A DNA stretch of 62,640 bases, the filler included, from Rhabdomonas costata (taxonomy: Eukaryota), in NCBI GenBank assembly GCA_019059605.1. It is 45 parts of 45 records of this genome, joined end to end, with 100 filler letters (N's around TTAATTAATTAA, not from the genome) between each part and the next. Parts side by side here need not be neighbours in the genome. Positions count along the whole stretch, not along the records: positions 48,804 to 50,097 come from JAHMHO010020353.1; 44 more parts are not named here. One strand, given 5' to 3'. The stretch's first letter is position 1, and every line of letters begins with the position of its first letter. A program made the position numbers and the translations under genes. The notes beneath the pieces are model-generated. The model was not told the DNA's origin and ran no database searches. It saw only the letters and a program-made list of their open reading frames with translations. Positions 1-62,640 of the stretch are shown one piece after another.

Positions 1-1295
1 GGGTTTTTGTGCAGTTTGGCCACCGTTTTTGTGCAGTTTGACATTCGCCACCAGACCGTAACAACCACCAAGTCCACGCCTCAGCCGATGGGGGCCAGTG
101 AGCCAACATTAGGGCGCACCCCACGCACCGGCACAAAAAGGGAGCAAGACACGAAAAAAAAAGGACCAATACGCGCCACCGAACAGGCACACCGCCATCA
201 TTACCCCAACATAATAATGCCCATTGCTCCACGATACCGTAGTCCACTGCGGGTTTTGATTTGAAGTTATCCTGTCTCCTGGGTCTAATTCCGGTGGCCG
301 TTCGCGGCTCACTGGAAGAGGAGCAACCCAATCCATCTTTTCCTTGTTGGCAGACACCGTGGTTCTCAGCATTTTGGTCCAGTGTTAGGGAATTTTTTGG
401 GACCTTGTTGGGACCTTTTGGAAATTCAGTGGTTACAAAGCTGGAAGACAACCTGGCATCGTTATAAAAGGGACACCGATGTCGGGAATTATGTAAAGTG
501 TTGCTGGTGCTCAGGGTGTGCGGGTGTGTGACAGAGGGGCCCACACGATAAGAAGAACTCCAAAAACACGGGAGCCACAAAGCATTTCTCCTAAGGCTGT
601 TGAGATGCAGGGGCTTTCGACTCCTCCGCAAAGCCCGGAAGGCAAGGCGTGACCACCATTGTGTGCCGCACATCACCCAGCATGTAAGCACGATTGACAG
701 CAGGGTTAACAACCATCATGTTCTGTGCAAATGTACCTGTGCATAAGAACACCGTCAAAGACAGCATGTTGTCGCTGAGGACACATTAGGAAGTATCAAC
801 CATTTCTTCTTGGGCTTTAACCATTTTAAATACTTCTATTGCACTTGGGGTTCACAAATTTTACGGAAGCACAAAAAGCTTAAAAAAAGAAGCAACAACT
901 TTCAGCAAAGGCCGAAACTGTAAGACAGACTGTACGCAGGGAAAATGAGGGACTGCGAGGCACTGGCGCAGAGACACCGTCGTTATTTAAGAGGGCTCGG
1001 ACCGATTACGTGGCTCTTGCGACTTCCACGCGTATCCAACTCAATCCGATCCACTCCGCTGTCCATTCGGACAACGAATTTCTCTCCCCTGGTTAGCCTC
1101 GCTCTAGCCTATGGCATCAACCACTCCACGCTCGGTTCTAAAACTCCTCCGAATAAGACTAAACTAATTCGAGCCGCAACTCGTATTAATGAGCCAAACT
1201 CAACGACCGACTTGACCACGTTGCTTCCAGCATCTTGCCTTACCTCGAAGGGGACTTGACCGCCTTCGCTTCGACACGAAACGCTCTGAAGAGGA

Positions 1296-1395
1296 NNNNN
1301 NNNNNNNNNNNNNNNNNNNNNNNNNNNNNNNNNNNNNNNTTAATTAATTAANNNNNNNNNNNNNNNNNNNNNNNNNNNNNNNNNNNNNNNNNNNN
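1296..1395. other. Artificial contig linker N44-TTAATTAATTAA-N44 (first of 44 copies, recurring about every 1394 nt up to 61227-61326)
   Basis: Identical 100-nt spacer with stops in all six frames, repeated at a near-constant period; flanking sequences are unrelated. Confidence 0.99.
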
Positions 1396-2653
1396 GGTTG
1401 TGGGGGCGGCGGCGCCGCCTTCCATGGAGGAGGCCGTGGCCAAAACTTGTGTGGAGGTCCTGGGGAAGATCGGCGAGGGCTTCAGCTCTGCTGAGGTTGT
1501 GAGTGATATGAGGGACTGCGGTTTCGCATGCTGCTGCTGCTGCTGTCGTTTTTATACACGAATATGCAATGCATGACGCATCGCTCTACCCTCAGACCTC
1601 CCACTGCTCACCAAGCTGTACCCGATGTGCCCCTCACTTCGGTATTTCTTCCGTGGTTTTTCCCTGTCCTTCTTCCATCGCTCTGACAACCTCCATTGTC
1701 CGCGCGTGGACAACGCCGAACAGGCTATAATTTTCAACCTGCCCTTCTTTTTCGCTTTGGTCCCGCTGACCATTGAATGTGAATGGTCTCCTCTCGTTCA
1801 AAAAAAAGAAATTGATCGAACTCACAGGGCGATTGGCTCGCTTTGTACAGCATCTATGCTCTGAGAATGGGCCTGGCCAAGTTGACGTCGAGGCTACCAG
1901 GAGGGTTTGGGGAGAAACCCGCACTCAAATTTACAACTAACAGGTGCGAGACTTCCTCCGGCGCAACGGCCCCACGCCTCTTGCGATCTTCCTTCGGCAG
2001 GAGATCAGCCGGTTCACCTTGATGATTGTGAGGACTCGCACCCTGCTGCTCAGGCTTGCGGCTCCTCCGCCCTCACTCCATTTCCCCTAAAGATCTCATT
2101 CGGTCGTAGCTGTCCGTTCCACCTGTATGGAAATTTCTTGTTGCGGGATGCGTTTGCTGGAATCAGGGACGGCGACGATGCCGTGTGTTTTGGCTTGACA
2201 TCCCTTTCACTGTTCGCGTATTCGCACCGCCTTGCATTGTAAGGGTTTGAGGTACTGGGAGTGACAGGGCTCAAAGCCGGGAGGCCTGTAGGATCCATAA
2301 AACCGAAGACAGGTAACACGATGAGTGTTAAGACCGCGACTGAAAACCCGGGGCTCAGCAGTGCCCTGAACCTACCTCTGTTTTGCTAAGAATGAATATG
2401 GCACCATTTAGCAGGAATCAAAATATAACGTATACCCTTTGAATGTCCCATGCCTTGACAATCCTCAGCCTGAAGCTCGCGGTGGAGGGCACGATCCCGA
2501 TGACCTCAGAGCTGCAGGACGCGATGACAAGCTTGCACAATGCCACGTTGCCGGAGGCCGTGGTGAGGGTTTCGTGGCCATGCCCTGCGGTGGGTTACTG
2601 GCTGGAGGACGTCGCCCGAAGGATGACGCAGTTCTCCACATGGTTGGCCAAAG
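1396..2653 (+). CDS. Axonemal dynein heavy chain, C-terminal region (DNAH5/8, outer-arm gamma-like), partial; exons 1396-1495, 1944-2053, 2469-2653
   Basis: Spliced translation ...MEEAVAKTCVEVLGKIGEGFSSAE|VRDFLRRNGPTPLAIFLRQEISRFTLMIVRTRTLLLS|LKLAVEGTIPMTSELQDAMTSLHNATLPEAVVRVSWPCPAVGYWLEDVARRMTQFSTWLAKG is colinear with the dynein motifs IFLRQEIDR...LKLAIDGTIIMS...SW...LGFW. Intron 1 is GT-AG with CTAAC just before the AG; intron 2 is GC-AG. Confidence 0.85.
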
Positions 2654-5600
2654 GTATGTGTCTGGTCCCAGTCAGTAACCCACCCACACNNNNNNNNNNN
2701 NNNNNNNNNNNNNNNNNNNNNNNNNNNNNNNNNTTAATTAATTAANNNNNNNNNNNNNNNNNNNNNNNNNNNNNNNNNNNNNNNNNNNNGGGGGTTGGGT
2801 ACTAACGCGCGACGTGAACAAAATGAATGTCTGAAAAACGAAGTGACAGTACACTGTTAAAGAAGATAACAAGACAAGAAAAAGACAATCTAGCGCGACT
2901 ATACAATACAACCTAATTGATCTACTACCACGTTAGGCAAGTTCTCTCGACTGCTGTTTGGAGCTTTCGCATCCGAAACAGTCGGTTGCACATCCTTCAA
3001 CGAGTGCGATGATTGGGGGGTCGTGATTCATCATTACCACCGGCCTGTAATGGAGCAAACTCAGCGTCTCCTTGCAATTTAAAGGAAACATGGGAGTTGA
3101 TTTCGTAGGCTGGTACCAGAGCTCTTTAGAGCTGGTGTAGTTGAAGGCGCTCACTTGCTGAAAAGATCGCGGTGTTCTCAGCCTTGGAGCCTAGATGGGC
3201 ATCTGCGGATGTGGAAATGTGGCTTGCGGCTGGTATGCCTCGGTGTTCCAGCGGCTGTGGCGGGCCCGCTTGGCTGGAGGTGGCTCAGATGAGGCTGGGT
3301 GTTCATCACGCTCTGTCGGGGGGGCCGTAGAGTTGTCGATGTCGCGGAGAAGTTTGGGTCGTGTAACAACTTTCATAGCGCTTGGGTGCCCGGGAATGGT
3401 TGCTAGTGGTTGCAGGAGCCCGTTGCCGACGTCGCGCGACGGAGGTTCCACGGGCTTCCACTGCTCGCTGCTGAAGCTGAGAGGGAGTGGTGCCAGTGTC
3501 TGCGGGGACCGTGGCCGAGGCTGCGGTGTGAGAAGGCGGTGCAGGACACTTCACCGCCTTCTCACACCTCCTCACCTGGAGCTGAGGTGGAAGAAGCGGT
3601 AGCAGTAATCAGTGGGTCGTAGCCCGTACGGTTCATTGAGGCGCTGAGTCATGTGTTATTACCATGACGTATTTTAGACCGAATAAAAACCTGCAAATCG
3701 AGAACGACGTGTTTACTAGGCACACACATAGAGTCGCCAATTCAATTCAAGCTGCACAACAACTGTAAGTTCAGGCTCAGTTCAAGTTTGCTTTCTTCGT
3801 ATCAGCAACATGTCGCATGTCTTAAAGCAGTGGTGCGGTCAGTCAGCCTCGCAGCGGCCACAGACAAAAGAAGAAAAATCCACTGCCAGCAGGAATGCGA
3901 TACGCGTGCCAAGGGCAAAGGCGGACAATTACTCGCTGTCTGAGGACTGCGAAGAAAAGAAATGAAAAATGCCACGGAAACAAAAACGCGGTTACACTAC
4001 CAAAAACAATTACTAAACACTACTTAAACAGGCACCGTTCTCACAGCAACTATCCCGTCACTTTAATCCATGTCCCACAAACCCNNNNNNNNNNNNNNNN
4101 NNNNNNNNNNNNNNNNNNNNNNNNNNNNTTAATTAATTAANNNNNNNNNNNNNNNNNNNNNNNNNNNNNNNNNNNNNNNNNNNNCGGCGTTTGCCTTTGT
4201 CACTGTACTCGCCACTTTGAGGTCTGCCGCTTTGTTTGCTGTATTGGAGCTCCTTGTCCATCAGATCTCTGCTAGGCTCTTTTTTCAACGAGGTGGGCGC
4301 ATTCTCTGGTTTGTGTGTAGTCTGCTGGAACTGGAACAATCTGAGGATTTATCGCACATTTCTCAGAGGAGTCAGGAGATTTGGAGGTTGAGCGGCCAGG
4401 ATCACTATGCTCTTCTTTCTTCGGTATCTCTGCCAATCTCCGCATCGAGGCTCGCAATCTTGCTGCACGCTGAAGACCTGCGCAATTTCTCTGTCAGTAG
4501 GCAAGTTCCCCGCGAAGGTTGCTGGACCCGACTTCCAGAAAAGACGTTGTATTTCGATCTGGAGGACATTGGGGTGGACTCGAGTGGCTAGTGCCTCACC
4601 GTGTCCAATTGCACTTGTTGCGGACATTGGGCCACTGATTGCTGCGCAAACGGCACGTTAGCGGCCTGCTGTGCATCCTCGCGTTTTGCTGAAAGATTTT
4701 CACGCGCTCTCCACTGCTTTGTCGAGTGTGCTTGGCTCTACGTGTTTCATCAATTTCCGCTGAAGATAGTGGTCCAAACTCTCACTCAATGAGAGATGAA
4801 CATTTCGAATGTCTCCACTGTGGAATGTAACTTCGGCCAATCACCTCTCATGCTCCAGTGGGCGGCTCGAAGAGCGATAAGTGCGCAATGGATGACTAAT
4901 GCACCCGGCAGCTTCCGCTGCTCTCTCATGATATGGCACTTCAGGATCCAGGGCAGGACGTGATCCGTGTGAAGGCAGGGAATTGATAGTCTTTACCCAT
5001 TAATTTCTTGAGCGGAATTATAAAATAAGCGGCTGCTAGATGAGATGCTGATTGTCGTGGGCACTGCGCTAGAAAAACATCTGCGCCGCAAGCATCTCAC
5101 GATGTATTGCTTGCAACGGACCGGCCGTTGCTTGCGCAATGATCTGATCAAGAAGTTCAGTGGTGAGGGATACGGTCACTCCTGGCTGATGTGATCCACT
5201 CATTGACTGCAATTAACCTTTGGAATCATCCCTCAAGTGAAAAAATGGAGCGGCCACAACCAAATTAAGCTGAGGGCTTCTTTTGCAACGAAATAATGGA
5301 AGGGACAGGCCCAATTCATATTTCGTGTGACGTGGAGGTTCAGTTGTTTGACCTGTCCGTGTAAAACAAGATACAAAGAACAGAACCTCCAGGGTGGGAT
5401 TATGGCGTCCTTTTTATCAAAAGAAAATCGAAGGAATATTCCCACTTAAAAGGCTTGGAAAACGACACTACCCAACCCCNNNNNNNNNNNNNNNNNNNNN
5501 NNNNNNNNNNNNNNNNNNNNNNNTTAATTAATTAANNNNNNNNNNNNNNNNNNNNNNNNNNNNNNNNNNNNNNNNNNNNGGGGGTGTTGAGGCCAAAGAG

Positions 5601-6209
5601 GCGAATGACACCTACCAAGACAGTTCGGGTGGTTTGAAGATAGCCCGATGTTGTTTCTGTGACCAGCTTCAGTGCAGTATCGCAACCCAATCATGTCTGG
5701 GTGCTCTAATGTGCGATTCGGTGAACGCCTGTGACTTTTTCATGCTTTTCATGCTTTGCCGTTCTTGGATTTTTGATTCTGTCACCCTGAATGTTCGCGT
5801 TCAGCCCTTTGCTTCTCTGCTCTTGTGCTGCTGTGATTTCGTGTTGTTTTTGATGCGTTCTTGTATGTCCGCTTGCTGGTTTTGAATGTGTCTCAGCGTC
5901 TCGTTACGAGCTCGTGTGCGATATCATCCCACCCCCCATCATTGAGCTGACGGTCCCTTCCCTGTTCTGCTGAACATGCTGGCAAAGTTTAAGTCTGGTG
6001 TGCCGAAGAGATGGGGTGATGTGCAATTGGATCTCTTGGGTCCCTCGGCGCTCGTGGGTTCGCTCGCATTCTGCGCCATTGCTTTGTTCATTTGAAAAAT
6101 ACTAAAGCGATACACGGGTGCGCAATTTTGCGGGGCGGGCGCTCTCTTAGGTCGGTCCGGTGACGGCAACCTCACTGTGGAGAATGGCCGCTTTCAACAC
6201 CGTCACCCC

Positions 6210-6272
6210 ATGGCGTACACGCAGCTGGTTATGCTGCAAGCCCTGGCCCGCGGCTGGCTGGCCCGGAGAAGG
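6210..6272 (+). CDS. Exon portion with an IQ calmodulin-binding motif; probably part of a multi-exon gene across this contig
   Basis: MAYTQLVMLQALARGWLARRR fits [IL]QxxxRGxxxR and is followed by GT at 6273. Confidence 0.4.
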
Positions 6273-7144
6273 GTTGCTCCTGTTTTTCCTTTTGGTTTAT
6301 CTTCCCTGATGGCTGAGCCTTCACTAAATCACTGAGCCTTCCTTGGGTTTGTTCTGCACCAAATCGTTCTCACGGAGCTCATGCTTTTTCCTGTGAAACG
6401 AAGAGCTTGCTTGAAAAAGAAGCTCACCCGGAGTTATATGGAAGCTCCCCTTCTTCCTGTGGTTTCATGATCCCTGGTTTCCCCCGGTGTGTCCTTCTTT
6501 TGTGTCACTTTCGGTACTTTTTCATCAAGCCGTCGAGCAGTACGACGCACCCGAAGAGGAGTCAGCATCCGCATATCCTTTCCAATTTTGAGTTCGGATA
6601 CCATCATCAACAGATCATTGATGAGTGGATGGAGGGTGTCAGGGGTTCTTTGCATTTGACTTGTAGGCCAAAGAGCTTCGAGCACGGCAATTGCTGATGC
6701 AGTACAATGTAACTCACGGGGGTCCACCGATGCCCCTTTCTCCGGCGGAAGGCTCTCATGGAGATGACACCTCTGTGATGGAGCCTGAGGGCCAGAAAAT
6801 GGTTTGTGCCTTTTCTTCTCAGCACCTGAATGGCAACCACACGGTGCTTGTTTGTCCAACCAACCACAACCCCCNNNNNNNNNNNNNNNNNNNNNNNNNN
6901 NNNNNNNNNNNNNNNNNNTTAATTAATTAANNNNNNNNNNNNNNNNNNNNNNNNNNNNNNNNNNNNNNNNNNNNGCTCAGATTCAGAAGTGCTCAGAAGT
7001 GTATATCACGCCAAAGTCGGAGGGGTGTTCCCGCCTCCCCTTGAGACCACTTCGGCTTTCCACTTGCACCCGCTTTGAGATGAGCACAGTCACTGGGATG
7101 GTAGGCAGCTGGGGACGCGGAGTGGAAGCGGAGGGGAGGTGTAC

Positions 7145-7761
7145 CCTGAGCAGCAGAATTTCCCTGCGGTGATGCAGTAGGGCTCCACGGGGACGGCGCT
7201 GCTACAACAGATGGGGTACTGATCACTGCACGCCTGTGAAAGGAGCGAGATAAACTTTTGGAATCAACTAGAAACGTTTGAAAAAGAACCTTTGGGTGAC
7301 AAGCTACACACGACACGCACAAAAATCAGCTTTGGGCAAAAAGGGAGAAGCTGCCGGCGATGCAAAATAACATAAATTTCAATATTCTGTCAGAATAATA
7401 CAAAACACAAAAGGAGTCCTTCCCCTTCCCCCCGATGTCATGAAGCGGGCAAGGTAAAAGTGCAATCTCTTTTTTATTTTCGACATATTTTTCGCTCTGA
7501 ATTCCGGTGGCGGACAACTGGCCGACAGAAAGGAGGCGCCCGCGCTACCAGGCCGTTGCCGCAGTCCACGTTCCAGTTGGTCTGCACGCCACCCCTGCGG
7601 TTCAGCTCCAACGGCCCAGCGGTGTTCAGAGCGCTTGGAGTCTCTTCTGAGGGCTCTGCCAGCTGCGCCACAGGCCCCTCGGCCGCAGCTGCGACCACAG
7701 CAAGCAACGCCATCCCCACCACCATGGCCACCAATCCACCCCAGCAAAGCCGGGAGGGCAT
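7145..7761 (-). CDS. Secreted Cys-rich protein, 5' part; exons 7761-7549 and about 7233-7145
   Basis: Hydrophobic signal peptide MPSRLCWGGLVAMVVGMALLAVVAAAAE; a GT-AG join gives DCGNGL|ACSDQYPICCSSAVPVEPYCITAGKFCCSG. Confidence 0.5.
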
Positions 7762-8368
7762 CAGTTTTTTCCGCCAAAGAAAGGAAAACGCACTTACAGC
7801 AAAGCAAGCCTTGTCTTCAGCTCGTCTTGACCAACGCTATTTTTTTCTTTTGAAATTTGGAATAAATAACGCGGTAACCCGCGCGTGGTGATGAAACGAA
7901 GAATCCGGGCAAAAGAAAATACGAAAGTATGGTGCACGAGAAGTGGGAGAGAACCATAAAAAAGCTGTGCGGCAACGAAGCCAGAAAAAAGAAGGGGGCA
8001 AGGGACAGCCTTTTGCCCTCTTGTCGGCTACACAGACGGTATGACACAGGAACGTAAGAAGCAGTGATCTTTTTCGGTGCACGGCACGAGTGCATAGCAT
8101 ATGACAGTGGACACTCCGTGCTGCAAATTGTCTGAATAGCATCACTCACCACGAAGGAGGGCCGACGGGTTGACCGTGAGACTACAAGTAAAAGAGTGAC
8201 AGAAAACCAATTGCAGCAGCCGGATCTTCGCCACAGCGCACAAACAGAGCACCAACACAAACAAACACNNNNNNNNNNNNNNNNNNNNNNNNNNNNNNNN
8301 NNNNNNNNNNNNTTAATTAATTAANNNNNNNNNNNNNNNNNNNNNNNNNNNNNNNNNNNNNNNNNNNN

Positions 8369-9663
8369 GTTTTTTTGTGGTACTTCAGAGATGCTGTTAC
8401 TTCTGATGACGCTACTATTGTGCACACGTTCTCAGCGGTCGTAAAACGATCAGGTGGACACACAGGACAATTCTGCAAGATGTAATGACGTGTTCATTTG
8501 TGTTTATTCCCGTTCCATTCCAATTTTGTTTTGTCAAATTCCAGACGTTATCAACAGAAAATATTGACCAAATGTGTATCAATTCTGCGCACAGTATGTC
8601 ATGTACACTGTCACAAATTGTCACAGTGCAAAGTTCTTACATGCAATTAAAGTCAACTTGTTTCTTTGCGTCAACGTTTTTCCACATTTGGTAACTTTCA
8701 ACTTTATTTTACTTTGGACAAAACTGCACAGAGTACTGCTAATTGTGTAAATATTCTCGACAAAAATGTACGCAAAGTCCCTGATGAAACGATTTGTGTT
8801 CCATGCCGTACGCCATATCAGCATCTTAAGTGTCAAGAGCCTCAATTGTTGAGAGTGTACTAGGAAATGACACCATCAATACGCACTCAGTTCCACTAAG
8901 AGGATTTCGGTAACATAAGCTGCACATACCTTTACACATGTGATTTTTCTCCTCTCATTTTTAACTGACCCTGAAAACAACTTGCAACTGATGTCTGTGA
9001 TTCAAAGTCAAATTATCATTTGAATCATTTGAAAGCTGGTTTTTCCACTACTGCAGGTATTACCGCAATTGCTGCACCTTTTTGTATGATGAGCCATATC
9101 GAAAGTAAGATTCAAGTAATAGTAGTACGATCTTTTGTCAATAAAATCATTCAGAAGTACCACAATGTACGTGTTTGCAAAATAATTTGTTATTATCCAC
9201 AGTTGAATCATTGTAGACATGAGCATAGTGTACTATGTGGACACAATGTGTGAGTATTCTACCAGCACTATAGATTCTAAGATGTTGACAGCGTTTACTG
9301 CAATCTTCAGGAACGTTCCAATCATACGAAATTATCAGTTGATGAGGTGCTAATCAATAGATCAATAGATCAATTTAAACTATTCCATAAGAATGACCGT
9401 GCTGTGAAAGCTGGAAAGCTGTGTCAAGCTCCATTGTTTTTAATATTATAAGCTCTCTGTAATGGAAGAAGTGTGCCATTTTGTATTCCGTCAGTCTATC
9501 TTTCAGTATTCAAGATTTTTGTGTGATATGCGTGTTTATATTGTAGTACTCAACGGCATTCGGTGTCATGATATCAACGTAGACCAGCTGTTCTTTGTTC
9601 CACTATCCTCTTCCACTGCCAGTTAATTGTACCAATGGTACCTGGAACTGTAAAAAACAAACA
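8369..9663 (-). mobile_element. AT-rich decayed sequence, possibly the N-terminal part of a Helitron RepHel
   Basis: Composition matches the two better-supported Helitron contigs; only faint motif remnants (IFSVDNV resembling QYxVDxY, CRIVL resembling GxRIILP). Confidence 0.25.
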
Positions 9664-11158
9664 NNNNNNNNNNNNNNNNNNNNNNNNNNNNNNNNNNNNN
9701 NNNNNNNTTAATTAATTAANNNNNNNNNNNNNNNNNNNNNNNNNNNNNNNNNNNNNNNNNNNNAATGATAAAGATTCTCCAAAAAAATCTTCATGGTAAC
9801 CGTCCCTCTCGAAGCCAGGGCGGCGTAGGGGTGTGCTCCCGCCCCGCCGGCCCCCAGGTGCTCCCGGGGAACCGGCATCATCATCCGGCAGAACATGAAG
9901 CACAGCAGAAAGGGCCACAGTAAACTGCGCCGCCGATGGGGCTCATCGGCAACGAACATTTTTGGGACCCTCCAACGCGATGGGCCCGGCACAGCGAAAG
10001 AAAGAAGAAATAAATAAGTCAAGGGGAAGTCAAGCTGCACATGGAAGAGGAGGCTTCAGTTGAGGGACCATACGCTTCATTCTTCCACTGTTGCTCGAGT
10101 ACACAAAACGCATTGAGCGAGACGAAAGAACAACAACAACATAAAGCAACGAGGACGGCTTGCGTGCGTGCGGTTGCTAGGGCGATCGATTCCATTGAAT
10201 AAGTTCGCTTATAGAGCATTTTGATACCACGGCAAATGTACAGAGTGAGGTGCGTGCATGAAGCGCGAGTTGGGTTGAAAGTGAAGACGGCGGAATATGT
10301 CCTGTTGTCATTGAGGAGATCTCAAACCCGTTTTTATTACCAGGAAAAGTTATCGATCCACCCACTCCTTCTTGTTACCCCATCCCCATCCCCGTCTCCC
10401 AGTGCTTCTGTTTTCAAAGGAGTTTCGGAACACCTGATGAAAGAAGAGGGAGAGAAGCGGGATGCACTTTCGAAAACGGCGGGAAACCTCATGACCACCG
10501 GTTCTGGTGATGCACGAATTTAATCGTAATCAATACGGAACGAAAACGAAGAGAAATTGCGAAGTGGGAGTTCGTTTGGCTGATATGCTGAGAATCTTCT
10601 ATTTTCACAGTTTGTGATCAGAGCTCTGTTTCTTTTCCTTTGGAAAGAGCGCAAACGGACGAGTTGACAGACCTGACAGAGGCAGCGTGGCAAGTCACAC
10701 AATGTAACACGGGTAATTACCCCCAACAACGAAGATCCGTGCAAGCAAAACCCGCAGTACATCCGAGTTTTCGGATTTAGTCAAGGCACGGCCGAGCAGC
10801 AGTTCATGGCACAGGAGCCTCTTCCTTGGCATCCGCCGTTAAGGCGACCAACACAGGAGCAATGGCTGACACGGCCTTTTCATGGAGGGCGATGGTGGGC
10901 GCAGCCAGCAAGCCCTCCTGAAAAGGGAGTTTGGCATACAATGGTCCCTCTACGTGAAAGTCCAGTCACTGTGTCGCCTAATTTGTTGTCAAGAAGCGAA
11001 GTGATGCAAGCAGTTCGCAGCTAATAACTGGTTTCCTACCAGTAGCCACAGCGAATCANNNNNNNNNNNNNNNNNNNNNNNNNNNNNNNNNNNNNNNNNN
11101 NNTTAATTAATTAANNNNNNNNNNNNNNNNNNNNNNNNNNNNNNNNNNNNNNNNNNNN

Positions 11159-12453
11159 GGGTTGTGTTAATTTTCACATGGAATTTATTGCGTATAAATT
11201 CACGTCCAATTGTTTTGTGACAACACTCCCTTGATAAATGATAAAGACAATAACATCTATCAAACGTACAATTTTATGAGTTTATGCCAGATGCCTTCAT
11301 GTCTGTTTCCAATTGTAGCGATAGTAATATCGTGCTGGCAGTGGTGCTATTGGAATGTATGAAACAACACAGTGACAGACTGCAATGTAGATATTAGTGC
11401 ATGCATATTTTAGCAGTCTTTGCAATTTAATGGACATCGGTAATACCACAGCACATCAGTACAGAGTGCGAAAGTGAGGCGTGCATACTACTATAGCTCT
11501 CAATGCTGCAAGTTTTGAAATCTCTCCATTTTACATTTTTAACGCGTTTGGTATATTGTTGTGTAGTTTACTGTTTATTGCTGGATTAGTGTATTATGAA
11601 CTACGTGTTTCATATCTTTATATAGCGCTACATTTTCTCTGGGAAATTTGGTAATAGTGGAAATGATTCAGTGTCATTGGCTAGTTTATGGCGTCCAACG
11701 TGGCTGTGGTATGTTAATGTGTGCATTGTGAAGTGTCTAAACCACAAAAAATCAATCAAAATATTCAATGAATGGAAGTAAACAGAAAACTGAATGTCTA
11801 ATAAACTAACAAATGAGAATATAGTGGCGCAAGTAAACATTCAGTTTAGTTCCTGAGCAAGAGATGTGTTTTTGCGCGTTAAAAGTTAACAAATTATACG
11901 CACCTTATAATCATCATGTTTGGCATGCATTTTGTTATATGTTATTAGTGAATACGTTTTGCAGATATATTATTATCAGAAACAATCTGAATTCTTTTTG
12001 CACGTTAATATTACCGGTAATCATTTGATACATCTAATACGACACTTATCGTGTTTTCAAATGTCATCTCTTACCACTTAAGTAATCCATATTTCTGAAA
12101 AGGTGCATCCGTACATACGGAGTGTTGTACATCACAATAAAATGCAGTACAGTTAGATTTTGCTATACACGTGTCAATATGTTACAATACAACTATGCAG
12201 TAGTGCTTGCGTTGCGTTTTTAGATTCAATTATTTCTTAGAGTGGTGGCTACTATAGAGTTTCCACTCAAACGCGCGCAATCAAAAACAAGAGAGCTAAA
12301 TTGGACATCAGTCACAAGAAACCTGGATATAACAAAAGCAGCAAAGTGTGTCATGAACACCTGGTTTATGTCTCCTTTACACACACAAGAGCTGCACAAA
12401 ATAGTGTCACCACTTTGATGCACGTATCGTATCCTGCTCACACCCCCCACACC
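11159..12453 (+). mobile_element. Decayed Pif1-type helicase (Helitron RepHel helicase domain), pseudogenised
   Basis: Ordered remnants: RAGSGA (11331-11348, Walker A-like), GNTTAH (11439-11456, like GGxTAHS), FSGK followed by VIV (about 11635-11660, like FGGKxVVxGGD), SIKIFNEWK then MR (to about 11818, like SxKxSxLW...NMR); many stops and frameshifts. Confidence 0.5.
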
Positions 12454-15028
12454 NNNNNNNNNNNNNNNNNNNNNNNNNNNNNNNNNNNNNNNNNNNNTTA
12501 ATTAATTAANNNNNNNNNNNNNNNNNNNNNNNNNNNNNNNNNNNNNNNNNNNNTGTGGGTGGGGGCGGGCTTCTTAAGTTGCCCTTTTTTGTGGGGCAGC
12601 TGATGCACTGTAAACGAGTCAATGCCAACGAGGCTTAGCTTTGCCCGGTGCCGAAGTCAGGGCATCGTCGAAGTACGTCGCCCGCAGCCTTTGGACCATC
12701 AGCCCAATCTTTGCCTCAGGAACGACCTTGCCATCACTGGGGTGAAGGGCCGCCGTTGGCAGGTCGACCGGGGCGTTGCCCCGGTCGAAGGCCTCCCAGA
12801 AGGCCGCGGAGCGCTTCCTTTGCCGGCGCGCCAGAAGGGCCACCTCTGCCTCTGCAGGGCGGCCATGGTCAGTGATAATGAAGTGAATATTCTGCAGCGG
12901 CACCCCCATCCGCAGGGCCACGGTGACCTTGTCACGCCAGTCCGAGACGATGGTGTTAGTATCGTCAAAGACAATAATCTGGGGAGTATCCTGCGACAGG
13001 AGAGGTCACACACCCGTGACATTCGATGGTTTTTTTTTTTGCCAAAATTGAATCTAAAAGTGGGCGCGACTGTTCGGCACCTCTTAAAACACCTGCACCG
13101 TGCGAGCCTGCGTTCCCTTCTTCACTACTGCATGACGAAATGTCATCCTCCGAACAAGGATAAGAGGAGGGGGCACATGGGGGGGGGGCTTCCGTCGACA
13201 GACCTTACTCAACAACTCGGAAAACAGCTGCTCCATTGGTTGCAGGGCGATTCGGCGGAACAGCGCGAAGTTGAACTTCCCCGAGGCATTGGCTGTGGGC
13301 GCGAAGACCACCGTCCGCGTGGCAGAGTCGGCACGGTAGAGCCCCGGCTGCAGGTCGTTGGTGAGCACTGTGAGAGGGAGCTCCTGGGAGCTCGCCCGCA
13401 GCGCCTTTGCCCACGTGCTCTGGAAACGCATCCCCCATCCCCCCGGTCTCTCTCCGTCCACTTTCGGTCCAAGCAAGGAGAACCGAAAATATGTAAGACA
13501 ACTCGGACGCATGCGCAGAATCTGGGCACGTCTGTGCACACAGCTGCATAGCGGAATTCCTTTTCTTCGCTCGTTATCGATCTGGAGACCGTAGAAAGGC
13601 CATCAAAGATATTTCGTACCCACTGTGCTGAAAAAGGCGAGCGGAAGAGGTGACAACTACTTTCTCTAGTTTGGCGGAAAAAACCGGGGCCGCACAGTCA
13701 GCCCGACGCCCACCGATAGGGAGCACACATGCACTGGGACACCGCTTGACACCAGGTTCGCTTGCAGAACGCAGCACGGCGACAGTAAACAAAAAAGCGG
13801 CAGTGTCAAGTCACCATTTCCTCCAACAGTGGAAAACCCAGAAAAACANNNNNNNNNNNNNNNNNNNNNNNNNNNNNNNNNNNNNNNNNNNNTTAATTAA
13901 TTAANNNNNNNNNNNNNNNNNNNNNNNNNNNNNNNNNNNNNNNNNNNNGTGGTGGGTGTGTTTGGGTGGGGTTGGCGATGGGGTACACAGCTGCTTCGCT
14001 GCGGCACGGGAATCTCCCCACCGTACCGTACCACGAAGCCCGTCAGGCCCGCAAAGAGCCTGCGGCCAACCCAGAGGTGAAACTGGCAGGCCGCGGGGGG
14101 CAGCTCCTGCAAGGCATCTGCTTCTGCGGTGAAGGGGGTTCCGTGCGCAGCACCAATGCTCAGAGGTAACTCTTGGGAGCCTGCAGAACGGGAGGGGGAG
14201 AGAGTGGAGAGCAACTTTCAAGACAACTATCATACAGTGTCACCGAATAAGACAGCACAATACAGTTGATTTTCATCCAAATTCGAATTTTTTTTTTTTG
14301 CAAAATTATTGCCTCAAGCAGAATTGGAACACAGTTTTCTAAACAGAGTCTCACCTTATTAACCTCCCGATTAGTGGAGATTGGAGAGGGCACAATCCAT
14401 TTTCAGCAAAAAATCAATGCCTCTTTCAGATCGCGAAGGACAAAAGAGAGCGGAAAAAAAACACCTAAGAAAAGACCGGAATTGGGGAAGGCAAACAACC
14501 AATGTCAGTCCCTCTCCCTCGATCTCATGCATGCGATTTGGAAGAGTGGGGACGGGACAAAAGGGAAAGGTTCCACAGCGTACGGGGCAGAGCCGGCAGC
14601 GGGGGATGAGCAGCCAAGTCTCCAGCGGAGCGACCCTGCCAAGCCGCCAGCAGAACCCGCAGCTGGAACCCCAGCAGCACCGCTGCCGCGGTGGGTAGCA
14701 CCACGCAGACCCACCACCGCAGCCGGCTTCCCTGCCGGGGGGTTGCGCCCCCTCCCGCCATATGCTGGTGGGTGGAGACTTTCCTTCCCCAAAACCGCTG
14801 CTACGCTGGCCCTGCACTAGCCGACATCAGACCAGTGCAGAGAGGCCAGGAGCCCCGGGAGCGCCGGGTGGTTTACCTCTGAAAGAGATTTTCATGCCTC
14901 TCGCATTGGTAGACAACATCGGACAAAAGGCACACCTGTATGTTGAGCGGATGCCTGATTGATTGATATGTTGAGCGGCTGACTGATATGGAGCTGATAT
15001 CAAGCGTCCTCTCATGATCCCAGAGTCT

Positions 15029-15063
15029 ATGTGTGTGTGTGTGTGTGTGCGCGCGCGCGCGCG
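15029..15063 (+). repeat. (GT)n-(GC)n alternating purine-pyrimidine microsatellite
   Basis: gtgtgtgtgtgtgtgtgtgcgcgcgcgcgcgcg seen directly. Confidence 0.9.
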
Positions 15064-15120
15064 GGCGGGCGCGTGAGTGTGAGTTGAGCGCATCGCGCGC
15101 TGGCTGTTGCCTGGTGGACT

Positions 15121-15243
15121 GGTTGCTTGGTTGTTGGTAACCACTGTGGACTGACGGGCGCACGCGCTGTTGGCCACGGGTGCTCGCGTGAGGTGCCGTT
15201 GGAGCGAACGGTGCCGTGGGGAACCGGAATTGGCTCACCGCCG
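15121..15243 (-). repeat. Dispersed repeat, copy 1 (about 120 nt, matches 38822-38944)
   Basis: Reverse complement cggcggtgagccaattccggttccccacggcaccgttcgctccaacggc... aligns without gaps to 38822 onward, with roughly 1 mismatch in 10. Confidence 0.9.
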
Positions 15244-15910
15244 NNNNNNNNNNNNNNNNNNNNNNNNNNNNNNNNNNNNNNNNNNNNTTAATTAATTAAN
15301 NNNNNNNNNNNNNNNNNNNNNNNNNNNNNNNNNNNNNNNNNNNGGTTGTCACAACGGTCAGCTATCGGCGTTTATGTCGCTCAAGAGTAGGTCATTTCTC
15401 TTGCACACGCGCATCCATGCACACTCGCGGTTTGATCCCTGGCATCCCCTTTGCTGCATTGCTTCGACCGGAGCGAACGCGGGGTTCACCTGCCTCGGCT
15501 GCAGAATGCAGCGAGACTAGAATACAGAATACAGTGTTGGGCGAGAAGTGGGTCCCCCCGACGCTGCTGTACAGCGCTCTGCACCCCTCTTAGGAGCGAG
15601 GAGAGTGGCGGCTTGATATGGTCCGCGTCACCTCAGAACCTCACAAAGTGTGCACGAAACCAGGCGTCTTGGGTCTTCGAACCTAAAACGGATCATGAAA
15701 ATACCAGGTTATTGGCGCGTATTGCTTGGGCTTGCTTAGCGACCTCTTCTTTGACATTCTACCATTTACCTCCAACTTTTGAGTTCAAAGGAGCCATAAC
15801 TTTGCGCTGGGCCTTCTATTTTCCTGCTGGCATCGTGCCTCTTGGTCCTCCTTCCCCCTCAACCCCACAGGCTCCCTCGCCAGAATTCTGTCTTTGTTCT
15901 TGTTGCATTT

Positions 15911-16181
15911 ATGCGGTGCTTCCTTCCGCTTTGGATGGTAGTGGTAGGTATCGCGTGCGTGGGGGTGGGGCCTGCGGAGGGCCTGCCCGGCGGGGGCACC
16001 AGCCTGCACATCGCCTCCACCTCTGCCCTGGCCATCCTGCCGGAGTTCAGCGCACTGATCAACGCCACGGAGTTCACGGTGGAGTTGTGGTTTAACTCGT
16101 TCCTGAACGGCTACGAGGGTTACGCCGTGGAATTCGCCACTGCAGGCAACTTAGAGCTCTTTCAGATCCAGCTTCTGGAAG
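15911..16181 (+). CDS. First exon of a secreted or surface protein with a LamG/concanavalin-A-like domain
   Basis: Signal-like MRCFLPLWMVVVGIACVGVG, then EFTVELWF typical of LamG-like strands; GT donor at 16182. Confidence 0.45.
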
Positions 16182-18691
16182 GTGCCGTGGCAACAGCATG
16201 TGCAGTGTAGTTCATGGGTTGTTGCTTCGGATCCTGCGAGGCACAGTTTCTTGAGTAAGATTTCGCGTGGGAACTTGTCTGAGAAGCTTCGATCAGGTCG
16301 AGCTTCTAGCTGCGGCAAAAGAGGGGCTGCACGAGGTCATGCGCACCGTGATAATTCCAGCAACTGCTTGAGACCTGGAAGTCCGGGGACCACGCGTGAG
16401 TTGCTCGGCCGTGCTCATTGGGTCCCATCATTATCGCTTTTTTTCAAACAGGTATTGTTCTATTTCCGTTCCATCGCCCTCCTGCACCCCTCCCCCCTTC
16501 CCACGGACGGTTCGGACGGTTACTCGTCCGACCGTCTGGTCAAGTTGGTCTTCTGTTCGGGAACCGATTCTCTGTCACCTATCGCATTGGCCTCCTATGC
16601 AGAAAGCGCTGGCTGGGGCTTCGGCGACCACAACAACNNNNNNNNNNNNNNNNNNNNNNNNNNNNNNNNNNNNNNNNNNNNTTAATTAATTAANNNNNNN
16701 NNNNNNNNNNNNNNNNNNNNNNNNNNNNNNNNNNNNNTCACCCACCGCAAGGCGTTGCAGCAGAGGTTTTTTTTTGGGGGGGGGCTTCCTCGCACTCCTC
16801 TCAGCCTTTCTTGTTTCATTCCCTCAGTTGCACATCCGTGGACCGCGCACCCCCCCTCCTATACCTCCCTCAGCACATGCTCCCTCCGCTTCGGTCATTA
16901 CAAAGTTCTATCGCAGAAGTGTCGCAAGATAGGGCAAGCTTTGCCATGTCCATCAGGAACTAAAAGCCAAGAAAATCAAAAGGACCCGTTGCACATTGCC
17001 ACAGCTGTAATGAACACTTCCCGTGAACTGTTTCCCTCGTGAAGGTGAGTGTGTGTCTGGGTGTGCGCGCGCGGTTCTCGGGGCGCCATCTGGTGCGCGT
17101 GTACTACAGTACGGTGGGCAACAGGCCGCACAGCGAACCAATGTGTGTGCGTGGATGCGTGCTATCTTGTCCCACATGTGTGCCTTCCACCACACCTCAG
17201 ACACTGGTCTTCGACGGGGCAACTTTGCAGGGCCGCCGAGCTGTCTTCGCAGGCCTCCTCATTGTGCACCACGCTGCAGGAGAAGGCCACGGACGTCGAC
17301 CTGCTGCACACTGCGGCCTCCACAAGAGCCAAGTTTGGGAGCCCGCCTGGCGCTTCAGCCGAGGACGGCGCTCCGGGCTCCCTGTGGACCCCCGTGGAAA
17401 GCCCCCCTCCGCCCCTGGAGATTCCGGTTATGAGGGAGCTTGGCCCTGAGTGGAGGGCCTCCTTAAAGGTGCATGTATGTGTGTGTGGTTCCGTGGCAAA
17501 TGAGGTTAAGAAGGCTATAAATGCCGAGATGGGCGAAGCGCAATGGAATTGAATCTCCAAACCGCGGTTGATTACTCCAGGTTTCCCGAGGAGGAGTAGA
17601 GCGGATCCGCACACCGATTAGCGGCCACGAGGAAAGACAAAGAGAAAGCCGGAAAACCTGTTTCAGTCAGAAATACTTCACAACAACCCCGCTGTGTGTT
17701 TCGTAATTGGCTGTGATCTGAATTCCCCCTCGACGTCGTTATGCGTTTTGTGTGTGCTGTGCGTTGTCCCTCCGTGGGACCTCTGGGGCCTTCGCTGATG
17801 AGAGATCCCTTGTCTCTGTTTATTTCTTGGATACCTTGCGGGAAGGATGTAAAGAGGGACGTTCACTTTTCGCTTTTCTGTTTGGTCCAATTTCCAAAGG
17901 ACACCCACAACGTCTCTCACTCCCTGTATGTGCCGCCCCGACAACCTTCAGCAGGCCACACTGGTGCTGCGCTCCCCCCGCCCAATGTACCTTCCCGCCA
18001 TCGACCTCACCAATGGAGTTGGTTGCACACCCNNNNNNNNNNNNNNNNNNNNNNNNNNNNNNNNNNNNNNNNNNNNTTAATTAATTAANNNNNNNNNNNN
18101 NNNNNNNNNNNNNNNNNNNNNNNNNNNNNNNNGGGTTTGGGGTGCCTCGCCGGAACTCTGCTTCCCGTGGGGGAGCAGGGCAAAGCGCACCTGAGGGCTC
18201 AGGACCCCCTGTGGTGGACACAACTGCCTCCTTTGGAAGTGGGCTACCCGCTTTCCTGACCAAATAGTCCAGTCCAGGGCTGCCTTAACGATCCCTTCAT
18301 GGCTTTATGGCTCTTTTTAATTGTTTACGGCTTTAGATCGAATGTGATGGAAGCCATCAAATGTTAGCCGGAAATCAAATATCAGGTCCGCATTATTATT
18401 TGCCGCACAGGAGATCGATGCGTGGTGCCGGAATTAAAGGGACTGCAGACGCTGTCCCTTTCATACCAATAATTATTCGTTGGCGTTGGAGGGGGGGGGG
18501 GACACGGGGAATGAATCACATTCACCCAAAATTATGGTTCAGCTCTGAAGACAATTATTACGTTGGCAACAACATATGCCTTGCCCATCGAGTTAAGCAT
18601 CCGATTTGGAGGTACGACAAAAGTCACTGGTGATTTTCCACCATCCGCAAACTGAAGCGCCTTGGTCGCGAAATCCACCAAGATATCTCAG

Positions 18692-19064
18692 ATGGTTAGA
18701 AACGCCGCGGTGTCGCACTTCCGAAACTGCCGCAACAGCCACCCCCTCCGCTTCCGCCTCGACCGCCAAGCGCAAGCGGGAGATCTTGGTGGGCTCAGAC
18801 TCCGAGAAGTCCGATGAGGATGCTCCAACTCCAAAGCTGGGGAAGGCCACCTCCGCTCCTCCCCCTGAGGCACCCACGGGGGCTCCAGGCACGGACAGTT
18901 CGACGGCATCCCCAGATGCCAAGCTGGTTGCTGAAGTTATCGGGCTGGCCGCGTCGCCCCATGCTTTGCTTAGGCTCAGCGGGAGGCCTGTGAGCGAGAG
19001 CTCAACGGAGGCAGAGATTCAGGCAGCCTACCTGGCACTGTCCATGCGGATTCACCCGGATAAG
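18692..19064 (+). CDS. J-domain (DnaJ) protein, internal exon
   Basis: SESSTEAEIQAAYLALSMRIHPDK carries J-domain helix II and the HPD motif; bounded by CAG and GT. Confidence 0.7.
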
Positions 19065-19526
19065 GTTCTTGAGCACTCCCACCCTCCCCACGGCCTGTTT
19101 TTGTCAATCCTCTCATTCATGCTCTTCTTCGAGAACGGCTATCAGCCCCATTTTCCGGTTCTGCGAAGTAGTGTATGTTAGAAGTGTGTGAAGAAGATCA
19201 AGAAAAAGTTAGAAGGGTCATTTCGGTTCTGTGGAAGAGTGAGTTTATTAGGCGTATATGAATGGAAAACAGTCACGACCGGAATACTCTCTTGCAGAAA
19301 ATGCGTAGCGCCGCGTAAAGGAGGGGCCAAGAAACTCCTTGGAGCATGCGCTGCAGGGATATTCGAAAACGGAAAGTCAACAACACAACCCAAGTCAGAA
19401 AACAACCACACCAAACACACCCACACNNNNNNNNNNNNNNNNNNNNNNNNNNNNNNNNNNNNNNNNNNNNTTAATTAATTAANNNNNNNNNNNNNNNNNN
19501 NNNNNNNNNNNNNNNNNNNNNNNNNN

Positions 19527-20824
19527 TTTTTTTCTAAGAGTAGCATATACGTTGCACTGAGTAACAATACGTTTATTGATGATAATTTTAATTCGCTTGC
19601 TGATAATTAAAACACAGTTACCGCAGTTTTGGAATGTGTTTCGAACACTCCTTCCGTATTACTTGATGAAACATTTGCTCCATCCAGAACAGTGATATAT
19701 TATCAATATTGCGAAATTAAAGTGTGATGACAAAGTGTCACAAACTCTGTAGACTTCCACAAAGAGACGCACAGATGTTGTGGCTTCACTTTTGGAAGCT
19801 TAAATCCATAGTATTTGTGCGGTAATTTGCTAATATTCCAATAAGAATTGAAACATCAAGCTCCGAGCGGTAAACGTGGAGCACAAAAAAGAGCTTTATA
19901 CGCGCGCAAAGTTTTACAATAAACATGCGCACGTTAAAGAAGTCATTCCAGTGTGCAAATGACGCACGGTGATAAACGTCCGATACGGCGAGCGAATTTT
20001 CAAACTTTCCAAGATAAACAGCAGCACTCTACTTCAGTGTGGTAACAAGTGCACTTCTCCTGTCACTAGAAAGAGCAACTAGCACAAAGCTTGTTTTACA
20101 CCTGTCAAATGTATACTATGTGGTCATCAAGGGTCTTGGTGTAGACAAAAATGTAATAGATTCAGTATTCATCTAAATTCAACATGTTCTGAAAATAAAT
20201 TTCAAGGTCTTCTAAATTGTAGCTACGGATACAAAATAAACAGGTAGGCACAAGTAACGTAATTGTACGTAACTCTGTACCCTCCACGTGGTCCGTGTGC
20301 ACAAGACTTTCGTAAAATAACGAGATCAAGACAAGATTGGAAAATAAACCACCATGTTAATCAAGCATATTTTCAATGAATGGTATGGTGACTTGTCATC
20401 AAATGTCCAATTTGTTATAGTCCTTCAATTCGCCAAAATGCACAGCTTCTTTCTTGGGTCTTGGTTACAAACAATATACATGATCAATACAAAGATGTGA
20501 CCTAGATTTTGTACTGGCGGTACAGAAATTTCTTTATCCTTCGCTGCATTTTTTCATCCTTTGATTGATCCAATACACGTTCGGCACTGTGACGCAAATA
20601 TTCTATGTATAATCAATTATGTGTCATTGTTTTAGTAATTTTCTCAATTCTGGCTGTCAATTCTCCTAAAAATATCCTTGAACTCGTTAATGAGCTTTAG
20701 TTATTCATGATAAACTGTAGTTTACTGCCACGGTGGCGACACATTGCTGAATACGTTTTGAGAATATTTTGGACATTTGGCTTGTTTGTATTCTGTAACA
20801 GAGTTTTCTATGATCAAACCAACA
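19527..20824 (-). mobile_element. Decayed Helitron Rep domain, pseudogenised
   Basis: Ordered remnants on the minus strand: CAHGPRG (about 20281-20303, like MIHGPCG), FIVKLCARIKLFFVLHVYR (about 19866-19925, like INVExCxSIKxxKYLxKYVYK), YITVLDGANVS (like IxxYLDGRYVS); AT-rich with many stops. Confidence 0.45.
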
Positions 20825-21139
20825 NNNNNNNNNNNNNNNNNNNNNNNNNNNNNNNNNNNNNNNNNNNNTTAATTAATTAANNNNNNNNNNNNNNNNNNNN
20901 NNNNNNNNNNNNNNNNNNNNNNNNCTAAGCTTTTTCGCTGTGAAAGGGATCGGGCAGTGTTTGTGTATCTTCCCGACTGTGTGGGTGAGTGGAGGGGTTG
21001 ATATTTCAAGATGATCTGAGTGGGACGCTCAGAAACAGTCGCAGAGTAAAGTGTCCTGTCCGGAAATTTCCTGGATTTAAAGTTAATCCGCAAGGGACAA
21101 TCTTGCGGAGCTTCGCACAACTGCGGACTTGCACTGCAG

Positions 21140-22217
21140 GCAAGACCATGCTAGCCAAGGCGGTGGCGACGGAGATGGGTGCCCACTTCATTGCTGTGCA
21201 CATCGCCGACCTCATCCATGGGGAGGTGGCCTACCCATTCTTAGCTTTGCAGCCGCTGCAATTTGCGCTAATAACTGCACTTGCGTGTGGCCTGCGTTTC
21301 AGCCTTCCACTGACCGATGTCATGGGAGCCATCGAAGTTCATTAAAGAAGATCACCAAGCCATCAAAGATTGTGCACGCTGTGAGGTCGTAATTTCGTTC
21401 GAGCGCTTGTGGTTGTTGATGGCTCTGAAAAAGATGCAAAAAGCACTTTAGAGGCCCTTCGGCCCGACAGCTATGTTTCTGCTTGAATGCTAATGTTCTT
21501 TATGTGCTTTCTTTTGTTCCCCTGCTGTGATGCTGGGGGAGGGGAGGGGCTTTTGGCGGACAGGTAGGGGAGTCCGAGCGGGCGTTAGCGGAGGTATTCC
21601 GGCTGGCGCGGTGCCACTCCCCCTGTGTGGTTTTCCTGGACGAGCTGCAGGCCATGTTCTCAGCCCGAGGGGAGCGCAATGTCCACGAGTCCAGGCTGGT
21701 CTGTGGCGCACGTTGCTGGGTGGATTCGGCGTTGTGTTGTTTTATTTCGCTGCTTTTCTGTGTTTTTGTGTGTCTCACTCTCACTGAGTACTGTCTCTCT
21801 CTCTCAAAATTCGGTTTCGGCCCTTCCAAGACAGTCTAATATTTGACCTGATGCCCGCCAACCTGGCGAGAGGCCTAATTGCCGTTTCCGAGTGCGGCAG
21901 AGACAAGCTTGGGAACGGCCGCATTGAATCGCCATCGCCATCGGTCGCATCGGTCCATGCGCGCATTGCGTTAGGGTTCCGTCACGGCAAAGGAGCGCTG
22001 TGAGCGTGCCTGTACTGGAATTTTTCGCACTTGTGCTTTTGAGGGACTTCCTCAGAAGTGTATGGTCGATTTGATGTGCATCTTTTCCCTGTTCTCCTTT
22101 CTTTCTGGAACCTCCAGGTTTCCCAGCTTTTTCTTGAGATGGATGGGCTATCCGCGTCGCTTGAGGAGGCCTCTCCAGACGCCAGTTGCGGCGTCTGGAG
22201 AGGCCTCCACAACCAAC
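21140..22217 (+). CDS. AAA+ ATPase of the CDC48/SPATA5 type, partial; exons 21140-21225, 21564-21698, 22118 to contig end
   Basis: GKTMLAKAVATEMGAHFIAVHIADLIHGE|VGESERALAEVFRLARCHSPCVVFLDELQAMFSARGERNVHESRL|VSQLFLEMDGL: Walker A, pore loop, Walker B and the QLxxEMDG motif, all joined in frame by GT-AG introns. Confidence 0.9.
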
Positions 22218-22599
22218 NNNNNNNNNNNNNNNNNNNNNNNNNNNNNNNNNNNNNNNNNNNNTTAATTAATTAANNNNNNNNNNNNNNNNNNNNNNNNNNN
22301 NNNNNNNNNNNNNNNNNAATTGCCCGCCCCGTCGGCTACTTTTAAGCGCTTGCTCACTGTTTTTTGGTGCTGCGCTAGACTTTTGACTCTGAGCGTTAAA
22401 ATCAGTGATTACGTCGGTTGCCACCCTTACGGTGACAACGACATGGGTTTGAATAACCCTGCTCATGGCACCAAGTCGAGTACCATTCGTTTGTGCACTG
22501 CACAGCACAGCATCGCACCAACGGGGGGTCTCTTGTCATTAAGTCGATTTCCATTCATGCCTTCCGTGCACGCAGCAGGGGTCTGTTGCCATTCCAAAG

Positions 22600-22851
22600 G
22601 TATGTCCGCCAGGCTCTGGTGGGGCTCGGGTCTGTGGTGGTGGACGTGCCAGAGGCGAGAAGCGTGGCAGAGGGGCTGCACATGAAGCTGTACGCGGCGT
22701 GCCTGGACCTCCCACCGGACTCGTACCTCATCATGGCCGACGCTGACCTTATTCCGCTGCGAAAGATGTGGTACGGGAGGGGAGGGAAGAGATGGGAATG
22801 GGCTGTATTCGTCAACAGGGTTGAACCTCCAACTCGCGGAGAAATGTTTCC
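22600..22851 (+). CDS. Internal exon, possible GT-A fold glycosyltransferase
   Basis: KLYAACLDLPPDSYLIMADADLIPL has a hydrophobic strand plus DxD; AG and GTGAGT boundaries. Confidence 0.4.
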
Positions 22852-25800
22852 GTGAGTCTTCGTTTTGGAAGTGCTGAGAAGACAGCCGTGGAATCACTGA
22901 TTCCTTCACTGGCAGACTCTGAATTAGAGGTGATGGACTCTTTTGTCCCGGCCCCCCCGCTATTCACTGTTGCGTAGCGGCGTATTTATGCTGTGAGTAG
23001 CGTTCGCTCTATATGCATAGCGTTCACTACTCAAGGCTGAGTAGCGTCCGCTATGCGAAAACTTCAGAACAGACCGAACGGTACCTGACGGAGTTATCGC
23101 GTGAACCAACGTGATCGCATGGAAGTGTTTTTTTTACGCCTAGTCCTTTTTTCTGTTCGCTTTCCTGCTTGCTCGATGCTTGGCCGGCATTTTCAGCACG
23201 CCCGAGAACTCGCATCGGTGTAACCGTTCTCGTCCGCGGCTGTTGCGGAGGGCTACTTGCCCACCGAGCTGCTGGAACCCCCTCTCGATTCCTCCCCCCC
23301 CCCCGAAACGAAAACAGCAGGGTCAGAAGTGAAAGGTTGAGGATCAGCGTTAGCGTGCAAGGGCTTTGTCCTTGCCATTGTTTTCCTGATTGCCACCATT
23401 TTTGCCATTTGCCTTCTTGCAATAGCAAAGTTCCCCCATACGCCACTCCCCTGCCTTGCCGTTGGAAAGTTAGCCGTTGTGTTGTTTCGGCTCATTTGCT
23501 TTTTTCCTGATTCTCTGCTTGTCTCCACTGTCTCTCCCGCTAGGTCCCCCGCCCCGCCCATTACTATTTTGTCCTCTGCAATACCTCAAAGGGACCTTCC
23601 CACACCAACACNNNNNNNNNNNNNNNNNNNNNNNNNNNNNNNNNNNNNNNNNNNNTTAATTAATTAANNNNNNNNNNNNNNNNNNNNNNNNNNNNNNNNN
23701 NNNNNNNNNNNTTGTGTGTTTAGTGAAATTTGACCTGAAACTACGATAAAATGCTCAAAAATAGACGAAAATTTGGCGAAAATAGCTCAAAATAGGCAAA
23801 AAAAAAGGAGGGGGAAAGGAAGAAAAGTAACTTGAAATATGCACATTAGGAAACATTAGCGCTTAAATTGTCTGTAATTTTGCCCCCCTACGTTGAAATA
23901 GGACTGCGGTATGTGCACAGTTTTTGTCCCAACATTGACCCATGAGGGGAAGAGGGCACAAAGATGATTGTTACCCTGCGGATCTGTTGAGACAGCATTT
24001 GTTTAGGGGCCAGCCCGCGGGGCGGCGGGGCGGACGGATGAGGCCGTGACGTGCCAAGGGGGCTTGCAGAAATTTCACTTTTGCTGTTTAACGTCGTTAA
24101 ACGTTCAACCCTGTTCCCCCCCCCCTTTTTTTTTAGAAAGATATTTTCACAGGGGTTTGGTGAAGGGTGCCTTTTTCCACTAGATGAAGTTATTTTTCCG
24201 AAAGGGGTTAAGTATACTGTTCATAGCATTTCATAAATACTCGAATTAGCCTCCCACCTTCTACAAGATCAAATAGTTGGCCAGGCCGGTGAGAAAGCAG
24301 GCTTTGGGTTCGCAGAATTTTCTAAACTGCCCTGCACTTCCCGCAATGACACTCCGAGGTGTTGCTTGGGACGAGCGTAAAGCAGACCGTCGCTTTGACA
24401 ACACCGTGAGCTCTCCAGAAACACGGCATTCTGAATCGAATTCCACAGCTCACGGCACATCGCGACCATCCGCCCCGGACTGCGGTCGACTCGCACCAGA
24501 ACAATGCCTGCCTCCCAGACCTTCCGGCGGCAACTAGCTCCACTGCTTCAGGACTGGTACAAGGGATTGCAGCCAAGGTCTTCTAAGCCTGCTCCTCAGG
24601 AAAGCCAGCGGGCTGCTGTAGTGAGCAGCGACGCAGCACCAGTCGCTTCTCTTGGCAGCTTGCAGTACTCCAGCTCCAGCTGCTGCCAGGTTCGATAGTT
24701 GGCCTGACCTTGGGACCGCGGAGCCCAAGCCGGCCAGTCCCAAGGGTTGGTTGTGGGGCAGAGTACTTCTGCGATGGATCTCTTCTTCCAACAAACCACA
24801 GTTGCTTCCAGAGACGAAAAACTGCGGCGCCCGCTGAACAAATGGCAAGCCCATCAACGCTGCCTTCACTTCTGGGCGGAGCTACTTCAGCAGCTTCCCA
24901 GGCACGGGACAGGGGAACACCAGCCGCGGCACAGCACACAGCTTGCTCAGGCTTCCAGTTCACGGTCCCCAGTTCGCAGCACCTGCGCCACAAACACCAC
25001 CACANNNNNNNNNNNNNNNNNNNNNNNNNNNNNNNNNNNNNNNNNNNNTTAATTAATTAANNNNNNNNNNNNNNNNNNNNNNNNNNNNNNNNNNNNNNNN
25101 NNNNGTTGTGTGTTTGGTGGGGGTTGTGGTCGCCGTCGGGGAGGCCAGGTTCACGGTGCTGTCCATGCTGTACCAGACAGCAACCGAGGCTGCCAGTGGG
25201 GGGGCCTTGGGTCCCCCAACAAGCTGCAGGTGCACAGCCCACCCTTTTTCCTCTGCTTTCTCTTATTGTTGTTTTCCAGGGCAAAGTGGAAAGGCACGGT
25301 TCTTTCGGAAACGTTCGCCTTCAGTGGTCATATTTGAGCAATACAAAAAACATGTTTTGAATGTGGATTTAGATTTGATGTGAGTCAGGTGCTGGGCATA
25401 CATATGGGCATATGTAAGCACATGGGCATATACGCACTCTGGCTCCCGTAGCATGGATCTCGAGGGCCTCGGACTTTGCTCGCGACGGAACCACGCTGTC
25501 CCCAATGTATGCCACCGTAATCCCGTAGTTCTCCCCCTTGCCCTTCTCTCGTACCCTTCCCCCTTCACTGGCCGATTATACCTTGCACTCGTCACTCTTT
25601 CCCAGCCGAACGCTCCCTCCCCTCCCTACCGTTTGTTGGTCGCCAGATCTTCCCCATCTCCATGTACCATATCTCCACAGACAGTGGCCCATTCCGTGTT
25701 TTCACAGCCACTCTTTCATCCGGGATCCCCCACCTCCCTTTCTTTTCTCTGTGTTTGATTTTTGCTGTTTGCTGCAAGAACGATAATCCCGGTCTGAACC

Positions 25801-28800
25801 GCAGTCCCTCCCCAATGTTTCTTTTGGCCCTTTAGGGTGGAACATCTGCCCGACAACTGCTGGAGGGTCACCGCCACCTACCGCTCTGTCCGCCACGCAG
25901 ACGCCGCTGCGGAGACTGTGCGGGCGGAAGGGAGCAGTGGGGCCCTGCTTGGACAGATCCTCTCCGTGCAAAGAGAGGCGAGAACAGGACCTGCAGAACC
26001 GGCACCTGTAGGTGGGGCACATTCCGAACAACTTGCCGACTCCAATGCGCGTACGGAGGGGTGGCCCCCGCCTTGACGATGATGACGGGGAAGCGTGCTC
26101 TTCATCGCGTTCCTTCCAACAAATTCCCACGGAATAGTCCATCAAATGATCCCCCCCCCCATTTCTCACGTGAAGCGAGAGAATAACCACTTTGCCAAAA
26201 TTTCCAAAAGTGTGGTTCTGGTGGGCAACATAAGCTCGGGTGTGCAACGTAAGGGCAACGTCCGTTGAGCACACAGAGGAGAGCCTGATCTCGTCAGATC
26301 AACTTTGTTCTGTTCTCCTCTGTAATTCCCACTCACCTTCACAATGCGTCCAGTTGAACTGAGCTCCCGACTCAAGCTCCTCTTGATCCAAAAACCCCNN
26401 NNNNNNNNNNNNNNNNNNNNNNNNNNNNNNNNNNNNNNNNNNTTAATTAATTAANNNNNNNNNNNNNNNNNNNNNNNNNNNNNNNNNNNNNNNNNNNNTT
26501 ACAGTTGATGGGAAAGTCGAACGGAAAAGTGACCGGAAGGCACAGGTGTTAGAATCTTACATTTTTTTGGTATGGAAATCTGTTCCATTCAGGGCGCCGA
26601 GCTGTGAAGAAAACATGGAATGAAAGCAAATGCGGCCGGCACTTAATGAGGTCCAAGATCGGATCACCCTCCCACCGCCCTACCACCACTGCTTGATCAC
26701 AGAAATCAGAGAAGATAGTTCTAGTTAGCATGTTGCCAGCCTGGCTTTGGGTGCGATGCAAGGGCCTACGGGTATTTCAATAAATGATTTCCCCTATTAT
26801 CCTCTCCCTTTAAACGGTACGACACGTAAAGGGGGATGGACACACGCGGGCCCACCACGTTATAACGTGCATCATGTTTTATCCCGTCTGCCGGCAGGGG
26901 ACCGGCCGGGGTGTGACGTCTGTCTTTGCACCGCGTCCGGGACATCGTCGAAATGCGGTAACGAAAGCCCCGCCGGTCAAGACGGACTTTTTGCCGTACT
27001 AATTTGCCAAACATGCGACCGTACTTATTGACATTTGGTGTTGAAAAATTGCCCCTGGTGGGCTCGAAACGCATCCAATCAAGACATGTTGCCGCTTTTA
27101 AACAATGGAGGAAGGGTTTTGTAGTGTATTTGCGCCCGGGTAAATTCTGTGTGGACCACTGGCCCACACGTCGGGTACCATTTGTCGGAAAGCTGTGGGG
27201 ACTTTGGGTTTATTGACTTTCGAAATCCGCGCGAATTTTTGCACATTAGCTTCGTTTAACTTCTCGATTGAGTTTTGGCTTGGTTGCGGCCTTTGGCTTG
27301 GAGAATGGGGGTGTCCACGTTGGTATCGGGGGTATCAGAGCCACGACACGATTGCAATATTGACATAATACATTAGTATTATTTTGGGCAACGCCATGCG
27401 ACGCATTGTGTGATGATTTGGTGGGTATTAAGTCAGGAGGCCCGCATAATATCAGGTACAATTTAATTTTTAACCTCAGTAGCATGAAAACGTTGAAAGC
27501 ATATCGAATGCATCGAAGGGCCGAGCGGAATTTTATAGCGTTCCCTGGACTTCGAGTGGACACTCGTGACGTGCTATATTCGAGTTTCTGGATGCAACTT
27601 CCATTTTAATTGCTTAATATGGCCCGCGGCGCTTCAAAAGTAAGAGATGACCGTAGAAAGTTAGCTTGAAAGAATAAACACAACCGAAATGCATTGGAGA
27701 CCAGTTTTTCACATCCCGTTTTAGCGTCTAAGTCCGAAACGCCTGATTTAGAGCACACTTTTGGAAGTTGTGACGGACAATACACAAACACANNNNNNNN
27801 NNNNNNNNNNNNNNNNNNNNNNNNNNNNNNNNNNNNTTAATTAATTAANNNNNNNNNNNNNNNNNNNNNNNNNNNNNNNNNNNNNNNNNNNNGTTGGTTT
27901 TGGGAGGACCACTCTAAGACGCAGCCAGTTCGTAACTCCTCCCTGACGCGGATAATATTGCTCTTGATGGATCTTTTTTGCCATAGGACCGGATGCTGAG
28001 CGCGGGCTATTTTGGTGACACTCTGTTCTCATCCTTTTGGTTCTATCGGAAGGCGATGCAAGATATCGGCATACTCTAAACGAGCGCCAGCCCGGGCTTA
28101 TGTCGTGGGTGGCAGTTGCCCGCCAAGTAAACATATCAGTCAACTTTCAAGCCATGACCCTCCTCATGGCGTAGTCGTAAGCAGCTCCAGTGCGCAGCTC
28201 GCTCCAGCGCAAACCATCTGCAACGGAAATGCAACGGAAACTTCTCGCTCCTTTTCTTTCCCACTGTAGGTTTCTGTTTGGTGTTGAAAGGAAGAAGTAG
28301 AAGATGGATGGAGCGCTTTGAGCGCTGGTGAGAGTACTGCTTTGGCCTCTGCTTTGTTTCTGCTTCCGACCTTCTTTGTGTGGGAAGCAAGGTCATGGCC
28401 TCTTCCAGGGAAGAAGCGATGGACGTGGACAAAGACCTGGATGCTCCACAGGGTGCGCACCACCGGCTCACATTGTTGTGACTCTCTGCCCTTGTCGCAC
28501 CTTCATCGTTTCTATATTCACTTGGAATTCCTATTGGATGCCTGGTGGCAGTACTTTCCTCGATATCTCCAGTCTCCGGCATTGCTAAATTGATGAGAAG
28601 ACGATGAAGACCATGAAGTTATTGTGCGGATATCTCCGCAGCTTTTAGCTGGTTTGCTGGTTTGCAGATGTTTCATGAACCATGTCGTTGTTTTCCTCGG
28701 AATCGCGGGATCCAAACAAAAACGATTCTAACCGATCCACACATACGCACGCATCTGCCGATATAAACTTACCTTGACCACTTCGTTCTTTTGGTGTGTT

Positions 28801-29948
28801 GGGGCTGTGCTTTCAGAGGCCAAGTCTTCCTCTGGGCCGTCCGCACAGAGCTTGTCTCTTCCATGTATGTGTTCACGAGGGGTTTTTTGCTGATTTATTT
28901 ACTCTTCCGTTTTTTTTTTTTTGCTAAATTTCTTTTGGACAACCTGTCCCTCAAAGGTACATTGCCATTATATTTTCTTTGGCACCCCAAAAAGTCACAA
29001 CTGAAAAAGTGTGGACCACGTCAGGCTTTTTGGACTTGCGAGCTATTCTTCCACTTTCATCTTTTGTTCTTGCTGTTGATGTGACGCGGTAGCCTGCTGC
29101 GTGCGGCGACAACAGAAAAACAAAAAGCAGCGGAAAACATAATTTGCTATTCCTTCTCACCCCACCCCCAAACACACCACCAACAANNNNNNNNNNNNNN
29201 NNNNNNNNNNNNNNNNNNNNNNNNNNNNNNTTAATTAATTAANNNNNNNNNNNNNNNNNNNNNNNNNNNNNNNNNNNNNNNNNNNNGTGGTGGGTGTGTG
29301 TGGGTTGGGGGGGAGGGACGTCTCTACGCTGTGATGTGCGGCGTACATTTGTGCATATTGCGGGTTGGGAGTTTGAAGGAGCCGTTAGGCTTTGGGGACA
29401 GCCGTTAGGCCGTTTGTGTGGACACGCAGTCGCTTGTGCAGTCGAAAGTTCGAAAGAGAACGGTGGAGTCCATCACGCCGACTATGCGAGATTCAGAGTT
29501 TAAGTACTAGAGCCCGCGTGGCACGAATCTGCCCGGCTCTGCAACAACAGAAGAAAATGCAGTGATTGTGAAAGGTGAAGCCCAATTTACAAGGGAAAGG
29601 GCGCAAAGGGTCCCCGGGTGGTGGAGAAAAAAGAAAAAGTACATTTTGTCGTGCCCCGTGTGCATGTCGTGTGTATCGTCGCGTCTATCGCAGAGAGGTG
29701 TTGTAGACCACCCGTTCAACGGCGCCTGGGAAACACATGTATTCGGTCGGGAATAGCTGGGGGCCGAATCCTGGTCGCTGCTGCTTGCCCCGTAGTTGAG
29801 ATCGCCCTCTCGAGTTCTCGAGTTCGACGCAAAGGCGAAACTATACTGGGTGCGCAATCGACGATGCAGTGGGTATTGCATTGTTGAGCACATGATCTGT
29901 TTGTCCGGTTCACATCTCTCTCTGATTCTCATTTCTTCGTGCCAAAAG

Positions 29949-30057
29949 GAGGAGATCACGGTGGTCAGCTCCGCAAAGGTTACCCTGCATGGCTACTTCC
30001 TGCACCAGGAGAATCCCACCGCTGCCCCCACAGTCGTGTATTTCCACGGCAATGCAG
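29949..30057 (+). CDS. Alpha/beta hydrolase, ABHD13/Bem46-like, internal exon
   Basis: EEITVVSSAKVTLHGYFLHQENPTAAPTVVYFHGNAG matches the family motif TxxYFHGNAGN; donor is G|GCAAGT. Confidence 0.75.
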
Positions 30058-30682
30058 GCAAGTCTTTTTTCTTTGTATTTCTTTCGGGCACATGCACATA
30101 CACACACCAGCTGATGGAACACTGCAGGCACTGCAGGTACGCCCACTAATATGTATTCCATTTTCATCGGATGGGGATAGATGGGTGGTGCTGAAAACGT
30201 GTTATGGAGACGTGACGAGCAGCCATCATCTGCCTTTCCGCTTTTGGCTGTCGTTCTTTCTTCTTTCATCCCTCTCTTTCCAACATTTATCCTAATTCAA
30301 AACAGCACGCAGATCAGCGCAGTTGGTGGGATAATTTTGTGCGTCGTTTTGAACCTTGAAAAGAGTGCAGCGCTTTCCGACCCAATGCGGCGTTTAGCAT
30401 GCAAGTATTGTGTGTGAATGGGCCAGTCGCTCAGCGGGCGTGCGCGCAGCGCTCTCACAAATACGCCCCTCCCCCACCCCACAAGGGCAGTATTAAGCAC
30501 CGTATCGAAAGGGTAAGGATAAGACGAGTACTTAAAGTAGTTAGCGTCGGCCAAGGGAATCGCACCTCTTACCCACCCACNNNNNNNNNNNNNNNNNNNN
30601 NNNNNNNNNNNNNNNNNNNNNNNNTTAATTAATTAANNNNNNNNNNNNNNNNNNNNNNNNNNNNNNNNNNNNNNNNNNNNGG

Positions 30683-31972
30683 GTTGTTGTTCCTGAATGG
30701 GAGGATGTCCTTTTGCAAAAGCTGGGTAACAGTTGCGGATTTTCTGGTTTGATCGATCTTGGGTTTACCAGAGTTGCTACCACGCAAAGCCTTACTCTTG
30801 AGGTATTCTTTGCTCCGGAATGTGTTCCTACGAATGGTGCTGCCTCGACGTGTCTCGGAAGTCCAAAGGCGTCTTTCAGAAGCACCGCTTCCATATCGGC
30901 GAGCAGCAGCGTCATTACTCAGGGACCTTCGCCACGAATGCCGGATGTGTACACGCGTCTGTCCAATTGCCGCATAGAAGTTGATATTCGTGGGGACTCA
31001 TGTCGGCACCTTCAGAAGCTGTTGCAGCATTATTCTTCCCACTCCGCAGCAGTTTTGCAGTTGGCGGTGCGGGAAGCATTTGACCCATCTGTGGAGGCTG
31101 TGTTAAAGGATCAAAAGATGCAGAAAATAAAGGAGTTGATTGACCAAGCCCTTCATATGCCCTTAGCCCAATCCACGAGTCTGGTGTCACCCAACCTACA
31201 GCCAACTGGTGATCCTTCCGAAGCTCACGAGGCCGGTTTTGACGTGGTTACCTTTTCTGAGGACCTTCCACGATCCCCCGGAAGGTGCTCCAGTGTCTTC
31301 GTTGGGGACTGTGCGGAGGACCTTTCCCCTGTGATTTTGGATGATTACATCAGTCTCACTTCCACTTCCGGTGATCTGCGGGGTCGAGGAGAATCCTTGC
31401 TTGAAGAGTCCACAGTTCTTCGATCATCGTCTCCCTCAGATCCCGAATGCATAGCGGTCTCATGGCAACCTGAGAGCGATGGAAGATCTGCTGCAGCCTC
31501 CTATTTTCCTGAGCGCGGGGAACTCACCACAGACTACATTGACCTTGGCGGTGCCGCAAGGTCAGGCCAGCCAGCGAGAGGGAAAAAGTTTTCATCACCG
31601 CCCATGCCTTTCTCAAGCTTCAGAGTATCTGACGCTCCAAAGGCTATATTGCATCAGACAAAGATCAACTTTGAGATGTTTGAAAACTTTTTTACTGCCT
31701 TCGACTCTCGAGACGACACCTCTGAGCTTCTGTTGTACACTGACATGTCTCTTCCTCACATAGTTGTTGATGTCTCTCTAGATTCCGTTAGTGTGCGACT
31801 TCATGGTGGAAAAGACTTCTCTGAAGCCATTAGTAATCAGCAGCCACCGTGTCCACAACAGATACCCTCCCCATTTTTATTGGACCGCCTCCAGTCGTTT
31901 GGACCTTCTGCTGAATCAGGGATTGACCAAGACCAAGACCAACACCAAGACCAAGACTCCAGACCTGACCAA
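30683..31972 (+). CDS. ATG2: Autophagy lipid-transfer protein ATG2-like, one long internal exon filling the contig
   Basis: 430 uninterrupted codons; GLIDLG, IEVDIRGDSCRHLQKLLQHY (like TCxDSCxxLxxLxQY) and VSVRLHGGKDF (like WHLYGGKDF) occur in ATG2 order; DQ repeat near the end. Confidence 0.55.
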
Positions 31973-32074
31973 AANNNNNNNNNNNNNNNNNNNNNNNNNN
32001 NNNNNNNNNNNNNNNNNNTTAATTAATTAANNNNNNNNNNNNNNNNNNNNNNNNNNNNNNNNNNNNNNNNNNNN

Positions 32075-33069
32075 AAGGGCACGGAGATTCTGGAGGTTCC
32101 TCCTGGGCAGAACCTGGAGGACACTGTGCTGCAGATCCACGCGTTGAACCCAGAGCAGCGGCCGTTTTACGTGGTGGACCTTGCGGTGTGCAGTTGCCCC
32201 GGCACCGCCATGTGCTGATGTGTGGCACCAGCGCATCTGTTAGCTCATTCGAAAATTGTGTTTGTGTGTGTGGCGCACGAAGACGGGCGAAAGAGCCGAA
32301 GAGTAATCTTTCCCTTTCTTTCCCTTGAAGAGACTGGATCGTGGGGGGGGGGGATTTAGCTGCTTAGCTGCGTTTGTTTTGCAACCCTCAAGCCTTCCAT
32401 TGGGGAGGATCGTTTGGATTAAAAGCCTATGTGGTGGGGTTGGGTACCGAAATCAGCAACCCGTCAGCTTTACTTCAAGGGTTTTGTGATCAGTTTGCGA
32501 GGTCCTTTTAGCCTCTTGCCTGAATTGTGTTGTCTTTCTCTTACTTCCCACATCGCTTCACAACGCAGGACCGCCTGACTTTATTCTTTGACTTAGGGAC
32601 ACTTGTGTCTGTTTGTTCGTGTTTGTGTCTGTTTGTGCGATGTAAAGACAGAAAAGAAACACACACACACACACACACACTCTCTCGTGAAGGAGGACTT
32701 TGACTTTGACTTTCGATGTATGCTGTCGAAATCTCGGGGCGTCCTGTTGCACTTTTTCGTCCTATTCTGCCTCCACGTTCGGGTTTTTTCTAAAGTTGCT
32801 CTCGTTGAGTTGCACCATCATAACCCGACTTGCACCACCGAACCAGTGCATCTCTGTTCTTCTCCTTGAACGTCGGCGGCTCCTGTGGCGACGGTTTCCA
32901 CAGGTTCCCGTTCGGATGTATGAGACGTGGTGCCGGCTTCTGCCCCGGGTCAAGCCCCACTACGCCGTGAAGTGCAATCCAGACAAGGGCATCGTCGCAG
33001 CTCTCGCGGCGTGCGGGTGCTGCTTCGACTGCGCCTCGCCATTTGAGTTCGAGCGCGTTCTTGGCGTTG
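32075..33069 (+). CDS. ODC: Ornithine decarboxylase, partial; exons 32075-32185 and 32904-33069
   Basis: PFYVVDLA|VPVRMYETWCRLLPRVKPHYAVKCNPD...GCCFDCAS carries the PLP-lysine motif YAVKCN and FDCAS; phase-0 GT-AG intron. Confidence 0.92.
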
Positions 33070-33476
33070 GTCCGTTTCCACCCCTTTCTGTGATAGCTCA
33101 CTCTCTCCAGCTCTCTCACATCTCTTATATAACCCGCGTCCATCATCCCCTCACCCCGCACCCCGCACATCCAGAATCCCGACCCATCCTCCGATTTCAG
33201 ACGCGAAGCATCCAAACGAAAAGTCGACCTCCCACACTTGCAAAGAACCTCACGGAGAGGGTCCAAGGCAGGTAGAGGCGGTGCCTTGCTGGTGATGACC
33301 CAACCACTCCACCAAAGTCGAAACGCAAGCAGGCACTAAAAAGCAATTCACAGAGAGCTGTTACTCGCTNNNNNNNNNNNNNNNNNNNNNNNNNNNNNNN
33401 NNNNNNNNNNNNNTTAATTAATTAANNNNNNNNNNNNNNNNNNNNNNNNNNNNNNNNNNNNNNNNNNNNGTTTTGG

Positions 33477-33551
33477 TGTCCCTGGTGTGCCTGGTGTGCT
33501 GCAGCCACACCAGCCACACCAGACTGCAGCACACCAGGCACACCAGGGACA
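33477..33551. repeat. Perfect 28-bp inverted repeat with a 19-nt spacer
   Basis: tgtccctggtgtgcctggtgtgctgcag (33477-33504) and ctgcagcacaccaggcacaccagggaca (33524-33551) are exact reverse complements. Confidence 0.95.
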
Positions 33552-33599
33552 GGAAAATCCGAAACCACTGTTGGATTGCTGGGTGAGTGAATTGCAGGA

Positions 33600-34100
33600 C
33601 CCCTTGAGCTGCGAGATGGGGGGTGAACATGCCGCCCGTGGTGGTCCTCATCCGCGTGTTGGGTTAACACTTCACTGCTGGAGAGGCCTGCGACGGGGAA
33701 AACCGGTCCAGCAAAATTCAGCCACTGCACGGATCGCCAAAACGATAATAGCCCAAATCTTTCGTCCGTTCCGATGCTTCACTCTTGCTGGCTGTTGTCC
33801 CCGTGGCTTTGAAACTTCAAAAAACAGCCCAAACCACTAGCAGGTAATATAACGATGCGGGTAATATAACCATCCACACACCAACGCACCAAACGCTGTG
33901 AGAAAACCAAATCTCATCTCCAGACCTCAGCAAAAACTGCTTCCAGCAAAAAAAAGGTCGACCAGAATCCCATCTTATCTGGAGGAAGGTCCCGCATATT
34001 TCTACTTTTGGCGGCGGGGGAGGAGAGGGAAAACTGGAGGCGAGGGGAAACTTACGAGCAGCTTTGATCATATCCAGAATGGCCTTGTCCACGGCATACA
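33600..34100 (-). mobile_element. Possible decayed non-LTR retrotransposon reverse transcriptase, N-terminal subdomains
   Basis: KYAGPSSR*DGILVDLF (like KAPGPDGI), then AVFEVSKPRGQQPARVKH...RKIWAIIVL (like IPKxxxP...KI) in the right order; stops and frameshifts. Confidence 0.3.
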
Positions 34101-35817
34101 GCTTGGTGGATTCCGTGGTTATGAGAAAGGGACTGTTTCCCACGTCGCTGATCACACCCTGCGGAGAATGTTGCACAAAAACCCAGCTCTCGCGGTTTTC
34201 TAAAAAAAAAGGTGGAGTCAAAGGGGCCTACTCCCACATGCATTATATGCATTATTTCACTGCATCTCGCAGGCAGGCTTACACAGGTTCAGCCATCTGT
34301 GCTTGACCACCGGCTTCACTGCTGCCTCGATCTCGTCGCCACTCGAATTTAAAAAGGTGAAGCCTAGACCCCACAAACTGCGTTCCAGCTGCTCAGCATT
34401 CAAGCAGGTGACTCCCTTACTGATCTATACACAACCCTTTCGCATGATTGGATTGCGGTTTCGTTGCTGAGTACCCCAAGCAAGTACGGTGGGGAACCTC
34501 CACAGCGGTGCCAAGAGGTACAAAGACAAGAGCAATACCACTCAAGGACATCTTCAGCGTGACCGAGTCATGTCCAGAATTAAGAGATCACATTTGATTG
34601 ATGAGAAGGGACCTTGCCCATGGCGCTGCTTCTATTACTCTCTCTTGCTCAATAATAAGAGTCCTGCAACCACAAATTTTCTAAGCACTACCCGATATGG
34701 TCACTACTGGCACCCCCCACCGTCAACTGGTGTTGATAAACGAACGAATCACGCACGAAACACNNNNNNNNNNNNNNNNNNNNNNNNNNNNNNNNNNNNN
34801 NNNNNNNTTAATTAATTAANNNNNNNNNNNNNNNNNNNNNNNNNNNNNNNNNNNNNNNNNNNNCAGAGCAACTCCGTGGGGGAGAGGGGGGGACGGAGTC
34901 TCCCGGTCCTTCTTCGCATCGCAAGCTGTGCGTGAATGGGACGCTGGAGAAGGCTTCCTCGTAGAAGGCGTGTAGCTCGGCAGTCTTGGCCGCACGGTAG
35001 GCCTCTGTGGTGGGAAAGTCTGCCCGGCGGACCGTCGCCCTGGGTACTACCGGGGCAGGCTCGTAGGGAAGTACAAGATGCACCACGCCTTGCGGAGGCG
35101 CGGAGGAGGAGGACGTGGTGGCGGTGGTGGTTGTGCAAGCGCAGCACATTTTGAAAGATCCCGAAAAAGCTGGAGGGGATAGTAGTAAACGACAATGGAA
35201 TCCAAAAATCGATACTCGGCATACTCTGTATACCAGGTAGGGCAAACCTGAAGATTGAGTTGTAAAATACTGGGTCAGCACCCCGAACCTGAAACTGAGG
35301 GTTGTCGGCAGGCCGCGAGGAAGCGCAAAAAAAGACACTGCTCACCGGCCTGGAGGGATGAAATTATAAACAAGAGGGGTCGGCGTCTTTGAGCCTTGCT
35401 CTGTACACCGCCACCGGGTGAAGAGCCAGTAGCAACAAATGAACCGCGCGGGTACCGTGGAGTTTGCTTGTGTTCCTCTGCATTGCAGTGCGACCAAACC
35501 AATCGCAACACCTCTTCCCAGGGCCCCAGGACTCTTCACCGCGTATCCTGTTCACAATGGACCATGGACCAACACACACGCTGTGCCCACGTTGCTCCTG
35601 CCGCCTACACATGCACAATTTACACTTTAAGGATGCAAGTCCCTGAAGGGTCACAGGAACAATGAATAGCAACCCCCCGATACCACCCCTTCTGCCTCGG
35701 CGCAGGCGAAGTGACGGAGTGGGAAGGGGGGCGGGGAGAGGGATTCACAGGGGCTCCTGCAAGGCAAGGGCTACCCTCCCCCTTCCCCCGTCGCGGGTTC
35801 TACGATGCGATGTAAAC

Positions 35818-35898
35818 CATAGTGACTTTGTCCGGGTTGTGAGGGAAGTTGGCCTCGACCTCACGGATGTGGAACCGAGACAGCGGGGGAAACAGCAC
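35818..35898 (-). CDS. 81-nt exon resembling the ADP-ribosyltransferase (ART) strand that follows the catalytic ExE
   Basis: CAG|VLFPPLSRFHIREVEANFPHNPDKVTM|GT resembles (ExE)VLFPPxSxFxV; the catalytic Glu would lie in the previous exon, which I could not identify. Confidence 0.35.
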
Positions 35899-36572
35899 CT
35901 GGAAAGGCCCCCATGGGTTACCACTCACATTCGCACACAAACACAAACACATGCTCAAACACCAGACAACATCAAAGGTTACGAGCTCAATTCAATCAAT
36001 GCCCAGCACCGCATACAGGTTCCTTTCACCCTCGGCCCCTATGTGCCTGGTAATTTTTGTTGCCCCCCCCCCCTCACACACCTTCTTGTGGAGGTTTTTC
36101 GATGACAACTCACCGCGTATTGACACACGCACCCAAACCCCCAAACACACCCACCACNNNNNNNNNNNNNNNNNNNNNNNNNNNNNNNNNNNNNNNNNNN
36201 NTTAATTAATTAANNNNNNNNNNNNNNNNNNNNNNNNNNNNNNNNNNNNNNNNNNNNAAAGAAGATGCACCGGTATCGGGAAAGGGTGTCGAGCGGTGGC
36301 AGTGATTTTTTGTTTTCGATTTCCTAAGGGTACTTAAGGGTACCTCACGAATCCAGGCGATACCTTGGGGCTGCTGCCTCTCTCCCTTTGCACTGGTCTC
36401 CACATTTGTCAATTGGATTCGGCAAGGTGGGCGGGTGGTGGGATGGGAGGCCAAAATGCATTGCTGTGCTGAAGGTTTGTTGCCGCTCATGCTCAACCAA
36501 AGCCGGATGTTGTTGTATTGGTAGAGGAATGTTCGTCTCCAGTCCGTCTGCATCCTCATGTGCGTTGTGCAG

Positions 36573-37133
36573 GCCTCCAAGGTGTTCATCACCAGTTTTG
36601 AAGCTCCCGATCCTGGGAACGAGGCAAGCGCTGCTGCGCTCCGTGAAAGATTCGTGCCTGATCCCTCAGAGCGAGCCCGGCTCTGCAACGAAGGGGAGGA
36701 AGACCAGGACTTCGATGAGGACATTGACGGTGACCGGCACCCCCCAGCTCTACCGTCCGTTGATTTGAGCTTGCCGCGAGAATTGGGCACAAAAACAATC
36801 CCTGCTCCACCCTGTGGTAGGAGCTGCCCACCGCTGCAGTACAACTTTGAGGAACTGGATCAGTATAGCCCTCTGCCTGATAATAGCGCAGTGAGCTCTG
36901 TGCCGCCCCCAACCCCTGGAAATGATGGGGAAGAGAGCGAAGGCAATGACTCCAGGGGTGATTGTGGTGGGGGCTTCCCTGGCAGTATACGTGCCAAGTT
37001 GAGGAGGATCTATGGGATGGCACAGGAAAAGGGGACAGACTCTGATCCTGATTTAGGTCCTGCAGAGGAACAACCCGGGCTTACGGCAACGTCGCCTGCT
37101 TCGCAGGACTGGAATTGCTACACTTTTGACTGA
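36573..37133 (+). CDS. Terminal exon of an unknown acidic, low-complexity protein
   Basis: Long open frame after a TGCAG acceptor, ending YTFD*, followed by a pyrimidine-rich tract. Confidence 0.5.
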   Translation, partial: ASKVFITSFEAPDPGNEASAAALRERFVPDPSERARLCNEGEEDQDFDEDIDGDRHPPALPSVDLSLPRELGTKTIPAPPCGRSCPPLQYNFEELDQYSPLPDNSAVSSVPPPTPGNDGEESEGNDSRGDCGGGFPGSIRAKLRRIYGMAQEKGTDSDPDLGPAEEQPGLTATSPASQDWNCYTFD

Positions 37134-38062
37134 AGGAAGCTTCCGCACTCGTGCCTTTCCTTTTTTTGCAGAGCTGCGTGCTTCTTCTTCTTCTTTTTTT
37201 TTTGCTCAGCTGCTTGTTTCTCTCTCTCTCTCTCTCTAATACAATACTCCTACGCAAATCAGCTAGAATGGTGGCCGTCAGCTAACAGGATGTGTAGGCG
37301 CCCTACCTACCCTCTGATTCTTTTGTGGAACATAGGAGGGTGGTGATTGATGGACACATTACTTCCCGACAGGGCGTTGTTGCAATTTGGCAACCAACGA
37401 TTCCGTTCTACTCCGCTCATCTTCGTTCTCTTGCTTCGTTTTCCTGTGCTCTTCACACGTCTCCATTGGGTTTGGAGGAACCTCTTTACCCCATGTGAGG
37501 GTTTCTTCCGACCTGCCACCACCACTCACCCACCGACCACCCCAACCCACCNNNNNNNNNNNNNNNNNNNNNNNNNNNNNNNNNNNNNNNNNNNNTTAAT
37601 TAATTAANNNNNNNNNNNNNNNNNNNNNNNNNNNNNNNNNNNNNNNNNNNNACTGGGATAGTTCGGCGAAAGATCGATTGTTGTGCGTTGTGCCTTCCCT
37701 TCGCTTTGCACTAACCTTATGAAGCTCTTCTGCCGTCCAAATGTCCAAATGTTCATTGTTATGCGAATGCCCACCGGAGCTCTGTGTCGAGAGCGTATGA
37801 CGTGTGACGTATGGATATAGATCAATTAGTCGTGGCCCGAAAGAAATTCCAAGTCCAGTCAGGAATTGGAGATGTTCAGTAAAGTCCAGGATGGGCACTA
37901 GGGGGGTTTTGGCAGTCATCGCGTTTCCATTTGAATGTTGTTCGGAATTCCTGCCCCCAAGCACCAGTCTCCTTGTGCAAGTCTCATTTCCGCCACAAGC
38001 GCAGCACCATCGGCACACCATGTACCAGTACCCACCTCCGCCCGTCACCTGTGTTATTTCAG

Positions 38063-38139
38063 TACTGACGGACGACGCGGTGGCTTTGCAGCCCACTCTA
38101 TTTGTTGGGGTGCCTCGGGTGTACCAGCGCATCCATCAG
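38063..38139 (+). CDS. Long-chain acyl-CoA synthetase, internal exon
   Basis: LTDDAVALQPTLFVGVPRVYQRIHQ matches the ACSL motif DDxxxLxPTxFxxVPRVxxRI; TTTCAG and GT boundaries. Confidence 0.8.
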
Positions 38140-38821
38140 GTGCCCGTGCCCGTGGCTTGCCGCCCAATTCGGGGCACACATACACACAAGCACTGAGCAT
38201 TCAGAGAGAACAGAGACACAGAGCAGGAGAGGCCGACCGCAGGAAAGAGAACCCCGACACTCCCAGGGGCGAGACATGAAAGCCGCAGCCGAAAGCAGGT
38301 GGAAGACGAGCACGTGTGCCCCAGGAGTGCGATGCTGGCACGGGATATCATGCAAGTTCCAACGGTGTCCCTTTGTGCACCCGAGGGAGGAGCACCTAGA
38401 ACAGACCCGCGCAGAGACGGACCCAATGCGCAGAAGAACAAGCGGACCGAGCATCGCAAGAAATCAAAGCCCACTTATGCTAGGGCCAACGGGAAGCTAA
38501 AGTATTCGCAGACGCACCAGGGCAAAGGTGTCAGTAAGACACCTCGAGGAACCGGAGGCTCAGCGGAAGAGGGCAGGAATAGCCCGCAACGATAGAGCGA
38601 GGTGCCGGCACGGCGACGCCTGTAGAAACCGGTGCTGCCCGTTCGCCCATCCGAAAGAAAGCCCCAAGGGCCGTTCCCGCGAGAAAAGACCCTAGCCCCA
38701 CAAGGAAGGAGTGTGGGGTCGCAAAGACCTGAGCCGCAATGGAGCAATGCAGGTAGCCGCTGGAAAGGAGCAGCTGCCCGGGACCCATGGGCTGAAGGGA
38801 GGTTACCAGATGTGGAACCTA

Positions 38822-38944
38822 CGGCGGTGAGCCGGTTTCGGTTCCCCACGGCACTGTTCGCTCCAACGGCTCCTCTCGCGAGCACCCGTGGCCAACAGCG
38901 CGTGCGCCAGTCAGTCCACAGTGGTCACCACCAACCGGTCAACC
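38822..38944 (+). repeat. Dispersed repeat, copy 2 (matches the reverse complement of 15121-15243)
   Basis: Direct ungapped alignment by eye. Confidence 0.9.
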
Positions 38945-39680
38945 CCNNNNNNNNNNNNNNNNNNNNNNNNNNNNNNNNNNNNNNNNNNNNTTAATTAATT
39001 AANNNNNNNNNNNNNNNNNNNNNNNNNNNNNNNNNNNNNNNNNNNNTTGTTGTTCGCCCAGGGTCCAATGTGAGTCCGACTTTTGGAGCCCACTGCCCCA
39101 CCTGGCTGGAAGATGAAAATGTGCCCTAACGTGAACCTGAGCTGTTCTTGGAATAACGTCTTCAAACTCGTTCCATGCTTTTTCCGTTTTATGCCTCTAT
39201 TCTGCGGTTCCTGTGGTGTTTTCTTTCGTGTGTGTGTGTGTGTGTGTGTGTGTGCGATTCACCCTCGTTCTCAACTCAAGGACCTTTGCCCTCAACGATC
39301 GCATATGATGAGCTTGAGCTCAGAATGAAATCCCTGCGCATTTTGATGTGAACCGGGTCATACAGATCTTCGATCGACTCCCGAGACAGGTATGCAATCC
39401 AACGAGCATGGTCCTCCCAGCTCGACGAACCCTGAATGCACCATTGCAACCGGTGGAGCGTGGAGTACGCCGTTCCTTGATAGTCCATAGCGAGAGCTAT
39501 GCATCTGTGGGCGTGTCTTGCACAGCTCTCGGAGGAGAAGGTCTCTGCCATTGTTGGGGCCGTCTCGGGGGTCGCGAGGATTGCTCTGAAGTGCCCCGCC
39601 CTTGTGGTGAGCTGCGCCGGTAACTGCCCTCATGTTTGCGTGGGATTGTTCTCAAGCTCTAGGGTATTGTCGGAGCAGCA

Positions 39681-40018
39681 CTAACGCGCCGGAATGTAGT
39701 GGTACAAGTGTATACAGCACCAGGCGAATACACTCAATATCGTGCCCAAGGTGGCGGCGACCTACGTAAAACGTTAGCTCACCCCTGAAAACGCAGCCGA
39801 ACGCAGAACAGCACACTGAAGCGCTAACCTGTATCTCTTCCTGCGCAAGCTTTTCTTGGGGTCCACCGTATTCGATCTCCCTCTCATAGGCCGGGACGCC
39901 GCCCATGTCTGCGACGCGCTCCGTGAGCGTCTGCTCAGCCCCACCTCCGCGCTGCGCCGCGCACTGCACTCCGCGGCGACGGAGAAGGCCCCTGTCCTGC
40001 ACGTCGCTTGAGCACCGC
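39681..40018 (-). CDS. Putative small single-pass membrane protein, last two exons (about 40018-39829 and 39761-39681)
   Basis: A 67-nt GT-AG intron joins ...MGGVPAYEREIEYGGPQEKLAQEEIQ|VAATLGTILSVFAWCCIHLYHYIPAR*. Confidence 0.35.
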
Positions 40019-40442
40019 CTAAGCGCCACAACACACGCACCACCCTTCCCCTCATCTTCTCTTCTTTCGCTGGCCACTCTGTCCTCTCTCTCACAGAATC
40101 CCTCTCGCCGCAGCACTGCGGGGTTGCCTACGGGCAGGCAGGCATGCTGTCCTCCCTCTCAAAGCAAAAAGCCCTCATCGCATTCATTTCGTGAGCTGAC
40201 GGAGTGTCCCTCAGTCGTTCTCGTCTCCCTTTGTTGCCGGCCTTCCTCCCTTCTGTCTCTCGGTTTCTCATCTTTTTCTTGGCCAGCTGCCCAAGAACGC
40301 ACTATATGTTACCCTCCATCCCTGTATCTCGGAGAGGTCTTCNNNNNNNNNNNNNNNNNNNNNNNNNNNNNNNNNNNNNNNNNNNNTTAATTAATTAANN
40401 NNNNNNNNNNNNNNNNNNNNNNNNNNNNNNNNNNNNNNNNNN

Positions 40443-41113
40443 GTTGTTGGGTCAGGGGGAACTTCCAGGGAGGGGTGGCGGAAAGGATTGGTGATCTTGC
40501 GCACAAAGGAGAGGTGCCCTGCATACTGCTTCATCAAGGGCGGATGCGAGACCAGCGCACGATGGAGGGGCACCATGGTCATGGTGAGTCCATACACAGG
40601 CTCGTACTCCTGCTGAAGAAACCGATCCTGCTGCCACACCGCGCTAAGCTCCTTGCTCCATGTGTAAAACGAAATGGGCTTCGATTGGCCTGCATCGGAG
40701 AGGAACGTCTCCTGTAAAGGCTTCCCGAGGTCCTGAAGCTCTGCTGCCAGGCTGGGACCTCCGCCAAGCTCCCGGGCAACCCCCAACACTGCACGAGGCT
40801 CCGCCTCGGAAAGCGCTTCCATCATTTGGTCCAGAAGCGTCTGCTTCCTGCCCTGCGCCAGAAGCTCCATGGCCGCGTACAGGCCGTCATCAAACTGCTT
40901 GGCTTTGGCCCCAATAACACACGCGGGCAGGAAGGTCCTGGGAATGCGGTCTGGGGTGAGGACAAAAAGGGTGGGCTGCTGTCGCTCGCCTCCCATCTCG
41001 TAGCCATAGGTCTTATCCACGGGGGCGTCGATAGACAGGACTTGCGGCCCGAGGTCGAATGCAAGCCCCTGCTCCTTGCGAATGGGAGTGGTCCCGTCCC
41101 ACGCAAATGCCAT
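40443..41113 (-). CDS. Uncharacterised protein, intronless over 670 nt, 3' truncated by the contig end; bacterial-looking
   Basis: Clean globular-looking ORF from MAFAWDG with KAKQFDDGLYAAMEL and SKPISFYTWSKELSAVWQQDRFLQ; preceded by a pyrimidine tract and AG. Confidence 0.7.
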
Positions 41114-42089
41114 ATCCGATGAAAGAGTCCCGAAAAAGCTGCACATCAGAAACAAAAGTGAATCCTTTAGAAGATGTGCGCGAAAAGGGCGAGAAAGCAC
41201 CTCTGCAGCATCCACCCATATCTTCCGCATGCCATTGGGAACGGTACCAATGTAGTCTCCCAAAAGATGACATCCAAAACTGCCGTCGCCCACGTCGATG
41301 TTGTGTGCCCCCTTTCTCTTCGTCCCTTTCCATTTGCTGTTTACACAAATTAGAACTGGAGAAGAGGCGTAAACGTATTGTTTTCGTAAGCCTGATTATT
41401 CCAGTTCCAGTGCATATAAAAGCCAAAATCAAAATCTGGAATGCTGGAGCAGAGTACGCACCTCCTTGCTTGGAAAAAAAACAAAAAATGACAACGGTTT
41501 AACGTTGTCAAACGTCGAGAAGTGCTCCGACCATCCCGAAAACAATGTTTTGCATTGAATGCTAAAGGGGGGTTCTGATGCACTCTGCTACTCTCTGACT
41601 TTTTAAGGCAGACTTTTGCCTTGACAAAGGCGAAGCACGGGCCAAGAGACGCTCCTCTTTGCTATTTGGGATGAACTAGTCTTAGGCGACTTTGGGACTC
41701 TTTTGCCGAATTCAAAAGGTGCCAGTCACAAAAACCNNNNNNNNNNNNNNNNNNNNNNNNNNNNNNNNNNNNNNNNNNNNTTAATTAATTAANNNNNNNN
41801 NNNNNNNNNNNNNNNNNNNNNNNNNNNNNNNNNNNNGGTGTGTGGGAGGTTAACCGCTTCTCCACGCTACATAAAAAATCTTGCACTCCGATGTTGGAAG
41901 ATGAGGACTTCGTCCAAATGCACAGGGACTCCTAAGAGAAAGCTCTCGCTGTTGATGGTGTGAAGCTGACCTCCCCCAATGCTCAGAAGTCAACACTGGC
42001 ATCGGAGCAGCCGGTACTGAAAGTACGTACCATTTCGGTCACGGGACTGACCCTTGTCGGGTTGAGCTTGGGCTGGCGGAACGAGCTGT

Positions 42090-42990
42090 CTCACTGATGG
42101 CTGAAGATGCCATTCAGATGGTGCGGGAGCGACGTCTACGTCATGTGCCCATGTGGCAGCTGCACCGGGGTTGCCGTGAGTGGCTGGGTGAGCTATCAAA
42201 GTGGCGATTGGCGCCCGCGGCTGTGGAACTGGAAGTTGAAGACTACTTCTTACAAACTCCGCGTGATGAGGCGGCTCCAATGGTTTTCGATCTTCAAGAA
42301 TAGGAAATCGTTGCATCACAGAGGGCGTTTTCCTTCGCCCCATTTCCATGAACATTCACTTGCTCCGGTCCTGGCAGTAGTTGAGGTTGAGCTCACCTCC
42401 AAAGCGGCTTTTGCGGCTTGGTGCCATGGAGAGTGGACTGGGCTGGAGCAGTGTAGGGGACTCCCTGTTGGGGGGTTCTATCAGCGGCTCTGGTAGAGCT
42501 GGTGGCTTTAAGGCGGGAGCTGATGAGCTGGCCGGAGTTGCTGATCCGGTGCCTGAACTCCAGGTACCGGGACAATTTATTTGTGGCCTCCGCGGAGCCT
42601 CTAGGCGAGAGGCAGTGCGAAGACATTGCGGACAGCTTGAATTCCGCTCTGGGGATGCCGGTAAAGGTCGTGCAGCAGGCTCCCTGCATTAAGAGTGCTG
42701 GAGCTGAGGGGCAAGGGAACCGGGCCACGTACCGAGGATGGTAGTGGCCTTTCGGACCAACCCCGACTCCCCGGCAGGTCGGGCGAAGTACAATCTTGGC
42801 CACCGCACGGTGACCCGCGTGTTCAGCTGGTGTTGGGCTCCCTGTTGGAGGGGCCAGCTGCAAAGCTGCACCTTTACCGTGTACAGGGTACCGCAGGCTT
42901 CACTGCTGCTGTGCGTGCAGCCTATATACTTGTCAAGCAGCGACGGGTACCCTGGCCAATGGTGGGTACGAAGGTTTGGCCTTGCTTCGC
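42090..42990 (+). mobile_element. Penelope-like reverse transcriptase, frameshifted copy
   Basis: Ordered RT motifs across three frames: ELEVEDYFLQTPRDEA (like DVxSLFTNIP), EQCRGLPVGG..SAALVEL (like QxxGxPMGxxxSxxLA), SRYRDNLFV (YxDD position, 42565-42576). Confidence 0.7.
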
Positions 42991-43228
42991 CAAGGAGTGC
43001 CAGTTGGCTGTTTGCAAGGCTGCTGAGGCGTGCTGCGGTGGGGACTGTGTGTCAGCTCCCCGTTCACGGGTTTCTCCCCGCCCTTGCGGCGGTGCAGGCT
43101 GCCGTGCTGGGGAGCTGACACACACCCCNNNNNNNNNNNNNNNNNNNNNNNNNNNNNNNNNNNNNNNNNNNNTTAATTAATTAANNNNNNNNNNNNNNNN
43201 NNNNNNNNNNNNNNNNNNNNNNNNNNNN

Positions 43229-43800
43229 GGTTTGTGGAAAGCAGTACTTCTGCGTACGCGTCCTACGAACTGTACGAACATTTTGTCTTCTTGAACACAC
43301 TTAAGCCTCGGTTTTCGCTCGTCCCATTCATACATTGCTTGCAGATTTGCGTCCCTCAGGTGCCGCATCAGCTTATTGAACCTCTGACACCCATTATTCT
43401 ACTGGTGCACACAGGTGATGCTTGCCAACCCTCACACGTAAGCCCCATACACGTAAACCAATTCAAGGGGCTGGCATTGATAAACTGAAAACCTGCATAC
43501 AAAACCGGGACAGGAAATTAACAAACAGAAAACCCGCCCCGCACACACCGCACTGCTCGCGTGGCTGCACCCCACTAAGGTCCCCGACAGGTCCACCACA
43601 TACATCATCTGCCCAGCAGTTGCATTTACCACGGAAGCAAGCACTGCCTTCAGGGCGACCAAAAAGAGGCTTCGTTCCACCGTCCCCAACAAGCGGTGCG
43701 GAGGTTTCTGTGGGGACCGGCGGGGCAGTGAAGCAAAATACACCACCAATGGCCATGAGATGAACCTCGTGTGACACAGCATTGTGACGACCTTGATACA
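43229..43800 (-). mobile_element. Possible decayed Mutator/MULE transposase
   Basis: LVGDG..K...VALKAVL...CW (like ISDxxKGLxxAxxxVFP...C), then NNGCQRFNKLMRHLRDANLQAMYE (like TNNxxExxNxxxxxxR); frameshifted. Confidence 0.4.
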
Positions 43801-44686
43801 TGTGAAGGTCACAGCACAACCCCACCACATCTTTCGTATTAGGGCATCCGACGAAGAGTTTCAGAAGTAGAAAACGAGTAAAAAAAAAGCGAACGACAGC
43901 GCGCCTCTAGTTCGGCATAAAGTCATAGCATACATTGCATAGCATAGTTGTGATTTAAGATTTAACACAAATATCCACTTCAGATGAAATCATAACATAA
44001 GTACGGGCTCAAAAGCAGAGACAAAAAACAGAGTACGTTTTCTCGGATGGGAGCGACAAGACTGATGTACATGTCTCCTGAAAGAGCGACCAACAACGGA
44101 CTCCAGGCCACCTCCCCTGCAGGTAACGTGGCGGCTAACTGAAAACTTGGTAACGGCCGAAGGTCTGGCCATGGCATGTCGCAGTAATACCATCCAAAGA
44201 AGCACCGGCTCTCTGGATAAACCACCTTCGATGTTTGAGGGTCAACTCCATAAATACTTGTCGTGGAGGTACTTCCATTGTAGATCAGTGCAAAGGAGAA
44301 GCCACCCATCTGTGCACCCTGCAACAGCATCAAAGCCGTTCCAGAGAGCGCGTCAATCAATGTGGCACCATAGGAGAGCTCCAACGTCAACGAGGAAAAA
44401 GTCTGCAAGACAAACGACAAACCGTCAAACAACCCGAAAGCAAAAATCTGAACATACATTAGCGACAAATACAAGGCCCATATGTTAAAGCAACAGCACC
44501 AGCACTACCTCTCACCCAAACCNNNNNNNNNNNNNNNNNNNNNNNNNNNNNNNNNNNNNNNNNNNNTTAATTAATTAANNNNNNNNNNNNNNNNNNNNNN
44601 NNNNNNNNNNNNNNNNNNNNNNTGTGTTGGGTGTGGGTGGTGGTGGTGTGAACGGGGTCTGCTCGTGCGAGGTTCAGCGAAACTGC

Positions 44687-44726
44687 TGAGTGGTGAGTGG
44701 TGAGTGGTGAGTGGTGAGTGGTGAGT
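44687..44726 (+). repeat. (TGAGTGG)5 plus a partial unit, heptamer tandem repeat
   Basis: Seen directly. Confidence 0.9.
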
Positions 44727-45363
44727 TTTGAACGTCCATCTGTGGGATGGTATATGCGCCTCCTTAACATGCCTTGCCATGCATTGCTCAGCATAGGGCG
44801 TCGGTTTTATGTCCGGCTGACTTCGCACTCCTTGCCTGACTTTGGTCCGGGAACAGGTCGCCTTTCCTCTGAGATTTCAGCCGGGCAGTCGGAGAGTGTG
44901 GCGTGCTCTTCGTCCGCACAACTGGAGAACGCTTCTGTGGTGTTGCCTGCTGAACCAGATGAGCCCAGGTCCAGTGAACCATTTGTGCTTCCGCCCGCGA
45001 GGAAACGTTTAAACGTTTCAACTGTTTTACGCTGTGTGGGAAAGTTAAGCTCTACCTGCATTTTTCTTAATAACGCCAAGCTTTATGTTTCGCTCCGGGA
45101 TTCAAATCTGTGTGTGGTAGAAGAAGGGGTTGGGCAGCAGAACCCCGCCGTGAGTAGTGCGCGTCCCGTGTTAGAAAATGCTGCAATCATGTCTATGCAC
45201 TCCTGCATCTAATTTGGCGCGCTTTTCTGTGGATTTTTATTTTCATGATATTTTCCAGCATTTTAATGTACCCGCTCATTTATTTCATCCTTTTTAGTAT
45301 CATCATAGCTTTGTGCTCTCTGAAATCTATTTTTTTTTGCTTTCTGCCACCTTGCGTGTGCAG

Positions 45364-45916
45364 CACTGCAGCCGTGAAAAAGCGGCGCACCTCGTCTGAC
45401 TCTGCTGTCTTGACTGGAAGTGAAACTTGGACCGTGGTTTACGTCGACGGTGTGTGTGTGTGTGTGTGTGCGTGTGGGCATGCGATGAAGAGAGCAATGC
45501 GGAAAGGACCGGAAGGCGACGTTTCAAGTAACTTGGTGAAGTCTGTATTTCGAATTGTTAACGGCTGTGCAGACCAATGATTTAGTCAACAGCATCCCCG
45601 GCTATTTTTTGCTCACCACTGCTTAAATTAGATTACCAATGTTGCGTACGCCCTTACCACTTCAGCACGGTAAAGCGACCCAAACGTCTTGCCCCAAAAT
45701 TTGGAATGCGGAACAATTTATCAGGGACGTTTGCCCCGTGAAAGTACTCCTTTGCATCATTTTGTCTTTCTAGGAGCATGCTCCAGCAACCAGTTCCAGA
45801 GCATTGCCCGAGCAGGGGTTGGGGTTTGGTTTGGGCCCGACGACCCTCGGAATGTCAGTCGCCCCTTGGACGGAATGCAACAAACCAACAATCGCGCGGA
45901 GCTCACCGCGGCAATA
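45364..45916 (+). CDS. RNH1: Ribonuclease H1, partial; exons about 45364-45449 and 45774 to contig end
   Basis: VVYVDG|ACSSNQFQSIARAGVGVWFGPDDPRNVSRPLDGMQQTNNRAELTAAI: YxDGAC, AGxGVxFG and QTNNRAEL of eukaryotic RNase H1; phase-1 GT-AG intron starting with (GT)n. Confidence 0.92.
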
Positions 45917-46248
45917 NNNNNNNNNNNNNNNNNNNNNNNNNNNNNNNNNNNNNNNNNNNNTTAATTAATTAANNNNNNNNNNNNNNNNNNNNNNNNNNNN
46001 NNNNNNNNNNNNNNNNTTTGAATCCGGAGGAATTTTTTTCCAGTGTAAAGCTTTTGGTGGCTTCTGTCTTCTTTTCTTTTCTCAAGCTCGCTGGGAAATG
46101 GTGTGGCATATGAAAAAGTTGTGAAATTGGCGTTCCATTTAAATTTTCGTTTCCTATGATAGGATGTTATTCCGCACTGCATCCATCGGTTTTCATGGTT
46201 GACGATTTTTGTTGTGGATGGCTTTGGAGGGAACACCATCATTCATAG

Positions 46249-47181
46249 TGTGCAGCGTCCCTGACACTCGGACGAGCAAGGGATGCTCGCACAACTGCAA
46301 CAAGTGCAACATCCACAACTGCAAGAACAACTGCTACTGGACAGGCGGCACCTGCCAGATGGTCATCCCTTGCCGTATGCCCGGCTTCTGCTTTGAACGC
46401 GGTCTTGGTTTCTTTCATAGTAGTAACTTTTTCGGTGACGTCCTCTCCTGCTGCGCTTCTGTCGGATGGGGGATTGCTGGCCACTACAAAGGTGTGAGTG
46501 CAATGCATCTTCTCGGGTGTTTGTGGTTATCAAGCGACCGTCACGATAGGAACAGCGCTCAATACGTTCCTCACAATGCTGTTTTGTTACAGCGACATGC
46601 GGTGGCTCTGGCTACACCTGCCCCTCGGGATACACCGCGCAGCCTTCCAGCACGGTCTGCGCCGCTGCAACCTGCGCCCAGTCGGAATGCTGCACAGGTG
46701 TGGTCCTCCGGCTGAAATGCTTATGTGTACCTGTCCTTTTGGATCCTTTTTCCGTCCGCTATCAAAACAAAATCTAACTTGTCTTGGGTTTCGTCAAAAC
46801 AATGGACGTCCGCATCATTGTTTTGCCCACGACGAGTCCCACATGACCTTGCCCGCATGTGCGAACCTTACATTTTGTGTACAGCTAACTGCACTATGAA
46901 AATTAGTGAAGAACGGCAGTTTAAGGTGTTTTGTTAGGAGTTAACCAAAGGAAGTGTCGTTGCTAGTTTTGTGCCATTGTATAGGAAAGTCTCTGTTCTG
47001 ATAGGGAATTTTCAGTAGCCACTCACTTTTCTCGAATTGTTTGCATGATCAACAATGGATCTCTTTCATTTGACAGCCAACCCAACGTGTGGGAGCTTCA
47101 GCTGCCCTTCCGGGTATTCCGCGAAGGCCTCCAGCACCGTGTGCGCGACTCAGTCGTGCGGCCAGACGGACTGCTGCTCAG
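46249..47181 (+). CDS. Cys-rich repeat (probably surface) protein, partial; includes 105-nt exons 46593-46697 and 47077-47181
   Basis: TCGGSGYTCPSGYTAQPSSTVCAAATCAQSECCT and NPTCGSFSCPSGYSAKASSTVCATQSCGQTDCCS, each bounded by CAG and GT; upstream Cys-rich exon from 46249. Confidence 0.75.
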
Positions 47182-49698
47182 GTATGCAAGGGAATGATTT
47201 TTTCATCTGCAACACCATGCCCTGGATAGCGTACTTTGCTTTATTAAAAAACGCATGTTCTTCTATTCCCTGCATTTTACTCTCTTTTTTTTCTCTTCAA
47301 AATGGCACACNNNNNNNNNNNNNNNNNNNNNNNNNNNNNNNNNNNNNNNNNNNNTTAATTAATTAANNNNNNNNNNNNNNNNNNNNNNNNNNNNNNNNNN
47401 NNNNNNNNNNGTGTGGTTGTGGTGTAGGCATTCTTATATACAGAGGTAGAGTGAAGGTGGGTGCATCGGTTACCATCAAACCACGGTACCACCGAAAAAA
47501 GAAGTTTAAAAAGCACTGAAAGGTTGGATGGAATAGTGGGGTTTTGGGCTAGCCACTCCCCCTAGCGTGCCCGGCAACCTGGGACAAGAGTAGAGCAAAG
47601 ATATCGTCCGACTGTGGCGGCCAGAACAGCGCCGTGGCGGCTTCGATGGGGCCTCCTCGGAAGCGGATTTGGTGGCACACCACCTTCACCAGTACATGCA
47701 GCCGCGCGTTCCACTGCCCTGAGCCAGCAATGGTGAAGGGGCGTGGTGTTCTCATTCTCTGACCTCAACGCCGTCCCCCCCCCCACAGGGAAGTGAGTGT
47801 CGCAGCGTTTGCAGCACTGACGAAACAGCAGCTGCTCAATAGATGCTCAGTTTGCTCTCAGAGAAGTGTAACAGAGAAGCAGCAAAACTCCTCCTATGGC
47901 TGGGGACAGGCCATGTCATGCAAACTATGCAGGTGGGAGTGGAATGGTATCAAATTCTATTCCTCCCTGTCTCAATCGGCTGACCTTAGCTAGGGGGTCG
48001 TCGAAGGACAATCGCCAACCGTCCTCATATGCCCACATAATAAGCCACATAAAGGGTGTCATACGGTCCATTCTGCTAAAGCAGTTGAATGGAGAAGCCA
48101 AGGCGAAAGCAAGGAAGGCAAGCGGACACCGGGTATTTCGAGGTGGGAGTTGTCACCAGTTGGAGAGAGCCGCTCCAAGCCTGAGAGAGAGAAGCCGGAC
48201 GAGCAAAACGAAAAAGAAAACTCTCGAACTGCACAATGGGTGCGCACATCCAGATCATACAAATGCGGGAGAACAAATTCCAACACACCCGCCTGCTCGA
48301 AATCAAGGGCCAACGTAATGTAGGATATAGGCAAACAACCCAGCAACATGAGTATTGCACTGCGCATGGTACGACAACCAAGAACCCCACAACAACAGAC
48401 ACACATTCAAGCCAAAAAGGATTACACCTCCGGTCGGCAGGTCACTGGGTTTTAGCATGGGAAGCATGGGCTACTTAGCAGAGAAGTGCGGATCTCGCGA
48501 CGCAGTCCAAGGGTAACCCCCTCCCCCCCTATCCCCTACCACACAAGGCAAGGCGTCTGCCAGCCTCACCACAACCCTTCGCCAATGCACCGTTGGGTTT
48601 CACCCATCACTTCACCCCTTTCCAGACGTATATGAGCACACCCTGAAGTGCGCGTGTTTGTTAGAAGGGGCGAAGCCAAAGCACACCACAGGCACCACCC
48701 CACNNNNNNNNNNNNNNNNNNNNNNNNNNNNNNNNNNNNNNNNNNNNTTAATTAATTAANNNNNNNNNNNNNNNNNNNNNNNNNNNNNNNNNNNNNNNNN
48801 NNNGTTGTTGTTGGCGAGCCCAATCGGGTAATCTCCAATTGAAAAACGGGCAAGAGGTTGTGCAACGCACCGGGCTGTGCGCTTTCTCTAAAGGAAGGCT
48901 GTGTCGTTGTCAATTGCGCGGGAAACGGGACATGATAACGAAGGCTTGTTTGCCAGCGACATAGGACGTTTTGAAATTATCCGCGGTCTGGCTCGGATAG
49001 ATGGGACCTCCGCACCCAACCGTTTTTTAAAAGGACGCGACCGCAAAAATTAAGCGTGGAACGCTCAGTTTTTTGGTGTCCGTCCGCTAAAAGCCCACGT
49101 TCTCAACAGTCTGGGCGTGGGGGGAAACGGCCCAAAAGGCTTCAAAGATAAGGGACGAAGGAGGTCAGATAAAGAATGTTCATATGTTCATGCAGGCTTG
49201 GGGGGTCGCGCCGTTTTGTCACAGATTCTGTCTGAGGCCAGCATGCAAGGACCGGTAGGCTCACAGGATGCGGTGAACAGAAGAAGCCACAACACACATG
49301 ACAACGACAGTCCAGACCTTTGGTGCCGGTAATGGGTGGAACGGGCAACAATGAACAACCTCATCCCTTGAAACGCCGTTCAAATCCCACCGCGCCGCAC
49401 TTAAAGACGCAAAGGAAAGCTAAACATCAGAGCGTGGTGAGAATAGAGAAAAAACAAAGCGGCGCTTCGTGGCCACTTACTTTGCCACCGAGAGGGACAG
49501 GAGAAGGAGAAGCCAGCACGATAGATGCACAAAGCACAAAGAAAGTGAATGGGTAAAGGATGGATGGGGAAGGACGAGCGACACTGGAGGTCTACAAAAA
49601 GAGCAGTGGACGCAAAAGGCCACAAAAAAGCACAAAATAGAAAAACACTTCCAACCCCAAACGGTTTCTCATCGATCTGCACGTCGGAAGCGTACATT

Positions 49699-50095
49699 GC
49701 CCACACCTAACCCCACGATAACCATATGATGAGCCCATACGCAGAAGCCGACAACCCCGATAGCAGACATACAGTACACCATACCCTCACGTCCAAACAC
49801 ATCGCGCAAAGAACCCGACACCAAACCAAAGATGGGTAAGATAACGGTCCACACTTCAGGATGCCCAAAGAACCAAAAGAGATGCTGCTACAAAACTGGA
49901 TCACCACCAAGCATACCGTCCTACACACACGCCCCCTAGTTCCTATCAACAAGTACACCCGTAATCGCAACACCCAGCACCGGAAGAGAACCCACCAAAA
50001 GAAACGCAGTGACCATAAGGGACCAAACCTACACAGGAATGCTACTCAACCCACGATGACACCCACACCGAACCCAGCTAGTTGATGACACCCAA
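49699..50095 (-). pseudogene. cox1: Cytochrome c oxidase subunit 1 fragment (NUMT or mitochondrial gene fragment) with in-frame TAG codons
   Basis: LGVIN*LGSVWVSSW(frameshift)[113 protein letters not shown]; the motifs [18 protein letters not shown] and VWAHHM identify cox1. Confidence 0.93.
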
Positions 50096-52093
50096 CCNNN
50101 NNNNNNNNNNNNNNNNNNNNNNNNNNNNNNNNNNNNNNNNNTTAATTAATTAANNNNNNNNNNNNNNNNNNNNNNNNNNNNNNNNNNNNNNNNNNNNGGT
50201 TTGTTGGTCAGCTGCACCCCAGTTCCCAAATAATTGTGTTGGTCAGGAGTTTGATTCGCGCATCTTGTTCACATCCACGAGAAACTGTGCACGGTGGTCT
50301 GAAAGTTGGACTATGTGGGTGAAGGTTTCGGAGCAGTGATTCACTTCCGGAGGCTGCTTAGGGCTGACTTACTTTCTCTTTGATTTGCTTTTGTTGTTGT
50401 TCTTTGTTTGACTCAGTCAAAAGCATGCGAAAACCCGATTTCTGTGCTTCAATCAGGTGGTTGCTTTCCTTTCTTCCGCTGCCTGCGCTCGGCTGGTACT
50501 CAGTGAACCACGCTTCAACGGCGCAATTCTGGCGTGACTCTAAACGAGCGAGATATTCAACGGCAAGAAGCTGGGCGGAGCGAGTGTAGGGGTGTTTGTT
50601 TGTTGTAAGTGACATGCCTGCTGTTCGCCCCGGTGTTTCGTGTGTACCGCCGCTTTTTCTTTGCCACGTTGTGGCTTTCTGGCCCGTTGTACGATGTGGC
50701 CTTGTGTACAGGAGTTGGGCAGGCTCTTTTCAGTAGGCCAGCGTGCATTCTAGCAGTGACTTTTGTCTCAGCTGAAATATTGCTGCCCGCTTGCCTTATG
50801 CTTGGGTTGTGTTCCGTCAAAGGATGTCCCGGGTGTTTATGGATTCTCCATCGACTGAAGTTTTGCTTTGCCCGTTGGATCGCAATGAGGTAACCCAACC
50901 TCATGCCCCCGTCCCGTTCTGTATGGTATTGCTACTTGCGCTCTTATGGACACTTCCGCATTGCACAATCTGCATCTCTGTTCGTTTGCGTTCTTGTCCT
51001 GAAGAGAACTCAGAATTGGGTGGAAGATCGAGCCTTGTGAGTAACTGACGCTGAATTTGATTTAGCAGTTGATTTTATTGGGAACCGAAAATCGTGTCAA
51101 TGAGTGGTTTTGAGGCGTTTCGGGGCACGCTTGGCCCCACTTTCTCCACTCCAATTCTTTAGTAGTCATCGCAATCACTGCCACGCCTTACACTAAATCT
51201 TATGGGGTGAGACCGACGGATAATGGGTGTGGATGTGGGTGGGGAGGTGTTCCTGTTGGGTCAATGTCCCTTTCTGCCGTCATCCCGTGATAGTTACTTA
51301 CAACAAGACCCTCCGCTACAGGGGCAAGAAGAGGTGCTGTATGCACAACAGACCTCCCCACTTCAGGCCTGCGTCGGCTTAGCCCTCTCCATTTCAGGAT
51401 AATTCGTTGAAAGAAGGTGCATGACCTCAGCTCTTTCAACATCCATTGTTCGAGACAAACACCCCCATTGTTTTTACTGCTCCCCACCACANNNNNNNNN
51501 NNNNNNNNNNNNNNNNNNNNNNNNNNNNNNNNNNNTTAATTAATTAANNNNNNNNNNNNNNNNNNNNNNNNNNNNNNNNNNNNNNNNNNNNGCTTTTTTT
51601 CATCATTGCAGAGGTCCAAGACATCCTAAATTGTCAGAGGTCCAAGACATAATAAATTGTCAACATGAGTAACAAAATATAAGGGAAGGAAAAAAAGGGT
51701 CACTGCGAAAGGAGTGCCGAACAATCATCCAGGGGGGCACTGGCAAAGCTTACCTAACCCCCTTATACAAAATAAAGTCATTTCTGGCCTGTTTTACTTG
51801 ACTGTTAGAAAAAAGAGCGCGAATTGTTTGAACAGGTTGTAATACCTGGTTTACCTATATTACAGGGTTGGCCAATCTTTTTTAACGTTCTGACTTTGAA
51901 GATTTTACGATTTTCAAATGTTTGTTTCAAGTTTATTTTACGTTTTCTTTTGATTTTTTAAAAAAGTGGCCAACACTGTACACCACCATGCGGCCCAGTC
52001 CGTGATACCCCTGCGAAGCCCGATCCAACATCGATACGCGCACCCCCCGCATGTCGCACACGCAGACGTGGACACAGAAAAAGCCATAGGTAA

Positions 52094-52722
52094 CTAATAG
52101 GAGGACCTCTCCGACAGCTGCTGGTTGATGCTGGTGTTGTTCAGCAGGGGCCCCAGCGTGCCCACGTGCACGGGGTTCTCGGGAAACCCTGCGCCGGGAA
52201 TGTCAAACTTGAAGTCGGAGTACTCGATCTCCGGGGCCTTAGGTTGTTTGTAAACGGGCTTTTTGTGACGAAGAGAGGGGCAGCGAGGACAACTTTTTGT
52301 GGAAAACACCAGGTTTTCGCAAAAGACCTGTTTTCTCCTGTCGGGGGCTACGATACCGCCAAGGTTCATTCGAAGAATACCATCCACTGTAAAAACAGCA
52401 AAAAGGAAAAAGTAGTTAGTATTTCTGGATTGATTCGGTTCCACCGCAAGGCAAGCTCCATAGGAGCCTAGCTACCCCCTTGCGACCCCTAAACGACGGT
52501 CGAAATGCGTGGAGCTCAAATCCACACTCACGGTGTACCAAGTTGGTCTCGCTCAGGCGTGACCGGGAAGGCAACTCATTGGCCCCCACCCTGACCAGGT
52601 CTTCCCCTGTGAAACATGCGTGAAACATACCGGCCAGCGGGTGCCTGCAGTTGGGGACACAAGCTGCCTGAAGAATGACCGTAGTCTCATGACTTGATGG
52701 CTTAGAAAGGAAACGATCTATA

Positions 52723-52768
<46 letters not shown>

Positions 52769-52882
52769 CGAGGCCCAGTCGAACCGGATGGCGTTGATGG
52801 TGGCGTTGTCAGCGCGGCCCCCGACGGCCAGCAGCATGCCCCCACTGGAGTACGACCACGTCCCTCCGCTGTTGCTCGAAGG
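52094..52882 (-). CDS. Unknown protein, last three exons
   Basis: GC-rich blocks ...GRADNATINAIRFDWAS|AACVPNCRHPLAGMF...SETNL|APEIEYSDFKFDIPGAGFPENPVHVG...SSY* separated by GT-AG introns, one starting with a long (GT)n. Confidence 0.45.
52723..52760 (+). repeat. (CA)n microsatellite; similar tracts at 32659-32680, 39228-39253 and 45450-45470
   Basis: Seen directly. Confidence 0.95.
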
Positions 52883-53178
52883 NNNNNNNNNNNNNNNNNN
52901 NNNNNNNNNNNNNNNNNNNNNNNNNNTTAATTAATTAANNNNNNNNNNNNNNNNNNNNNNNNNNNNNNNNNNNNNNNNNNNNCACGTCTGCGTGGCCGAA
53001 AGTCCTGGGTTCTTGGTGTTGCTGGCCTCATGTTGGGCATGATCGGCGGGCGCGGGTTTGCGTAGGTGGGAGCCCCCTTGGGCAAATCCCCCCTTGGACG
53101 AATGCCTTGACTCACCTTTGGATGAATTTGGTGCCTTTAATCACCACCACCGCCTCCACCACGCCTCCTCCTGTGCAG

Positions 53179-53295
53179 ATCTCCTCTCAGGCGGGTCAGG
53201 GGGTACGCTTTCTGAAACTGGTCATCGGCAGCGGCTACGAGGAGTTTAGCTCGGTTCACAACGTCGTAGTGGAAGGCGAGCTTCTGTCCTCCTGA
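53179..53295 (+). CDS. IFT25: Intraflagellar transport protein 25 (HSPB11)-like, terminal exon
   Basis: ISSQAGQGVRFLKLVIGSGYEEFSSVHNVVVEGELLSS* resembles the IFT25 C-terminus (LRFIIxSxxxxFASVHxVxxEG); TGCAG acceptor. Confidence 0.55.
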   Translation: MSSQAGQGVRFLKLVIGSGYEEFSSVHNVVVEGELLSS

Positions 53296-55992
53296 GGCTC
53301 CTCGCACCCTCAGAATTGCGTTTGTAGAAATGCATGCGGCTGTACGTCTGTGTACGCTCTGTATTATGTGTGTTAATTAGCTTGATGACACCTTCGTTCA
53401 CCGTTGGACCCGAGTTGCAACACGATGCCCTCCCCTCCAATGCATCTGACGCTGTTCTTGTGGAGATGAGGTGGAACTATGAGAATTTCTGTGCGTGGTC
53501 ACGGAACACCAAAATACCTTGGTAACATTACGTAGGGGGGGGGGGTCAGAGCCCTGGTTTCCACTTCCACTTACCTCCAGCCTTCACTTTCCCTGCCCTC
53601 TGCAAAATGACCCCGCAGCATGATTTCTCACTAGTTATTTTTCCGCTCCGTTTGTTTGGTGCAGGTTCAGTAAAGACATCGCAAAAAAAAATTCCTTTCA
53701 TCCCGAGCTGTGAGCAGCAACACCTGAAAGGACTCCATTTGGAATGCCCCGCCCTTCTCCTTCAGCTCTGAATTTGTGAGAAAAGAAGTGAGTGGAAAAT
53801 GGGGTTGGGAGAGCGCAAACTCAACGGTAAGCTGGCAAAGAGCTTGCCCACCTGTGTCGACAATGCGGTCGAAAGTCGTCGGTTGCAGGTCAGTGGATTT
53901 TTCGATGATGAGCTTCTTAACTGAAAAGCAGCACGAAGGAGCACAAACTAACGGAAGAGAGAAGCAAACACACACTGCCGCACAAGATGAGAGCAAGACT
54001 CAGAGCAAAGTTCGGAATGACATTCCCTCTAGTCCACATGGAGCAGAAAGTGTCACGGGCAGTGTACATACTGTGGTGGGTTGCGGTGTTTATCCGCGTG
54101 AGGTTGGCAGCTGCGCCGTTGAATCCGATAAGAACCTCATGCGGGTACATGCCTGCAAAGAAAAGGTCAGTCGTTGACCTTCAGGAAAATAGCACTTTCC
54201 ATTGTTGCCACAGTCACAATAAACGTAACGCACCAGTGGTTATCCAAAAAGTCTTTTCATTCCCGTCCACCAACACNNNNNNNNNNNNNNNNNNNNNNNN
54301 NNNNNNNNNNNNNNNNNNNNTTAATTAATTAANNNNNNNNNNNNNNNNNNNNNNNNNNNNNNNNNNNNNNNNNNNNGATTGAACTGGACCAGTTGTGGAT
54401 TGAAGATTTTTCCTCCCGACTTGAAGTATTGTTGAATGAGCACATTTGAAACGCCTCTGGAAGTTGCTTTTTTTGTGTGTGTGGGAGTGTTGCACTGTCC
54501 GCTAAAGCTCACGAAGTCATCCTGGCAAAGGATGGTCGAGGTTTTGTCCAGCGCACGTGCATCTGGATCATTCAGTTGGAAGCGTGCCCTCGGGGAGCAT
54601 GAGGCTCACTCGAAGGTTCTGAAGGAGTGTCAGGACCTGCTTACTGAGATGGCACACCAGATGAGCGAGCTGGTGCCTTTCTCCTTTTTTCCCTTGTTTA
54701 CATTCGGTTTGATTCCCCAAGTGGCAAGACGCGGAGGATAGACGTGAGTTAATCCTTCCGGGGAGCTCACTGGCAGTGCCCCGCGGACCTCACGGCTTAG
54801 TTGAAATGTATGTGAAAGTACTTCAAGGCTGACGGCGCCTTTGCTGACATGATTTTCGCTCTTGATGGGAAATTTTTTGTGGGTTGGAAATCATTGCTAA
54901 CACAGTTCAGGGACCGTTCGATATTCTGAGGATTTGCTTTTTGGAGAGAGTTAGCTTCGCGGTGGTCTCACTCTCAGCGGCACTCTTCCTCCTCCGGTGA
55001 AGAAACCACACTCCTCCACCGAGAAGTGGCGAAACTTTCCGCCGCCACTGTCACCCACAATCTGGTGCGTTCATCAATTTACGCAGTTGGTTAATTTTTT
55101 TGTTTGTTTTTGGCTGTGACAAGGTTCCGCCAAACGGGTGATGTTTAAAGCGTTTTCCGAGGCTGGTGCGTTTGGGACAAGCCATCATCGCTGCGTGGTG
55201 CGTTTATAACCTTTACAAGCAGAACCACCCCTTACACACAATGGACCTCTCCTACCCCTTCCTTCCTCCCTCCCTCCCCATACCTTGCACCTCCTCACTT
55301 CACCACACCTCAGCAGTCATCAGTGGTTTACGAAATTTTTTTATAATAATTTTTGGGAAACCCTAAAAAGTGCCATTTTATAGTAACCCTCTCACACAAA
55401 AAGTCATTTAGAGTCATTTCATTTAGAGTGCTGGCATGTTTTCCCTTACTGTTATTGACTTAATTTAGCAAAAAAAAAAAAAGTGTAAAAGGCAATTTTC
55501 TTTCACCAAACGGTAACGCTTTCGTCAAGCCACAGCCTTCACTACCCTAGCGTAGATTCCTTTTGAAGACCTCAGAAAACCGCGATACTACAGCCCTTTA
55601 TTAGCCAGCCGATGTTATCACGCACGCATACATGCATGCATGCATGGATGCAGGGGCGACCATACGAGCCNNNNNNNNNNNNNNNNNNNNNNNNNNNNNN
55701 NNNNNNNNNNNNNNTTAATTAATTAANNNNNNNNNNNNNNNNNNNNNNNNNNNNNNNNNNNNNNNNNNNNGTGTTTGTTGAGATTGTGTCCAGAAAATGG
55801 AGCTGAAAATTTGCCGGTAAGGCTGAGACTTTCCTGGGTTCATGAGTGATGCCCGAAACGTGTATCTGATGGGAATATCATTGATTGGAATTTGTGCTGC
55901 ACTGGCTGTGTGCTCGAGCGACGCGCTGTGTGCCACCTTTTTGGTGGCTTCTGTTCGGTCTTGTGAGAGTTGGACTTGTTTTCTTTCTGCAG

Positions 55993-56107
55993 TGGACGGT
56001 TCATGGCAGAGGTCAAGGTGCCTGTGGCTGGGGAGTACCAGATTGGCGTGCTCTGGGGGGATTGTGATCCCGTCCCAGGCTCCCCGTTCACAGTGATCTT
56101 CACGTAG
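55993..56107 (+). CDS. Filamin/ABP280-type Ig repeat, terminal exon
   Basis: GRFMAEVKVPVAGEYQIGVLWGDCDPVPGSPFTVIFT* has GxYxIxV...PGSPFxV; pyrimidine tract and CAG acceptor; too short for the ORF track. Confidence 0.65.
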
Positions 56108-59100
56108 GCTTCGCGCCCTCGGGTTCGGCACCGCTCGTTGGCTACCCTCTGCAGCGCAGTTCGGCCGGTAACATATTGCCCCGCACACCTGCACCCTCCC
56201 CGCCCTCCTCCGTCCCTTCGAAAGCCCACTTACCCGTGATCTTCCCCGTTTTCCCTGCAAATACAAATATCCCGTCCCATTGGAAGAGGCACTCCTCTGC
56301 AGCCCTGCTGGCTGCAGGGCTCTCTCCAAGGAGACGGGAAGCCTTGGCATTCTCATGCTGAGGGTTTGTTGCATATGCATCTTTTACTCTGTGTGGGGTT
56401 TTGACCCGCCTAAGTCTCGCTCGCGCGGCTGCAGCGCTACCCCCACGCGCTGCAGCCGCATCGCACGCTTTTGGACGTTGCCGCTGCCTTCTTGTGGCGG
56501 GGAGTTCACATGCTTTTCACTACCCTCGTTTGTTTTTGGCAGGCTGAGATAGATTCAGAAGGGGAGAATCTTACCGCCATCAGCGTGAGATTGTGCGAGT
56601 ATTGCCCTGAATGATGCACAGGTGGAATGTGCGGCACAGCAATGCAGCAGTTTTCTCTGAAAAAGGAATGTGCGGTGATTATCACCACACGTCTGATTAT
56701 TGTGGGAAGAGCTTGTGAAACGAGATAGGGCACTGCTTCAAGCACGACGCCTTTTTATGAACACGGGAGAAAATTTATGGTTTCATCCATCATGGCCCCT
56801 ATATGTGAATCAGTAAGAACCCAGGGCCCCTCAGAATCAAGCATAGGTGCATCTATACCCCCACATCTCCTGCACCCCTTCATTTCTTACAGACCACCCC
56901 TAGGGTATGGTGGTCCCCCTTCGGGATCATGGTGCACCCCCAGTAGACATCTTGGCTGGAGAAATTGAAGGGTACCCTGGGGACCTAGAGACACCCCTGG
57001 ACACCCCTAGGCCTTTTGTTCACCTCTCCCAGCAAGCGACGCCCATGCATCTCTCCCCACAACANNNNNNNNNNNNNNNNNNNNNNNNNNNNNNNNNNNN
57101 NNNNNNNNTTAATTAATTAANNNNNNNNNNNNNNNNNNNNNNNNNNNNNNNNNNNNNNNNNNNNGGGTTTTGGGGGGGAGGCCGCAGGTCTCGCGCCAAG
57201 GCGCGGGCGGCAAGAAAAGACCAAAGCCCACCACAGCAACGCACGGGGAGAACACACACAGAAGTCGGAACGGTATAATAAAACAAAAAAGACGTTAACT
57301 TTCAATCCTTGGCCCGCCCCCGCGTTTCCACGCCAAATCGTCCGCATATTCAGAATTTTATCTGCGGTAACACCACGTGTAGAGCCGTTTTGCTTGCTAA
57401 GCGTTTGCAACCCCGTTGCCTTTGTGACGTGTGTGTTTTTTTTGTTATGCCGCCGCTATGAGACGGCTTGCGGGACATCAGTTTTCGTAGCTTCACATTT
57501 TTCTATAACATATGTTTGTATGATTTTTTCCCGCTGATTACTGGAATTCTGAGTTTCGTATTCAGGTTGGTGCTCACTTTTAACGCCTCATATTTTGCAC
57601 GGGTGCATTTGCAAAGGATCTCTTTCAAGTCCTCTCATTACGCACAAAACAACAACACCCGAGCGAAGTGAACATATGCACTTAAATCTAAAAAGATCTT
57701 TATTCGGCCCAAGCTATATGGTCAAAATTGACAAAATTGAATTATAATTTGCATAACTGCAGTCTTTTGCATTTCCAACTGATTTGACTTGGCAATTCGT
57801 TTAGCCATTTCTTGTCCCAAGCATTTTAACTACATTCTACATTAAGAATACATCTTGCATCACTGACTCCTTGGCACACATTATACAATGATCAAAAATG
57901 CGGTAGTAATTCACTTAACCGGTCTTTTCCATAACACGCTCTAGCAAGTGCAAAATTCTTAAGGTTTGCGAAAAGGAGTACGTTTGGCCGTAGGTGGACC
58001 TCTCTGTGACTCATTTTGAGAGAACCGTGGGTAGGTTGGCGCGATGACGGTTTAGCTACACTTTAGTGTAATTAAGGCGGCTTAATTGGAAACGCCGTTT
58101 TGTTTATACGGAGAAGCGTACTGATGTTCAGGCTTTTCCGGCTATATATTCTCTCCGCCTCACCGCTGGAATGTCGAGCATGCCAGATCAGCAGTAGATT
58201 CATTTTGACAGCCAATTTTGAATAAATCTGAGGAGGAAAAAATACCAGCCAATTGAAGCAAATGCAATTCGCTTATGCAATTGAAGCAAAAAAGCCACAC
58301 CTACTAAGCAATATCACATCTTTATAGCCACTGGCGTTGGAAACAAAGTTAATGTTGCTAAACTATCCAAACAAAGATGTGGAGAAACCGCTGGATGTCA
58401 GTACTCCACGCGTTGAGGTCTTTTTAGGCCTTATCAACGAGCAAACAACAACACACCCNNNNNNNNNNNNNNNNNNNNNNNNNNNNNNNNNNNNNNNNNN
58501 NNTTAATTAATTAANNNNNNNNNNNNNNNNNNNNNNNNNNNNNNNNNNNNNNNNNNNNTTGTTGGGTGTGCTTGGGGTTTGTTGGGGATAACTGCCCTCA
58601 ACCATGCTCTCTCTCTCTCAACCTTGCTCACTCTCAACCTTGCTCTCTGTTTCCGTCTCTGCTTCTAGCGTAGCTGTGTGCATCCTGTGTTTGTGTCTCT
58701 TGCGCTTCCTGTAGTGGTTGTAGGTGGATGTTGTTGCTGCTGTTGTGTCACCGTGTCCTTGGCCGCTTCTCTCTGTCGACGTGCACTCCCCAGCAACAGA
58801 TAAGCCAACTGCTATCGTGGATTCATTTCCTGCTAATTTCGAGCTCTTCCGAGGACAATTTTTTTCTAAAAGTTTTTTTTGGCTAATTTTTCTCTGGCTA
58901 CAGTCCCTCTGGGTACGGTTGGGCACAGTTGAATGCTTGCATAAGAATGGTGCTGTGGGTCAGAATGTTTCTTCCCACCGATACGACGCTCAGGACGTCA
59001 CACCTACATTAAAAAAATTAGGAAGACTTAAACAGGCAATGAAGCATCAAAGCAAGTGAGGAGCAGTGCACTTTAGCATCGTCACCAAAAGTACTGAAAT

Positions 59101-59585
59101 GTCGCCCACCAGTAAAAGAGTAGGACAAAAAGCAAAAACGCGCATCACGTACGCCACTGGAAATAGCAAAATAGCACGTAGAAGTCACCAAAGATAAAAA
59201 CAAAAGAATGAACAAATGCACAAAACAAACTGAACAATATAGAATAAATACGATATCGCAATGCCTCCAAAGGAAATGCGCGCGGCTGAGCACAGCCCAA
59301 TCTCAAAGAAAAATGAACAAAAACAGCAGAAAAATTGTAGGGAGTGCATCTAATCCAGATCGCTCGTGACGCGGTCATACCCACGAAACAACCCTCAGCA
59401 AGATCAGCTTAACAGTCAGCTTAATTATCACCCTCCCCTCCCCCCGAATAAAAAAGGCACGCGGTTGGTTACCTTCCTGACCAAATCTGAGATAGCATCT
59501 CATATTTCATGGCTTTTCCTGGCGAGCACGGCCGTGCCTCCTGCAGGGGCCCATGATCGAGCACGTAGGCATGGGGGTGGCTAAC

Positions 59586-59808
59586 CTCACTGCTAAGCCA
59601 GGCTCCCATCTGTCCGATTCCCCCGGTGGACGTCAGCACATGGTACTGGGCTTTGGTCAGCAAGTGGAGCTCCGCGGCGACAGTTTGAAAGGCCTCCTTC
59701 ATTGCAGCGCGGTCGCAAGTGTTGGCACTGTGGGACATACATTCAGTGTGCACGGCAGGGGAATCGGTATTCGTGAGCAGCTTTTCGCCGAAGAGCTTCT
59801 GTGCCTCT
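59586..59808 (-). CDS. Fucosyltransferase-like (GT-B fold, GT23/GT37 type) C-terminal exon
   Basis: AVHTE...FQTVAAELHLLTKAQYHVLTSTGGIGQMGAWL resembles AxxD/ExxLLSxxDxxVxTxxSxFGxxAxxL; CAG and GT boundaries. Confidence 0.45.
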
Positions 59809-60026
59809 CTGCGAAGAGAAAGCGAATCAGAGGCGAGAAACCAACCCCACCCNNNNNNNNNNNNNNNNNNNNNNNNNNNNNNNNNNNNNNNNNNNNTTAA
59901 TTAATTAANNNNNNNNNNNNNNNNNNNNNNNNNNNNNNNNNNNNNNNNNNNNGGTGGGGGGGGCACAAACGAATTGAGCAGTCATACGGGGATCCAACCA
60001 ACCAACCAAACTCCAAAACAACGCAC

Positions 60027-60290
60027 CCCGAAAAACAGCAGCGTCTGTTCAAAGTCATTGGGTTCCAAAGCGAACCCGCGGTGCAAACACAGAAATTGAA
60101 CCACGTCGTCGTCAGTCACCGACTCTAGCAACTTCTTCAGCGCCGCCAGCACCACGTTACGTTTTTGTAATTCAGCAGTTTCAAAAGACATGTCATCCTC
60201 TGAACTGTCCAAATCATAGTCTTCAACTGACTCAACAGAAAAGGTTCGAAATGAAGGCTGAACTTTGAACTGCCGCAAAATATCTTCCAT
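60027..60290 (-). CDS. Probable coding exon of an unknown protein
   Basis: MEDILRQF...KRNVVLAALKKLLESVTDDDVVQFLCLHRGFALEPNDFEQTLLFFG followed by a GTGCG donor. Confidence 0.4.
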
Positions 60291-61659
60291 CGCAAAAAAG
60301 CCAGCTGTTGCACAAAGATTACAACAAAAAGTTTCAACGCAAACAAGAGCGTCCCGAAATCTAAGCTGCGCATCGCTTCACACACACACACACACGTCGC
60401 AAGCCCATTTCGGTCGCCTAGCACTTCTTTTTGCGCAGTTATATTATTCATTGAAGGTGAGTCGTTTGGTCTAAAGTGTGGTGTTGTACTGTGCCTAAGC
60501 TGTTGTGCCCTAGTTCACGTTTTATTGGAATGTAGAGCCAAATAAAAGATTTCGAAACTCATGTGTGAAATGTGGTGCTGGTTACAGTATTGTTCAAACC
60601 CAAAATGTTTCTTGTAAGTGTAAGCCCTGGGACGACTGTGTTTGCATCAACTTTTTGGGGAGAGGTATCCCCCAAGGTATATCTTATGTGTAAAGTGGTA
60701 AATTTTTGGGGAAAACGTGCAGAGGACGCTGTAATTCATAGGAGGCGTACACCAAGCAATGAGCAACAAAAAACAACACTATTGTAATAATCCTCGAAAA
60801 AACTTTGAAGGTGATGATACGGTGCGATAGCACACGAGGCTCACTTCAAAATGATCACAAAAATGCCACATTAGGAATTTTTAGATTGCATCTCTGCCTT
60901 AAAATGCGGTCCTCTCGCTCCCTTCTCAGTGGTGCGTCAATTTTGTTATACTTTGGTTTCAAGTATCATTTTGAGTTGATTTTTGCAAGTTGTTTTGGTT
61001 CTTTTTTAAGGGGGGCTTCTTCTTTTTCTTTTTTTAAGCTTGCTTGGGTCGTCGCACCCCCGGTTTTGGTTCGTTGATTTCTGTGCAACAGTATCGAATT
61101 GTCCTCAAAACCTTTCACAGGGGGCACTCGTAATAAGAATCCTTTCTCCTATATACTTCCTATAGCTATACTCCTACCGCACTTTTTGCTTTAGGTGACT
61201 GGGATAGTGTGCACGTTCGTCTGAGTTTGTATGGACCCCACCCAACNNNNNNNNNNNNNNNNNNNNNNNNNNNNNNNNNNNNNNNNNNNNTTAATTAATT
61301 AANNNNNNNNNNNNNNNNNNNNNNNNNNNNNNNNNNNNNNNNNNNNTTTTTTCTGGGAAGACTCGCGTTTCTATTCCTCCCTGGGCTCCCCACCTTCGAT
61401 GGGGCAGGGGCCCATCGCTCACCCCCTTCTCTCTTTCTCCTCTGCGCCTAGCCGCCTCACGTTACTCCCCCCTGCCTCGCACGGTTGGTGTCCCCTCGGG
61501 ACCTACGACCGATGGTGCACGCTGGGCCTTGGGAACCCCGACTGGCGCGTTTGGAGTAGACACACAGACTACTTGGAGGCGGAGCGACGGGAGCTGCCGG
61601 ATGCGCCCAAGGACATCTCCGAAACTTCACGACAACAATAGCCATTCCAACCGGAACAC

Positions 61660-62640
61660 ACACCACTTGGAAGCCCGCAGCTGCTTGCATAAGTGTTCAG
61701 GACTGGAACCCACAGCGTCAAGGCGTGGGCCCAAACTAAGGCGTCGGCACCTGCAATTCGACCAAAAAAAAAGGCAAAACCACAAGCGGAACTGTGCGAA
61801 TGACAAAAGAACCACTGAAGAAAAAACAAGCAGAGGACCGGGGGAAAACAGACCCTCAAAAGTCAGCAAGTCGGAACGGCAGACTAGAAAGATGCTAGAA
61901 ATTCGGGGAAACCAGGAATCTCGCCTCTCTTTGGATCTAACCTAAGTCTAGGCTCTCCAAATTCAGCCTATGATGCCAGGAAGACTCAGCAAAAGAAATA
62001 CAAAATGAAACCTGCAAAGCTCAGTTTTCGGAGGTGAAGGTTTCTTGGGTCTACTACCATTCCCTCTGCCACACTCAGGGCAAGCTCATTCCTCCTCAAC
62101 CCAACAACATTACATCCAACGGTAAGTCCTTAATGAAGTAGCGCTGTGAACGTGCCGGACGCGCATTCTTCGGTGCAGAACCGGGGGAGATGGGCTTAAT
62201 TATTCGGACTGCTGGGCAAGCGTACCTGAAACCGAACGCAACACTCGGCCAGGATTCCACGGGCACCGCATGCCATCGGCAGGGTGAAACCCCACCAAGC
62301 CTGAAACCCCGAAAAAGTTGAAGTGAAAAACAATCAGACAGCATCTCCAAAAAAAATCAAAACGGCGGGGGTTTATTCAATCCAGCACTCCCTTCTTCTG
62401 TCTCCGTCAATCCAGTTACATTCCGCGAGGAGTTGGTGGGCTCAACTAAGCAGATAGTTCCTGGATCAAACAGAAAAGGTGAGGCTTATCCCTTAACAAC
62501 ATATAGCAGGTTGCACTGCAAACCCAAAGCCTATAATTAATCAGTCAAACCAACATGACCCCCATCAAAATAGCCAGCGGTTCAAGGTCACCATGACTCC
62601 TGAACTAAGGCCAGAAGCGTAAGGAGGTAGGACACAAAAA
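61660..62640 (+). mobile_element. Possible decayed APE endonuclease of a non-LTR retrotransposon
   Basis: Faint ordered remnants: CISVQ/SGL (like NVxGL), GNQESRL (like QETxL), GGGLFNP (like GGDFN), YSRLH (like SRLD). Confidence 0.3.

Follow-up and report, generated by a model that had tools for sequence, protein, structure and literature searches.

Reassignment of a stop codon to sense is rare, and every independent instance helps to test how a genetic code changes, by tRNA capture or by release-factor loss. In the alternative flatworm mitochondrial code (NCBI table 14), TAA is read as Tyr. The described system closest to the present locus is the mitochondrion of Rhabdomonas costata itself. 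In the parts of Soukal et al. (2021, Sci Rep; PMC8219788) that deal with the mitochondrial code, the cox1, cox2, cob and nad4 genes of R. costata, translated in code 4, carry many UAG codons at positions occupied by Tyr in other euglenozoans, and the code is given as one in which UAG is Tyr and UGA is Trp, with no indication of RNA editing in those parts. The same parts report a complete, rebuilt cox1 as well as unusual tyrosyl-tRNA synthetases. The reading of UAG as Tyr in this lineage is thus already known (Soukal et al. 2021, PMC8219788), and the remark of an earlier first-pass annotation of this DNA, which knew of no such case in a euglenid-like organism, is overtaken by those passages. 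In a literature search, PMC8219788 was the sole match joining Rhabdomonas, tyrosine, UAG and mitochondrial; a study of euglenozoan single-cell mitogenomes (PMC8130358) mentions only TGA as Trp.

Elsewhere, the same assignment is cited in the comparative portion of PMC8219788 for Clathrina clathrus (Lavrov 2013) and for some labyrinthulids (Zihala 2020), which are unrelated lineages. The mitochondria of Clathrina, a calcareous sponge, also combine UAG as Tyr with UGA as Trp according to that portion; Clathrina is further described as reading CGN as Gly; the fragment analysed here contains CGN codons and encodes the conserved Arg of its DRN motif by AGG. In TAA-as-Tyr codes, of which Radopholus similis (PMC2761399) is a reported case, a stop codon one base away from UAY has likewise been captured by Tyr, but the codon is UAA and the hosts are animals. 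The mtDNA of Euglena gracilis is described, in sections of Dobakova 2015 (PMC4700960) and in Spencer and Gray 2011 as cited there, as being full of pseudogenes and short gene fragments generated by recombination. These fragments resemble the present contig in that short and likely non-functional gene pieces are joined to unrelated sequence. They differ from it in that E. gracilis has no UAG sense codons, in that its Cox1 is 59% identical to our fragment, and in that its fragments are mitochondrial, while the contig may lie in either the organelle or the nucleus.

The present locus shares with R. costata, as portrayed in the same parts of PMC8219788, a cox1 with many UAG codons at Tyr positions, and the published draft resembles the contigs analysed here in its heavy fragmentation and its GC content of about 51%. 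In contrast to the complete gene reported there, the contig holds a truncated, frame-broken piece of cox1 that contains no TGA, so that the UGA-as-Trp half of the published code is not visible in it. The window, by which we mean the whole stretch of DNA analysed (62,640 nt, positions 1–62640), consists of 45 unrelated contigs of 1291–1298 bp each, separated by 44 linkers of 100 nt with the composition N44-TTAATTAATTAA-N44; GC ranges from 0.36 to 0.58 over the 45 contigs. Because the contigs are unrelated, readings that span a linker are meaningless, findings elsewhere in the window are judged contig by contig, and the context of the cox1 piece is limited to 48804–50097. No second match to this contig occurs elsewhere in the window, where the cox1 piece is single, and no tRNA genes were found across the whole window. 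The features of the contig are as follows.

48804–50097, no strand assigned: contig with the cox1 piece, 1294 bp, both neighbours unrelated and behind linkers
48804–49695, no strand assigned: flank without recognisable gene, RNA family or repeat in Rfam, tRNA, repeat, Pfam and PDB searches
49696–49705, minus strand: end of Cox1 likeness and junction with unrelated sequence; HSPs end at 49678–49702, with a flip in skew
49705–50073, minus strand: cox1 main frame, VRCGCH...HHMVIVGLG, about residues 170–298 of a 495-aa Cox1
49726–49731, minus strand: CAT CAT, both His of WAHHM, kept (translation and alignment)
49774–49776, minus strand: TAC, sole standard Tyr codon of the fragment, in MVYC (codon reading)
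49849–49851, minus strand: TGG, coding for Trp, where HPEVY has its His-crosslinked Tyr; Tyr in 120 of 120 homologues
49888–49890, minus strand: TAG 5, column PVL[Y]QH; Y 116, F 4 in 120 homologues
49921–49923, minus strand: TAG 4, column CV[Y]DG; Y 62, F 56, H 1, L 1 in 120 homologues
49936–49938, minus strand: TAG 3, column DRN[Y]GA; F 83, I 18, V 9, L 6, Y 2, M 1 in 120 homologues
50029–50031, minus strand: TAG 2, column PV[Y]VW; F 79, Y 37, L 3, I 1 in 120 homologues
50074, minus strand: frame break, one base (g) where relatives have the codons for A-T, a net loss of 5 nt
50075–50095, minus strand: cox1 upstream frame, LGVIN-TAG-L, ended by the contig edge and aligning with LGAINYL of P0003
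50078–50080, minus strand: TAG 1, column IN[Y/F]L; Y 6, F 4 among the 10 full-length relatives that cover the column

The minus strand of 49705–50095 encodes about 130 codons of cox1. Pfam PF00115 (COX1) recognises residues 16–130 of the fragment with an E-value of 6.4e-27 (94.9 bits; cut-off 34.8), and 41 Cox1-type chains of solved structure match it, the best being 8iuf_C1 (E 6e-44), whose aligned residues are identical to those of P0034, the UniRef entry for Euglena gracilis Cox1. In a tblastn comparison, residues 158–304 of P0003, the nearest relative, correspond to window positions 50097–49678. The motifs GHPEV and WAHHM are both present in the fragment and invariant in the alignment; the His of HPEV and the two His of WAHHM are CuB ligands of Cox1.

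Read from 50094, the minus-strand frame spans 135 codons and contains four stops, all of them TAG, with no TAA and no TGA, while the frame read from 50095 gives LGVIN, one TAG and L. Among codons 1–130 of the main frame are one TAC, no TAT, five TTT, two TTC, six TGG and no TGA. Third positions of the cox1 coding strand are strongly G+T-rich (A 7%, C 15%, G 36%, T 42%), and Tyr codon use nevertheless amounts to four TAG (five with the upstream frame), one TAC and no TAT, despite T occupying 42% of third positions. The first-pass annotation had recorded the same coordinates and codon content, namely five TAG, no TAA or TGA, TAC in MVYC, use of TTT and TTC, and TGG as the only Trp codon, and these proved exact on rechecking.

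The residues opposite each main-frame TAG were tallied in 120 homologues, with the 11 closest sequences as a close set. Within the close set, Tyr occupies the columns of TAG 2, 3, 4 and 5 in 7, 1, 9 and 11 of the 11 sequences, respectively, and P0003 has Tyr at three of the four main-frame columns, DRN[Y] included. The in-frame TAG codons are therefore concentrated on conserved Tyr columns, the pattern that marks a variant code with UAG as Tyr. The earlier claim that every TAG falls on a conserved or usually aromatic column is upheld by both the 120-homologue tally and the 11-relative tally.

The contig probably holds a broken piece, some 140 codons out of about 495, of a euglenid-type cox1 from a mitochondrion in which UAG is an ordinary Tyr codon, with the five TAG inherited and the copy itself most likely non-working. 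Where UAG is an ordinary Tyr codon in the source, the five TAG are inherited sense codons rather than products of decay. The central proposal of the first-pass annotation, that UAG is a sense codon and most likely Tyr, draws support from the column statistics, from a chance calculation given below and from the ends of relatives' open reading frames, and the reading of UAG as Tyr in the source mitochondrion is accordingly well supported at the level of sequence comparison.

The source of the fragment was placed with a quick maximum-likelihood tree of 52 of 121 proteins, built on the fragment's columns only and with SH-aLRT support only. The fragment is sister to P0003 (SH-aLRT 95), and the pair lies within a 35-row clade (SH-aLRT 99, stem 0.84) that includes the E. 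gracilis Cox1 and leaves the bacterial sequences outside. Additionally, the motifs FG[RK][ES]GM and LPxLGVAITG are common to 32 and 29 other proteins of the 121, respectively, E. gracilis included. The tree and the shared motifs, together with an identity of only 59% to E. gracilis Cox1, indicate a source in a euglenid-type mitochondrion other than that of E. gracilis.

The relatives are partial ORFs from metagenomes and run assemblies, retrieved by protein searches at similar and shorter lengths and by two cluster look-ups; across three length classes, the protein searches returned no match above 93% identity to the fragment. Several of these ORFs end at Tyr columns. Specifically, P0263 (92% identical to the fragment) ends in GHPEV, with the cross-linked Tyr as the next column; P0264, at 93% identity, breaks off in GREGMV, before the Tyr of MVYC; P0279 ends in LLLDRN, at the column of TAG 3; P0143 ends in DLDSRA, before the Tyr of RAYF; and P0303 and P0305 end at PVL, at the column of TAG 5. 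Relatives' ORFs also end at the Tyr of WTLYPP. Measured against the full-length P0125, 14 of 16 cox1-type partial ORFs have a Tyr column as the position directly after their last residue (once each at 126, 213, 242, 257, 320 and 392, twice at 229, and three times each at 272 and 301), and the other two end one residue before column 257; the ends are known from proteins alone, so that the terminating codon could be TAA and some of the ORFs may simply stop where their contigs do, and two cytochrome b-like cluster members were left out of the count of 16. Columns 272 and 320 are confounded, since other lineages have TGA (Trp) there. On unconfounded Tyr columns, ORF ends number 5 of 14 at an identity of at least 75%, compared with 1 of 85 below 65%.

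The positions of these stops differ from one relative to the next. Partial cox1 ORFs that are 77–98% identical to the fragment or to P0125 stop at differing Tyr columns (126, 213, 229, 242, 257, 301 and 392), and the stop-bearing Tyr columns vary even among relatives 92–93% identical to the fragment. For example, P0263 reads Tyr at DRNY, VYDG and VLYQH yet stops after HPEV, whereas sequences of the P0264/P0279 type stop after DRN and read HPEVY. Such variation among relatives is what is expected of synonymous codons, and comparison among them shows TAG at Tyr columns behaving, so far as protein sequences can tell, as a synonym of TAY. The nearest full-length sequences, P0003 and P0125 (495 aa), contain no in-frame stops, which means that the reassignment of UAG is not established clade-wide.

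A metagenome scan with the fragment was evaluated for the best 80 of 590 confirmed loci, all of them at most 62% identical and none of them among the close relatives. When P0003 was aligned to these 80 loci by tblastn, in-frame stops appeared in eight: 32 TGA in six loci at Trp-type columns, a single TAG in L031 opposite residue 483, and a single TAA in L027 opposite residue 479. The last two look like true gene ends, and no TAG at a Tyr column was found in these best 80 of the 590 loci at up to 62% identity. A scan of a genome collection with P0125 returned 80 loci, all bacterial and at most 45% identical.

It is conceivable, and we put it forward tentatively, that UAG as Tyr marks a whole clade of uncultured euglenids present in many metagenomes, with the fragment in a sublineage that shares a 5-residue deletion (P0264, P0308, P0309), with UAG and UAY swapping freely, and with the stop-free P0003 and P0125 dating or bounding the change.

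Some further features were noted among the sequences collected in these searches. One 90%-identity cluster mixes the stop-free P0003 and P0125 with members that are cut short at Tyr columns (column 126 in P0126 and 257 in P0127). The relatives also include a 1127-aa member (P0130) and an 819-aa sequence resembling a Cox1–Cox2 fusion (P0009, with PF00115 and PF00116). Five of the metagenome loci (L007, L055, L057, L070 and L076) are short cox1 contigs with 4–8 in-frame TGA at Trp-type columns, from ordinary code-4 mitochondria; these loci have TGA at P0003 positions 77 and 320, where the euglenid-type sequences have Tyr.

The copy in the contig is most likely not the working gene. Truncation, disruption of the frame and loss of an essential residue are all found in it: coverage extends only over residues ~158–304 of ~495 rather than over a full-length uninterrupted frame, the frame is broken near the upstream end, and the catalytic cross-linked Tyr of HPEVY is replaced by Trp. 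At the frame break, relatives read L-A-T-V-R where the fragment reads L-(g)-V-R. The first-pass annotation had described a 1-nt frameshift below the first TAG; the change of frame is confirmed at 50074, but it is not a plain 1-nt slip, since the net loss is 5 nt. At HPEVY, TGG lies one transition from TAG and a close relative stops at that very site, so that a change from TAG to TGG in an unconstrained copy is the simplest account; the derivation of this TGG from TAG, as originally proposed, is backed by the ORF of P0263.

At the downstream end, the fragment runs into a tail, GLGVGNVR, where relatives have GLDLDSRAYF, and plus-strand GC skew at the junction shifts from about −0.3 to between +0.1 and +0.3. 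Close to the junction, both Asp of GLD.D are replaced by Gly in the fragment, each by A>G, in columns that are more variable across homologues. With TGA as Trp and TAG as Tyr, the cox1 frame stays open for about 75 more codons, to a TAA at 49477–49479, with no Cox1 likeness past about 49705 and no resemblance to other proteins in Pfam and PDB searches. All three replacements, Tyr to Trp (TAG to TGG) and Asp to Gly twice, come from A>G changes. If this strand is under a specific A>G pressure, that could also account for the predominance of TAG over TAT among its Tyr codons.

The alternative that survives best holds that the contig is a working cox1 whose frame break, TGG codon and junction are artefacts of assembly, amplification or chimera formation. 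It has in its favour the high conservation of the fragment, with 51 alignment columns invariant over the fragment and 11 relatives, and the fact that its indels are common to relatives; moreover, two observations speak against decay of the copy, namely that a 5-aa deletion is common to P0264, P0308 and P0309 and a 2-aa deletion to P0279, all of which keep HPEVY, and that just 24 nt separate the frame break from the end of the contig, the zone in which assemblies are least reliable, in an assembly that is very fragmented. We nevertheless regard a working gene as improbable, since three independent defects would be required within 400 nt, a base-call error exactly at the catalytic Tyr is unlikely, and the switch in composition at the junction fits a real or chimeric join. 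A non-working copy could be an mtDNA gene fragment of the euglenid kind, a nuclear transfer or part of a chimeric contig. In-frame deletions of 2 aa and 5 aa were also considered as signs of decay and were dropped as such, because they occur in relatives with an intact HPEVY and are therefore lineage features.

On the preferred reading of UAG as Tyr, a Tyr-charged tRNA able to read UAG would be imported into the mitochondrion or formed within it, and the mitochondrial release factor would no longer stop at UAG; UAG and UAY, being synonymous, could then replace one another at Tyr columns over time. Euglenozoan mitochondrial tRNAs are all thought to be imported. Under this constraint, the tRNA-Tyr that reads UAG must be kept from cytosolic translation or made inside the organelle, which makes the lineage a good one for studying the mechanism of reassignment. 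To the published account the contig adds an extra, degenerate copy of cox1, a suggestion that Tyr is encoded preferentially by TAG (four or five TAG against one TAC and no TAT), and leads to environmental relatives with the same signature.

Two further explanations are both very unlikely. The first proposes that UAG is not decoded at all and that RNA editing, known from other euglenozoan mitochondria, corrects these codons in the mRNA. Conversion of UAG to UAY would need a G-to-U or G-to-C change, and we know of no euglenozoan case of such editing. Editing is heavy in the mitochondria of kinetoplastids and diplonemids, as the pertinent sections of PMC4700960 relate, but the same sections report that none was found in E. 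gracilis, and the sections of PMC8219788 on the code give no indication of it across the R. costata mitochondrial genes.

The second of the two takes UAG as a sense codon for Phe, or for any aromatic residue, in place of Tyr. The fragment and the broad homologue set, taken by themselves, are compatible with Phe, which outnumbers Tyr in two main-frame columns out of four (79 against 37 at the PVYVW column and 83 against 2 at the DRNYGA column); at DRN in particular, Tyr is found in only 2 of 120 homologues and 1 of the 11 closest. The remaining evidence points to Tyr. The VLYQH column is Tyr in 116 of 120 homologues, Tyr leads at three of the four main-frame columns in the close set (7, 9 and 11 of 11) and Phe at none, and the fragment already contains seven TTY codons against only one TAY. 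In addition, relatives have ORFs that terminate at the invariant Tyr in each of HPEVY, WTLYPP and RAYF, and Tyr is the assignment given in the code sections of PMC8219788.

For the chance calculation, each TAG was reset to TAY and all single-base changes that create a stop were counted. TAY-to-TAG changes at the five sites make up 5 of 38 stop-creating changes at a kappa of 1 and 5 of 65 at a kappa of 4, and the probability that all five stops arose by TAY-to-TAG decay is 4e-5 (kappa 1) to 3e-6 (kappa 4), in agreement with the earlier argument that random decay should not yield only TAG and only at Tyr/Phe columns. Decay that struck five of seven Tyr codons would also not have left 51 invariant columns or a protein 83% identical to P0125. 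An ordinary decaying pseudogene, that is, a nuclear mtDNA copy with the usual Tyr codons in which TAG arose by mutation of TAY, would suit a truncated and frame-broken copy that lacks the catalytic Tyr and in which TAY is a single step from TAG, but against these probabilities, this degree of conservation and the stops at Tyr columns in relatives too, it is scarcely credible.

The flank at 48804–49695 gave no Rfam match at E≤1. Its six ORFs, translated in code 4 with TAG as Tyr, gave Pfam matches below threshold only, to the N-terminus of NADH dehydrogenase chain 4 (E 0.039; 14.5 bits, with 22.7 required) and to a zinc finger (E 0.012). The hint of nad4 was taken as chance, given its sub-threshold score and a PDB search that returned no related match.

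Outside this contig, three contigs of the window (8369–9663, 11159–12453 and 19527–20824) stand apart by a GC content of 0.36–0.37, compared with 0.43–0.58 in the other 42; none of the three has an ORF longer than 94 aa, and 19527–20824 has none of 90 aa or more. On the plus strand of 30681–31974, a frame is open over the entire 1294-bp contig, giving 430 codons that run into both linkers; it has no Pfam match at E≤0.001 and may represent either a long exon or a frame made up of low-complexity or repeat sequence. Pfam matches among the 10 longest ORFs of the window comprise an Orn/Arg decarboxylase domain and a weak hit to DnaJ, and these ORFs yielded no further mitochondrial gene. The decarboxylase domain lies in an ORF on the plus strand at 32691–33272, in which residues 75–138 match a piece of the PLP-binding domain of Orn/Arg/DAP decarboxylases (PF02784, E 4.6e-14), and this ORF is probably an exon of a nuclear gene.
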